A DNA stretch of 63,423 bases, counting the filler, from Guillardia theta CCMP2712 (lineage: Eukaryota; Protista; Cryptophyta), in assembly GCF_000315625.1 (NCBI RefSeq). It is 5 parts of 5 records of this genome, joined end to end, with 100 filler letters (N's around TTAATTAATTAA, not from the genome) between each part and the next. Parts side by side here need not be neighbours in the genome. Positions count along the whole stretch, not along the records: positions 23,365 to 39,660 come from NW_005434329.1; 4 more parts are not named here. The stretch is one strand, 5' to 3'. Under the pieces are notes generated by a model. It saw only the letters and a list, made by a program, of their open reading frames with translations. It was not told where the DNA came from and searched no databases. Below are positions 1 through 63,423 of the stretch, piece by piece. Position numbers and translations under genes: made by a program. The first letter of the stretch is position 1; each line of letters starts with the position of its first letter.

Positions 1-55
1 TGTGACGTTGGTCCACCCCTACATTGGTAGCTCTGCCGACCTGACTTCGAGAGTT

Positions 56-3000
56 TTACTCGCATAAGGTAGCAAGTGCCTCAAGCGACATCCTCATGCA
101 GAAGAAAGCAGCAACAAGCAAAACCGGCACAGCAGAGGAACGCGTCCGCCGCCGCAGAGGCCGCGGACGGAGAAAGGGCAGCCGCCGACAAGGAGCCGGC
201 GCTGCCCGGGGGTCCGCCGGGGACAGAGGGAGGCTGGGCACAGGAGCACGGTACCGCTCGAGGTGACGCATCCAGTCCTCCTGACTAGCCTCGGAGTCAG
301 CGGAAGCCGAGACCAACACCACTGTTTACCTTCTGCGAGTGAAACTTCATACCCGCGACGGCGGCGACGCCGTATCAATGCCCAAGGATGCGCCGCATCA
401 ATGCCCGGGGCTGTGCGGCATCGGAGGCAGGCGAGCTCGGACCAGCAGCAAGCACCCCAGTGGTGTCGAGCTCTCCGGAGGCATCGACTCGTCTACTGAG
501 CACTTCATTCCTCCGCCTGCAGTATGCACAGCGCAATGTGACTCCTCTTGTCATGCGGGTGTTTCCTCGCCACGTCCATGCTCGTGCTGCGCTTACCGAT
601 CAGTAGCTCGAGGTAGAATACGGATTTACTGGCAGAAGGTAAAAAGTGCCTCAAGCAAAACAAAGCAGGAACAAGCTAAACCTCCTGGCACACAGCGCAC
701 AGCGAGAAGCTGCACAATCACACACAAAACACAAGCCCGAAAAGAACCAGCACTGCTGGCAACCAGACGCGGCATCGCCAGCCCAAGCGCGAAGCCGCGC
801 AGACAAGCAGCCGAAGGGTCAAGCAATCAAGCAACAAGCAGCAGGAGCATGCAGGAGGANNNNNNNNNNNNNNNNNNNNNNNNNNNNNNNNNNNNNNNNN
901 NNNNNNNNNNNNNNNNNNNNNNNNNNNNNNNNNNNNNNNNNNNNNNNNNNNNNNNNNNNNNNNNNNNNNNNNNNNNNNNNNNNNNNNNNNNNNNNNNNNN
1001 NNNNNNNNNNGGACTGTGTTGTCGAGCTCTCCGGAGGCACCCGACGTGTTTTGTGTGTGATTGTGCAGCTTCTCGCTGTGTGCTGTGTGCCAGGAGGTTT
1101 AGCTTGTTCCTGCTTTGTTTTGCTTGAGGCACTTTTTACCTTCTGCCAGTAAATCCATTAGGCCGACGTCACAGTGAGGGACGGAGACGCCTCGCCAGCT
1201 CCGCGCCGGTCGTCGGCGCCACTCGAAGTGTTTCCCCCATCGGAGTCGGAGACCTCCGGCGAAGACTCCTCCTCGGGCGACTCGACAAAGTCCTAGGAGG
1301 AGCTGTCCTCTGGCTCGAGAAGTGCTTGCGCCCGCAAGGGCGTCATGCGCCTCGCACCGACTGACCACTGTCAGTCGAGACGTCCGCTGCCGCCACAAAG
1401 CTGGCGGCCGCGGACGGAGAAAGGGCAGCCGCCGACAAGGAGCCGGCGCTGCCCGGGGGTCCGCCTGGGGCAGTAAATCCATTAGCGGACAGAGGGAGGC
1501 TGGGCACAGGAGCACGGTACCGCTCGAGGTGACGCATCCAGTCCTCCTCCTGGTCGGCACTTCGTGCCTGATGACGGACCTGCTGCTGAGGTCTTGGCTC
1601 GCAAACGCGCCGCCACCTATCAGCGCCTCACTATGCAGCTGACGCTGGAGGCGCTCTTGTCTGGTGCGAGGCGCATGACGCCCTTGCGGGCGCAAGCCTG
1701 CGGCACTTCTCGAGCCAGAGGACAGCTCCTCCTCGGACTTTGTCGAGTCGCCCGAGGAGGAGTCTTCGCCGGAGGTCTCCGACTCCGATGGGGGAAACAT
1801 CCAGAGTGGCGCCGACGATCGGCGCGGAGCTGGCGAGGCGTCTCCGTCCCTCACTGCCGGTTCAGCTTGTTCCTGCTTTGTTTTGCTTGAGGCACTTTTT
1901 ACCTTCTGCCAGTAAATCCTATACTGGCTCACTGTGTCTTTGTTTTGCTCGAGGCACTTTTTACCTTCTGCCAGTAAATCCATCTACTGTGACGTCGGGT
2001 GCCTCCGGTGCCTGGAGGTTTAGCTTGTTCCTGCTTTGTTTTGCTTGAGGCACTTTTTACCTTCTGCCAGTAAATCCACTATCTTCTAGCTCGACACCAC
2101 TGGGGTGCTTGCTGCTGGTCCGAGCTCGCCTGCTTCCTCCCCGGCATCGGTCGGGTCACGCCGGTCCTTGGGCATTGCTGCGGCGTCGCCGCCGTCACGG
2201 GCGGCTACCGCTGACTCGGCTACCGCTGACTCGGAGGCTAGCGAGGAGGACTAAATATAGGATTTACTGGCAGAAGGTAAAAAGTGCCTCAAGCAAAACA
2301 AAGCAGGAACAAGCTGAACCGGCAGGCACACAGTCCACAGCGAGAAGCTGCACAAACACACACAAAACACAAGCCCGAAAAAGAACCAGCACTGCTGNNN
2401 NNNNNNNNNNNNNNNNNNNNNNNNNNNNNNNNNNNNNNNNNNNNNNNNNNNNNNNNNNNNNNNNNNNNNNNNNNNNNNNNNNNNNNNNNNNNNNNNNNNN
2501 NNNNNNNNNNNNNNNNNNNNNNNNNNNNNNNNNNNNNNNNNNNNNNNNNNNNNNNNNNNNNNNNNNNNNNNNNNNNNNNNNNNNNNNNNNNNNNNNNNNN
2601 NNNNNNNNNNNNNNNNNNNNNNNNNNNNNNNNNNNNNNNNNNNNNNNNNNNNNNNNNNNNNNNNNNNNNNNNNNNNNNNNNNNNNNNNNNNNNNNNNNNN
2701 NNNNNNNNNNNNNNNNNNNNNNNNNNNNNNNNNNNNNNNNNNNNNNNNNNNNNNNNNNNNNNNNNNNNNNNNNNNNNNNNNNNNNNNNNNNNNNNNNNNN
2801 NNNNNNNNNNNNNNNNNNNNNNNNNNNNNNNNNNNNNNNNNNNNNNNNNNNNNNNNNNNAGGTATAGGATTTACTGGCAGAAGGTAAAAAGTGCCTCAAG
2901 CAAAATAAAGCAGGAACAAGCTGAACCGGCAGGCACACAGTCCACAGCGAGAAGCTGCACAAACACACACAAAACACAAGCCCGAGAAGAACCAGCACTG

Positions 3001-4175
3001 CTGGCACCCAGACGCGGCACCGCCAGCCCAAGCGCGAAGCCGCGCAGACAAGCAGCCTAAGGGTCAAGCAATCAAGCAACAAGCAGCAAGAGCATGCAGG
3101 AGGAATAAAATCCCTTAGTCGCGATACCCGCTAAATGTCCGGAGAACCTCATTGAATAAATGTGGGGAGATGGAGAGCTCATGCGATGTTGTCGTGACCA
3201 TACGTGATCAAAAGGAACAAATAGAGGGCCCGGTTATTTGTCAGCCTCTAAATGTCCGAAGAAGCAATGTATAACACTGTATGTAATCAATCATTATTTA
3301 AGGGCCTTTACTAGGTCATACAGGAAGGAATACGGATTTACTGGCAGAAGGGATTCAGCGGCTATGTTCTGATGTTGTGCTTATGTGATTCATAGATATC
3401 ACACATAAAGCCTCATGTTGCAGCGTCTGAGAAGATTCGCAAACATCGCGCTGGATATGCCATGACTACTCCTCCTCGAGCGTTCATCCCTCTTGCCATC
3501 TCGACGGACGGTACTCTGCATCCTGACCCCCTCCGCTTCATCTGGTATCTGGCGGACATCATTGCTCAGCGCTCGGCCGGTGCCTCTTGAGGACGCGCCG
3601 CCACCTATCAGCGCCTCACTATGCAGCTGACGCTGGAGGCGCTCCTGTTTGGTGTCGGCCTCCGGGAGGCGCACTTTGTCGAGTCGCCGCCGGGCCGAGG
3701 AGTCTTCGCCGGAGGTCTCCGACTCCGATGGGGGAAACATCCACTCGACACCAGTGGGCGTGCTTGCTGCTGGTCCGAGCTCGCCGCCTGCCTCCGCTGA
3801 CTCGGAGGCTAGTGAGGAGGCCGCTGCCCCAGGCGGACCCCCGGGCAGAGCCGGCTCCTTGTCGGCGGCTGACTCTTTCTGCGTCCGCGGCCGCCGGAAG
3901 TAGTGGATTTACTGGCAGAAGGTAAAAAGTGCCTCAAGCAAAACAAAGCAGGAACAAGCTAAACCTCCTGGCACACAACGCACAGCGAGAAGCTGCACAA
4001 TCACACACAAAACAAAAGCCCGAAAAGAACCAGCACTGCTGGCACCCAGACTCTCACGCGGCACCGCCAGCCCAAGCGCGAAGCCGCGCAGACAAGCAGC
4101 CGAAGGGTCAAGCAATCAAGCAACAAGCAGCAGGAGCATGCAGGAGGATAAAATCCCTTAGACGCGATACCCGGA
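56..4175. repeat. Scrambled mosaic of a ~270-bp module and fragments of a GC-rich master sequence, in both orientations
   Basis: Module GGATTTACTGGCAGAAGGTAAAAAGTGCCTCAAGCAAAACAAAGC... starts at 622, 2260, 2867, 3334 (18-nt tip) and 3905, and is inverted ending at 1156, 1480 (tip), 1919, 1981 and 2077. GC-rich pieces recur, e.g. GCCGCGGACGGAGAAAGGGCAGCCGCCGACAAGG near 160 and 1407, and GAGGAGTCTTCGCCGGAGGTCTCCGACTCCGATGGGGGAAACA near 1757, 3697 and inverted near 1227. Confidence 0.85.
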
Positions 4176-4374
4176 CTCGCCGGTATCGCCGGCCGGGCGA
4201 GTCTAAGAAAGTTTGTCTGACGGTTTAGTCAATAAAACAATCAAAACATATTAGTCAATTACAGGAAACATTATTAGTCAACTATCGGGATTTGTCGGGC
4301 ATGCAGGTCGCCAAGTCGGCGCGGGAGCGAGGGAACGAGATGGCGAGAAGGAGAAGACACGAGGAGGCGCTGGT

Positions 4375-4744
4375 AGCTGCTCCATGCTGCTCCATGCTGC
4401 TCCATGCTGCTCCATGCTGCTCCATGCTGCTCCATGCTGCTCCATGCTGATCTACATGCTGCTCCATGCTGCTCCATGCTGCTCCATGCTGCTCCATGCT
4501 GCTCCATGCTGCTCCATGCTGCTCCATGCTGATCTACATGCTGCTCCATGCTGATCTACATGCTGCTCCATGCTGATCTACATGCTGCTCCATGCTGCTC
4601 CATGCTGATCTACATGCTGCTCCACATGCTGCTCCATGCTGCTCCACATGCTGCTCCATGCTGATCTACATGCTGCTCCATGCTGCTCCATGCTGCTCTA
4701 CATGCTGATCTACATGCTGCTCCATGCTGATCTACATGCTGCTC
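4375..4744. repeat. (CATGCTGCTC)n 10-bp tandem repeat with CATGCTGATCTA variants
   Basis: Directly visible tandem array. Confidence 0.95.
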
Positions 4745-5260
4745 GATGATACCTCTCCCTCTTTCATGATCCCACTCCCTTGTGGCTCCTCTCGTGCGAT
4801 GCTCTTCCGACATGTTTATATTCTCAGCTGCTGTGCCTTCTCATTCCATATCGTGTTCGACTTCCTCCTAACCATCCTCATCCTCGTCATCAACCTCTGC
4901 ATCGATCTGTTGTTACATCTTGACTTGTGCCTGTTGGCTTCTTCATCTCGTCAGAAACTTTGAAGTTCTTCTCTTCCTGCCCCCTGCTCAACCTCTTTCT
5001 TGCCTGCACTGATATTCATCCTGCTTGTCTCTTGTCCCGTCTTGTGTTGCATGTTTCCCTTCTCGAGCTCTTGGTTCTCATCATCGTCGGCTCCATCACT
5101 TCTTGTCCTCTTCCTCATGCTCCGCTAGGCCGCTTACGGTGAGGGTGCACGTGTGCTCGAGGGGGAGACCAGCGAGGGGGCACGAGAGCTTGCGTCCGTC
5201 CTCGAGCTCAACAGAGCCCATTGCCTGCTCAAGCTGGGAAGGTGAGATCACATCCTGACA

Positions 5261-6078
5261 CTAGAGCTAGAGCTAGAGCTAGAGCTAGAGCTAGAGCTAG
5301 AGCTAGAGCTAGAGCTAGAGCGAGAGCGAGAGCTAGAGCTAGAGCTAGAGCTAGAGCTAGAGCTAGAGCTAGAGCTAGAGCTAGAGCTAGAGCTAGAGCT
5401 AGAGCTAGAGCTAGAGCTAGAGCTAGAGCTAGAGCTAGAGCTAGAGCTAGAGCTAGAGCTAGAGCTAGAGATAGAGCTAGAGCTAGAGCTAGAGCTAGAG
5501 CTAGAGCTATCTAGCTCTAGCTCTAGCTAGAGCTAGAGCTAGAGCTAGAGCTAGAGCTAGAGCTAGAGCTAGAGCTAGAGCTAGAGCTAGAGCTAGAGCT
5601 AGCGCTAGCGCTAGAGCTAGAGCTAGAGCTAGAGCTAGAGCTAGAGCTAGAGCTAGAGCTAGAGCTAGAGCTAGCGCTAGCGCTAGCGCTAGAGCTAGAG
5701 CTAGAGCTAGAGCTAGAGCTAGAGCTAGAGCTAGAGCTAGAGCTAGAGCTAGAGCTAGAGCTTATAGAATCGGGTAGTCCCAAAGCTAGAGCTAGAGCTA
5801 GAGCTAGAGCTAGAGCTAGAGCTAGAGCTAGAGCTAGAGCTAGAGCTAGAGCTAGAGCCAGAGCTAGAGCTAGAGCTAGAGCTAGAGCTAGAGCTAGAGC
5901 TAGAGCTAGAGCTAGAGCTAGAGCTAGAGCTAGAGCTAGAGCTAGAGCTAGAGCTAGAGCTAGAGCTAGAGCTAGAGCTAGAGCTAGAGCTAGAGCTAGA
6001 GCTAGAGCTAGAGCTATCTAGCTCTAGCTCTAGCTAGAGCTAGAGCTAGAGCTAGCGCTAGTGCTAGTGCTAGAGCTG
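5261..6078. repeat. (CTAGAG)n hexamer microsatellite
   Basis: ~800 bp visible array with CTAGCG/CTCTAG variants and one short unique insert at about 5763-5783. Confidence 0.97.
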
Positions 6079-6181
6079 GATGTGGGGCAAGTGTCCGCAT
6101 TCATGTATGTGCCATCAGGTTTCAAGAGGCTCTGGCCTCGTGCTCGACTGTGATCCAGTCCAACTCGTCCTGTGTGAAGGC

Positions 6182-9100
6182 ATGGTACAGGAGAGCTCAG
6201 GTCTCCCCCGCTTCTCCTCTCGTTCTCCTCTTGTTCTGCTCCTCTTTCTCCGTCTCTCCTCTACTGCTGTAGACCAGGACCTCTAGATCCTCTCACTTGC
6301 TCTTGAAGGCTCATCAGCAACTCGGGTCCCTACGGGAGGCAATGGAAGACTACAGGTATGCTGGTCGTGGTGGTGGTGGTGGTGGAGGAGGAGCGCTAAC
6401 TGAGGGTGGAAACAGGATGGTGCTTAGGCTCGAGCCCAACGAGGCATCAGCGGTCTTGAGGAGGGGGAGGAGAAGGAGGTGAGGGCTCCTGATAGCCTCT
6501 GCAGGTGGAAGGAGCAAGAGAATGTGCGAGGCTGCTGGAGGAGAGGAGGGAGAAGGAAGCGGGAGGCACAGACAAGCTGCGGGAGCTGGTGAAGCTGCTC
6601 GAGCTGCTAGACGGCAAGGCAGAAGACGACGAAGAGAACCTGCGCCGGCTGAGGAGAATAACCTGTGTGGGAGATGACTGTGATGACGTCATCAAGAAGC
6701 TTATCAGCAATCGCGAACTACTGCAGGTGCCTTGCTCGATCGTTTCCTCCCCTTCATCCCTCACCTCTCCCTCTCCCTATAGCTTCACCTACTTGTCTTC
6801 TCCCTCTTACCTCGCTTGCCCTTACTTGTGGTCTGATCGCTCGTGCGAATGGTTAGAAACTCTGCCGACTCCTTGCGGGAGGAGGAGGAGGGGGAGGAAG
6901 AGGAGGAGGAGGAGGAACAACTGGAACGGAAGCAGGAGCGGAAGGGTTTGTGAACAAGCACAACCTGCGAGCACATGTGGTTCTCGACGTTCTGCTCCGA
7001 GTGTCGCAGCAACAGCAGGGAGCTGCTGCCGTCGCAGCTGTGCTCGATGAAGCTTGTCTTGCCCCATCCCTCGCCGTCCTCGCAGATTTCCCAACAGCAG
7101 CTCGCGCTATGGCTCTCGCCTCCTCCCTCTCCTCTCAGTCGTCGCCTCCTCCTTTCCTCCGCAGCCCTTCGAGCGTGCAACTGATCGTTGACGCCATGGT
7201 CAAGACAAGCAAGAGCATGCGGCACGAGGAGGAAGCGAACGAGGTGACTCGTTGCGTCTCCTCCTTCCCAGCTCCTTCTCCAGCTGCTTCTCTGCTCTCT
7301 CCCTCACTCTCGACCTAGGACGCCAAGTCTCTGGCTGTCGCTGCCATGGATTGGGTGAGCTTCTCCCTCTTCTTCTCTCCTTCTCTTCTACTTCTGATCG
7401 TCGTCTCTCTCAGTTCGTCAAGCTCGCGTTGCCCACCGACGCTCTAGCTCGAGATTTCGTGCGCCTCTTCTTGCGGACGAAGGGGATGGAGTGTATGCAG
7501 GAGTTTGCGGGTAGGAGGGAGGAGGAGCTGCAGGCGAGGAGCCTGGCAGTCTTCAAGACTTGTGTGGATCTGATAGGAGACGAGGAGAGCAAGAGCTTGT
7601 TCCTCGACCGCGCCCTCCCTCCTCTCAAGCAAGTTATCCTCTCGCCTTCCCCTCCTTCTCAGCTCGCCAACTCTCTCTCCAGCCTCGCCCTCCTCGCCCA
7701 GGTACATTCTTGCTCGCTTCCCCTTCTCGCACTTGCTGTCTACTCCTCTCACTCTTCCTCCCCGGCTTCTCTCCTGCTCCTCCTGCTCCTGCTCCTGTTC
7801 CTCCTGGTCCTCCTGCTCCTGCTCCTGCTCCTCCTGCTCCTGCTCCTGTTCCTCCTGGTCCTCCTGCTCCTGCTCCTGCTCCTCCTCCTCCTGCTCCTCC
7901 TGCTCCTCCATTTCTTCGTCTCACATTTCATGCAGAGTGACAAGAATCTCGCTGTGCAACTTACAAGAAGCAGCGCTCTCCTCGAGGCAGTCATAGCCAA
8001 GGTCACACACCCTCCTCCTCCTATTCCACTTCCCTTCCTCCCAAGCTAACTCTCTTCGCTCTCAAGCTCCACCTGCTCCTGCTCCTCTGCCCCTGCTCCT
8101 GGTTTTCTCGCTGATGGCTCGCAGTTCTCCTCTCCTCCAAATGTTCGGGTGGCTGCTGCTGAGCTACTCAGGTCCCTTCCCTCCTGTATCATCTGTGTTA
8201 TGTCTGTGTCATGTCTTATCTCTTGTATGATGTGATATGTTATGTGTTATCTCTTGTATGATGTGATGTGTTATGTCTTATCTCCTGTATGATGTGATAT
8301 GTTATGTCTTATCTCTTGTATGATGTGATATGTTATGTGTTATCTCTTGTATGATGTGATATGTTATGTGTTATCTCTTGTATGATGTGATGTGTTATGT
8401 CTTATCTCCTGTATGATGTGATATGTTATGTCTTATCTCTTGTATGATGTGATATGTTATGTCTTATCTCCTGTATGATGTGATGTGTTATGTCTTATCT
8501 CCTGTATGATGTGATGTGTTATGTCTTATCTCCTGTATGATGTGATATGTTATGTCTTATCTCCTGTATGATGTGATGTGTTATGTCTTATCTCCTGTAT
8601 GATGTGATATGTTATGTCTTATCTCTTGTATGATGTGATGTGTTATGTCTTATCTCTTGTATGATGTGATGTGTTATGTCTTATCTCCTGTATCTTCTCA
8701 TCTCTTCTCCTCTTATCATCTCCTTGCAGCGCTTTCATGGTCGGTTCGGACTCGCTCGCTCGACTGCTTCACGCGGGCTCCCTCTCTCCTCTTCTCCTCC
8801 TCGCCACCGATCCGCAGGTTCGCCAGCTCCTCCTCCCCCGCGACCTCACCAGACGTAGGAAGAAGTTCGAGCCGCCGCCGCCATCGCCCTCGCGAAGATG
8901 GCCGCACTGAGCGAGGAGGCACGTGAGGTAGTGGAGGAGGAGGAGGAGGAGGAGGAGGGAGGGAGAGAGGAGGAGGAGTTGAGGATCGGCTGTCAGATAA
9001 TCGTTGAAGAGGGAGGAGGAGATCTCTTCTTGGAGCTTCTCCGTTCGGAAAAGATTTCAGTAAAGGTAGAGGAGGAGGAGGAGGAGAAGGAAGCAATCTG

Positions 9101-9223
9101 ATTGAGAGCAGAGAAAAGCTGCTGAAGGTCTTGGTATTCTTCTCCTCTCTCAGAGAAACTGCGATGGTATCCGTGACCTCCTTGTCTCTGAACCTGCGAT
9201 GAAGGCAAGTCCTCGTGCTCCTG

Positions 9224-9269
<46 letters not shown>

Positions 9270-10294
9270 TGCTTTCTCCTCCTCCTCCTGCTCCTTCTTG
9301 ACTTCTCGATGAGTGCAGACTCTTCAAGAAGCCGCCAGCTACCCGGACATGATGGTGAGGAGGAGGAGAGGAAGGGGGAAGGAGAGGAGAGGGAGGGGGA
9401 GGGAGAGGCAGCGAGGATCTGAGGCAGTGCAGGTGAGCTACGGCCTGAGCTTGTGCTTGAGAAACGCGACGATGCGGCAAGTGATTGACCAGGACGAGGA
9501 GCAGGAGGTGAGGAAGAGAGGGGACGAGGAGGAGGAGGAGGAGGCGGCGGCAGGGATTGACGGGTCAGCAGATGATGCAGCGACTTAGGATGATGGCAGA
9601 GCCGGACGAGGAGGGACGGGCGAGAAGAGCAGAGGAGGTGGAGAAGCAGATGGAGGACATCAAGAAGCAGAGAGCCGAAGTCGAGGTGAAGCCTCCTCCT
9701 CCTCCCGCCTCCTTCCTCTCCCGCCTTTCGCTCCCTTGCCATCCGTCCTCGTCCTCTTCTTAGCTGAAGTTACCCTCGTCTTGCAGGAACGGACTGCAGC
9801 ATTTCGAGAACGATTTGTACGAGCGAGGTGAGAAGAGGAGAGGAGAGGAGGAGAGGAGGAGCGAAAGTTATGCTGTTGCAGGGGGACGAGGGTCATGGGA
9901 GAGCTCGCAAGAAAAGAGTCGCTAGGAGTCCATCATCTCCTCTCTCACGTCTTCCTCGCCCTCTCCCTTAACCCCTCCACTCGCGGTATCATGGTCCAGG
10001 TACCTCGACCTCCTCCTCCTCCTCCTCCTCCTCCTCCTCCTCCTTCTCCTCCTCCTTCTCCTTCTCCTTCTCCTCCTCCCTCCTCCTCCTCCTTCTCCTT
10101 CTCCTCCGTCCGTCAGTCCGTCCCTCCTTCCTTTCCTCCCTCCTGCTCTCTCCATCTTCCTCCCTTCCTGCCCCTGCTTGTCTTGAGCAGCAACAGCTCG
10201 TCCCCTCCCCCTCCTCTCTTCGCTTATCGCCCGCTAGGACGGTGCCATGAAGACTCTCTGCGCGTTGGGCAAAAACATGACCGAAGAGGACATG
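6182..10294 (+). CDS. UNC45: UNC-45-like TPR + ARM/UCS myosin chaperone, multi-exon, 3' end lost in gap (boundaries approximate)
   Basis: Exon peptides: TPR-like LLLKAHQQLGSLREAMEDYR/MVLRLEPNEASA; helical ARM-like exons (FVKLALPTDALARDFVRLFL..., IIVEEGGGDLFLELL, VSYGLSLCLRNAT); UCS-like LLSHVFLALSLNPSTRGIMVQ|xGAMKTLCAL. GT-AG introns filled with simple repeats. Confidence 0.6.
8205..8693. repeat. 31-bp intronic minisatellite (GTTATGTCTTATCTCYTGTATGATGTGATRT)n
   Basis: Unit starts at 8301 and 8332 give period 31; about 15 copies. Confidence 0.93.
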
Positions 10295-11131
10295 NNNNNN
10301 NNNNNNNNNNNNNNNNNNNNNNNNNNNNNNNNNNNNNNNNNNNNNNNNNNNNNNNNNNNNNNNNNNNNNNNNNNNNNNNNNNNNNNNNNNNNNNNNNNNN
10401 NNNNNNNNNNNNNNNNNNNNNNNNNNNNNNNNNNNNNNNNNNNNNNNNNNNNNNNNNNNNNNNNNNNNNNNNNNNNNNNNNNNNNNNNNNNNNNNNNNNN
10501 NNNNNNNNNNNNNNNNNNNNNNNNNNNNNNNNNNNNNNNNNNNNNNNNNNNNNNNNNNNNNNNNNNNNNNNNNNNNNNNNNNNNNNNNNNNNNNNNNNNN
10601 NNNNNNNNNNNNNNNNNNNNNNNNNNNNNNNNNNNNNNNNNNNNNNNNNNNNNNNNNNNNNNNNNNNNNNNNNNNNNNNNNNNNNNNNNNNNNNNNNNNN
10701 NNNNNNNNNNNNNNNNNNNNNNNNNNNNNNNNNNNNNNNNNNNNNNNNNNNNNNNNNNNNNNNNNNNNNNNNNNNNNNNNNNNNNNNNNNNNNNNNNNNN
10801 NNNNNNNNNNNNNNNNNNNNNNNNNNNNNNNNNNNNNNNNNNNNNNNNNNNNNNNNNNNNNNNNNNNNNNNNNNNNNNNNNNNNNNNNNNNNNNNNNNNN
10901 NNNNNNNNNNNNNNNNNNNNNNNNNNNNNNNNNNNNNNNNNNNNNNNNNNNNNNNNNNNNNNNNNNNNNNNNNNNNNNNNNNNNNNNNNNNNNNNNNNNN
11001 NNNNNNNNNNNNNNNNNNNNNNNNNNNNNNNNNNNNNNNNNNNNNNNNNNNNNNNNNNNNNNNNNNNNNNNNNNNNNNNNNNNNNNNNNNNNNNNNNGAG
11101 GGTACACTGCCGGATCACGTGCAACACTTCT

Positions 11132-11660
11132 TCACGGACTTGTCGTCTGTCCGTCACAGCGAGCTGAGAAACCCCGCGGACTTCTCCTTGTCCATGGAGG
11201 AGGCGATTTCGCCGTAACAGAGTTGTCAGTGGCAGTAGCGGAGGAGGAGGAGGAGGAGCAAGGGGGAGAATGAAAGGAGGAGGAGGAGGGGAGAGGAGGA
11301 GGGGAGAGGAGGAGGGGAGAGGAGGAGGGGAGAGGAGGAGGGAGAGGAGGAGGGGAGAGGAGGAGGGGAGAGGAGGAGGAGGAGAGAGGAGGAGGAGGAG
11401 GAGGAGGAGGAGGAGGAGGAGGAGGAGGAGGAGGAGGAGGTGATATCAACGGCAGGGGGAGGGGAATGGTCTGTCGAAGTTGGTGGAGCTACTGGTGAGG
11501 AGGAGCAACTAGTTGCTGGGGGGCAGCTGGTGACGCCTGCGGCAGAAACACGGAGAGGAGAAGATCATGCATCCTGCTGCTCATACCCTCCTCTCCCTCC
11601 TCCAAGATGATCCCAACGTACGTCCTGCCTCCTCCTCCTGCCTGCTGCCTCCTCCTCCTG

Positions 11661-11696
<36 letters not shown>

Positions 11697-14600
11697 AGTC
11701 CTCGTCCTCGCTCTTCCTTCTCTCTCGCCTGATTCTTCTCTTCTCTTCCTGCAGGGCAAGTGGACTCGCAGGTGTCTTGAGCTGGGAATTTTGCCGCCGC
11801 TCCTCCTCCTCCGGCAGACTCTCTCGCCGCAGAGGCCCTGCCACCAGGTGCGGAGAGCGGAAGGACAGGGCGGGGGAGGAAGGAAAGACACAGAGGCGAG
11901 GGACGAAGTGAAAGGAGAGGCAATAAGGGGAAGTGGGGTGGGGGGAGAGATGGGGAGAGGACAGAGGGGGGCGGGAGAGAGGGAGGAGAGGAGACGAGGA
12001 GGGACAAAAGATCATTCGACTGGGACAGGTAGCAGTGGAGCTGCTGGAGCTGCTGGCGAAGACCCAGGGGACGCCGAGGACGACAGCAGAGGCGATCGAG
12101 CGAGGAGGAGGGATGAGGACTGGGGAGAAGAGAGAGGAAGAGGAGGAGGAAGAAGAGGGGAGATGAGAAACAGGGATGGAGTAAGGTGAGGAGAGGGGGA
12201 GGCAGGAGGGAGTGGAGGAACGCGAAGTGATGAATACATTCAGTCAAGGAGGTCAGGAGCGGAGAGGAGGATGGTTCTCCTTGCCGTGCCCCTTGGGTCC
12301 GTTGTAAAGCCGAAAGCCGTAGATACGAGGCACGTACACCTAGCAAGCAGCACCCCTCCATCAGAGGTGAAACAAGGGGGTGGGTGAAGGAGAGGAGGGA
12401 GGGGGGTACCTCGGGACGGGAGGGCGGGAAGAGCTCGGGGAAGGTCTGAAGCAGAAGGTGAGGGAAGGAAGTGCCGAAGTAAGCGCCTGCGATGAGTGAG
12501 GGCCAGGAGAAGCACGTCAGACAGCGGGAAGAGGGAGGAGAGAATGACATGGAGGATGAAGGTTGAAGCGGAGAGGAGGAAGAAGAGGAGGAGGAGAAGG
12601 GGAGGAGGAGGAGGAAGAGGAGACGAAGAAGGGGAGGGCGAGGAGGAGGAGGAGGAGGAGGAAGAGGAACAACAAGGAAGAAGACGTCACCATCAGTAGC
12701 CGCCTTGCGCGAGCTCTTGGGATAATACATGTCCTGACATTTAGGACAGAAAACCTGCTCTCAATATCAATGCTCCTTCAACCCCCTCATCACTTCCTCC
12801 CCTCCCCTCCTCCTCGTCTCCTCCCCTCCCCTCCTCCTCGTCTCCTCCCCTCCCTCTGCTCTTCTCTGCGTCCTCTGCACCTTGACGGTCAGTTGATGAG
12901 GAATGTCGCTCTGTCCGACGGGAAGCACAGCCTGCGACGAATTCAGGAGGACAAACCGCGTTGAGGGGAGGAGGAGCAAGAGGAGAGGAGGAGAGGAGGA
13001 GGAGCAAGAGGAGGAGGAGGAGGAGGGGAAGAGCGGGGAAATGAGCACCTGTCCGTCACAGAGGACGCGAGGGCAGCGACCGAAGTCGCACCTGCGGAAC
13101 TTCTCGAGCTGAACGAAGAGGTGAGAGGAGGGGAGTGAGAGGAGGGGAGTGAGAGGAGGGGAGGACGAAGATGTCGCACCATCTGCTGCATACCCCGCTG
13201 TGTGGCGATGTATCGAGCATGGATCAGACCGTACAAGACCTCTGCTGCAGACTCAACCAGCTCCTGCATCCTCCTTTAGTCGTCTCTCCTTCTCTCCTTC
13301 TCTCCTTCTCTTCCCCTACCTGCTGGTCCTGCGTGAGCATCTCGTCCTGTGGAGTCTCGATATCCTGTAACGTATGGGCGTAAGGAATGAGAGGAAGTGG
13401 AAGGAGGGAAGAGAGAGGGGAGAGGAGGAGGAGGAGGATGAGGATGAGGATGAGGATGACGAGGAGGAGGAGGAGCAGCAGCAGCAGTAAGAGGAGAGGT
13501 AACGAACGAGGATGATGTCAAGGGCATAGTCGTAGTATGGAACCTGCAACAAGTGAGCGAGAGTTTAGAAAGAGGAGTAGGAGGAGGAGGAGGAGGAGGA
13601 GGAGGATGGAGGATCGAGGTTGAGTGATCACTTTGGTGAGGAAAAAGATTTTTACATGCAGGTGATGTCTTTGCAAATTCGACGGCGGGAGGAAATATTA
13701 GATGGGTGATGTCGACATGTCGGGCAAGCATGATCAGCGCCCTGGACAAACTCAAAGAGCGGTTCCGAGAACGATGACGCCAAGTANNNNNNNNNNNNNN
13801 NNNNNNNNNNNNNNNNNNNNNNNNNNNNNNNNNNNNNNNNNNNNNNNNNNNNNNNNNNNNNNNNNNNNNNNNNNNNNNNNNNNNNNCCCCTGATTTTCTA
13901 GCGACTACACCCAGCGATACAAATCCTTTGCATAGGGGAGTGGTGCTAGGAAGCCTAGCCAGTGGTGTGTTCTTATGCAACGTGAAGTAGCACTTTCGAG
14001 GGTAGGGTGGGAACCTCCGGGGACCTCGTCGTCGTGTTTAGGGGCCAATACGTAAGGTAAAAGCGCATAGAACCGAGTTCCAGATCCTCGTAGGTCTGAG
14101 GAACAACCTCGACACCCCGCAAAAATCCTTGTTATCCCCATCCTTCTCCTCCTCCCTCATCCTCCTCCTTCTCTTCATCCTCCGTCTGTCAGTCCGTCCC
14201 TCCTTCCTTTCCTCCCTCATGCTCTCTCCATTTTCCTCCCTTCCTGCCCCTGCTTGTCTTGAGCAGCAACAGCTCCTCCCCTCCCCCTCCTCTCTTCGAT
14301 TATCACCCGCTAGGACGGTGCCAGGAAGAAAATGTGGGGGTGGGGGAAAAACATGAAAGAAGAGGACATGGCGGTATCAGAATCGGGGGGGGGGGGGGGA
14401 GGAGGAGGAGGTCACCTGAATCCACGACAAGCCTTCATTTTCAGTCCCTTCCGACTCCTGCGAGGGGGTCAAGAGAGCAGCGTTGAGCGCCTCCGGCTAC
14501 CTCTCTGCTGTCTTCGGCGTCGTCCCCTTCGATCACCTGCGCAAGCTTAAGGGTCTGACCTGCAGCTGGGGCACAGCAGGGGTCACGTGATCGCCTTCCT

Positions 14601-14720
14601 CTCCTGCACCCTCGTCAGCTCCACTTGTCCCTCCTCTCCTGCCGGTACCTGCTCGCTGCTCTCCTCCTGCCTCCGCTAGAGCCCCTCCCTAGTTCCCCGT
14701 AAGCCATTCGCTCCTCCCAT
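11132..14720 (-). CDS. CSNK2B: Casein kinase II regulatory (beta) subunit, multi-exon; one internal exon missing at the 13600-14390 gap region; 3' end approximate
   Basis: Exons read [14 protein letters not shown] (~14417-14458), [114 protein letters not shown]. These are the diagnostic CK2 beta motifs including the CPRxxC...CPxC zinc finger. Confidence 0.93.
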
Positions 14721-15900
14721 GGTCCTATTCCCTCCTCTTACCTGAGCTTCCCCCCTGCGTTGCGCTTCTTCTCCTCTGCTCGAGCATCAGCGTCTGTGAT
14801 CGCCGCCTATCGCCTCACCTTCTCGATCCCATCCTGACTTCCTTGCTCTATCTCCCAACCAAGCTCATTCAAATCCTTCCGCCTGCATCGCAATGTTAGC
14901 ATAACGGTAACACTGTCCATTGCTCTGTTCTGCTCTGCTTTCTTCACTGTCTCCCCCCTCCCTCCTCTGGTATACCTTCTTCATCTTGTGTACCCTTCCC
15001 TCCCTGTCACCCTTCACCCGTACTACCGTTATCAGCTCTTCTTGGCTCTGCTCTTCTTCCCTTCCCTCGCTCGTTCCTCTCTGCTCTGCTCTGCTCATGC
15101 TTCCCACCTTCTGCTCTCCTCTCCGATCATCTCCGATCATCTCCGCTCCTCTCCCCTCCTCCTCTCCTTCCGACCCCTCCCGCTTCCTCGCCTCTTCCTC
15201 CATTCTTCTTCCCCGCATACCCCAGTACTGAAGAATTAGTCAACTTTAAAAAGAAATAAAAAATGTTTTTTATTTCTTTCTTTCAAGTTTTACAACCTTG
15301 GCGGCCCCCTCGTTCAGGGGCAGGATTAGTTTGGTTTAGCTCACAAGTTTAGATTAGGTTGATCTAAACCTGGCTGTGTCGGTCAACTGGTAGTATTAGG
15401 CCCTCATGTGTACCGATGTGTAGGGTGGGGTAGGGGTCATCTTGATAGTGGTAGGGGTGACTCAAGGGGGTAGTAAGCTAGCCAGGATCTTGGCCAAGGA
15501 CCCGGTTTGAAATGAAATTATGTCAAATTGAGGGGGTACTAATCAACTATTAGGGGGTAGGGGTACAAGATAAGGGGTGCATAGGATAGAGGGTCCAAAC
15601 CGTTGGTGCCAAAGTGCTATGTGGGGAAAATGCAGGGGGGGGGAGAAGAACTTGAAGGAGGAGGAGGAGGAGCAGGGGGAGGAGGAGGAAGGGAAGGGAA
15701 GGGAGGGAAGGGGAGGGAAGGGAAGGGAAGGGAAGGGCAGGGAAGGGAAGGGAGGAGTGCATCACGATGGAAGGATTATGGAGCAGCAGTAGGAGGGGAA
15801 GAAGGGAGGGGACTGTCTGAGGTGAGAGGGAGAGGACAGGAGTATGATAAGACTCCCCTTATGCTTTCCTTTGACAGAACGTGACTGATTGACCTGCAAG

Positions 15901-18900
15901 ATGAAGGATCGGCACCTGCGTCTCGGGCAGTCCAACTGAGCGCGTGACTCGAGGGCCGTCAACTCAGCATCGCTGTAGTGATGATCTCTTCGTTGCAGCG
16001 CAGTAAACCAGCTCCCGTCGGCCTGCTGAGCTCCTTCGTGCAGCGCCAGGCGTCCAATGGTGATGAGAGTCTCGGGAGGAGGCGATGAGCTGCGGTGCCA
16101 TGGCTGACGGCTGTCGCTGCAGGAGAGAGGAGCCCCAGCGAGGAGATGTCAGCAGAAGCAGCTGAGTCAGCCAAGGAGGAGCTGGAGGAGGAGAGGAGGG
16201 TGCAGGCGCTGAGACGCGGGAGCTCGGGGAGTCTAAGGGATCTGATCCGATCCAAGATGAGGCGAAACTCGGCGAGCACCCGCAACAAGCTCGAGCAGAT
16301 GCAGCGACTCATGCTCAAGCGCAAGGGAACCACGTTGGCCGACCTGCGCAAGTACACGCTGGAGCTCGAGCGGTTCGCGAAGAAGGAGAGGAGCGGCAGG
16401 TCAGAGGACGAAGAGGTGAGAAGCCGAGGGGTGAGGAGAGGCTGAGAGACTGACCGGAAGCTTCCAAGACGCGGGACGAAATGCAGCGAGTGCGAGAGAT
16501 GCTGGAGGAGATGAAGGACGCGCTGTTCTTCGAGTCCTTGACCGAGAGCCAGATGGCGGTGCTCATGTCTGACTGCGCGTTCAAGCAGTACGAGCCCGGG
16601 GAGGTGGTGGTGAGGGAGAAGGAGCGATGCCTGGCTCTCTTTGTCCTCGTGCAGGGGGGCATCGGGGAGTACAAGGGCATCGAAGAGCTCGGGGCTTCTC
16701 CCATAGCCGACCCGATCCGATTGTACTCCAAGAGGGTCAAGCTGCTCGACCAGCCCCTCGATCAGTTCTGCAGCCTCTCCCTCTTCCTCGGCAGCCCCTC
16801 CAAGGCAACCTACGCCGCCGTCTACCCCTCGCAAGTCTTCAAGATCCCGGCTTCTGCCATACAGCCGCTCATCATCAACGACCCCGCCTTCGTCAAGAAG
16901 GTAGCTAACTTCCTCCTCTCCGACCCAGACCTCGAGCACAGCAACCTCTCCAATATGGGCTTGACCACCAGGTGCTAGCACTCTTCTTCCCCTGCTTCTT
17001 TTTCTCCTTCCCCTGCTGCTGCTGCTGCTGCTTCCCCCCCCCCAAGTTTGAAGCATATACTGCTCATGCTACGCTTTTGTCTTCGCTATCCTACGCCTTC
17101 TTTCATAGCGTACAGAGCTTTACCTGACTTGANNNNNNNNNNNNNNNNNNNNNNNNNNNNNNNNNNNNNNNNNNNNNNNNNNNNNNNNNNNNNNNNNNNN
17201 NNNNNNNNNNNNNNNNNNNNNNNNNNNNNNNNTGCTGCTTCTTCACCCTCCTGTTCCTCTCCTCCACTTTCGTGGGGAGTGAGATGTACGAGTACGTGAT
17301 GTCGAGGCCATACGCCAAAGCGAAGAGGTGAGGAGAGGGGAGTGAAGGAAGAAGCAGAAGAGCAAGGCGGTTGAAGGAGCCCCGGGCCATGATCAAAAGT
17401 TAGAGGAGGCGGAGGAGGAGGCGGAGGAGGAGGAGGAGGAGGAGGAGGAGGAGGAGGAGGAGGAGGAGGAGGAGGTTGAGCGCTGATTGATGCTCAGCGA
17501 TCCGAGAGAAGGAGGGCGAGGAGGTGGAGGAAATCGCTCCCTGCGTGGGGCTGAAGAAGATGGTCTCCTCTCCCTACAGGCGCTGCTCCGCCTCTCACTC
17601 CTCCTCTGACGCTCCTGCAACAGGCAGGACACCCGCCGATCGCACAGGTCGATGGAGCAGACGGAAGGCGAGACGCATCTTTCTCCTCGCCTGACCCTCC
17701 GCGACATCTCGCGCGGCACCTGCTCCTTCACGCGCTCCAGTAGGAGGGCGGAGGGAGACACGAGGAGCACCAGCAGAGGTTGGAAGCGCCTCTCCTCCCT
17801 CTCGCTCATCCTCGTCGCAGGCATCGCGATCGGGAGCGACCCCGAGTCGTGGAGGGAGCAGGAGAAGTTTGAGGAGAAGCCGCTGGTGACGATGCCGGGG
17901 AGCGGATACTTCTTCCCTCGCTGCTTCGACTCTAGAGGTCGCTGACTTGTCGAGCTTGGAAGGCGGGGAGCTGAGAGGAGGGGGAGGCAGGAGGGACGCG
18001 GGAGACGCTGGAGGAGCTGTCCTCCCTGCAGGAGATGAACCGGAGCTCGGCGACGAGGTTCAGTCGCAACATGCGGCTGTGGGTTGCAGACAACAAGTCC
18101 AAGGGCAAACCTCACATCTCCTACCAGCAGCGGTGCTGGAGGAGCTGCCGCGCGAGCCGAGCTGACGCTGCAGCAGGAAGCGATGGGAGAGCAGAGAAAG
18201 CAACATACGGGAGCAGATGCAGTTCGAGCAGGTCTCTCCTTCCCTCTCCGCCTTCCGCTGCGCCAGCCCAACCAGGCAGGAGGAGCCAGACGAAACTCAC
18301 TTCAAGTCAAAGGTCAGGAGAGGGAGGAGGAGAGGGAAGGGAGGGGGAAGGAAGAGGAGGGGGAGGAGGAGCAGGAGGAGGGAGGCGTAGGCGGAGGCGG
18401 GGAGGAAGAGGAGGAGGAGGAGGAGGAGGAGGAGGAAGAGGAGGAGGAGGTTACTTCCTCTTCAGCTCTTACCGTGATGGCTGGCAGCAGCAGGGGGAGG
18501 AAAAGCGTCCTTCGCTCGTGACCTTCGAGTGCAAGGAGCGGCACTCGTTCCAGGTCGCCAACCTGCAGGACGTCTTCCAGCACGTGCAGTACGAGAAGCC
18601 GAGCAACGAGCAGGCGGACAAGCACGACTTGACGACGAAGGAGGTGGGAGGAGGAGGAGGAGGTGGGAGGAGGAGGAGGAGGTGGTGGTGGTGGGAGGAG
18701 GAGGAGGAGGAGGAGGAGGAGGAGGAGGAAGAGGAGGAGGAGGAGGAGGAAGAGGAGGAGGAGGAGGAGGAGGAGGAGGAGGAGGAGGAGGAGGAGGAGA
18801 TCCGCAGGACTGATAGGAAGGCAGGTCGTCAGGTTTGACGACGAGAGGATGAAGGACAAATTCAGTGTCTTCCCCTTGCGGCAGACCATGACGATGCTGC

Positions 18901-19394
18901 GCTCGTCCCCCTACCTCCTCAAGAAGGAGGTCGGCATCCTCTCCTCTCACTCCCCGTCCTCCCCCAGCAGGAGTGCTCAAAGGAACATCCGCTATCCTGA
19001 CTCGCTTCTCCCCGAGGCTCAGCCCGCCGCCTGGAACTCATCGCTGAGAGTGGCGGACACGACTGGGCTGATCGGAGAGGAGGAGCAGCAGCAGCTGCAC
19101 GTGACCTTCACCTGCCAGACTCGTCGCGAGTTTCCCTTCTCCTTCGCCAACGGCCGCACTGACCCCAAGGCCTCCCACACCTTCACCGACCTCATCCGCC
19201 TCGGCGCCTCCACCCCCACCCCCTCCAGCGTCTCCCGCGAGGCCCAGGCGCAGGGGGTGCAGCGGGGAGGGTCTCCTACAGCGCCGGGGTCGCCGGGGTT
19301 CAAGACATGGCAGAACGAGGTGAAGAGAGAGTACCACGAGAGCGAGATGTTCTCCGCCATGTCCTCCCAGTCCACGTCCGGCTTCCGGATAGGT

Positions 19395-19450
<56 letters not shown>

Positions 19451-19730
19451 TCTCTCTCTCGCTCCGCGTCCCCCTATCGCTCTCGCTCCCGCTCTCTTTC
19501 CCAACTGATCGGGGGTTTCAGCGCGACGAACGGATCGCAAGTCTTGGGACGGAGGCTCAGCCAACTCTCGAGCTCCGGAGGAGGAGGAGGTGGGCAAGCC
19601 CATGGTGAGAACCCCCGAGGTCACCAAGACCCGCCAGCACGTGCACGAGGACCTGAACCTCAACCCTTCCTTCTCCGCCCCCCGCCCGACCTGGGTCTGC
19701 CTCGAACGCCACAAGCAGCATGCTCACTGA
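15901..19730 (+). CDS. Multi-exon protein with a cyclic-nucleotide-binding (cNMP/CAP_ED-like) domain; boundaries approximate
   Basis: Exon 16481-16972: LFFESLTESQMAVLMSDCAFKQYEPGEVVVREKERCLALFVLVQGG...VFKIPASAIQPLI matches the cNMP-binding fold pattern. Further GC-rich coding-like exons continue to 19730. Confidence 0.55.
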
Positions 19731-19915
19731 AAGAGCTGTGATGCCCTTCACTCTCAGGCCATATGGGTTTGTGAACGACACGGCAGACAAGGACACGCGT
19801 GGAGCTCTCTTCACCTTCTCCTCCCCTTTCGTATCATTGAACTCCTCTGCCTCGTCTGTCTCAATCACCCGACCCCGGTTGTCTGTATTTTGTCTGTCCG
19901 TCTGTCCGTCCGTCC

Positions 19916-20302
19916 GATCACGACAGAGAGCAGTAGCTCCTTGTAGAACAAGGATCACGACAGAGAGCAGTAGCTCCTTGTAGAACAAGGATCACGACAG
20001 AGAGCAGTAGCTCCTTGTAGAACAAGGATCACGACAGAGAGCAGTAGCTCCTTGTAGAACAAGGATCACGACAGAGAGCAGTAGCTCCTTGTAGAACAAG
20101 GATCACGACAGAGAGCAATAGCTCCTTGTAGAACAAGGATCACGACAGAGAGCAGTAGCTCCTTGTAGAACAAGGATCACGACAGAGAGCAGTAGCTCCT
20201 TGTAGAACAAGGATCACGACAGAGAGCAGTAGCTCCTTGTAGAACAAGGATCACGACAGAGAGCAGTAGCTCCTTGTAGAACAAGGATCACGACAGCAGT
20301 AG
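19916..20302. repeat. 37-bp tandem repeat, 10 copies plus a partial copy
   Basis: GATCACGACAGAGAGCAGTAGCTCCTTGTAGAACAAG from 19916 to 20286 with period 37; no spacers. Confidence 0.95.
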
Positions 20303-20763
20303 CGCAAGGCTCCTGCGATATTATTCCTACCACCTACGTTACAGACCGTTACATTCAGAGGGGAAGGCCATGCAATGGAGCTGGCGGCACACTGCGACAG
20401 GGTCAAGGGGAGGGAGAGGAGGAGAGGAGGAGAGGAGAGGAGAGGAGAGGAGAGGAGGAGAGGAGGAGAGGAGGAGAGGGTGATACATGGGCAGGAAGAG
20501 CAGAGGAGGGAGAGAGAGTGACAAGAGAAGACGCTCGAATGCAACTGATTTGATGAGAAATGGCGCGAAAGATGGTCAGGCCGAGAAGAAGCAGCAGGCG
20601 GCGGACGTGAGAATGGTAGGAGGATGAGGGGCAAGTGGCCTCATAGACTAGAAGGAGGATCGAGGTTGAGTGGTCACTTTGGTGAGGAAGAAGATTTTTA
20701 CATGCTGGTGATATCTATGCAGATGCGACGGCGGGAGGAAGTTTGAGATGGGCTGAGGTCGAC

Positions 20764-22931
20764 ATGTCGGGCAAGCATGAGCAGCTCCTGGACAAACTCA
20801 ACGATCGTCTCAGAGACGATGACGCCAAGTACAAGGACCTCGTGCTCGAGGTCCAGTCGAAGAGAGCTAAGGTAGCACAGGCTGAGGCCCGCGAGCTGCA
20901 GCTGCTCAAGGTGATGGAGCTGAGGAGCAAGGAGAACGTGATGCTGCGCAAGAAGATCTCCGATCTCGAGGAGATGCTTGAGTGCTCCATCTGCATGGAG
21001 CGACCGGCCTCGCACGCCTTCGACTGCGGACATTGCTTTTGCTGCCACGACTCCTGCTCCTCCTCCTCCCTCACTCGATGCGCCATCTGCCGCACAAGCA
21101 TCGGCTCCAAGGTGAAGCTGCGAGGTAAGCTCTCCTCTCTCTCGGGGGACCTCCGCGGCATCGCCAGCCACAGGCAGGCGGAGGAGAACCTGGAGGCGGC
21201 GACGAGCGCGCGCCTGCGGTTCGAGGAGAGGATGAGGCAGCAGCTGGCAAACCTTGCGCGGGGGCTGGCGCGGGCGAGGGAGGAGAGCAAGGGAGTGAAG
21301 GAGGCGTCCTTACGGCAGTCGCGCGAGACAGAGGAGGTGCTGGAGAAGCTCGAGAGGAGCGTGGAGGAGGTGGAGCGAGTGAGCTTGTTCGTCCTGCGAT
21401 CGTTCGGGCATGTTATGCTGGAGAAGCGAGTCAAGGAAGTGAGCTTCTCCTATGCAACTGTCATGTCGGACAAGAAGCCGCTGGAGCTCATCGAGCATGC
21501 GGCGAGCAAGGAGGACGTGAAGTCCATCCTCAAGCAGATGGCTGTCCACCTCGATGACGCCAGGGTGCAGGAGAAGTCGTGCCGCAGCCTGTGCAACCTC
21601 CTCCTCCCTCCCTCCTCTCCCTCCTCTCCCTCCTCTCCCTCCTCCTCCTCTTCCCCCCCCCCGGCCGTCTCCTCCTCCAAGTTAGACGAGTTCAAGTCTG
21701 CCTTCGGGCCCGAGCTGGTGGCGACGGCGATGAGGAACCACGAGGACAGCGAAGGCCTGCAGGCCCTGGGCTGCTCCCTCCTCAAGACCGTCGCTGAGCT
21801 GGACTTCAGCTGGCTGTTCCGGGTGAACCTGCTGGTGGAAACCTTGTTCTCTACCCTCGTCAACTTCTACGAGTCCTCAAGAATCCGCCGCGACGCCTCT
21901 GCCGTCCTCCTCCTCCTCTCGTCCTCCTCTCCCCTCCTCGTCAAGATCGCCATGCTCACTGGGCTGTCGGAGGCGATGGGGCGGGTGGGAGAGGAGGAGG
22001 AGCTGCTGCTGTTGTGCTGCACGCTGGTCCGGAACATGTCGCTGGACGAGGAAGGGAAGGTGCACGTGTGTCTCAACGGGGGGATAAAGCTGGTGGTGGA
22101 GGCCATGGCGGCGCGAGGAGGGAGCGAGAGGATTCAGATGCAGGGATGCGGCGCGTTGATGAACATGGCGGGGAACAGCAGCAGCCGCGTGCCGCCTTCC
22201 GTCATGCACATCATCCACACCATCATCGCGAGCAGCAGGACGGTAGAGACGATCATTGACTCGATGCTCCTCCACTCCTCCTCGCTCGACGTTCACATGC
22301 ATGCTCTAGCCGCCATCCGCAACCTCGCGTGGAGCAAGGAAGTGAAGGCCGTCCTCCCTCCCTCCCGCTGCATCGCCGCCATCGTCACTTCCATGGAGAA
22401 GTTCGCGGGGAACAGAAGCGTTCAGGTCCATGGCTGTGCGGCGCTGAAGAACCTGTCGTCCAACGCGGAAGGGAACAAGATCCTGATAGGAGAGGAAGGA
22501 GGCCTCGCCATCCTCCTCCTCGTTCTCCGCCGCCACCTCGACCACCCTGAAGTTCAACTGCAAGCGACTGCTGCGCTCCGAAACCTCGTGGGAGCAGGAC
22601 AGAACAAACAACGCATGCTCGCGCTCGGATTTGATAAGGTGCTGCTGCTTCCTCCTCCTCCTCCTCCTCCTCCTCCCCCTCCTTCCTTGTCTTGGACGAG
22701 CAAGTCCTTCGCTCCTCTCTCTTTCCCCTCCTCCCTCATGCTCTGAGTCGCTGCTGCAGGTCTTGAAGCAGGTGCTCGCAGCACACAAGGGGCACAAGGG
22801 CATAGAGGAGCATGCGACACGGGTCCTTAAGACCATAGGAACCGACCAGAATCCTTTGAGACCTGCTGGCTCCTCCAGCCAGGTCGACTCTCCTCCCTCC
22901 GCTGCTGCTGCTGCTCCTCCTCCTGCCCCTC

Positions 22932-22964
<33 letters not shown>

Positions 22965-23228
22965 CTTTTGCCCTTGCTGCTGCTGCGGCTCTTCTTCCTC
23001 CTGACCTTCCTCGCTGATCGTCTTCATCCTCTATTCCTCTCCGTCTCAGCTTACCCGTGACTTCCGTCCTCCCCCCCCTCTCGTACTCCCCCTCCTCTCG
23101 TTCTCTTCCTCCTCTTCCTCATCGTCTTCGCAGCATCTTCTCTCTACTTCTTCTCCTCAAGTCTCGTCGCGGGATTGCAGCAGCTCGTTGCAGCCTCAGG
23201 CCCTTGAGGACGTTCAGACGTGGAGTAG
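20764..23228 (+). CDS. Coiled-coil + RING-HC finger + armadillo-repeat protein (putative E3 ligase); first exon 20764-22638, 3' exons approximate
   Basis: LECSICMERPASHAFDCGHCFCC...CAICR RING motif; repeated VQ.xGC.AL.NL ARM motifs (VQEKSCRSLCNL, IQMQGCGALMNM, VQVHGCAALKNL, VQLQATAALRNL). Confidence 0.85.
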
Positions 23229-23264
23229 CCTGGTAGCCTCTCCATCCTCCTCCTCCCTAAACCC

Positions 23265-23364
23265 NNNNNNNNNNNNNNNNNNNNNNNNNNNNNNNNNNNN
23301 NNNNNNNNTTAATTAATTAANNNNNNNNNNNNNNNNNNNNNNNNNNNNNNNNNNNNNNNNNNNN
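23265..23364. other. Artificial scaffold linker N44-TTAATTAATTAA-N44
   Basis: Palindromic 12-mer with stops in all six frames between N runs; the same construct occurs four times. Confidence 0.95.
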
Positions 23365-23789
23365 ACCCTCCTCAATAAATTCAACCATACATATACATCC
23401 CTCATGTATAAGTATATCACTATCGTCCTCCTAAACGTCTCATCATAGTCCTCATCAAATTCTGTATACCATTGTGTGTACATATCCTCCTCCTCATACA
23501 TCCTGAAAAATACCTCCTTCAGATCATACAATCTTCTCAGATCATCCATCGCCCTCTCCCTCGTCATCCCTCTCCTCTTTAACACTCCATGATTCTCTAG
23601 TATTCTCAGTGGCATGTCCATCAGAAGTCTGTTATTCTTCTGCTCCCTCTTCTTCATGAAATTGTAACTAAAACCATACACCTCCCCCTCCATCTTATAC
23701 ACCATCCTCTCTATCTCTTCTATCCATGACTCTAAATATCCCTCTATCAACTCCTGCGCGCAATCTGGTAAATTCAACAGATCTATCAT
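23365..23789 (-). CDS. Hypothetical viral-like protein, 3'-truncated by block edge
   Basis: Open frame of more than 140 aa, same strand and composition as the neighbouring GIY-YIG genes. Confidence 0.6.
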
Positions 23790-23824
23790 TCTCTATACAT
23801 ATATACTCTCATCCCTCTTATATT

Positions 23825-24547
23825 TCATAAAGATCTACATTTTATATTGCTTAATGCACACTCTAATGATCTTACACACTCCTCCATCTTATCTAAACAA
23901 TCCATCATACTTCTCTCCACATTTACCTCTTCTTTGTCTTCTTCTTTTACATCCATCTCTAACCTCATCATTACATCCTTGAACAAATCTTGAACGTGTC
24001 TCAATGTCTGTATATGCTTCTCTATGCTCCTTTTGTGCACTCTCCGACCACACAAACACTCTATCATCCCCTCTTCGTACTTCTTCTTACAGTGCTCCCT
24101 TATTCTTTCTCTGTTCTTTTCATAGTACTTCCTACAATTCTCTATATCCTTCTCCCTATCTGTTTTATTTTTCCTATAATCTCTTTTTTGTATCCTTATC
24201 TTCTCAGCATTCGTCTCTGTCCATTCTTTTATGTCTCTTCTCTCTATCCTCACATTCAGTGTCCCTATCTCACGTATTATCTCTCCTTCTCTCGTACATA
24301 GCTCTAACTTGCTTTTACATGGATACTTCTCATGCAGTTCTATGTACCAATTCTCTACCCCTGTCTCCCTCATCTTTCTATATAATTGGGTTCTCCCATA
24401 TCTATCACCCTCTTCTGATCTTGAACATCTGTACCTATGAGTCTGCCATCTTTTTAATAATGGCTGTATTGTTGAACCTACATACACCAACCCCGGCTCC
24501 GTCTTACATCTCAATGTGTATATCATGCTCTTCGAATATTCTGACAT
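23825..24547 (-). CDS. GIY-YIG endonuclease with basic repeat linker and C-terminal C2H2-like zinc finger
   Basis: MIYTLRC...VYVGSTIQPLLKRWQTH...WYIELHEKYPCKSKLELCTREG; IECLCGRRVHKRSIEKHIQTLRH. Confidence 0.85.
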   Translation of the reverse strand: MSEYSKSMIYTLRCKTEPGLVYVGSTIQPLLKRWQTHRYRCSRSEEGDRYGRTQLYRKMRETGVENWYIELHEKYPCKSKLELCTREGEIIREIGTLNVRIERRDIKEWTETNAEKIRIQKRDYRKNKTDREKDIENCRKYYEKNRERIREHCKKKYEEGMIECLCGRRVHKRSIEKHIQTLRHVQDLFKDVMMRLEMDVKEEDKEEVNVERSMMDCLDKMEECVRSLECALSNIKCRSL

Positions 24548-24589
24548 TCTCTTTCCTTCGTTTTTATTCGTTTTTCTCTTATATGCCTT

Positions 24590-24883
24590 TCAATTCATAT
24601 TCCCGATCTCCCTCCTCACCTCCCCCTCCCTTCTCTTCAGTTCCTCCTTGCTCTTACAAGGATACACCTCATATAGTTCTATATACCACTCCTCCCATCC
24701 TTTTGACCCTCTCACCTTCTCATACAGTAGCATGTTGTATGTTCTCCCCCTCGGATCTAAACACTCCTTCTTGTGCTGTCCTAACCTCTTTGATAATGGT
24801 TGTACTGTCGACCCCACATATATCAACCCCTTATCCCCCTTATTCCTTATCGTATATATCACCCCCTTCGAGTAATCTATCAT
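24590..24883 (-). CDS. Minimal GIY-YIG endonuclease domain (paralogue of the adjacent gene)
   Basis: GVIYTIRN...IYVGSTVQPLSKRLGQH...WYIELYEVYPCKSKEELKRREG...N. Confidence 0.82.
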   Translation of the reverse strand: MIDYSKGVIYTIRNKGDKGLIYVGSTVQPLSKRLGQHKKECLDPRGRTYNMLLYEKVRGSKGWEEWYIELYEVYPCKSKEELKRREGEVRREIGNMN

Positions 24884-24951
24884 CTTATTCTTTCGTATTC
24901 ATCTGTTTTTTATATCGCCCACTCCCATATTTCACCATGTCTTTCGCATTC

Positions 24952-25254
24952 CCTAGTCTATTCTACACTACTGGACAAAATCGCCTATTACGTTTCCTAC
25001 TTCCTATATAATATCTCAAAACGTAATAGGCGATTTTGTCCTGTCCTTTCACTTGAACCACCTCCTGCCCTCCTTCAAGCTTTTATTATGATCCAATCTT
25101 CTGCAATAACCCCTCTCTGTCCTCCTTCTATTCCCTAGTCTAGAATAGACCACTAGACAGAATCGACTATTACGTTTCCTACTTCCTTTATAATATCTCT
25201 AAACGTAATAGGCGATTCTGTCCTGTCCTTTCACTAAAACCACCTCCTGCCCTC
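24952..25254. repeat. Two direct copies (~120 bp) of a stem-loop element with 22-23-bp arms and a 23-nt loop
   Basis: Copy 1 arms 24973-24995 and 25019-25041 are perfect; copy 2 arms 25156-25177 and 25201-25222 have one mismatch. Confidence 0.9.
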
Positions 25255-25375
25255 ATAAATTGATGGATGCCTGTATCACTCGTTCCGGCATAGCCTAGTG
25301 CGAAGCACGCAGGCGAGCAAGCGCAGCTTGCCATATCCCACGACTCTATTATTCCTTAGTTTAGTGGCTACTGTC

Positions 25376-25533
25376 TGGGGAAAATGGGGAAAATGGGGAA
25401 AATGGGGAAAATGGGGAAGGTTTTCAATCCTTTTTTCAAAAATCAAAATTTTTTTTTCACGCTCAAATTTTTTTCTCGTATACACGAAAAACTTTCTAAA
25501 ATCTTCCCCATTTTCCCCATTTTCCCCATTTCC
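25376..25533. repeat. Inverted arrays of 9-mer TGGGGAAAA flanking an A/T-tract spacer (origin-like)
   Basis: Five TGGGGAA(AA) at 25376-25418 and three (TT)TTCCCCA at 25503-25528, around an ~85-nt core rich in A- and T-tracts. Confidence 0.85.
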
Positions 25534-25587
25534 TCTATTTCAGACTAAATTTAGAGAGGTTTAGTAATTAGTATGGTAATTTTTTCC

Positions 25588-27272
25588 TTATTCATCATCA
25601 TCTGAATCAACCATTCCATTGTAAGGATGGTCTCTTACAGATATGTGCTTGAAGCCATTTGATTGTTTATTATCAACAATTATATGTTTATCCGAATAAG
25701 GACCAGCTAGTTTGTTCCTTATGATATATTCCTTCACTTGGGATGGTGTCAGCGAGGTGGTATGTTTACATTTCTTCAATTCTGTTTTTATAGTGCTCAT
25801 GTGCAGGCCTGTTGAAGTGGTATCATATTGGAACATTTCACAGAAGATAACGTTCAGATCTACAGTGCCTCTCTCAGGTTTTAGTGACGAAGAATCTCTT
25901 AATACACACTCTGGAATATTTAAATTATCTCTAAAGCTCTCTAGTATTATCTGTGTAAAAGCCAGTACATTCTCTTCTCTTGTTATCCATTCTTTCAAGT
26001 TTTTATCTGCTAGTTTCCAGAATGATGGGATCGTGATGTCTTGTTCCCTATAATTCATAAACTCTTGTTCTGGTTGGAATTTTGATGGAAACAATATGCC
26101 AACTAGAGTTTCATAAGTGTCGACAGGATCAACTTCTGGAAATTCATTGCAAAAGAAAAAAGGAACTGCATTATGGTTCATCTCTCTTTCATCTACAAAG
26201 TTCTTTCTTACTTGCACTGAATCTCCACCAGTCATCATCTTAATAAGACTCCCATCAATCCTCTCTTTTTTTGATGATTGTCTTATCTCGTTTGTATATG
26301 TAAATCTAACGTCATCCCATGAAGCCATGAAGGATAAGGCTTTTGCTTCGTCTTGTGATTGATGTCTTCTTTGAATTAATGAAGCAAGATTGAAAGTTTG
26401 TGTAAACCCTTCAAATGACTTCTTCATCATGTTGCATATCAAACCCTTGCCACAGTTTCTTTCCCCTTTACATATGAACCATTTCTTATCATTGCTAAAA
26501 CCTGCTATCGTTCTTGACAAACAACCAAGAAAGAATTTTTGTTGTTCAATGTCTGGAAGGATTGGGTCTATCACCTTCTCATAAAACGTCTTCATCACTG
26601 CTTCATCATTTATCATCTTCAAGTCATACGATATTATTCTTGTGAAGTGAATGTCTCTGTTGTATGCTTCATCGAATGACAGTAGTCTTCTGTCCCTGAA
26701 TGAATATATCCCATTATTAAATGGTAAGTATCCCACATTTGAACTCTTCATCCTGTTCAAAAACTGTTCGTCCTTGAAACACTTCGCATCTTGATGGTCC
26801 GTTGTGGTCTTTACTGCCCTCTTCACATTTGACTCGTTGTTTGAGTATGGTTTCATCACCCCTGACTCCATATACATTATATCTAGGTTGTAGTATAGTT
26901 GTGCTATTGCACGATTGACAGCCTTGCTATCAGATATCCATATCTTTCCATTGTAGTGATAGAACGTGTTGTTCGAAAATTTGAAACAACCCTTAAATCT
27001 CTCTTTGAATATCCTGAAAGCACCTAAATCATCATTCTTATCTTGAATCAGATTATCAATCTCCTCCTTTATCGTCATATACTCGTCAAAGGGTTTTACC
27101 TTCAACTTTATCTCTATCCCCGTCCTCTGCTTTATGAACTCCTCATACTTCGTCATGTCTCTCATCCTCTCCTCATTCTCCTCTGTCCATGGCACTTGAA
27201 GCCCATCGTGAATCAATACACACTTGTACCCATTCTTGAACGCTGGGATCACCCCATCCTCTATCAGCTTTA
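25588..27272 (-). CDS. PolA-like (TVpol-type) polymerase/primase C-terminus fused to D5-like superfamily 3 helicase; 5'-truncated by the transposon
   Basis: CVLIHDGLQV...IKLKVKPF (PolA motif C-like); D5_N-like YHYNGKIW, YLPFNNGIY; Walker A GERNCGKG, Walker B FTYTNE, IKMMTGGDSVQVR, FFFCN. The frame is open up to the TA at 27271-27272 with no ATG start. Confidence 0.85.
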
Positions 27273-27325
27273 AAGTTGTTTGCGTTTTTATGTTGGGACA
27301 CTTATTTTTTGTACTTGAATATGTA

Positions 27326-28314
27326 ATGATGTATTCTAGAACTTATCCGGCTGGTGAGGTCATTGCAGCTCTTGAAACCTATAATAGGGTCAAAAGTCTT
27401 AGGAAGGCCTCGTATATCACTGGTATTAGCAAATCCACCATTCATAGATGGTGGACCAATCTTAGAACAGTTATTAGACGCAAGGATAAGCGCAAACGAC
27501 GTTTCAAGCGTCGTCATAAGTATCCTCATCTAGATGATGTTATAAAGCACCTCTTCTGCCAAAACAAAGATCTCGCCTTCATGCATCTAAAGCAAATCCA
27601 ATACACATTGAATCTATCTTATGGCATCTCTTCCTCCTTGACATCTATTCATAGAATCCTTAAAAATGTAAGATATCAAGGCGCCGTTTCAACATTCACC
27701 ATATCAATCCAACAAATCCAAGTGATAGAAAGGCCAGGTTTTCAGACTTCAAAGCCTCAATAGATTTATTCTTGAACGACAATATCGTTTGTCTGGATGA
27801 GACCTCATTCTGCAATGTTGGCAACCCTTTTTATGGCTACTTCCCCAAGGGAAGACAACCCAACGCAATCAAGGTATCAAAACGTGAAAGAGTATCATTG
27901 GTCATGGCTGTTCACCCTTCTCTTGGCATTGTTTCTTATAAACGTGTAAACAAGGCCTTTACAAAGGCTTCATTCTTAGTTTTTTTATAGGGTCTTATTC
28001 CTAAGCTTCCTAAGAGCACAAAAGCCATCCTTATGGATAATGTGGCCTTCCATAGGTCTAAAGAGGTTGTTGGCTTGTTGGAACAACATGGTCTTACCCC
28101 ACTTTATATTCCTCCATACTCACCACGATGCAATCCCATTGAGGAGGTCTTCTCTCTATTGAAGAGGGCTTTTAGAACCAAGACAACAAATAATAGCATG
28201 GTAGACCGTATTGAAGAGGCAATCGACATCATAAAAGGATATAAGGCTTTGGATCATAATTATAAACATACAAGAGACTATGTTAGAGAGGAATGTCAAA
28301 CATTAGGATTGTAA
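27326..28314 (+). pseudogene. IS630-family DDE transposase, disrupted (-1 frame change at ~27662-27666 and in-frame TAG at 27988-27990)
   Basis: HTH SLRKASYITGISKSTIHRW; second HTH SSLTSIHRILK; catalytic CLDETSF, ILMDNVAFH, IPPYSPRCNPIEEVFS. ORFs 27772-27990 and 28033-28314 share a frame across the TAG. Confidence 0.9.
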
Positions 28315-30356
28315 AACGAAAGGCCAAGGGCTTCTTCAAGTCGGAGGACCTTGTTACAATCAAGGATGCTGTCAAGCATGCTCATAGGATCATGTCAGAT
28401 GCGTCCATACTCATCCGATCATATTACCTGCGATGGTTCCAGAGCTCATACCCTCTTGAGTCAGATGGCAAAGAACTTGAGCTTGAGCACTTCCATATAT
28501 CCATGGCCTGTAGCATAGTCCAAGGCATAACAAGGCCTCCAGTCCGTGGTGTTGGTCCTGAACGATCTGCTAAGATAACTATCTTCAACGACATGTTAGA
28601 TGAGCACAAGAAGCTGTATGAACGTCTTCCGAATGATAAAGGGTTCGAAACAGACCTCTCTCTATCACATATCTTAGCATACTCTATCGACAACCTCCTT
28701 ACCGCGTATAAAAACAACATCGAGACCCACTTCTTGAAATACACCAAACGTTATATCCTATGTGACATGCTGGCTAAGAATATGGATAAGTCCGAAGCAA
28801 GGAGAGTGGCTGCTATATACACCAACGTTTATATGTACGACGCAACACTCGACCTACAACCAGATTTGATGCTAAAATATGGTCTCCATGATGCCAGCTA
28901 CTCGTTCCTATTTCCACCTAAGATAAAGGAGGATGCTCCTAGAGTTTATGATCTAAAGGCAAACCCATGGGTCTATCTGCCTAAGATGGTTATGATAAAT
29001 CAGGCCTTAGAGACAGACTTCCTAACTGTGATGCACAAGGAGAGGAGGCTGCTCAATCCATTGCCTTTCTATTCATCGTTTGTCCCGATGCACATACGGA
29101 TTGATACATCCGGCTTATCGCAGCTGCTGATGACTAAGGACCGTATTGATGACTTCAAGAGATTTTATCTTGCTGAGTTTGGAGTAAGTCTGAATATATC
29201 AACCAAGGCTAATATGCTAGCAAGTTTTGAGAAGATCTTTGGACGGAAAGCAACATCGAACAGGGAGGCCGGGCTGTACGCAACAGAGATGTGGAGCTTC
29301 TTGACAAACCTAAAGACGTGCCGACAATGGAAGGAGCTTGACGGGGTGGTTCGTAAGAACGATCCTAAGAGAACACAATGGATGTTTGATAATGCGGTTG
29401 TAACGGATGGTGTGTCCATCTCATTCCAGGTCATTGATAACAACATGTTCGGACGTAAGGTCTTCTCATCCAAGAAGAAAGCAACAACATGTGAGAAGGA
29501 TGATGAACAAGATAGCAAGGAAGTTACAAAAGAAGATCTAAAGACATCGAAGCTATTGGGTTGTGATCCAGGAAAGAGAGACATCCTAGCCATAACAGAT
29601 GGAGTCAAGACAATCTGTTACACCAAGGGGCAGCGAGACATGGACACTCATAAGAAAACAAGACTGAGAAACAATCTAAAGCGGCGCAGAGGGTGTCACC
29701 TAGAAGCATATGAAACACAGGTTATGAACCGATTCCAGAAACGATCTTGCCATCCCGAGATGTTTCAACGCTATGCCTGTTCCAGAAAGAGGATGCAGGA
29801 AAGGCTGCTTGAGTGCTACTCTCATCCAGTCTTTAGAGAGTTCAAGTTTTTGGTTTATAACAAGACCAAGAGCTCCGAACATAGGTTTATGCATAGAGTG
29901 TTTACAACATTCAAACAACCGCAGACAAACCTGGACAAGGCAAGGTGTGCTTCCGGATCTATGCGCATGAACGCTTTGAAGGAGGTCCATAAGCACCAAG
30001 ACATAACTATCGGATGGGGTGACTGGGGAAGGAATCCGAACACGCTAAGATGCTCAATAGGACCAACACCAGGAATTGGAATAAGGAGACGGTTTGAATC
30101 ATTATTCAATACAAAAACAGTGCCAGAGCACTATACCTCCAAGGAATGTCCAAGTTGCAAGGAACGAACCTTGACAAAGACTACATGCAATTCGATCACA
30201 AGACACCATCTGCTTCGTTGTACAAACGATAGCTGCAGCAGGTGGTGGAATCGGAATGTAGCTGGAGCGTTCAACATCCTAAAAAGGCTGTTGGATGGCC
30301 AAACACTGTCCGGTAATGAAACTACCGGAGACGGGTTAGGAGGTGGCGACCTCTGA
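28293..30356 (+). CDS. Fz1: Fanzor1 (eukaryotic TnpB-derived RNA-guided RuvC endonuclease), 687 aa, uninterrupted
   Basis: Fanzor1 N-terminal signature (NLLTAYKNNI..HF.KY.KRYI), TDGVSIS, RuvC-I LLGCDPGKRDIL, IGWGDWG, VPEHYTSKECPSC...LLRCTNDSC zinc ribbon, RuvC-III WNRNVAGAFNI. Starts within the last 22 nt of the transposase frame. Confidence 0.93.
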   Translation: MSNIRIVKRKAKGFFKSEDLVTIKDAVKHAHRIMSDASILIRSYYLRWFQSSYPLESDGKELELEHFHISMACSIVQGITRPPVRGVGPERSAKITIFNDMLDEHKKLYERLPNDKGFETDLSLSHILAYSIDNLLTAYKNNIETHFLKYTKRYILCDMLAKNMDKSEARRVAAIYTNVYMYDATLDLQPDLMLKYGLHDASYSFLFPPKIKEDAPRVYDLKANPWVYLPKMVMINQALETDFLTVMHKERRLLNPLPFYSSFVPMHIRIDTSGLSQLLMTKDRIDDFKRFYLAEFGVSLNISTKANMLASFEKIFGRKATSNREAGLYATEMWSFLTNLKTCRQWKELDGVVRKNDPKRTQWMFDNAVVTDGVSISFQVIDNNMFGRKVFSSKKKATTCEKDDEQDSKEVTKEDLKTSKLLGCDPGKRDILAITDGVKTICYTKGQRDMDTHKKTRLRNNLKRRRGCHLEAYETQVMNRFQKRSCHPEMFQRYACSRKRMQERLLECYSHPVFREFKFLVYNKTKSSEHRFMHRVFTTFKQPQTNLDKARCASGSMRMNALKEVHKHQDITIGWGDWGRNPNTLRCSIGPTPGIGIRRRFESLFNTKTVPEHYTSKECPSCKERTLTKTTCNSITRHHLLRCTNDSCSRWWNRNVAGAFNILKRLLDGQTLSGNETTGDGLGGGDL

Positions 30357-30478
30357 GACCTAGAACTTAGAGTGCGAAAACGCCATTACTATTGTGATGC
30401 CTATTCAATGGTGTTGCCTTTGGCAAGCTCTGCTTCCCAAGTGTAAAAAGAAAGCACTCTAAATCGAAACTTGATAAG
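30305..30478 (+). ncRNA. Predicted Fanzor omegaRNA (scaffold to ~30459 plus flank-derived guide); 5' end uncertain
   Basis: Stems: CCGGTA/TACCGG (30310-30328), GAGGT/ACCTC (30340-30353), AACGCCATT/AATGGTGTT (30379-30415), TTGCC/GGCAA (30414-30426), and long-range TAGAGTGC (30368-30375)/GCACTCTA (30454-30461). The position overlapping the ORF end and the transposon right end is as established for TnpB/Fanzor. Confidence 0.7.
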
Positions 30479-31252
30479 ATAAGACGAAGACATGAAGCGA
30501 AAAATGAATATATTAGTGATGATCACAAGGCCTTGTGTGATAAATATAGGTTGTACAATGAATTAGTGAATAATAGCAAGGCTAAAACTATAACAGAATC
30601 TTATGATATTGTTGAAATAGCAGACAAATCATTCACCATAAAAAAGAACACTGTTACATACTATTTCAACAAGTACAATAAGTATTTTGTAAACTCATTG
30701 TTCATTCACACAAAATTCTTGCCATATGACCCATCATTCTTCACAAAGAATGTTAAATTTATCAAGAACCTTTCTACTGAAATCTTCAACAGCACTATTA
30801 TCGAATGTTTCAGAAGCAACGATGCAAACAAGCTAGCACCACTCTTTCAGGATGCTCCAAGGACTGAAAAACCCATGCTGCTGTATACAACGTCAAATGA
30901 CTTCAGATCCTTCAAGAATAATGATGTGTTTGAGATCGACACAGCGTTCCCAATGAAACTCATGATGTTTGAAGATCAATTGAGCATGAACATGCAATCC
31001 ATTCGATGCAGGCTCCTTATTCCAAAGAACACCCCTTTGATAGCTTTCAACAGTCAGGTGTACCTCAACGCTAAACATAAATTTCTTGTTAGAGATAATG
31101 CCAAGGAGATCATCTATTACAATGGAAAGTATATGAGCAATTCAACAACATCTGTTCCCAAAGAACAACCATCATTTAGCAGCATCTGCCCCGCTGATTT
31201 TAGATTCTACAAAACAATCACTGTCGTTGACCTGATCCTTCTTGAAGACTAG
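30461..31252 (+). CDS. Hypothetical viral-like protein, apparently 5'-truncated at the transposon right end
   Basis: The frame of ORF 30533-31252 is open back to the junction (KSKLDKIRRRHEAKNEYISDDHKALCDKY...) with no nearby ATG. Confidence 0.7.
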   Translation, partial: KSKLDKIRRRHEAKNEYISDDHKALCDKYRLYNELVNNSKAKTITESYDIVEIADKSFTIKKNTVTYYFNKYNKYFVNSLFIHTKFLPYDPSFFTKNVKFIKNLSTEIFNSTIIECFRSNDANKLAPLFQDAPRTEKPMLLYTTSNDFRSFKNNDVFEIDTAFPMKLMMFEDQLSMNMQSIRCRLLIPKNTPLIAFNSQVYLNAKHKFLVRDNAKEIIYYNGKYMSNSTTSVPKEQPSFSSICPADFRFYKTITVVDLILLED

Positions 31253-31388
31253 CATATGCCGTGCGCTCACAAAAAATGCCTTTATCATAATAATGGCATA
31301 CACATGCTTTGTTTTTCAATAGTCTTGACATGACTTGACATGATCACCAGGCATATTTTGTCATGATCTTCCACTTGTTCATTCAAAA

Positions 31389-31775
31389 ATGAATGTATTC
31401 CATCTATCCTATTCAACTCACAATGGACTTCTCCAATCACTGTTGGTGTTTGGTGTGAATTGTGAGATATATGCTCAGGATCTTGTGGAAGAGAAGGGGA
31501 GAGAGCATGGCATTACAGATTCAGATATATTGTTCACTCACAATCGGCTGTTTGAGTTGCATGCGGAATTACATGAGAGCCATAGGAGGATGGAAGACTA
31601 TATGGAAAAGCAGCAGAGGCATAATGAGGAGGCGCTGTTTAGAGGGCCATCGGATCGTGACAAGAGACAATGGTTGTACCTTCAATATCTGATAAGATAC
31701 GAGGATGCTTTCAGCAGAAACCTGCTAGAGAGATTGGAGACCGAGAGCAATACGAGTGTGTATGAATTTGGATGA
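31389..31775 (+). CDS. Hypothetical protein, 128 aa
   Basis: ATG in AAAAATG context, non-repetitive ORF, gene-dense AT-rich context. Confidence 0.6.
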   Translation: MNVFHLSYSTHNGLLQSLLVFGVNCEIYAQDLVEEKGREHGITDSDILFTHNRLFELHAELHESHRRMEDYMEKQQRHNEEALFRGPSDRDKRQWLYLQYLIRYEDAFSRNLLERLETESNTSVYEFG

Positions 31776-31852
31776 ATAAGCAAATAATTTTGAAGTGAAA
31801 ATAAAAATATATTTTATTGATTGGGAAATAGTTGTTGATGAGCGTGTAATTC

Positions 31853-34113
31853 TTAGGATCTCGCTTGTGGTTCATTGGTTTTTGCTTGTGGTTCATTTGA
31901 GTATTTCTGAATCCATTTGCGAACAGCATTATCAGAAACCCCATATTTCTTTCCGACTTGCAGATATGATTGCAACTCATTGAAATCTCTTAGAAGCTGT
32001 TCATACGAGGGTCTATTCTTGACCTTTGCGTTACGAATATGATGGCATTTGATGCATCTTTGAGAACCCTTATAAACAATTGCTTTACAATCTATACAGT
32101 AATCGCACTCATTGTTTGTTTTAGCTGATGACAATGATATCTTTCCATCGGTTACAGTAATTGTTTTATCTTTTATTACAGTTGATTTTGTGTTTATTGG
32201 TCGTTGTTTTTCTGGTTTTTGAATGTTCTTCTTATTCTTAGATCTATATGTATCTGTCAATGCATGGCATGTTGCGCACAGGAATTCTAGATTCTCAATG
32301 CGATTATCATTGTTGATGCCGTTCTTGTGTTCAAGGTGAAGCTTGATGGGTGCATCTTCATTCAACTTATTAGAGAATCTTGTTTGGCCACAATGATTGC
32401 ATTTATGCGACCATTTCTTTTCTGTGATCAATCTCCTCAGCAATAATTGTCTACTCTTATATTTGCTATTCTCTACCAATATATCATCAAGCTTATATGT
32501 GGCGTACTTATTGTCAACATTATTATCATCATCCTCTAGATGAGATATATCAATCTCTCTCTCAATGAAGAAATTTAACAACACTGTCTTATTTGGTTTT
32601 GTCTTGTATCCGTATTCAGCAAACAATTCGCTTAGAGAATTGCATCCGCGAATCTTATCAATATGATATTGATCACAATGCTTTCTAAGAGCAGAAACGT
32701 TGCTATTATGAAGACTTGGAAGATGAGATATATCTATGTTATTCTTGTAGATCTTCTTTATGACAGAAGCATCTAGATGCTGTATCTTGTATAGAAGCAT
32801 AAATTGATTCCAATCCTTAGATTTAGATACAACATCCTGCAAATGTTTCAGTTCATCAATATGCAATGAATCAATATCATGACACAATTCAAGATATCGA
32901 CACTTGAAACATTTCTTTGAATTCTTTTCCATCTTCTCTCCACATTGACACAGTATGACCGGTTTGTTCTCTTTAGCCTTCGCTGTGTTCCCGCCACACC
33001 ATGTATCCGTCAGCTGATGACACATATGGCATAACAACCTTAGGTTATCTGGTGAGTTATTTGTCCTATCGCCATCTATATGATCAATCTCTAATGGGAT
33101 CTTGATCATGGTGTAGAATTTGTTTGTAAAGTGTGTCCTATCACACAATACACATCTCTCTCTCTCCACATCCACTCATGAATAAGCCTTTGTTTTATAA
33201 TATTTGTATTAGAGATGTAATTGTTCTTGATAAGGATGTCTCTTAGAGCATACTTGACTGAAGAAGAATTTATATGATGATCCATATTGAGTCTTGTATC
33301 ATCTATGAACTTAACATAGGTTTTGCTTATGGTCCTGTTATATACTATATCATCCAATATAATAAGTGATAATTTTCTCTTATCATAGTACAATCTATGT
33401 ACTTTGTCCTTCATGACCGCATAATCTCCAAACTTATCAAGATTGATGCCTAATCCATTCATAAATGGAATAAGCTTGTTCATGTCCTTGACAGGTGATT
33501 TTTTTACAAACTCTATCCAAGTTTTGGATTCTTGCACAAGATTTTCATAATACTTCTTAGAATATCTAAACATCAAATTATCATTAGACAATCCAAATAT
33601 AATGGGAAAATGCTTTGGAATATTTATAGTTTTCAGCATATCAATGTATATATAATCGATATAGAGAATTCCAATCTTTTCCATGAATTCATTCCAAGAT
33701 TGAGATTCTTGGATGGCTTCTTGTATCTTTGCTTTTTGATCTTCTAGTTTTGAGATGTTCTTATCTAAGATGGATTGCTTTTGAATGCCTTGACATTGAT
33801 CGCATCTTCTTTTGTTCTTTTTATGAAAGCAATAAGTTTTAGGATTCTTTACATAATCCTTCTTCTTATGCAACTGGCAAACTGTAATATCTTTATTTTT
33901 TTCACCATACAAGGCTATGTTATCACAGCCTTGTTCAATACACTTAGCGCCATTGCCACATTGTTTGCATTCATATTTTTTGTTTAGATGAGTGCAATAA
34001 TTCAATGGACGCATCACCATACCATTTTCTTTGTGATCTTTGCATCTATTCTTTTGAGTGTTCTTGAAGCCATATGTTGCGATATTTGTACAACCTTCAC
34101 AATCACAAATCAT
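31853..34113 (-). pseudogene. EsV-1-7-type Cys-repeat + two HNH domains + zinc finger + C-terminal HTH endonuclease, split by a (GA)n frameshift at ~33155-33166
   Basis: CDCEGCTNIATYG...RCKDHK and CIEQGCDNIALYG...VCQLHK repeats; HNH motifs LEIDHIDGDRTNNSPDNLRLLCHMCH and LHLEHKNGINNDNRIENLEFLCATCH; HTH YLQVGKKYGVSDNAVRKW. Removing one GA fuses ORFs 33106-34113 and 31853-33175 into ~752 aa. Confidence 0.85.
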
Positions 34114-34282
34114 GATTTGATTCTAATGAATCCATTTTATGATTCATCATTTTTATTTTTAGTAAGCACATTGGTTGCTTGATTTCAGGACAGAGGATCA
34201 ACCTTTTAGTTATATTGTGAAATTCTAACCTGGAACTTTTTATTTTGATTTAACGCCTTAGAGCGTAATAATTGATAAATTA

Positions 34283-34358
34283 TGGTAGAGGGTAAGGGAG
34301 TTGAACCCTTTATCTTCTGCTTATAAGACAGATGTGGACACCGTTACACCGACCCTCC
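34283..34358 (-). tRNA. trnI-UAU: tRNA-Ile (anticodon UAU), intronless, 3' CCA encoded
   Basis: Minus strand GGAGGGT-CG-GTG..CAC-A-TCTGT CT TAT AA GCAGA-AGATA-AAGGG TTCAACT CCCTT-ACCCTCT-A-CCA. Acceptor, anticodon and T stems all pair; position 8 is C rather than the usual T. Confidence 0.85.
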
Positions 34359-34391
34359 CATAATTTACAAAAAAATTATGGAATAATTTTA

Positions 34392-34428
34392 TTAAGCTCG
34401 CAGCTCTAACCAACTGAGCTACACGAAC
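34392..34428 (-). pseudogene. 5' half of a second tRNA (Ile-UAU-like), broken in the anticodon loop
   Basis: GTTCGTG TA GCTC AGTTGGTTA GAGC T GCGAG CTTA..: canonical acceptor 5' strand, D-arm and 5' anticodon stem; no matching 3' half found in the block. Confidence 0.7.
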
Positions 34429-34746
34429 AAAGGGCAAATTAAAAATAATTCAGTATAGATTAAAGAAACTGAGGACCAACACAATTGCTAACTGATCTTA
34501 ACAAGAGCATTGACCACAATCTAATGGATTCTGATAAGTTTTAGTATTGACTCATCAGATGATCAATATATGCTATGTTATCCTTATATACTTTTGGGTA
34601 TGGAAAGATTGTGGCTATTTAGACGCAGTTATTTGATCTGGATTGATATTTTTCACCCATTTTCACATGACATTATATGATATGCCATGCTTCTTAGCAA
34701 CACGAAATAATAAAAATTTATGATGTCCCTTATATATCTTTTACAT

Positions 34747-37725
34747 TCATACTCTAGGCTTCTTCGAAGAGTCCTCTTGTGGTTCCTTGTCAGCATCCTT
34801 TTGTGATCGGCAGAGTTGTTGGCTGTATGATGCTATCATATTATTGTATTTGTCGAAGTGTACCTTTCGATTCAAACTGACCATGTTCCTCATCTTCTTT
34901 GTGTTTCTTAATATGCGCTCATATACATTCCTTACAAATGGTGATTGTGGAATCTCGTTCTCAGTCTTGATCCCGTTCTCAGATATCAAACGCAACCACT
35001 GCTCCTCAATAGGAAGGAAGCTCTTCTCTAATACCATCTGAGGAACCTCGATGAGCCTCTCCAGCATCTCGCTCGAATATGCCATTGGCTTGCTTGATGA
35101 AGGCAAGCAACACACAACAAGCTCTCTTTCATCCACAGATAGCTCAGATTCAAAGGTTGATACAACAGACCTTACAAATTCCTTCTTCTCAACAAGTGAT
35201 GCCTCAAATCTGTTCAATACTGCCTTCAGGTGCTCTAAGAACCTTGGAACTCTCACATCGTTCTTCATGGCCATGAGCATCCGTTGTGATGCCATCGCAA
35301 GCATGCACGCAGACAGCACATCAAAATGAAAGTCAGCATGGAACTTGTGCAACCTGCTAAGGTCCAGCAACAATGTCTCGGGACAGTCCTTCGTCTTAAC
35401 TGGCTCATTCCCTGTGATGAGGCTCAACACAGAGGCAGTATGGATATCGACATATGCCTTCGCCTCTCCTCGCACAAGCCTCGCAAGATCTGTCCTTCCC
35501 CTCTCAATCTCCTTCTGTATGACCTCATGAATCCATTCAGGTGTCCGCTTTAGATAGGTTGGGTTCGCCTTCAGCTTCTTGTTCATGTGCGCTTGTTCAT
35601 ATTCTATGCCATGGTTTTGTATTACATGAGCAATGCTCCGCAACCTTGTGTTTGCTGCGTCCACTCTCATGACATTCACGCGTGACAGCACGTACTCCAA
35701 TGCCTTGCAGAAAGACATAGGTTGGTCTTGAGGGGTGCTAGCTCTCAGTTCCTGCTCAAGTTCATTCCACCTGTCCTGTGTCTCTTTCTTCCTGAATGGT
35801 TCCTGGATCTCCATTGCGATTCCCAACATGCCCCTGATCAAGGATATACATGACTCCCAATCAATGGTTCCGGACTCGATCTGTTCCTGCCAATACAATG
35901 TGTCAATCTTCTCCTTTAGTTCTTTGCTCCGGCCAGGTGTAAGATCTATCATGCCATCTCTAACCTCTCCTATGACCCTTAGCACTCTGATGTAACAAGG
36001 TGGGCTCAATCTAAGGTCATCCACAAGGCTATCCCAAAAGGCCACCTTGAAGCTCTCTCGCACCTTTGCGAGCACAGGATTTTCAATGTATCCCGCTCCC
36101 TCAACATCAAGCGTGAAGGTTGGATCTAGAAGGAGTTCATGTGCCAACTGTTCATTTGTCATCCTGCCAGGGAGGGAAGACAATCCAGACGCATTCATGG
36201 AGGATGATTCAGGTGCTGGCACTGAAGGAGGGGTATCAACATTAATAGAGCTCAATCCTTGTAGAACAAGTGATTCATCGAAGCTCTCCAATCCCTGTGG
36301 CCCTGCCATCTGGAGCATCTTTGCTCTGAGTTTAACCTTCTGTGATTCAAATTCGGCCTTCATAGAATCATACTCCTCATTATCAGGGTGAAGGTGTGAT
36401 TCAGCACGATAGACAGCAAGAAGAGCATGCTTGATGCGCTCCGTAAGCTTGTTTTCATCGGGGATCTTCCATGCCTTGAAGGCATCAAGATACTCATCAA
36501 GCTGTTTCAGAAAGCATATCCATGAATGCCAATCATACAGAGTAACAGGCCTTGATTTCGAATCCTCAACCCTTGAGCAGATATCTTTGAAGGTGCTCAC
36601 AAGTCTTTTGGCGGCATCCTCAACAGTCCTCTCAAGCCTGCCAATACACTCGAAACAGCTCTCAGGCCTTGCAATGATCATGAACGCTGCTAAGAATACC
36701 CTCACATTTGGTCTCTCAACATTTCTTGTGTCCGAAGGGATCCTTGCTCTGATCTTAGCTCTTGTTGTCAGGTATATGATTGTTTCTAGCATCTTCTTCA
36801 TGCGCAATATAACCCAATTCACTCGCAAGCGTGCTGTCACCTCTTCAAATGGAGCGGTGTTCATCCACTCAGATATTATCCTTGTGCTGTTCACTCTTGA
36901 CACTTGGAATCGGATAGATCCCTTAAGTACATGGTTTCTGAAGAATCGGCTGATAGCAAGGCTTGCGGATGTCTCATCAAGATTTGGGATTTGTTGTTGT
37001 GTCTTCCGTCTGTAAAGATTCTTATGGCATCGCGAGTAATATTCAGGATCGTGTGCTATCAAGTCCCTATTGCTTTGACAAACAAAGACCTCGTCATTAT
37101 CGTATATGATTGATTGTGTGTCCTCATAGAATTCTGATATGCCTTCTTGCTCCTTGAAACACTCCTGGATATTATCACCCTTCGCTATGAAATTTGAGCA
37201 CCATCTGATGATGTTGTTACAATGATGCGCAAATCCGATGTTTCCAGGCAAGGGCTTGCCAAAGGTAATACACCTCATATTTCTCTGTGAGAGGGAATTC
37301 TGAACAGCATGAAGCATCGTCAGTTGTGATAGGAGCCCACCCATTGAAAACCCTGAAAAGTATATCTCATTGTCTTGCGATATATCTTTGAGGAACTCAA
37401 TAAGCTCTTTATATACATGGCTATTGAGAAGCCTCTGTAGATGAAGGACAACAGGGGAGAGGATGGATACATTGGAAGGGACATTGCTCCATATCTTGTC
37501 AACCTCATTTAGGGGGCTCAGGGAGCAATCATCGGGAATGATGAGATCATGGTGAAGATGGAAGGCGATAACATAGCTCAAACCAGAATGAAACACCGAT
37601 ATCTTGACATCATCAATTTCCCAGGTTTGAACGAGCTCGGCGGGAACCCCACTTCCAAATCTTGTTTGATCATAAACATGAAGGGAAGACAATCCGCAGA
37701 TAGATACAATCTTGAAACTATACAT
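34747..37725 (-). CDS. Class-3 lipase domain fused to T-complex protein 11 (TCP11/SOK1) domain, 992 aa, intronless
   Basis: Lipase: IYFSGFSMGG, CITFGKPLPGN, GDNI, AHDPEYY. TCP11: NVRVFLAAFMI, QLAHELLLDPTF, AFWDSLVDDL, MRVDAANTRL, GIEYEQ, PETLLLDLSRL. Confidence 0.85.
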   Translation of the reverse strand: MYSFKIVSICGLSSLHVYDQTRFGSGVPAELVQTWEIDDVKISVFHSGLSYVIAFHLHHDLIIPDDCSLSPLNEVDKIWSNVPSNVSILSPVVLHLQRLLNSHVYKELIEFLKDISQDNEIYFSGFSMGGLLSQLTMLHAVQNSLSQRNMRCITFGKPLPGNIGFAHHCNNIIRWCSNFIAKGDNIQECFKEQEGISEFYEDTQSIIYDNDEVFVCQSNRDLIAHDPEYYSRCHKNLYRRKTQQQIPNLDETSASLAISRFFRNHVLKGSIRFQVSRVNSTRIISEWMNTAPFEEVTARLRVNWVILRMKKMLETIIYLTTRAKIRARIPSDTRNVERPNVRVFLAAFMIIARPESCFECIGRLERTVEDAAKRLVSTFKDICSRVEDSKSRPVTLYDWHSWICFLKQLDEYLDAFKAWKIPDENKLTERIKHALLAVYRAESHLHPDNEEYDSMKAEFESQKVKLRAKMLQMAGPQGLESFDESLVLQGLSSINVDTPPSVPAPESSSMNASGLSSLPGRMTNEQLAHELLLDPTFTLDVEGAGYIENPVLAKVRESFKVAFWDSLVDDLRLSPPCYIRVLRVIGEVRDGMIDLTPGRSKELKEKIDTLYWQEQIESGTIDWESCISLIRGMLGIAMEIQEPFRKKETQDRWNELEQELRASTPQDQPMSFCKALEYVLSRVNVMRVDAANTRLRSIAHVIQNHGIEYEQAHMNKKLKANPTYLKRTPEWIHEVIQKEIERGRTDLARLVRGEAKAYVDIHTASVLSLITGNEPVKTKDCPETLLLDLSRLHKFHADFHFDVLSACMLAMASQRMLMAMKNDVRVPRFLEHLKAVLNRFEASLVEKKEFVRSVVSTFESELSVDERELVVCCLPSSSKPMAYSSEMLERLIEVPQMVLEKSFLPIEEQWLRLISENGIKTENEIPQSPFVRNVYERILRNTKKMRNMVSLNRKVHFDKYNNMIASYSQQLCRSQKDADKEPQEDSSKKPRV

Positions 37726-37854
37726 TGGCTTTTGTTTATAAGAAAAGATTGCGGATCATTTTTTCGATCTTGTGGTGAGCGAGCTATAAAGGAATGTATA
37801 CATGCCAACATATAAATCATAGATGTATGGAATAAAAAGATTGTAAATAGATAA

Positions 37855-38382
37855 ATGGATGGCTACAAGAAAACAAACGAGAAGATCCGGATCGGCAATA
37901 GAGATCGGATAGTGTATTCTAAGGGAAGATCGAAGTATGTCATATTCAACAAGGAGTACACCAATATAAGATCGCCAGTGTTCTCAAAGAACAAGAAGAA
38001 GGGCGGGGCGCTGCGATTTATTTTAAGCTCTAGCAAGAAGCCAGGAGACATTGCCATAGATGACACAAAGAGAATAATGGATTACAATAATACAGATGAG
38101 CTAGCGAGATTACAAGACATTTTCTCCAGCCATCAGAAGATATCTATGGATGGATATGAAAACCTAACTTACATCCAAATGAATAGTTATTATGATCATG
38201 CGATGAATAGAAGAAATGAGCTTGAACTAAGGTTCAAAGACTCAAGCAACAGATATTTCACACTAAGGATCGTTCGGTCTGAAATAAGAAAATCATTCGT
38301 GTTCAATAATGACTTTGATGTGCTTTATTCAGTGTACATCAATGATTCCAAAAAGGATTCGGTGACCCTCACACTCGGTTAG
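37855..38382 (+). CDS. Hypothetical viral-like protein, 175 aa
   Basis: ATG after A-rich leader; basic N-terminus YKKTNEKIRIGNRDRIVYSKGRSKYV...KKKGG; divergent from the lipase-TCP11 gene. Confidence 0.7.
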   Translation: MDGYKKTNEKIRIGNRDRIVYSKGRSKYVIFNKEYTNIRSPVFSKNKKKGGALRFILSSSKKPGDIAIDDTKRIMDYNNTDELARLQDIFSSHQKISMDGYENLTYIQMNSYYDHAMNRRNELELRFKDSSNRYFTLRIVRSEIRKSFVFNNDFDVLYSVYINDSKKDSVTLTLG

Positions 38383-38475
38383 TTTAGAGAATCTCTACAA
38401 GCTACATCGAGAAACCTAGCATGCCCATAAGAGCATTTGAGAGACACCAATAAAACATTTATATATAAACAAGAG

Positions 38476-39138
38476 ATGAGCAAGAATTACATTTATTTGC
38501 ATGTATGTTGTATCAATAATTGGAAGGAGATCGTACAGAATCTGTTGAACAACATAGTAGATTCAGGGCTATACAATATCATCGATGAGATCCGTTGTGT
38601 GATTCTGGGCAATTACAATGATGAATTCAAGCATTATGATAAGATCAAGATCATTTATCTATCGAACGACACGGCCCTTTTTGAATTCAAAATAATGGAA
38701 TTATTGTACTCACACTCTCTTGTTGAGGATTTCAATGTGCTTTATATACACTCTAAGGGTGTCACACGCAACTTCGCTTCGATAAAACAAAACATAAAGG
38801 ATTGGATAGATTTCATGGTTTATTTCAATATCCATGAGCATGCCAAGTGTTTAGAGCTATTGAAGACTCATGATGCTGTGGGAGTGAATTTGCAATCGAA
38901 CCCAAGATTGCATTTCTCAGGGAATTTCTGGTGGTCTAAATCTTCACATGTAAAGACTCCAGGTGTCATCAAAGACATGAGTTACAATGGACCAGAATTC
39001 TACATAACATCAAAGATAAATGGCAAATACATATCATTGTGGGATTCAGGAAAGAATCACTACACCGAAAGGTATCCAAAGGAGAGCTATCGGGGAGAGC
39101 GCCCCGAACGCGCTTTGACTGAGGCAAGGTTGACATAG
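38476..39138 (+). CDS. Putative glycosyltransferase-like protein of the virus-associated 'LYxHSKG...HFSGNFWW' type
   Basis: YIYLHVCCINNW, VLYIHSKGVT, DAVGVN, HFSGNFWWSKS, HY...YP motifs; function is inferred. Confidence 0.6.
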   Translation: MSKNYIYLHVCCINNWKEIVQNLLNNIVDSGLYNIIDEIRCVILGNYNDEFKHYDKIKIIYLSNDTALFEFKIMELLYSHSLVEDFNVLYIHSKGVTRNFASIKQNIKDWIDFMVYFNIHEHAKCLELLKTHDAVGVNLQSNPRLHFSGNFWWSKSSHVKTPGVIKDMSYNGPEFYITSKINGKYISLWDSGKNHYTERYPKESYRGERPERALTEARLT

Positions 39139-39334
39139 TATCTTGTACGACACTATATCATGTTGCTATATTTGATCTTTATTTTTCATACAGGTTCATT
39201 GAACATCTGAGTTTAGCATTTCTCAACATAGCTGTATATGATATAAAGAGATCGTCATATGTCGGGGAGAGCGCCCCGAACGCGCTTTGACTGAGGCGAG
39301 GTTGACATGATATCTTGTACAGGCCTTATATCAT
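39090..39334. repeat. Two ~70-bp subtelomeric direct repeats, each starting with a TCGGGG-N6-CCCCGA hairpin
   Basis: TCGGGGAGAGCGCCCCGAACGCGCTTTGACTGAGGCRAGGTTGACAT at 39090 and 39262; third partial TCGGGGAGAG at 39520. Confidence 0.85.
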
Positions 39335-39549
39335 AATCCTATGTACATCTCTTGGAATACGATACAGGATCTCATGGAGATATGACTCCGATGATCTCAT
39401 TATATCTGTATATGATCACAAGATATGGCCATAGAGTGTCATATAAACTTTTTTGGTAAAGCTTTTTTCTAAAAAGCTTTGTGGTACATGATCCATGTAA
39501 GTCGGGGTCTGGGTCGGGGTCGGGGAGAGAAAGCTACCGCATGGGTAGC

Positions 39550-39660
39550 TTAGGGTTTAGGGTTTAGGGTTTAGGGTTTAGGGTTTAGGGTTTAGGGTTT
39601 AGGGTTTAGGGTTTAGGGTTTAGGGTTTAGGGTTTAGGGTTTAGGGTTTAAGGGTTTAGG
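39550..39660 (+). repeat. Telomeric repeat (TTTAGGG)n
   Basis: About 15 tandem TTTAGGG units, G-strand running toward the block end. Confidence 0.97.
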
Positions 39661-39760
39661 NNNNNNNNNNNNNNNNNNNNNNNNNNNNNNNNNNNNNNNN
39701 NNNNTTAATTAATTAANNNNNNNNNNNNNNNNNNNNNNNNNNNNNNNNNNNNNNNNNNNN
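39661..39760. other. Artificial scaffold linker
   Basis: N44-TTAATTAATTAA-N44. Confidence 0.95.
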
Positions 39761-39815
39761 GAGGGAGGGAGGGGTGGTGAAGGAGGGAGGGTGGTGAAGG
39801 AGTCAGATGCCTGTA

Positions 39816-40753
39816 CCTCCTGGCAGCGCAAGCTTGAGAAATTCGTCGAGGTGTAGGAGGCACTCACGATCCCACCCGTGCCACGTCGGTTTGTGAAGGC
39901 CGTACACCTTGCAAGCAGCGAGGACGATGAGGAGGGAGACGTAGTAGGCGAGGGAGAGAGACAGCGCTGCTGACGCCACTCCCAGCCCCAGCACGTCCTC
40001 AGTCACCAGCAGCCAGCACCCCACCAAGTGAAGGACATTAGCGGCGAGGGAGGCCCACACGAAGGGCTGCATGATCCCCTGCGCTTGGAGGTACTTCCGA
40101 AGCGCTTCAAGGACGCCCATGGCAGGCAGCCCAGCGAGCATGAAGCGGCAGAAGCTTCCTGCCAGACGCGCCACCTCCCACTCCACTCCCAAAAGGTGGA
40201 GAATATTGGGAGCGAACCACCAAAAGAAGGCGATAGGGATGGAGGCAGCACCAAGGACGACCATGGCTCGCTGAAGGGCGAGAGAGACTTGACGAGGCTG
40301 CTGGGCTCCATGGAAATGAGCAGCGAGTGTCTCCAACGCGGAGGACAGTCCCACAAGCAGCGAGGCCCCTGTAACATTGACGTACATTACCCCCAGTCCA
40401 ACCCCCGCCAGCCCTGCCGCTCCCTCCCCCCCTGCCGCTAAGAAGATGGTCAAGCTGAGGCCCATCTGAAGGGCAAGAGATCCGATGACCGGAGCTCCGA
40501 GCCTCACGATCTCCGTCCCCTCCTTCACCCAAGCCTCGCTCCTTGGCCGTCGTTGACTACACTCATTGCAAGCATTCGCATGCGCTTCATGCGGCTTGAG
40601 CTCGCGCTCGTCGCTTACGCTCTCTTTGTGCTGTTCTTGCATGCCGCTTCCTCTCTGCCTGCTCTTCCTCTCTGCCTGCTCTTCCTCACCCCCTCCCCAT
40701 GAGCTCCCATCCTGCATCTCCTGCATGGTTGCCGCCCCCATCTGCTCCCTCAT
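39816..40753 (-). CDS. MATE (DTX/NorM-like) efflux transporter, first exon; remainder beyond block edge
   Basis: EIVRLGAPVI, GLAGVGLG..YVNVTG.SLLVGLSSALETLAAHFHGA, LRKYLQAQGIMQP, GLGVASAALS, TWHGW...FLKLALPG followed by a GT donor. Confidence 0.92.
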
Positions 40754-41730
40754 CCCCTATCACTTGGGGAATATAAAAGCCCAGATAAAACCTGCAAGCC
40801 AGCTGCACGGGTACAAATGTGCCGGGCCCAGTGACCGGGCCCGGCCCATCAGTCACTGAGTGCCGCAAGCCTGCCCAGTGCCTATTCAATGATTCAGGCC
40901 CTGCCACCGAATAGTGACATAGGCCAAGCTTGAAGCCGCGGGCCTGAGTCAGTGTGATCATCGGATCCCGGGCCCCCGGGCCCGGTCGGTAGGCAAGCTC
41001 GAGCCTCCCCGGGCCACTGAAGGGCTTGGTCTCGTCCCAACCCATGGTGGGCGACAGAGCACGCGGCACGGCCCGAGTCTGTCGAGTACGGGTGATCGCT
41101 TCCCAGTGTGGTAGTGGGACGGGCCCGAGAATCAGCCTGACCGTGGGCCGAAGAGTCGCTCGGATGCAACAACACCTTTAAGCCTAGTGTGTGATCACTT
41201 GTCGTAGAGGCCGCATCATTGGGCGGCGCTGCAGCGGCTCCGTGGCTCCGTGGCCGCAACATGATGCACCGACCCGGCGTGAATTATGACCGGCAGCACC
41301 TCAGGAGCTACATAGTACAGTCTGACTCACTGGCGGACGGTCTACTACTGACTTCCGAGGCTCAGTAAGGCTCTCCGAGGCTCAACTTGGTGTACCGAAG
41401 GCTGTGGACGTTTAGTTACGTGAGATGCAACACACTCGGACGTCATGGCATTCTCATACAGTTGGAACTGATAAGTTCAGTTGTCGACGATCACTAGATC
41501 GAGTTGGTGAGGGCGAATCTGAATCACCTTATCTGTCCTTGCGACGATCGGGTGAACCTCGAGGAGGAGCAGGCAGCAGACCTAAGCGGACGCACGAGGG
41601 ATGCTCGCTCGTGCGCGAGGAGCCTCACCATCCCTGGGGATTCCCCTCGACTATTGAAGGATCGTCAACAACTGCTAAGGTGGTCTGTCCTTTCCCTTGC
41701 TGTGTGTGTCACGAATCGATAGTGTGTTGG

Positions 41731-41870
41731 TGTTATCAAATAAACTTCATATCTCTACTGTTATCAAATAAACTTCATATCTCTACTGTTATCAAATAAA
41801 CTTCATATCTCTACTGTTATCAAATAAACTTCATATCTCTACTGTTATCAAATAAATTTCATGTCTCTAC
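41731..41870. repeat. 28-bp tandem repeat, about 5 copies
   Basis: TGTTATCAAATAAACTTCATATCTCTAC repeated without spacers. Confidence 0.92.
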
Positions 41871-44639
41871 ACTTCACCTTTGTGTATGATCCAGTGGAGG
41901 CGCCTTGAGCATGCGCTGTAGACGTCTGCAACCCGTAAAGCTTCGGGGTGTGATACGATTTGGTAGCGTTAAGTGTTAGTGTGTTAAGTGTTGGTGTAGT
42001 ACATTTGTGAAGTTTCCTTCTGTTCCCCTCTCCAATTTGCTTTAGTTTTTGCTTCTGGATTACTGTGTGTCGTACAATGCTCGACTGGCTGCTTCCAAGC
42101 AGATCTCTGAACGTCTTTCAGATAATGATTGGCAATCCGTGAGGGGCGCCGATGATTTGGGACAAGACCGCGTTGTCTTCACACAGACGGTGGTGCAATC
42201 ATTAGACCGCGCCTTCACACAGGCTATGGGGGTTCAAACATTGCAAGACCTGGCTCAGCAGGTTGCGTCACTCCAGGCGCAACTGCTCTATAGATGCGCC
42301 TGACGGTGGAGCCTGACAGCCCGAAAGGATGATGGGCATGGTACAGTCGCCAGGCACTGCGGTCACCATGGAAGGGGATGCGAGGGAACGATGACACTAT
42401 GCTCTTCTTGTAGATGCTTCAGAACACGAATGCTGCTCTTCCTGCCCAATCATACTCACCAAGATTCTATTTTTCAGAGTGCTTGATGCTGCGCTTACTT
42501 GATGAGGGTGTCACCAGTCTTCTCCTTGTGCAGTAATATCTGCTGTTGCTCTTTGAAACATGGTTCTTTCATTTGAATTCATGATAACACCTCTTGCCAC
42601 TATAGTTCAAGGCTGCCTGAACCAGCAACCAGACAACCAACAGGTCCAGAACACACCAGCCTCTTCAACATTCACTACCTCAAAGTAGTCCCATGTTTCT
42701 AGAATACCTTGTCCTGTTTCCTAGATGGAGAAGCAACAACGTTCACTTGATTTTTTATTGTACATAGCTCCTCATACCTCTAAGGGTATAGCCATCTTAT
42801 CTCAGGCCTATGTTTCCTTGCTCGCTGAAGGTGTGTAGATCAACAACATTTCGCAGTCATAGGTTGCTTTCTAAGCCTGCAGGCTTGTCAAGTCTCATAC
42901 GAAGCGATCGTGTATGTGTGCATACAGAGATGAATTCTTCTCTTTTATGCTCATGATCGGACAAGCTGCTGAATTTCTGCCAACTGCAGTCACCGTCCAT
43001 GCGGTGCTCCCTGCAGGCTTTGTCTTGTCTTTTTTGCTCCTTTCCTCTTTTTGTTTTTCCTCATGTCTCACTCAAAAAGTACTTTTTATTCAGCTCACGG
43101 CGCTATTCCGAAAAAAAAACATTCTTCAGAGTAGACAATATCCAAAAAAAGTCTTTTCATATTCAAATCCGCGTGTTGTTATCGAAACGTTGTCTTTCAT
43201 GCTTCAAGTCCGTAAAAGGATTTAAAAGGCAACGTAGGGTAGGGACATCAGGCACAACACATCACTACCGGTTTATCAGTATGGATAATTGGGGGTACTG
43301 TCGATAAAGGCCAAACGCAGTAACCCCCACCCCCTTTGATACATGAGACATGACTCAGGGGTTAAGGGGGGTACAGAACGTCAGTGACCATGTTGCAGGG
43401 TTCATGGTGTAGGCAGTAGTAAATATAAGGGGTGGGTGTTTTTTGCGTTACATCAATAACGATCGATTCGAACGGCTTGTGGCCCTTTTCCAGCTCTCCA
43501 CCCCTACCCAACATCACCGTTACAACCCCCTCTTTGACATGACCCCCCCTCTCCTAGGGAGAATGACCCTTGCTCTGTGGTCTATTGAGCCTCAAAATGA
43601 ACACTACCCCACCCAGCCATCTGCTGGCCTTTCCACCCCCACCCCTCTCACGAAGGGGATTCAACCTAGATGTAGGGGTCTAGCAAAAAAAGAATTTTCG
43701 GAGTCTTGTAGGAGCTCAAGGACCCCCTTACAATTTCCTTCTTTTCAAGTACACACCCTACCCCCTCTGATTCCTTTTTTCCATTTTTACCCCTACCCCC
43801 CTAAGTTCACAGCCATGTCAGCGCTGGCTCCTTTATACTGTACCCCTACCTCTGGTTACTCCCCGGTTCAACAATATGTTTCTACCCCACCCTCAGAGCA
43901 CTTCTCTTATTAAGATCACCACCCTACCCACAAGGTCTTCTAAAATTATATCTACCACCCCCCATGCAATTCTACCCCACCCCCTTCCCATCACACCGTT
44001 GATCACGCTCACACCGGCGGCGATGCAGGGGTGTGGAGGGAGGAAGGGCGACGGGAGGCTATGGAAATGAGGAAGAAAAGGAGATCAACAGCGAGAGCAA
44101 CGAGAAGATGCAAGTGCAGAGAGGAGGGTGGAAGATTTCATGAAGGGCTGTACAAGCCATTTGGATATGAGCAGAAGGTGTCGAGGGGCTCCCCTGTAAT
44201 TTGCAGCGAACAGCTGTAAATGCAGCTGACAGCAAAAACGAATAGCGTAGGACAGATTGAGGAAGAAAAGGTGTCTTCAGTGAAGAAAAGGAAACTATTC
44301 TTGAAATATGTCTCTACAAATCGAAGGGCAGGGCAGCAGGGCAGGGCAGGGCAGGGCAGGGCAGGGCAGCAGGGCAGTCCAGGTATGAGGGACCCACTCG
44401 GCGAACTCACTTCTGGTCGTACTGCTGTTCGCCCCTCAATGTTGTTCCTCTGAACATCCCTCTCATGAAGTCTTGATGCAATCTAATCTGCCTCAAGTGT
44501 CACTGAAGTATCCCTTCGCTCTACGATACTTGTTGATCCTGACCTCCCCTCCACCCTCCTCCCTCCGACCCGACCTCTCGTGTCTTCACTGCGCCCCTTC
44601 TTTCGTCAGCAATGTGCTCGCCTGCCGAGCGCTCATGCA

Positions 44640-47144
44640 GAAGTTCAATCACTGAACCTGAAAATACAGGTGTGAATGAATCCGAGACGGGATTGCCGAC
44701 TCCTGAGACTTCAACTCCGGCGAACACAACAAAGCACATGATCCCCTTTGCCCGTGGCGTTCTGCTGGCATCATGATGAGGCCATGAAGCCTGAGTGGAT
44801 TGCCAGCTCCATGTTTGGAGTATGTGCCAGGCATGAAGAACGAATCTGTCATAGCAAGAAATGCACCATGAAATCCTGAATTGTTCCTACCTGAGCAATG
44901 TGGTGTCCTGATAACAGGGACATCGGCAATAACAATGTCGTCAGAACGAGGAATCCCATTCAGACAGGCATCTTGGGGACTCCTTCGTCCAATTCGACAG
45001 ACAGTCAAGACAGTTCGGTCACAGATCCCAGAGTATTTCGGCAGGGAAGCTCAGTTTGTATTTTTGAGCTTTTCCCAGAAGGTATTAAGCTTTCTTTACT
45101 GCGAAACTGACATCTCAATGTGTAGAGTATATGAACTCTGTCATTGTAAACCTGGAAGTGTTTGCAAGAAACTGTCCTGTTGGGAGCCCAGCGTCGTCAT
45201 CCATCATAGGACTCAAGTACGGCGCTCTTGAACGAGGCGTACTTCCAACAAAAAAATCAGCGGCAGACAAGGTAGAAGCTCCTCCTGCATGCTGTGATGC
45301 AGCAATCATAATTACAGCAGAGGGAGGCTGGAGGGGCTGGCAACAGGTTCCAGCATCAAGTGCAACTGCGAATGCGTCAAGAGGGAGCAGAAAACATCAG
45401 GTTTGCTTGTTACCATCGAATGCCCTCTGACACGATTGTCTTAGCGTGAAGTTTTTCAAGACTGGGAGGCTGCAAACGGCTGGATGTAAGACTCGGGCTA
45501 TGTCTGTGGCAGCTGTTTTGGTATGAGTGCTCGCTTTGACTTGATTTTTGTTTTACTGCTTTGCTTTAAGGATGTGGCAGAGGCCATTGCCATGATGTCA
45601 AACAAAGACCCGCCGCTCTTGGTAAAATGATGGTTGCACTCTAGTCCTCATAGTCATTTTAATGACAGCTTGTGTCCAACTGTGAGCGTTCAGTTGCTCT
45701 TGAGTTGGCGCGACTGGCACCAACTAGTGTAAGGGTGGTAAAGGAATGCATCCTAGGGTCATTCAATAGTGGGTTCGGAGGGCAATTTGGGAGCATCATC
45801 GACATGAATAGTCTTTTTGCGCTCTTGAAGACAGGAATGTTTTCAGATATCATCGAGAGGGTCAAGTTCAACGATGAACCGGGCAGTCATGAGGCCAAGT
45901 TCAAGCAGCTTGGCTTGTACTTGAAGCGTGCTTGTCTGAGAAATGCAGACTCAGACGTCTTTGTAAACATATTTTCTTCTGGAAAGTGTACAATTACAGC
46001 TGCAACAACCATGGAGCTTGCAAATGAAGTGATGAACAAAGTTTCAGATATTCTCTGCAACCATTACGATAAGATTGTGTTTCGGCCCAAGAAGGAAATG
46101 GATCCTCTGTTTGCTCGAGCCAAAGGAAACTCAAAGTCATCCCATGAGGTGCACAAGGTCAGCTTGGCTGAGGAATCCTTGCACACGAGTACGTTCTGTC
46201 TTGCTGCTGTTTTGGTATGACGCATCCGTTCGTGCAGTTGGAAAGTCAAGTCATCCGTTTCTATCGTTCGCGGAGCATCAAGATATTCGTGTTCAAGAGC
46301 CCTCGAGCAGGATTTCTCCTCATCAAGTACAGGTGGCCGTTTCACATCCTGTAACCATCTCTGAAGGTTTTGAATTTCAGCAGCCGCTGCAATCCTTTTT
46401 GCAGCAACAGACGTTCTCAAGCTCAACAGACAACTTGGCAATACAGCTGGCGTTGAGGAATGTCATCCAGGGAAGGTCGTTACCGATGGGTGTCCCGTCG
46501 TTGTCCGTGCAGGTGAGGAGCTAGCATCTCCTCCACTCCCTTGGTGTGTGACGGGCATGCAGGGCGACAGCTGGGACAGCAACTTCCTACCCAACTTGCA
46601 ACAGCCATATGCAAACATGGTAGCGGGGATGAATGTTCGTCGCCCTCCCGTGCTGACGAGCATGTCCAGTATGGAGGCCTTGGGTTGCAATACCCGCAAC
46701 TCTCGATGGACCCGAACCCTGGCATGCAGGCGATGCAGTCCCTCCTCCATCCTCTCCCTCAGCGAGGTACCCCTGTCGGTAACCTCATGGACGCTATGAG
46801 GGCAGCCAACATGCCCCGGATGCCCTTCGTCCCTGCCATGTCGTCCATGGTGAGCCCACGTCACGCGATCTGTTTGTCACTCTCCCTGGCAGGGGCTGAA
46901 CCTGATTACTGCCACGTCACAAGCTCAGACGTTGGGCAATCAGGGCTGGTGCATGGACGATCGCTTCTCTGCTGGATACTTGGTGACTTGCTCTTATGCT
47001 CAGCTCTATCTCATTATCTTTGTGCCAGGGGTCGATGGAAGAGCCGCTACCAGTCACGGGAAGGCGGCGGTTGCCAGACGAAGATGTTACTTGGAACGAT
47101 GTGAATAGTGTACAAAGCAAAAAACCCAGGATAGAAGAACCTTG
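44640..47144 (+). CDS. Divergent TATA-binding-protein-fold gene with short introns; boundaries approximate
   Basis: Exons VIVNLEVFA...IIGLKYGALERG, SVKFFKTGRLQTAGCKT, and ILGSFNSGF...IIDMNSL...VFVNIFSSGKCTITAATTMELANEVM give two TBP-like repeats. Introns of ~45-50 nt, e.g. 45082-45125. Confidence 0.6.
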
Positions 47145-47406
47145 ATACATGTTCAACAAATGAATCTTCAAGTTAAATCGTAGAATATCACGCATTTCTA
47201 TCCTCAGGCTCCCACTTTCAAGTTCTCCTTGAAGCCATACTTTCTAAGTTATGTCATACTGAATGTTTGGAACTAGCCTTGCCCCCGGTCCTGGGCCCGC
47301 GGCCCTGCGCGTGCAGGCCGGGTAGGACACCTTCCTGATAACTTCCTACTTTCCTCACACGTTTGTTGAAAATTTGTCAATTTTTGGTCTGTTGGGCCGG
47401 GGGGGG

Positions 47407-50400
47407 ATGGCGGGGATGGCGGCGGCAGTGAAGGCAGCGAGGGTGGGGCGAACAGAGCGAGTGAGGGAGGCGATCATGGCAGGCGAGGCAACAGTGGACG
47501 ACATGGATGCTAAGGGCGACTCGCTCCTACACCATGCCGCCTCCCAAGGGCATAAAGGCACCGTCAAGGAGCTGCTCCGACTGAGAGCAGACCCGCGGGC
47601 TGTGAACTTCGCGGGCAAGACAGCCTATGATGTGGCGCACGACTACAACTACTGGGAGCTCGGGGACTACCTCCGTAGCAAGGTCGGGCTGCCAGGCCTC
47701 GGACCTCGAGCATGGAAGGGGGAGCCCGGACTGAAGTCGCTGGGGGATAACCCCGACGACGCATCCATCGCTCAGTTCATGGAGAAGAAGGAGAGAGAAG
47801 GGCTGCTGGCGAGGAACGTGGAGATGTTGTCCTCCTTAGACTTCGACGTGCTCAACGAGGCTCTCGCGGCCGCACAAAAGCCAGGATACCTGACATCGGA
47901 CGAGGGGAAGGAAGCTCTGGAGAAGTTACAAGAGGTCAGGAGGAAGTTTGGGGATGTAGACCGAGTGAAGATCTTGGAGGAGAGCCTGGAGGTTCTGTGG
48001 AGGCGAACTTCGGTGCTGAGGCCGTCAGAGGACGACTACTTCTTGCAAGCCAACTCGAAGTTCAGAGGCGACAAGAAGAACATGAAGAGCAGGTTGCAGG
48101 AAGAGGTCGAGGAGCTCAAGGCTCGGTTAGAGTCTGCAGATGTGGAGGACCTGCTAAGGGAGAACAAGAGACTGACGTCCGACCTCTCCTCCCTCCAGTC
48201 AAGGTGCGACGAGCTGCTGTCCGCGCTCGGAGCTGAGAAGAAGAAGCATGACAACCTGGCCGGGGTCGTGAGGTCACAGGCAGAGGAGCTGAAGGAGATG
48301 GAGCTGAAGGTGCGGAAAGCGATCAACGCGCAAGAGGGAAGCAGAGAGCAGGAGGAGTTGGAGCTCAGCAGTGCGGACGTTGAGTCTCTCTTCGCCTCCT
48401 CCATCACCAAGAAGGAGCTGGCGGAGCTGCACGGGAAGGCGCTGGAGCATGGCGGGCTCGAGCCGAAGCAGAGCATCCTCCGCTTCCTCTCGGAGCTCCT
48501 CGCGCTCTTTGACAAGAAGATGGAGCAGCTGAAGGGTCAGCTGGAGTCTTCGGCGGGGAAACAGAGTGAGCTGATCGCCAAGTTGGATGACGTATCGCAG
48601 CTCAACATGCAGCGAGAGGCCCAGCAGAACGCCAAGATCAGGCAGCTGGAGGCTCAGTTGGCGTCGCAACCGGTGTCGCAGCTGGGACCCTCCAGATCTG
48701 AGCTCGAGAGCATGCAGGAGGAGTACGAGAGTCAGCTGGACCAGCTGACGAAGGAGAAGGCGAAGATGCTGTCTGACTTCGGGGTGGAGCTGAAGGAGGC
48801 AGTGGAGAAGGAGAGGGAGCGTGCTCGGGGCGAGCTGGAAGATGCGATGAAGGAGATGGAGGAGGAGAGGAGGGTGCTAAAGCAGAAGTCTGCTGAACTC
48901 TCCTCAGTCATTGATGTCCTCCAGTCTGAGCTGCAGGAGGCCAACGAGAGGACGCGGACGGGGCAGCTGGAGCTCAAGAGCCTTGGGGAGAAACACCGCA
49001 GCCTGCTGGTGCAGTACCAGAAGTCCTCCTCCTCCTCCCTGTGGAAGGCGATCGGAGAGTTCAGGTCAAACATGCTGAAAGCGAGGAAGGAGATGGCGGA
49101 GACAAAGTGGGCCCTGGAGGAAGGGATGAAGCAGGTGCAGCAGGACTTCAAGAGGTTGTTCAACGATTTCTCCCTCTTCGTCGACTTCCTCACTTCTCCC
49201 TCCTCCTCCTCCTCCTCCTCCTCCTCCTCCTCCTCATCGACATTACAGCTCTCCTCTCTCTCCAACATGTCGCGTGCGGGCCTCGTCTCAGCTGTCCGCC
49301 ACCTCCTCCTCAAGTACCACCAGACTGACCTCACCCGACGTCGCCTCAACTCGAAGCTGCAGGACAGCCAAGGGAACTTCCGCGTGCTCTTGCGCTGTGC
49401 TCCCCCTAGGGGAGAGGAGGGAGACTTGAAGGAGGACGCAAAGGTACTCGTGCATGTCAAGAGCAGCAGCCTGGTGAGCACGTGGGACAAGCGCGGGCAG
49501 AAGAATTTCTTCTTCGACGTCGCTCACGGCCCCAAGGCGACGCAGGAGGAGGTCTACGACAGCCTGCGTGACCTTCTTTCCTCCGTCATTGACGGCACCA
49601 GCGTCTCCCTCCTCGCCTACGGCCTCCGGCAGAGCGGCAAGACGCACACGTTGTTCGGCACGCTGCGGCTGGACTCGAGGGCTCGAGGAGTGGCGGTGAG
49701 GTACATGGAGGAGGCGATGAAAGACATGAAGGAACGCGCGTCCCTCCTGAAGTCCAAGATGCTCCTCAGCGCCTTCGAGCTCCGGGAGGACAAGGTAGTC
49801 GATCTCCTCCCTCCTCCTCCTCCTCAGGACCCTCCCGTTCCTCGCTCCGGCAGCCTCCTCGACGGCCTCTCCGAGCATGCGGTCGACAGCGCCTCCAAGG
49901 CTGTTGCCGTGCTCAGTTTGGCTCTGGGGGCCTTGCGTGACAAGGGCGACAGGGGGGGCAGCAGCAGCTTCTCCTCTGTCTTTGTCCGCGTCACCATCTC
50001 ATCCCAGGACAAGATCTCCCGCAAAGTCACCAAAGGTAAAGCCTCCTTCCCCTGCTCCTGCCCCTGCTCCTGCCTTTGCTCCCTGCTCCCTGCTCCCTGC
50101 TCCCTGCTCCCTGCTCCCTGCTCCCTGCCCCTCTGCTTTTCATGCTTCTTGTCCACCCCGTCTCCCTGCTTCTGCTGTATTCTAACCGCCTCTCCGACTT
50201 GCTGGCAGGCTCGCTCTTGCTCGCCGACCTTGTCGGTTGTGATGTCGGAGGAGGACAGGAAACTTCTGCGGACAAGAAATTGATCAAGTCAGCACAGAAA
50301 TCTATCACGTGCTTAGAGGAGGTATGTTCCTGCTCCTGCTCCTGCTCCTGTTCCTGCTCCTTCCCCATCCCGGTTGTCCTCAAGTTGAGCACAGGTACTG

Positions 50401-51541
50401 GATGCTCTTGCCAACAAGACGTCTAACACGCATGTTCCCTTCCGCTCGCATGCTCTTACCAAGGTCCCTTTCCCCTCTCCCTCGGAATCTGACAGGAAGC
50501 AGATCTTAGCAGAGTCTCTTCTCTCCTCTCGCCCTGCCGACCAGCAGGTCAAGTCCAAGGAAGTCAAGCAGGACCCCTCGCGACCATCCGCAGCGAGCAG
50601 AGTAGCGATGATTGTCACGCTTCCTTCAACCACGGTGTGTTGCCCTCGTCCTCGTCCTCGTCCCCGTCCCCGTCCCCGTCCTCCTCCTCCTCCTCCTCCT
50701 CCTCCTCCTCCTCCTCCTCCTCCTTCCATTCCTCCTCCTCCTCTTCCCTCGCATCTTCTCTCCCAGCTTGATTCTCCCAGCAGACTTCCGCTGCCTTTCG
50801 TCCTCTGCGAGTTTCTCAGGTTCGGCTCTCGAGGCATCTGAGGTTTGTGACCCTCCCTCCCAGCTCTGCCGCTCCATCTCGAGCCCCCAACTGAGCTACC
50901 AGCTGGACTTTGAACCTGAAAAAGAGTCACAACACAGCAGTGTCGCCCAGCAGAGCTCGCCAGCCACTCCCGCTGCGGAGGATTCAGGGAAGGAGAAGGA
51001 GGAGCGCGAGGAAACGAGGGAAGCGAAGGGGACGAAGATCGAGCAGGGGTTTGAGAAGAAAGAGAAGGCTTGGGAAGAAGATCGGGGGGGGGCAGGAGGA
51101 GGAGGGAGTGCGGAGCTGCAGGAGCTCAGGGAAGAGCAGGCAAGGTGGTCAGATTTTTCGCAGAAGCTGAGAAAGCTGCTGGTAAGCTCGCAGCTAGTTG
51201 GGGGGAGGAGCTGAGCAAAAGCGCAGGGGCTGGGGGAGGGTCGAGGAAGTTCGCAGGGGCTGCTGCTGGTGGTGAGGAAGGAGCTTGAGGGGAGGGACGT
51301 CAAGATCCGGTGAGGAGCGGCGGGAGACGCTGTAGATGACGCTCGCGCAGGCAACAAGAGGAAATTATCCAGAGACTGGAAGGTGAAGATGATGGAAGGA
51401 GCGGTTGGGAGGAAGTAGAGCGAGAATACAGCACGAGGGGAAGAGGAGAAGCTGGAGAGAAGAAGGAAGGGAGACGACGAGGACGGGGACGAGGACGGGG
51501 ACGAGGACGGGGACGAGGACGGGGACGAGGACGGGGACGAG

Positions 51542-51575
<34 letters not shown>

Positions 51576-51830
51576 AGGACGGGGACAGGAAGGTGGTGGA
51601 TGGAAGCTGAGATTTGACTTTGTTGCAGCATTTCGCTCAGTGTCGGAGAATGAAACTTCGCTGATCTCGGAAGTAAAGTCTCGGTGAGGATTGAGACTTT
51701 CTCTCCCTCCCCGCGTTTTCTTCCTGATCCTCGAGGCTGATGTGCTGCAGGATCAGCGGCAAGATCGCTTCCTTGGAGTCGCGAGCGAAGCCGACAGCAT
51801 GGGATGTGCAGCGGGAGAACAGAGACACGA
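47407..51830 (+). CDS. Ankyrin-repeat + long coiled-coil + degenerate kinesin-14-like motor protein, multi-exon; 3' end approximate
   Basis: Ankyrin DAKGDSLLHHAASQGHKGTVKELLRLRADPRAVNFAGKTAYDVA; neck/motor RRRLNSKLQDSQGNFRVLLR, FFFDVAHGPKATQEEVY, IDGTSVSLLAYGLRQSGKTHTLFG, GSLLLADLVGCD, KSITCLEEV. Confidence 0.85.
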
Positions 51831-52013
51831 GAGGGTAGGAAGCGGGAGTAGCTGGAGTAGGGGAGGAACGAGGGAGGGGGATGGAGAGGAGGAGATGGTA
51901 GTGGAGAAGGAGGAGGAAGAAGATGGGGAGGGGAAGTGAGTGGAAAAGGAGGATGGGAAGTTCCTGGTGGTGCTGCTGCTGCTAGTTGGGGGATACTGAC
52001 GGGAGGGCAGGGA

Positions 52014-55000
52014 GGAGAGGCCCAGGTCTTCGTCGCTTCCTCCTCTCGTCGCCAGCATACTGAGGCGAGACCGTCGACCTCCTCCAGCTGTGCTCCAGGC
52101 GGACGTCGCTGACAGATATCTACCGCGGCTGGAAGGGCGGGGGAGGTGGTGAAGGTCGTGTATTTTGTAGGTCTATTAAAGGTTTATCTACTCATGCCCA
52201 GACCTTGACACTCCCGTCCCAACCTGCCGCTCCTTCACTCGCTTCCCCCCCCTCCTCCCCATCATCGACTTACCTGAAGAGAGGATGCGACTGCCATGCC
52301 GGGACCTGATGGGCGTCAGCTGGGCTCTCATAGTCGATGATCTCACCTGAGGAAGGCGAGCTGAGAAACCGTGTCGTCGTGCTCCTCTGCTGGAGGCGCG
52401 AGAGCTCCTCGTGCTCCCCAGCTGAGACCGTCTCGAGCGTCTGAGCCTGATCAGGTTGTCAGGAGGAGGAGGAGGAGGAGGAGCAGCAGCAGCAGCAGAA
52501 AAGGAGGAGGAGGAGGAGGAGAAGGAATGATGGTAGAGACGAACCGGCAAAGGGAGCTCGGACTTTCAGCCCGACATTCCCAGCTGAAGTGCTTGGGATC
52601 CGACGTTCTACGATATGCCGCACCTGAGGACGAGGTCAGCACCTTGTCCAGCAGGATGTCAAACTCACCTCCCCTCCTGCTCCACGTATGGTCTCGCTGC
52701 TGTATACCGATGTCTCCCCCTGCACCAGTCAGCTCCTTCACCCTCTTCTCCTCTCCCTCCTCCTTGTCTCCTCCTCGCAAACCTCCAACCCCACTCATAC
52801 TATACCTCCTCCCCTGCCCTCCCCACTTTCCATATATCCTGCTATACCTCCTTGTGTCGTTCTCCCACGTTACCTCTCCTCCTCCCATGCCNNNNNNNNN
52901 NNNNNNNNNNNNNNNNNNNNNNNNNNNNNNNNNNNNNNNNNNNNNNNNNNNNNNNNNNNNNNNNNNNNNNNNNNNNNNNNNNNNNNNNNNNCTGAAGGAG
53001 CGATCCGGGACGCAAGCAGATCCCACAGACGAATTCTTCCTATCCCACCCTTGAACTTGGACCTCAGCCACCTCCTCCCCTCCCCCTCCCCCCCTCCCGC
53101 GTTGCCCCTGCCTCCCCTTCCCCTCCCCTCAACCTCCTCTCTCCCCCTCTTCATTCCCTCCTCTCTCCTCCCTCCCTGGCCTCTCCTCTTTCCCTCCTCT
53201 CCCCTCTCCCCTTCCGCACTTCAACGCACCCTCCAGACAGCAAGTAGGATCCATCAGGGGAGGACAGCACAGCTCGCACGCCCTTCACGGCAGTCAGCGA
53301 CAGCCTCAAGGAAGCCAAGGCAGGGCAGCGCTCGGATCAGAGAATGCACGAGGACGAGGACCAAGACGACGAGGACGAGGACAAGAAGGAGGAGGAGGAG
53401 GAAGGAGGAAGAGGAGAAGTGGAGGAAGAGGAAACAAGGGATGAGAAGGCAGCAGAGGGGGGAGGGCGCAAGTTGAACCTCTTCTGGTAGCGAGAGATCG
53501 TCAAGTTCCCGCAGACCGAAGTCATCGCTGGGTTCCGAACCCTGGTGAAGAGAATCAGCCAAGAGAGGGATGAGGAGGAGGAACAGGAGGAGAAGCAGGA
53601 GGAGGACGAGGACGAGGAGGACGAGGACGAGGACGAGGAGCAGGAGGAGGACGAGGACGAGGAGGAGGATGAGGAGAACGAGGACGAGGACGAGGACGAG
53701 GAGGATCAGGTGGGAGCCAAGTCGCTACATGACACACGGGGAGGAAGAGGTTAAGGGGAGGAGGAGGAGGAGAATCATGAGGAGGATAAAGCATGAGTTC
53801 GAGGAGGGAGGAAGGTGGGAGACAAAGGAAGATGTCACCTGTAGCCCCATCCTACATGTCACGTTGCTCATATCTGAGAGGTATCCTCTCAACGTCGCTG
53901 ACAAGTGCGTGACACAAGTCGCTCTGCTGACGTCCCAGATTGACATCTGACTCCTTCGTCACTTGGGGTGGACTGCCAGATGGACTTTACCTGGTTCCTC
54001 CCTCCAGCTGAGACGATGTGGGGACCACCAGAGCTCTGCGTCACAAGAGTGAATATAAACCTCGCCTCCTCCTCCTCCTCCTCCTCCTGCTTCTTCTCCT
54101 CCTCCTCCTCTTTCTCCTCCTCCTCCTCCTCCTCCTCCTCCTCCTCCTCCTCCAACCCAGGCTGCATTCAGCTTCTGGTACTGCGCGACCGTGTGGATCT
54201 CTCCCTGAAATGGCATGAGCAGGATAACAAAGAAAGCTGTAGGGGCTGCAAGAGGAGAGGAGAGAGGAGAGGAGAGGAGAGGTGGGGGGAGGAGAGGAGA
54301 GGAGAGGAGAGGAGAGGTGGGGGGAGGAGAGGAGAGGAGAGGAGAGGTTGGGGGAAGAGAGGAGAGAACCTGACACGGATGTCTCCACCACTGCACGTCC
54401 AGCTGGAATCGCATGTCGTACACGAGGAGGTAGCTGAGAGAAGTCAGCAGGAGGAGAGCAAGGGGGTAGAGCCAGGGAGTTGAGTGACAGGAAGTAGAGG
54501 GGATGGAAGGACGAAGAGACAGGAAGTAGAGGGGAGGAGAGGGAGGAGGAGGAATCGGGAGGAGGGGGAGAGTTGAAGTAGAGAAAGGAAGTAGAGGGAG
54601 GGTGGGGTTGGGGGACCGAGAATCATTCTTCTCACCCTCTAGACGTTCCAACCACAAACCAGTTGCTGTCGTTGCCGAGACTCATGCACACCTGAAACAC
54701 CTCAGGATCCTCGTCCTCCTCGTCCCCGCTCTCCCTCTCCCCCTCGTCCTCCTTCTCCTCCTCTTCTTTCTCCTCCTCCATCTCTTTTGCTGTGCCATTC
54801 TTCCTTCTACCTCGTCCACTCTGACGGCTGATCTGCCTCCTACAGACACTGTCTGTGTTTCTCCCCTTCCACTTCCTCCTCGTCTCTCACCGGGACGCCT
54901 CTCCTCGGAGGGATTTCGATGCTCCAGGCGCGATCCTGCCGGAGGTTGAGACAAAGGAAACCAGAGGAGCAAGAGGAAGAGCAGCAGGAGACTAGCAGGC

Positions 55001-55240
55001 GTGTGTAGGATAGAAGGGAAGAAAGGGGGAGCAGGAGGAGCAGGAGGAGCAGGAGGAGCAGGAGGAGGAGAAGCAAGATGGAGGAGGGAGAAGGGAGGGA
55101 GGGAGCAAGGAGGAGCAGGGAGGCAACAGGAACGAAGGAGTGGAAGGAGGAGGGAGGGAGGAAGGAGGACAGAGGAAGGTGCGAGGGGTGAAGGAGGAGT
55201 TCACATTGCAGCGGAAGTCATGCGCATGGATTGCTCCTTC
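52014..55240 (-). CDS. Uncharacterised multi-exon gene (structure unresolved)
   Basis: Non-repetitive coding-like islands (e.g. EFDILLDKVLTSSSGAAYRRTSDPKHFSWEC, GSEPSDDFGLRELDDLSLPEEV) separated by simple-repeat introns in minus orientation; no family recognised. Confidence 0.35.
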
Positions 55241-55584
55241 NNNNNNNNNNNNNNNNNNNNNNNNNNNNNNNNNNNNNNNNNNNNNNNNNNNNNNNNNNNN
55301 NNNNNNNNNNNNNNNNNNNNNNNNNNNNNNNNNNNNNNNNGCGCGGTATTTCAGCCGCCCCAGTATTCAGCAGGCGCCGGTGATTCAGCAGGCCAGGTGA
55401 TTCAGCAGCGCCGGCAGCTTGGTCAGAAGGCTAGGTCGCGTAGGGGCCAACGTCATCTGGAGACAGAGGGAGCTCGAGTGGATTATCTCCCAGATCTGCC
55501 CCGATGCAAATCATACAGCAGATCGAGCTTGCAGAGAGAGCAAAGCGATGGCGGGAGCCTCCTGCATTTGATCTTCTGCGCAGT

Positions 55585-56021
55585 CTGCTGCTTCTCCCCC
55601 TTGATCACCATCGACTTCTCGTCCTCCTGCCCTTAGCTCTCCAGCTTCTCCTGCTTCTCTGGCCGAACATGAGGACCCAACTTGATCCATTGCCCAGGAT
55701 CCATGTCGTCAGAGTAGACGCTCAGATGGCGGGAGGAGGAGCATTCGTTACCTTGCGACAGTGTGCAAGAGCGAGAACTGATTTTTCATGCGAGTAGTCA
55801 AACGTCGTCAAAGTCGTTGTGCCCGTAAAATTTCTTCCCGTATCCTGCCCCCCTCCTGCTCCTGCTCCTCCTCCTGCCATCTGAGCGTCTACTCTGACGA
55901 CATGGATCCTGGGCAATGGATCAAGTTGGGTCCTCATGTTCGGCCAGAGAAGCAGGAGAAGCTGGAGAGCTAAGGGCAGGAGGAAGAGAAGTCGATGGTG
56001 ATCAAGGGGGAGCAGCAGCAG
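55585..56021. repeat. ~158-bp near-perfect inverted duplication with ~120-bp spacer
   Basis: 55585-55743 is the reverse complement of 55863-56021 with few mismatches. Confidence 0.9.
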
Positions 56022-56083
56022 CAGCAGCAGCAAGAGCGAAATGCAGGAGGAGCAGGAGGAGCAGGAGGAGCAGGAGGAGCAGG

Positions 56084-56139
<56 letters not shown>

Positions 56140-56392
56140 CAGGAGCAGGAGAAGGAGCAGGAGCAGGAGGAGTACCTGCCATCATGGGAAGCAGCAGCAA
56201 CTGACATGCTGCCTTCGCAGGAGGTGAGCGCCTGGACTCGACCAGCAAGGGCGGAGTAGGTGAGCTGAGGGAGGGCAAGGGACGCGTCTCGAGAGAAGCA
56301 CGCTCCCGCGTCCCATACGCGGATGACGCCGTCCTCTGCTCGAGAAGTGAGCGACGTGAGATGGAGATCAACTGACGGAGGAGGAGGAGGAG

Positions 56393-56492
56393 NNNNNNNN
56401 NNNNNNNNNNNNNNNNNNNNNNNNNNNNNNNNNNNNTTAATTAATTAANNNNNNNNNNNNNNNNNNNNNNNNNNNNNNNNNNNNNNNNNNNN
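56393..56492. other. Artificial scaffold linker
   Basis: N44-TTAATTAATTAA-N44. Confidence 0.95.
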
Positions 56493-57669
56493 CTTGTCTC
56501 GGTCACGTGATGTGTCACGTGACCGGTCAGGTGAGCCTGTCAGCCGGGTCACGGCCCCTGTCAGCCGGCTGACATGTCACGGGCCTGCTGACACGGTCCG
56601 CTGACCGGTCACGGCCGCCCGGAGAGATCAGGCCCCCGGCCAATCTCCGGACACTTAGCCTCCTGGCGGGCCTCCAGGGGGTCTGAGGCGGGGCTGAAGG
56701 CTGCAGTCGCTCTACTGACGGGCCCGGCCGGCAGGATCCGTCGAGAAACAGGGGGGTCAAGGGAGGTTTTCTTCCCCCTGGGAGAAATGTCCTATGGGTT
56801 TTTGGATCTGCGATATAAAAAAGTCTTGTCTCGGTCACGTGATGTGTCACGTGACCGGTCAGGTGAGCCTGTCAGCCGGGTCACGGCCCCTGTCAGCCGG
56901 CTGACATGTCACGGGCCTGCTGACACGGTCCGCTGACCGGTCACGGCCGCCCGGAGAGATCAGGCCCCCGGCCAATCTCCGGACACTTAGCCTCCTGGCG
57001 GGCNNNNNNNNNNNNNNNNNNNNNNNNNNNNNNNNNNNNNNNNNNNNNNNNNNNNNNNNNNNNNNNNNNNNNNNNNNNNNNNNNNNNNNNNNNNNNNNNN
57101 NNNGGCGGGGCTGAAGGCTGCAGTCGCTCTACTGACGGGCCCGGCCGGCAGGATCCGTCGAGAAACAGGGGGGTCAAGGGAGGTTTTCTTCCCCCTGGGA
57201 GAAATGTCCTATGGGTTTTTGGATCTGCGATATAAAAAAGTCTTGTCTCGGTCACGTGATGTGTCACGTGACCGGTCAGGTGAGCCTGTCAGCCGGGTCA
57301 CGGCCCCTGTCAGCCGGCTGACATGTCACGGGCCTGCTGACACGGTCCGCTGACCGGTCACGGCCGCCCGGAGAGATCAGGCCCCCGGCCAATCTCCGGA
57401 CACTTAGCCTCCTGGCGGGCCTCCAGGGGGTCTGAGGCGGGGCTGAAGGCTGCAGTCGGTCTACTGACGGGCCCGGCCGGCAGGATCCGTCGAGAAACAG
57501 GGGGGTCAAGGGAGGTTTTCTTCCCCCTGGGAGAAATGTCCTATGGGTTTTTGGATCTGCGATATAAAAAAGTCTTGTCTCGGTCACGTGATGTGTCACG
57601 TGACCGGTCAGGTGAGCCTGTCAGCCGGGTCACGGCCCCTGTCAGCCGGCTGACATGTCACGGGCCTGC
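56493..57669. repeat. 332-bp GC-rich satellite, at least 3 copies
   Basis: Unit starts CTTGTCTCGGTCACGTGA at 56493, 56825, 57242 and 57574; period 332 on each side of the gap. Confidence 0.95.
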
Positions 57670-60423
57670 CATTACGTCATGATCTTGAAATTTGGTCCAT
57701 TTCTTCCTGAACGGGGTTGTTCGCAAACACATCAAATTGTGGGGTGGGGTGGTCTACTACAGGTTTTAAAGTTGCTTTCTGGTACTGTTTACAAGTATGT
57801 AAAATTTCAAATCCAGTTTCAAATTGACTTCGAGTACTCCCCGGCTTCCCCTACACGCCCGACATGTCGCCATCTACACGCCGGCACGCAGTACCGAAGC
57901 GCCCTCCATGATGCATGGCGTCGGCGCATGCAAGAGCTGAAGCAACAGGCATTTGTGTTCTTCGTTCAAAGCAAACAAGTATCAAGTCTGACATGAAGAA
58001 ATGGAGGTCTGAAGCAGGTGGTGAAGGAGTATGATTGCGTAGAGGTACGTCACACCTCGATTATCGCTTCTCATGGGATTGAAGGCTGAGAATGCTGGTT
58101 TGGCATGAATGAAAAACTTGAGATTGATGCAATTTTGGAGATGTTTGGAACAGGCAGCGTCTTCTTCTGAGTTAGAATGAAGCTGAACGATAGTTGTCAA
58201 GCCGCTTTAGTGCAAGCACCTCGAGATTTTCAAGATCTGCACTTCATGATTTGAATCATCTGTGGCGCCATGCAAGATGCCAGTCCGAATTCAAACGTCT
58301 TGAAGTTTTCATCATGATTTGCATCGCTACCTCATTATATTTTGACATTAGATAATGATGCTTCGCATGTGTAAAATGTTGGGATTACACTACAACCTTT
58401 CAGATGCATGTTCTTGTTCTAGACAAAGTAACATCAATAGAATATACATACATGTCGTACAATTGTCACAATTATGACTATGTACAAGTTAGACTCGTGT
58501 CTGGCTGTAGATTTATTCCAAACCGCAAGTTACACTCTCCGTCCTCTTTGGCTTTGAACTTCTTTCACCGACAGATTTATCATCTTAGCTGTGATGGGCT
58601 TGTTGCAATGGCTCTGCTTCCACTGCTCAGAGAAGTGCACTGATGCACAACGCCCGGCATTCAAGTCCAGCCTTCAACTATCAATACTTGAAAGCACGAG
58701 AGAAAACTCCTCGGCAATGGAATCGCCTGAGAGAAGACTCTGAGAGAAGGAATGGCTAGTACAGCTCATGAGAGTTGTTTTCAAAAATCAACTGCAGTGC
58801 GACAGACAATTCTGGCGATCTCAATCATGATTCAGCTTTCAAGTGGCTGATGCGTTCGCTGGCAGAGAGCTAACCTTGTCTGGAGGCAGCTGATGTCTCA
58901 TGCTTTCTTCATCTTTGTTTGCCTATTCGATTAGTTGCTTGTAAAGCTATATGTATGACCATCATGTGCACGATGCCAGGCTCAGTGCCCGGCATGGTGG
59001 AGTGTGGCTGCTTAACAAAGCCACAAGCACAAGAATGTACAGAATTACATGGCGACGAGCATTGGCATGTAAGACGAATCTAACCAGCAAGGATGTGATG
59101 ATTTGACTTTATTGAAGCTACCCTGTGAATGAAACTGTTGCACGCTATCACATGCATAGTACCATGCTAGAGTATGTGACGTGCAAGTTCCTCATTGCAT
59201 GAAATGAATGTCACCAACAGAGAGAGAGTCACATACATCTGCATACAATGTGCAAGCATCATTGGTGACGCCACTTTCTTTTGGCGTTCACCTGATTCAA
59301 ATCCATCGCAAACATAGAAAAGCAACAGCAAGTATCTTCAAATCTGCTTCACTTTCATCTCACGTAGCATTCTGGTACCAGGATGCTAGGGTGGCAACGC
59401 AACAAGGAGGATCGCATTTCCATCAAGTATTCGAAGGTTGCATCTCTCATCGCACCCTGATCCATTTTCCTCATGTTTTCCTTCTCAAAGTGTGAAAATC
59501 GCTTATATAACTAAGATACATCATCATCGAGGCGTCTCAGTGCAAACACAAGAAGGCAAGTGACATGCTTGTTGGGATAATGTAACCATGCAAATTTGAA
59601 TCCTTGCCGCTCAAAACAGTATTTGATGCATATTTACACCATCACAAGATCAAGAAAGCAAACATCATCATTAACATACAGTTAAAACTATTCTCACCAT
59701 GCTTCAAAGCTTCTTTGTATTCACAAGCAACTCAACGAACTCAGATTCAAATCTTCTCTTTCCTCTTGGAATCCAAGAGTGGTTCTCAACCATTATGGAT
59801 AGGTTCAAAGAGAAGTTTTCTATTCATCCACATGACAGTACACATAGATTCGAAGTCTCTCACCATTCAAATTGGTTGTCGCGCGCGAGCAAGGGATCGG
59901 TTCGCCATCTCTTGCTTGGTCGAGGGAGGGGGGATTTGGGGAAAGTGAAGGAAAGGGGTGACCCCTACCCCCTTTTTCTGTATTTCAAACTTGGAAAGCA
60001 GGGGGTGGAGGTGTCTTGTTTCCAATCACCTACCCTCGCATTCCCAAGAGAACCTGGGGTTAAAATGGGGGTACTCATGCATGTAAATTCAAACCAGCCG
60101 TTTGTTGGGTGCGGGGGGGTGGAACACAGTTCACCATCACCCTGAAATCGCCTTAAAAGCGTATTAGAACTGTACGAGGAGCTCGAGATCCGGTACTAAC
60201 AGGCTCCAAGAACAGCCTCAATTTGCCTTGTCTACCCCCCTTGAAGGACCTCACAACCACAAACGGGGTAGTGCTACACCACCCGACATTTGATAGGGGA
60301 AAGGAGGGTAGTCTAAAGCAGATATGTGTGCTTCTGGACCCCGGACGGCAAGCTATGCCCCCCTCAGGACTAATTGGATCTGGCCCACTGGGCCAGCCTT
60401 TGTACCAGAAGCATTATTGAGTA

Positions 60424-61086
60424 AGGATTTTTTTCGAGGTCGAAACTCAACTGGAAATTGAGTTGAAAATCCAGGGTTTTTCTACCTATAAACCAGTTCA
60501 TGTACTAATTGATCGGAAATCTCTCCAAAAAGTCCTGATTATGTCTCTTTGCTTTGGATCGGCCTGATTGACATCCTTTGGGCATATTCCGGGCCTCTCC
60601 GGCGAGCTCCAGGCCCGTGCGGGCCGTCCGGGCCCGTGGAAACAGGTTATGAGCCTCTTGAGCCGAGGGGTCGCGGGGAGGTATAGAATGATATGGGAGA
60701 GAAGCCGGGAAGAAAAAACTTGCAACGTATTTATACGTATAGGATTTTTTTCGAGGTCGAAACTCAACTGGAAATTGAGTTGAAAATCCAGGGTTTTTCT
60801 ACCTATAAACCAGTTCATGTACTAATTGATCGGAAATCTCTCCAAAAAGTCCTGATTATGTCTCTTTGCTTTGGATCGGCCTGATTGACATCCTTTGGGC
60901 ATATTCCGGGCCTCTCCGGCGAGCTCCAGGCCCGTGCGGGCCGTCCGGGCCCGTGGAAACAGGTTATGAGCCTCTTGAGCCGAGGGGTCGCGGGGAGGTA
61001 TAAAATGATATGGGAGAGAAGCCGGGAAGAAAAAACTTGCAACGTATTTATACGTATAGGATTTTTTCGAGGTCGAAACTCAACCG
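60424..61086. repeat. 317-bp tandem repeat, 2 copies plus the start of a third, running into the block edge
   Basis: AGGATTTTTT(T)CGAGGTCGAAACTCAAC at 60424, 60741 and 61058. Confidence 0.93.
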
Positions 61087-61186
61087 NNNNNNNNNNNNNN
61101 NNNNNNNNNNNNNNNNNNNNNNNNNNNNNNTTAATTAATTAANNNNNNNNNNNNNNNNNNNNNNNNNNNNNNNNNNNNNNNNNNNN
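61087..61186. other. Artificial scaffold linker
   Basis: N44-TTAATTAATTAA-N44. Confidence 0.95.
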
Positions 61187-61334
61187 ACCTCCCTTCTCCC
61201 TTCTCCTCGCTGCCTCTTGACCTCCCAACTCTCCCTTGCCCCTTTCCCTTGCTCCTCCTCCTGCCCCCTGCCCTTTATCCTTTCCTTGCTCCTCCTCCTC
61301 CTCAACTTCTTCCTCTCGTCCTCGTCTCCTCCTC

Positions 61335-61367
<33 letters not shown>

Positions 61368-61392
61368 TGCGGTTCGTGTTGACTTGTCGCAG

Positions 61393-61491
61393 GAATTGTC
61401 GGAGTTCGAGCTCAAGTGTCTGCCGGCCTTCTACGCGGATCGACTTGGCAAGATGCCCTACTACCCTCACAGCCCTCGGTTCCCCGAGTGA
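61393..61491 (+). CDS. Probable terminal exon of an unidentified gene
   Basis: Polypyrimidine intron ending CGCAG, then ELSEFELKCLPAFYADRLGKMPYYPHSPRFPE*. Confidence 0.4.
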   Translation, partial: ELSEFELKCLPAFYADRLGKMPYYPHSPRFPE

Positions 61492-61819
61492 CGAAGCGAG
61501 AGCAAGCGCAACGAGAGGAGGGAGAGAGAGGCAGTGAGGGAGGAGAGGAAGCGGAGGAAAGAGAGAAAAGGACAAGAGAGCGAAGGAGGGAGAGGACAGG
61601 AAGGGAAGGAGAGGAGAGTTGAGAAGAGGTAGGGAAGGGAGGGAGGGATATACGCACACTGAATGAAATAAGACAGGAGATGCTGGCGGGTGGAGGGGAG
61701 GGGAAAGACGAGGAGGAGATGGGGAAATATCACACGAAGACAAGGAGGAGGGCGAAGAGGAAGAACGACGAAGAGGAGGAGAGCAGAGGAGTATCTTTCA
61801 CTTGTGCGTTCATTTCGCT

Positions 61820-62672
61820 TCACACCTCAGCTGTACCGGCGACGAAGAGGACGTTGCTGGCTCCAAACCTCAGCTGCACTCGATCACGTGTCAAAAAAGA
61901 AACAAAATTCTCAGCTCGACGCTACCGTTGCGATCGGCGTCCGACGGGTCCAGAAGCTCTTGATGGGGCCAAGGCGCTCCCCGTCGCTCCTCCCTCCCTT
62001 CCCCCCGTCTCTAGAGCGCTTGATGGCTTCTTCCTCCTCCTTCCTCCCGCTCCCATCCCACAGCTTCACCGTCCCGTCCATGGAACCCGACGCGAGGACC
62101 GGTCTGTCCTCCTCCCCGCCGTAGCTGAAGTCCAGCGCCGTCACCATCTGGGCATGACCCTGGTAGGAGGAGAGGAGCCGGTCCGAAGACAAATTCCAGA
62201 GCAAGACCTGAGACGCGTCAGGAGGGGAGAGGAGGAAGACGAGGAGGGAGGTGGGTTGAGAAGTAGGAGGAGGAGGAGGAGGGAGGAGAGAGGAGGGAGG
62301 AAATGACGGGGAAAGGAGAAGGATTATGAGGGTGGGGGGAAAGGGAGAAAGGGGAGGAGGGAGAGTGGAGGAAAGCAAGGAAGAGAGATTCGAAGAGAGC
62401 AGAGGAGGAGACGGGGGGAGGGGAGGGGAAGGGAAGAGGAAGGGAAGAGGAAGGGAGCTAGAGAGGGAAGGCAAGGCCGGGCAGGAGGGTTTGGTTGTCC
62501 AACCTCCCCGTTGTCTCCTCCTGAAGCCAAGCTGAGACCGTCGTGGGAAAATCGAACTGCTGAGACCCCGGTCGAGTGACCGCGATAGATGCGAATCTAG
62601 AAGAAAGTAAGGCGTGGAGGGGGAGGGGGAGGACGAGGAGGACTATGATGGTGGTGGTGGTGGTGGTGGTGG

Positions 62673-62738
<66 letters not shown>

Positions 62739-63085
62739 GGAGGAGGAGGAGGAGGAGGAAGAGGAGGAGGACTGGAGTATTCCCCTCACCTGATTCCCTG
62801 ATACAGTGTCCCATACCCTCACCGTGCGATCGGTACCTCCTGTTAGACATCTATAAAGATCCTCGTCTGCTCCCTCCCTTCAGCTTCTTCCTCCCATCTC
62901 TCTGCTCCACCTCCCTCACTGCTCTCTGCTCTGCATTTCTATGCTCTGCAGTTCCTCTCCTCTCCTGTCCTGTCCTGTCCTGTCCTGTCCTCTCCTCTCC
63001 TGCTTCCTCACAAACTCTAGCTCTTACCTGTTGCAATGTAATTGCAGTTGGGATGAAATGCGATGCAGTCCACATCTCCCTGATC
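61820..63085 (-). CDS. TAF5: TFIID subunit TAF5 (WD40), 3' exons only
   Basis: GDVDCIAFHPNCNYIATG, DRTVRVWD..SG, ASGGDNGEV, LLWNLSS...GHAQMVTALDFS...LASGSMDGTVKLWD, SFWTRRTP, NVLFVAG. The FHPNxNYxATG and terminal T(K/R)xTP motifs are characteristic of TAF5. Confidence 0.8.
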
Positions 63086-63423
63086 CAGCAAGCAAACAAG
63101 ACAAGTAGGATTAGCATAAGGATGAGGAGCAGGAGGAGAACAAAGATAAGTATGGAGGGGGGGATGGGGAGAGAGGAGGAGGAGGAGGAGGAGGAGGAGG
63201 TTGATATCGATGCTCTCCTCCCGGACGTTCCTCCTCGACCGCTCGTTTACAGAAATCTGATCTCCCAAGCAGAGCGTGATGGCAGTCGATCACATCAGAA
63301 CTTACTTGCGTCAGCATGCAAGACGTTGAAAAGTTCTTCCCACCTCGAGCAGCTCGCCGGGCAGCGGTCACTCGATAGAGCCAGGCCCAGGATGCAAAGT
63401 TGACTACCAATACTTCGGATAAT

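Follow-up and report, generated by a model that had tools for sequence, protein, structure and literature searches.

GtFz1 and the present locus

The closest described relative of the locus analysed here is GtFz1 of Guillardia theta (XP_005840014, GUITHDRAFT_101477; PDB 9CER/9CES/9CET). In the accounts of Saito 2023 and Xu 2024, the omegaRNA of GtFz1 is made and associates with the protein, dsDNA cleavage depends on both TAM and guide, and the TAM is TTAA(N), every TAM base being required. Neither human cells nor rice protoplasts were edited by GtFz1. Saito et al. 2023 noted neither inverted repeats nor a transposase for it, and took this as a hint of a role different from that of TnpB. The present locus is already printed in the supplement of that study.

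The window (the whole stretch of DNA that was analysed) comprises 63,423 nucleotides of G. theta CCMP2712, filler included, and a sequence-only reading of it had proposed a complete IS630-Fanzor1 element inside viral-like DNA. The observation is genuine, yet largely known. What is new, as judged from the aligned loci, is the identification of the GtFz1 locus, the present locus and their environmental relatives as elements of the IS630-Tc1-mariner type that have imperfect terminal inverted repeats (TIRs). The element studied here occupies 27273-30459, is non-autonomous, and has duplicated a TA within a TTAA site. Our preferred reading, which we consider probable, is that of a non-autonomous, rearranged IS630-Tc1-mariner copy that likely encodes a nuclease predicted to cut TTAA-flanked empty alleles of its right flank. 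The features are as follows.

25588-27273, minus strand: left flank, in which the element interrupts a PolA-like (TVpol-type)/D5 helicase gene, leaving its C-terminal part (D5_N, DUF5906)
27270-27272, plus strand: left half of the target, a T followed by the duplicated TA (27271-27272) (conservation among copies, uninserted allele, P0123)
27273-27298, plus strand: left imperfect TIR
27329-28314, plus strand: IS630-Tc1-mariner (DD34E) transposase pseudogene (tblastn of P0127, DDE_3 matches)
28293-30356, plus strand: intact Fanzor1 ORF of 687 aa, GtFz1 paralogue (phmmer, structure model, Foldseek)
30304-30463, plus strand: predicted omegaRNA scaffold, about 160 nt (compared by eye with the scaffold of GtFz1 from the Saito 2023 supplement; fold)
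30414-30435, plus strand: 21-nt hairpin segment, not in the GtFz1 omegaRNA (by-eye comparison)
30435-30459, plus strand: right imperfect TIR, last base C (rank 1 of 16,300 island segments)
30460-30462, plus strand: right target half, the duplicated TA (30460-30461) plus A
30464-30478, plus strand: native guide as predicted, some 14-15 nt from the right flank (placed by homology with the omegaRNA of GtFz1)
30464-31252, plus strand: right flank, 262 open codons from the junction, an unrelated gene

The Fanzor1 gene

The 687-residue ORF had been assigned to Fanzor1, and this is supported. It matches 9cer with 1353.7 bits (phmmer), its predicted structure (pLDDT 88.4) shows the extended REC and RuvC fold of Fanzor1 when set against 9cer, and in the structure search that the sequence-only reading had suggested, Fanzor1 structures ranked at the top, with 9cer first (E 1.1e-73, TM 0.82/0.93) and SpuFz1 and PpFz1 filling ranks 2-7. 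A by-eye count gives 101 mismatches over 686 residues aligned with GtFz1 (about 85% identity), supporting the suggestion of a GtFz1 paralogue as opposed to a new family.

The motifs that had been named are also present: GCDPG at residue 423, EHYTS at 612, CPSC at 619 and, as the RuvC-III-like motif, RNVAG at 654. The catalytic triad of GtFz1 is retained as the RuvC-I aspartate D425, the rearranged glutamate E612, which is six residues ahead of C619, and the RuvC-III residue N655; the zinc cysteines are 619, 622, 643 and 648. GDWG does occur at residue 576, but it is not catalytic and position 577 is variable (among the 120 homologues listed, 74 have N and 37 have D; GtFz1 has N). The RuvC-III asparagine, which is the GtFz1 state and has been described as unique to GtFz1, is found in 103 of the 120 homologues listed (D in 8, gaps in 9), and these 103 constitute a natural variant pool of predicted TTAA users. 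R85, S123, H126, Y130, T137, N141, Q277, F391 and N655 are identical to residues of GtFz1 named in Xu 2024, and the TAM-contact residues of GtFz1 are kept. The database model for the present copy, GUITHDRAFT_122506, is mis-spliced, with 575 Fanzor residues fused to an adjacent ORF. Judged by these sequence features, the ORF is likely a GtFz1-like RNA-guided nuclease. Since the Fanzor1 gene and the omegaRNA region are intact, while the transposase gene is broken, the nuclease is probably still encoded.

Element ends and target site

Among other copies, conservation begins at 27270, as seen from loose ends in runs X2 and X3. In X1 and X4, an uninserted allele of the left site has TTAA, followed by different sequence behind 27273, and the homology of protein P0123 runs through the left insertion site uninterrupted. 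The left TA that had been placed at 27271-27272 thus stands. The right end had been placed at 30478, which is 17-19 nt too far; the true end is 30459, and the bases beyond it correspond to the predicted guide. When the left end is reverse-complemented, its best match is the island segment ending at 30461, rank 1 of 16,300, whereas segments ending at 30476-30479 rank only 2073-4219; this ranking uses global, end-anchored alignment, an earlier local alignment having failed to rank the true end at the top. Three X2 contigs diverge behind 30462. Conservation among copies follows the proposed TA boundary on the left, but on the right stops at about 30462, not at 30478.

The TIRs are imperfect, and such TIRs also occur in the related loci L002, L003 and L024; the left TIR begins with A here and with G at the GtFz1 locus, L003, L024 and L025. 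TA is present at both ends, and TTAA occurs once in the uninserted allele. At the right end, C/G-TA-A is found in four of the five loci from the Fanzor protein search (L002-L005) and also in L024, while the fifth, L001, has no recognisable right end. In L002, L003 and L007, the left ends located by TIR alignment have T-TA; one left-like end, that of L012, has C-TA, against this rule. The right ends of L007-L014, taken from a pattern scan, necessarily end in TAA, given how the scan was built, and were excluded as evidence of target site duplication (TSD), and L011 and L013 are possibly not elements. A pattern scan for left ends gave 11 matches, 8 of which were due to chance. Single-protein scans found one distant locus in metagenomes, and in viral contigs such scans gave no match for Fanzor and none for the D5 protein; a transposase alignment search found one distant locus, L006, without a recognisable right end. 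Overall, both G. theta loci and the environmental relatives are inserted as T-TA[element]TA-A. The transposon target T-TA-A equals the measured TAM TTAA, as read from these junctions. A piggyBac-type TTAA element was rejected as a candidate: the right junction is CTAA or GTAA, never TTAA, and the transposase belongs to DDE_3/IS630.

The transposase

DDE_3 matches lie upstream of the Fanzor ORF, as had been claimed, and the two frames overlap, by 22 nt. However, the transposase is a pseudogene: its 986 nt are in two frames, with a frameshift near 27661-27666 and an in-frame TAG at 27988-27990, instead of the uninterrupted ORF of an autonomous element. Its catalytic codons (27796, 28036 and 28141) have DD34E spacing, and an intact relative of 328 aa, P0127, is 88% and 91% identical to it in the two frames (tblastn). 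P0127 scores 132.9 bits on NCBIfam NF033545 (cut-off 100) and P0128 passes too, while the local DDE part, with X at the stop, reaches 98 bits; P0127, P0128 and the DD34E spacing together indicate the HTH and DDE of the IS630 type. An intron was considered as an explanation of the stop and dropped, because other copies carry a sense codon there and the intact 328-aa relatives are colinear. The GtFz1 locus shares the TAG and the transposase remnant.

Intact transposase relatives appear, from sequence distances, to co-diverge with the Fanzor clade. Pairing homologues indirectly, by equal size of the longest contig, matched 27 Fanzor-transposase pairs versus 2.1 by chance, and the two sets of distances correlate (Mantel r 0.50, 0/2000 permutations).

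The omegaRNA

The sequence-only reading had described a structured tail of about 100 nt. It is indeed structured (z -3.83, 0/200 shuffles equally good), but the scaffold is about 160 nt and overlaps the last 17 Fanzor codons, its predicted basal stem pairing 30367-30375 with 30454-30462. By eye, it differs from the GtFz1 scaffold by 8 substitutions, the last base and one 21-nt insertion, and is about 94% identical outside the insertion. The proposed origin of a predicted omegaRNA from the 3′ end is supported by this homology, and the right end is conserved, structured and non-coding, as in Fanzor1. The 21-nt segment is found, in opposite orientation, within the left end of the GtFz1 locus and, on this comparison by eye, is the inner part of a longer TIR of about 50 bp; record 22 of run X3 spans it without a gap, and L003 lacks it. 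The predicted guide has no target within the window (at best 6 mismatches in 15 across 122 TTAA sites). Homology supports the presence of every RNP part at the locus. By analogy with GtFz1, the omegaRNA of this copy would be expressed and protein-bound, and this copy may cleave dsDNA in a TAM- and guide-dependent manner; the 21-nt insertion relative to the assayed GtFz1 RNA may weigh against GtFz1-like activity.

Flanks and surroundings

Residues 285-365 of P0123 match the left flank, residues 1-284 have no match in the window, and the N-terminal part of the TVpol/D5 gene is absent from the window. The right-flank gene is probably 5′-truncated; its ORF has no Pfam or PHROG family and no relatives among 1.84 billion representatives. 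Atlas matches of 0.82-0.83 to ADP-ribosyltransferase-like clusters are below threshold and serve as a lead only. The empty left-site allele continues unlike the right flank, so no single pre-insertion site is obtained from the two flanks. Because the flanks are halves of different genes, the copy is rearranged, likely through recombination of two insertions or an adjacent deletion. With a two-frame transposase carrying a stop and flanks that do not rejoin, the element is not complete, contrary to what had been thought. The viral-like setting is confirmed by virus-like, lower-GC surroundings, which include a TVpol/D5-like gene. As to a possible Polinton-like virus as the host island, neither capsid nor packaging ATPase was matched in the 8 scanned island ORFs outside the element (four ORFs lack annotation), and no inverted repeat spans the island.

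The mismatched flanks could instead be an assembly chimera of two copies, each properly flanked, which we regard as unlikely. Run X1 contains at least three element variants and, among the contigs listed, none crosses the whole element. Against this, an older 16-kb scaffold in the Saito supplement shares both flanks and both transposase lesions (by eye; the current and the Saito-printed assemblies may share data), the flanks have equal X1 depth (86 and 87), and each junction lies within single contigs.

Possible mechanism and role

Under the preferred reading of a non-autonomous, nuclease-encoding copy, the family inserts within TTAA, as its junctions display. Transcription through the right end, shown for GtFz1, would here yield the scaffold of about 160 nt together with a guide of about 15 nt from the flank, and the duplicated TA with the next A would close the basal stem. 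The conserved contacts suggest that the protein reads TTAA, the intact target site, as its TAM. The filled right junction presents CTAA beside the guide match, and therefore the element would spare itself, whereas an empty allele may be cut and repaired from the filled one. This would amount to homing, or to restoration after excision, most plausibly between virus genomes. Tc1/mariner excision usually leaves footprints, so TAM and protospacer would not be restored, which speaks against the preferred reading. A 2026 review also doubts that Fanzors benefit DDE elements. With no functional transposase of its own and flanks from two genes, this copy may have a protein more useful in trans, with the RNAs of other copies.

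Alternatively, the whole locus might be a fossil, silent within a fragment of an endogenised virus, with the Fanzor frame open merely because insertion was recent, which is conceivable but, in our estimation, somewhat improbable. The two transposase lesions (the TAG being present at the GtFz1 locus too), the truncation of both flanking genes and the lack of a capsid gene among the scanned island ORFs agree with this idea. Yet 2,061 coding bases have stayed open, versus two lesions in the 986-nt transposase; differences between copies are mostly synonymous (12 of the 14 listed for the ORF, versus 22% expected, these 14 coming from 40 of 744 entries of the comparison); and the sister locus, whose transposase is dead in the same way, yielded an active RNP, GtFz1. 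The fossil idea touches present-day use in the alga, not the identity of the protein. It is very improbable that the Fanzor defends the alga or a resident viral element, its viral-gene guide directing cuts in incoming, uninserted viruses. The guide does lie within a gene of a virus-like island, viral contigs contain relatives of the element, and virions of an endogenous giant virus of Chlamydomonas carry packaged Fanzors; but the guide position is set by the place of insertion, no virus with the target was found, and there are signs neither of guide arrays nor of domestication. A broader proposal, which we hold with very little confidence, is that the GtFz1 clade would be a virus-borne IS630-Fanzor family whose transposase target (T-TA-A), TAM (TTAA) and omegaRNA basal stem form one four-base word, one terminal TIR base would block self-cutting, and endogenised copies without the transposase but with the nuclease would act as RNA-guided memory against viruses with the uninserted gene.

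The nuclease itself adds little, being a near-twin of GtFz1, a poor editor in cells. More useful is the element, since the data place GtFz1 in an ordinary IS630-Tc1-mariner transposon whose target equals its TAM. Because structures and assays of GtFz1 exist alongside the intact transposase relative P0127, the benefit of a Fanzor to a cut-and-paste DDE transposon is directly testable.

Comparison with known systems

GtFz1 shares with this copy about 85% of its protein sequence, the D-E-N triad, the TAM contacts, the element ends and the transposase remnant. It differs in locus, flanks and guide, this copy has the 21-nt extra scaffold hairpin, and the activity of this copy is predicted. The Mariner-Fanzor1 elements PGv-1 and PUl-1 (Bao and Jurka 2013) and, in the Chlamydomonas giant endogenous virus (bioRxiv 2024.09.03.611062), families A-C of IS630-Tc1-mariner Fanzors likewise have a transposase and a Fanzor1 between TIRs, TA duplication, a viral setting and non-autonomous derivatives. 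They appear to belong to another Fanzor lineage, as judged by their absence by name among the homology-search matches, and here the target is narrowed to TTAA, equal to the measured TAM. SpuFz1/Spu-1 has the same Fanzor1 fold (TM 0.65-0.67), an omegaRNA from the right inverted repeat plus 14-15 nt of flank, and ghost loci, but only 16-17% identity, a CATA TAM, a canonical RuvC-III D, and inverted repeats without a transposase inside. Finally, TnpB of IS200/IS605 and IS607, which act in restorative homing, also have a left-side TAM, a right-flank guide and cutting of the empty site. In those systems, however, transposition is scarless, by HUH enzymes or serine recombinases, whereas here it is DDE cut-and-paste with a TSD.

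The Fanzor protein

The locus is a real Fanzor1. Its 687-aa ORF and nuclease motifs were found where the sequence-only reading had placed them.

Features of the locus
27273-30459: the element, with TA on either side, within T-TA-A
27329-27673: transposase, HTH part
27664-28311: transposase, DDE part, with an in-frame TAG at 27988-27990
28293-30356: Fanzor ORF
30304-30463: predicted omegaRNA scaffold, by homology to GtFz1
30464 to ~30478: predicted guide, by homology to GtFz1
30464-31252 (+): right-flank frame, open for 262 codons from the junction

Judged by its sequence, the protein is, as had been suggested, a paralogue of GtFz1, the characterised G. theta enzyme: residues 2-687 match PDB 9CER with 1353.7 bits, at ~85% identity (counted by eye). 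In a structure search, an AlphaFold2 model (60 homologues as input, pLDDT 88.4) retrieved 9cer first, followed by the Fanzor structures SpuFz1 and PpFz1. All residues tied to reading of the TAM (the motif recognised by the nuclease), unwinding and catalysis by Xu et al. 2024 (PMC11423790) are retained (R85, S123, H126, Y130, T137, N141, Q277, F391, N655). In the 120 homologues listed (of 175), S123 is conserved 115 times, Y130 111 times and Q277 114 times; at position 655, 103 have N, 8 have D and 9 have a gap. Between copies, 12 of 14 listed differences in the ORF, a tool-selected subset, are synonymous, versus 22% expected. The exact 687-aa sequence is absent from the protein collection searched; G. 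theta GUITHDRAFT_122506 is identical over its first 575 residues, and its gene model is spliced from the Fanzor into the next ORF.

Element ends and target site

The left end had been placed correctly: other copies differ before 27270, and an uninserted allele of this site carries TTAA and then runs on as P0123, another PolA-like G. theta protein. The right end, previously put at 30478, lies further in. Across 16,300 windows, the one that best matches the left end in inverted orientation stops at 30461, contigs from sequencing run X2 part from the window sequence behind 30462, and the published GtFz1 scaffold stops one base past the same right-end word. The window element shares its ends with the GtFz1 locus. 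A 21-nt hairpin segment occurs in the left end of that locus and, inverted, in the right end of the window copy (by eye), which lengthens the homology of the terminal inverted repeats (TIRs) to ~50 bp.

A protein search gave five loci. In four of them the right end can be recognised, and each of these four reads C/G-TA-A, as does the ~450-bp derivative L024. By TIR alignment, left ends are T-TA in L002, L003 and L007; the left-like end of L012 is C-TA.

The site into which the GtFz1 locus is inserted is a near-perfect palindrome around TA, with ~10 bp per arm. In all 13 distinct right ends (window:30463, GtFz1 locus, L002-L005, L007, L009-L013, L024), two of which may not be elements, the base following TA-A is a purine (10 A, 3 G), in contrast to the N at that place in the measured TAM; the X2 loose-end consensus has T there. 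At 25270-25345 and 25376-25540, a GC-rich hairpin-like repeat resembles the 21-nt segment, is multi-copy in runs X1, X2 and X4, with loose ends at 25287-25338, and adjoins inverted arrays of a 9-mer.

The transposase and its probable partnership with Fanzor

The element had been called complete. It is indeed full length, but non-autonomous, its transposase being frameshifted and stopped. Other copies are open at the frameshift (X2, X3) and at the TAG (X1, X2, X4). An intact relative of 328 aa, P0127, scores above the NCBIfam IS630 model threshold and aligns with the two pieces in the window at 88% and 91% identity; 69 of 97 transposase homologues have 300-360 aa. The transposase remnant of the GtFz1 locus (Saito 2023, supplementary file 8) has the same TAG, plus two short hairpin-like insertions. 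Compared with two X1 contigs, 27803-28232 looks mosaic, its left variants common to one and its right variants to the other, possibly by gene conversion between copies.

A transposase homologue with an equally long longest contig exists for 27 of 120 Fanzor homologues (chance mean 2.1, maximum 6), always from the same source database within a pair, and pairwise distances of the two proteins are correlated across these pairs (r 0.50, 0/2000 permutations). This evidence is indirect; it favours a long-standing association over a chance neighbourhood.

Internally deleted derivatives, in which both ends are joined, occur in X2 and in viral contigs.

Derivatives on viral contigs
L003, 3376-4221: 846 bp, non-autonomous, both ends and the omegaRNA region kept
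L024: ~450 bp
L007: miniature element of ~60 bp, match at 4001-4031

The miniature consists of two right ends joined, almost perfectly palindromic. Nested inside L003 is part of a different, TnpB/Fanzor2-like gene (ORF 3385-3657; family assigned from motifs); L003 shares one viral contig with L007 and L025. L005, with a Fanzor of the GtFz1 clade and a right end, belongs to a Bacteroidetes MAG, and its contig of 2.2 kb is likely mis-binned eukaryotic or viral DNA.

Flanks and genomic context

On its left side the element adjoins the C-terminal part of a TVpol/D5-type gene; the window contains no counterpart of that gene's first 284 residues. The right flank carries an unrelated frame for which no relatives were found, and the two sides do not fit back together. 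This probably arose by recombination between two insertions or through an adjacent deletion. A chimeric assembly is less likely because an older scaffold carries the same join and the depth in X1 (possibly the window's own source, and not independent) is equal on the two sides.

By language model, the right-flank frame weakly resembles ADP-ribosyltransferase-like clusters (0.82-0.83), which is no more than a lead. P0123 has only ~80 residues (27034-27276) in common with the window PolA-like gene and differs in its C-terminal region, a helicase-module swap between viral elements. The element lies in a lower-GC island (~23-39.5 kb) between host-type genes, with HNH, EsV-1-7 and lipase-Tcp11 genes. 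In this virus-like island, a 992-aa ORF (34747-37725, -) combines class 3 lipase and Tcp11 domains; direct repeats lie near the edges of the island (125 bp, 24948/25130; 81 bp, 39090/39262).

Predicted omegaRNA and proposed mechanism

The predicted scaffold differs from that of GtFz1 by 8 substitutions, a changed last base and a 21-nt insertion (by eye), and folds better than 200 of 200 shuffles. Its first stem has 7 bp, as in GtFz1 structures. The 9-bp basal stem draws on the duplicated TA and the A that follows it. It recurs in L002, L004 and L005, where its pairs are changed, and in L003 with one mismatch; its complementarity could stem partly from TIR duplication at the DNA level. No target of the predicted guide occurs in the window.

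The sequence itself establishes how the element is inserted, that its nuclease gene is intact and its transposase dead, and that the flanks do not match. In the mechanism we propose, RNA would be made from the element's right end, and the nuclease, with TTAA as its TAM, would cut empty alleles, which would then be repaired from filled ones. As DDE excision usually leaves footprints, uninserted alleles in other virus genomes would be a likelier substrate than the excision site. Since the TAM would span the insertion point, TAA is restored at the filled right junction, and nothing but the final base of the TIR (C; G in L002) would spare that junction from cutting. For GtFz1, Xu et al. (PMC11423790) report that changing any TAM base abolished cutting.

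Comparison with known systems

The window locus itself is already in print, in a supplement: with both flanks, it stands second in supplementary file 8 of Saito et al. 2023 (PMC10432273), beside the GtFz1 locus, which that paper describes as seemingly lacking inverted repeats and a transposase. Fanzor1 genes borne by Mariner elements with TA duplications have been described (PMC3627910; bioRxiv 2024.09.03.611062), and a 2026 review states in general that the 5′ target-site duplication lies within the TAM and the 3′ one within the scaffold (PMC13565253). In the mostly open-access literature that was searched, no assignment of GtFz1 to an IS630-type element was found. What is of interest here is the identification of the transposon that carries Fanzors of the GtFz1 clade, and the agreement of its target with the TAM.
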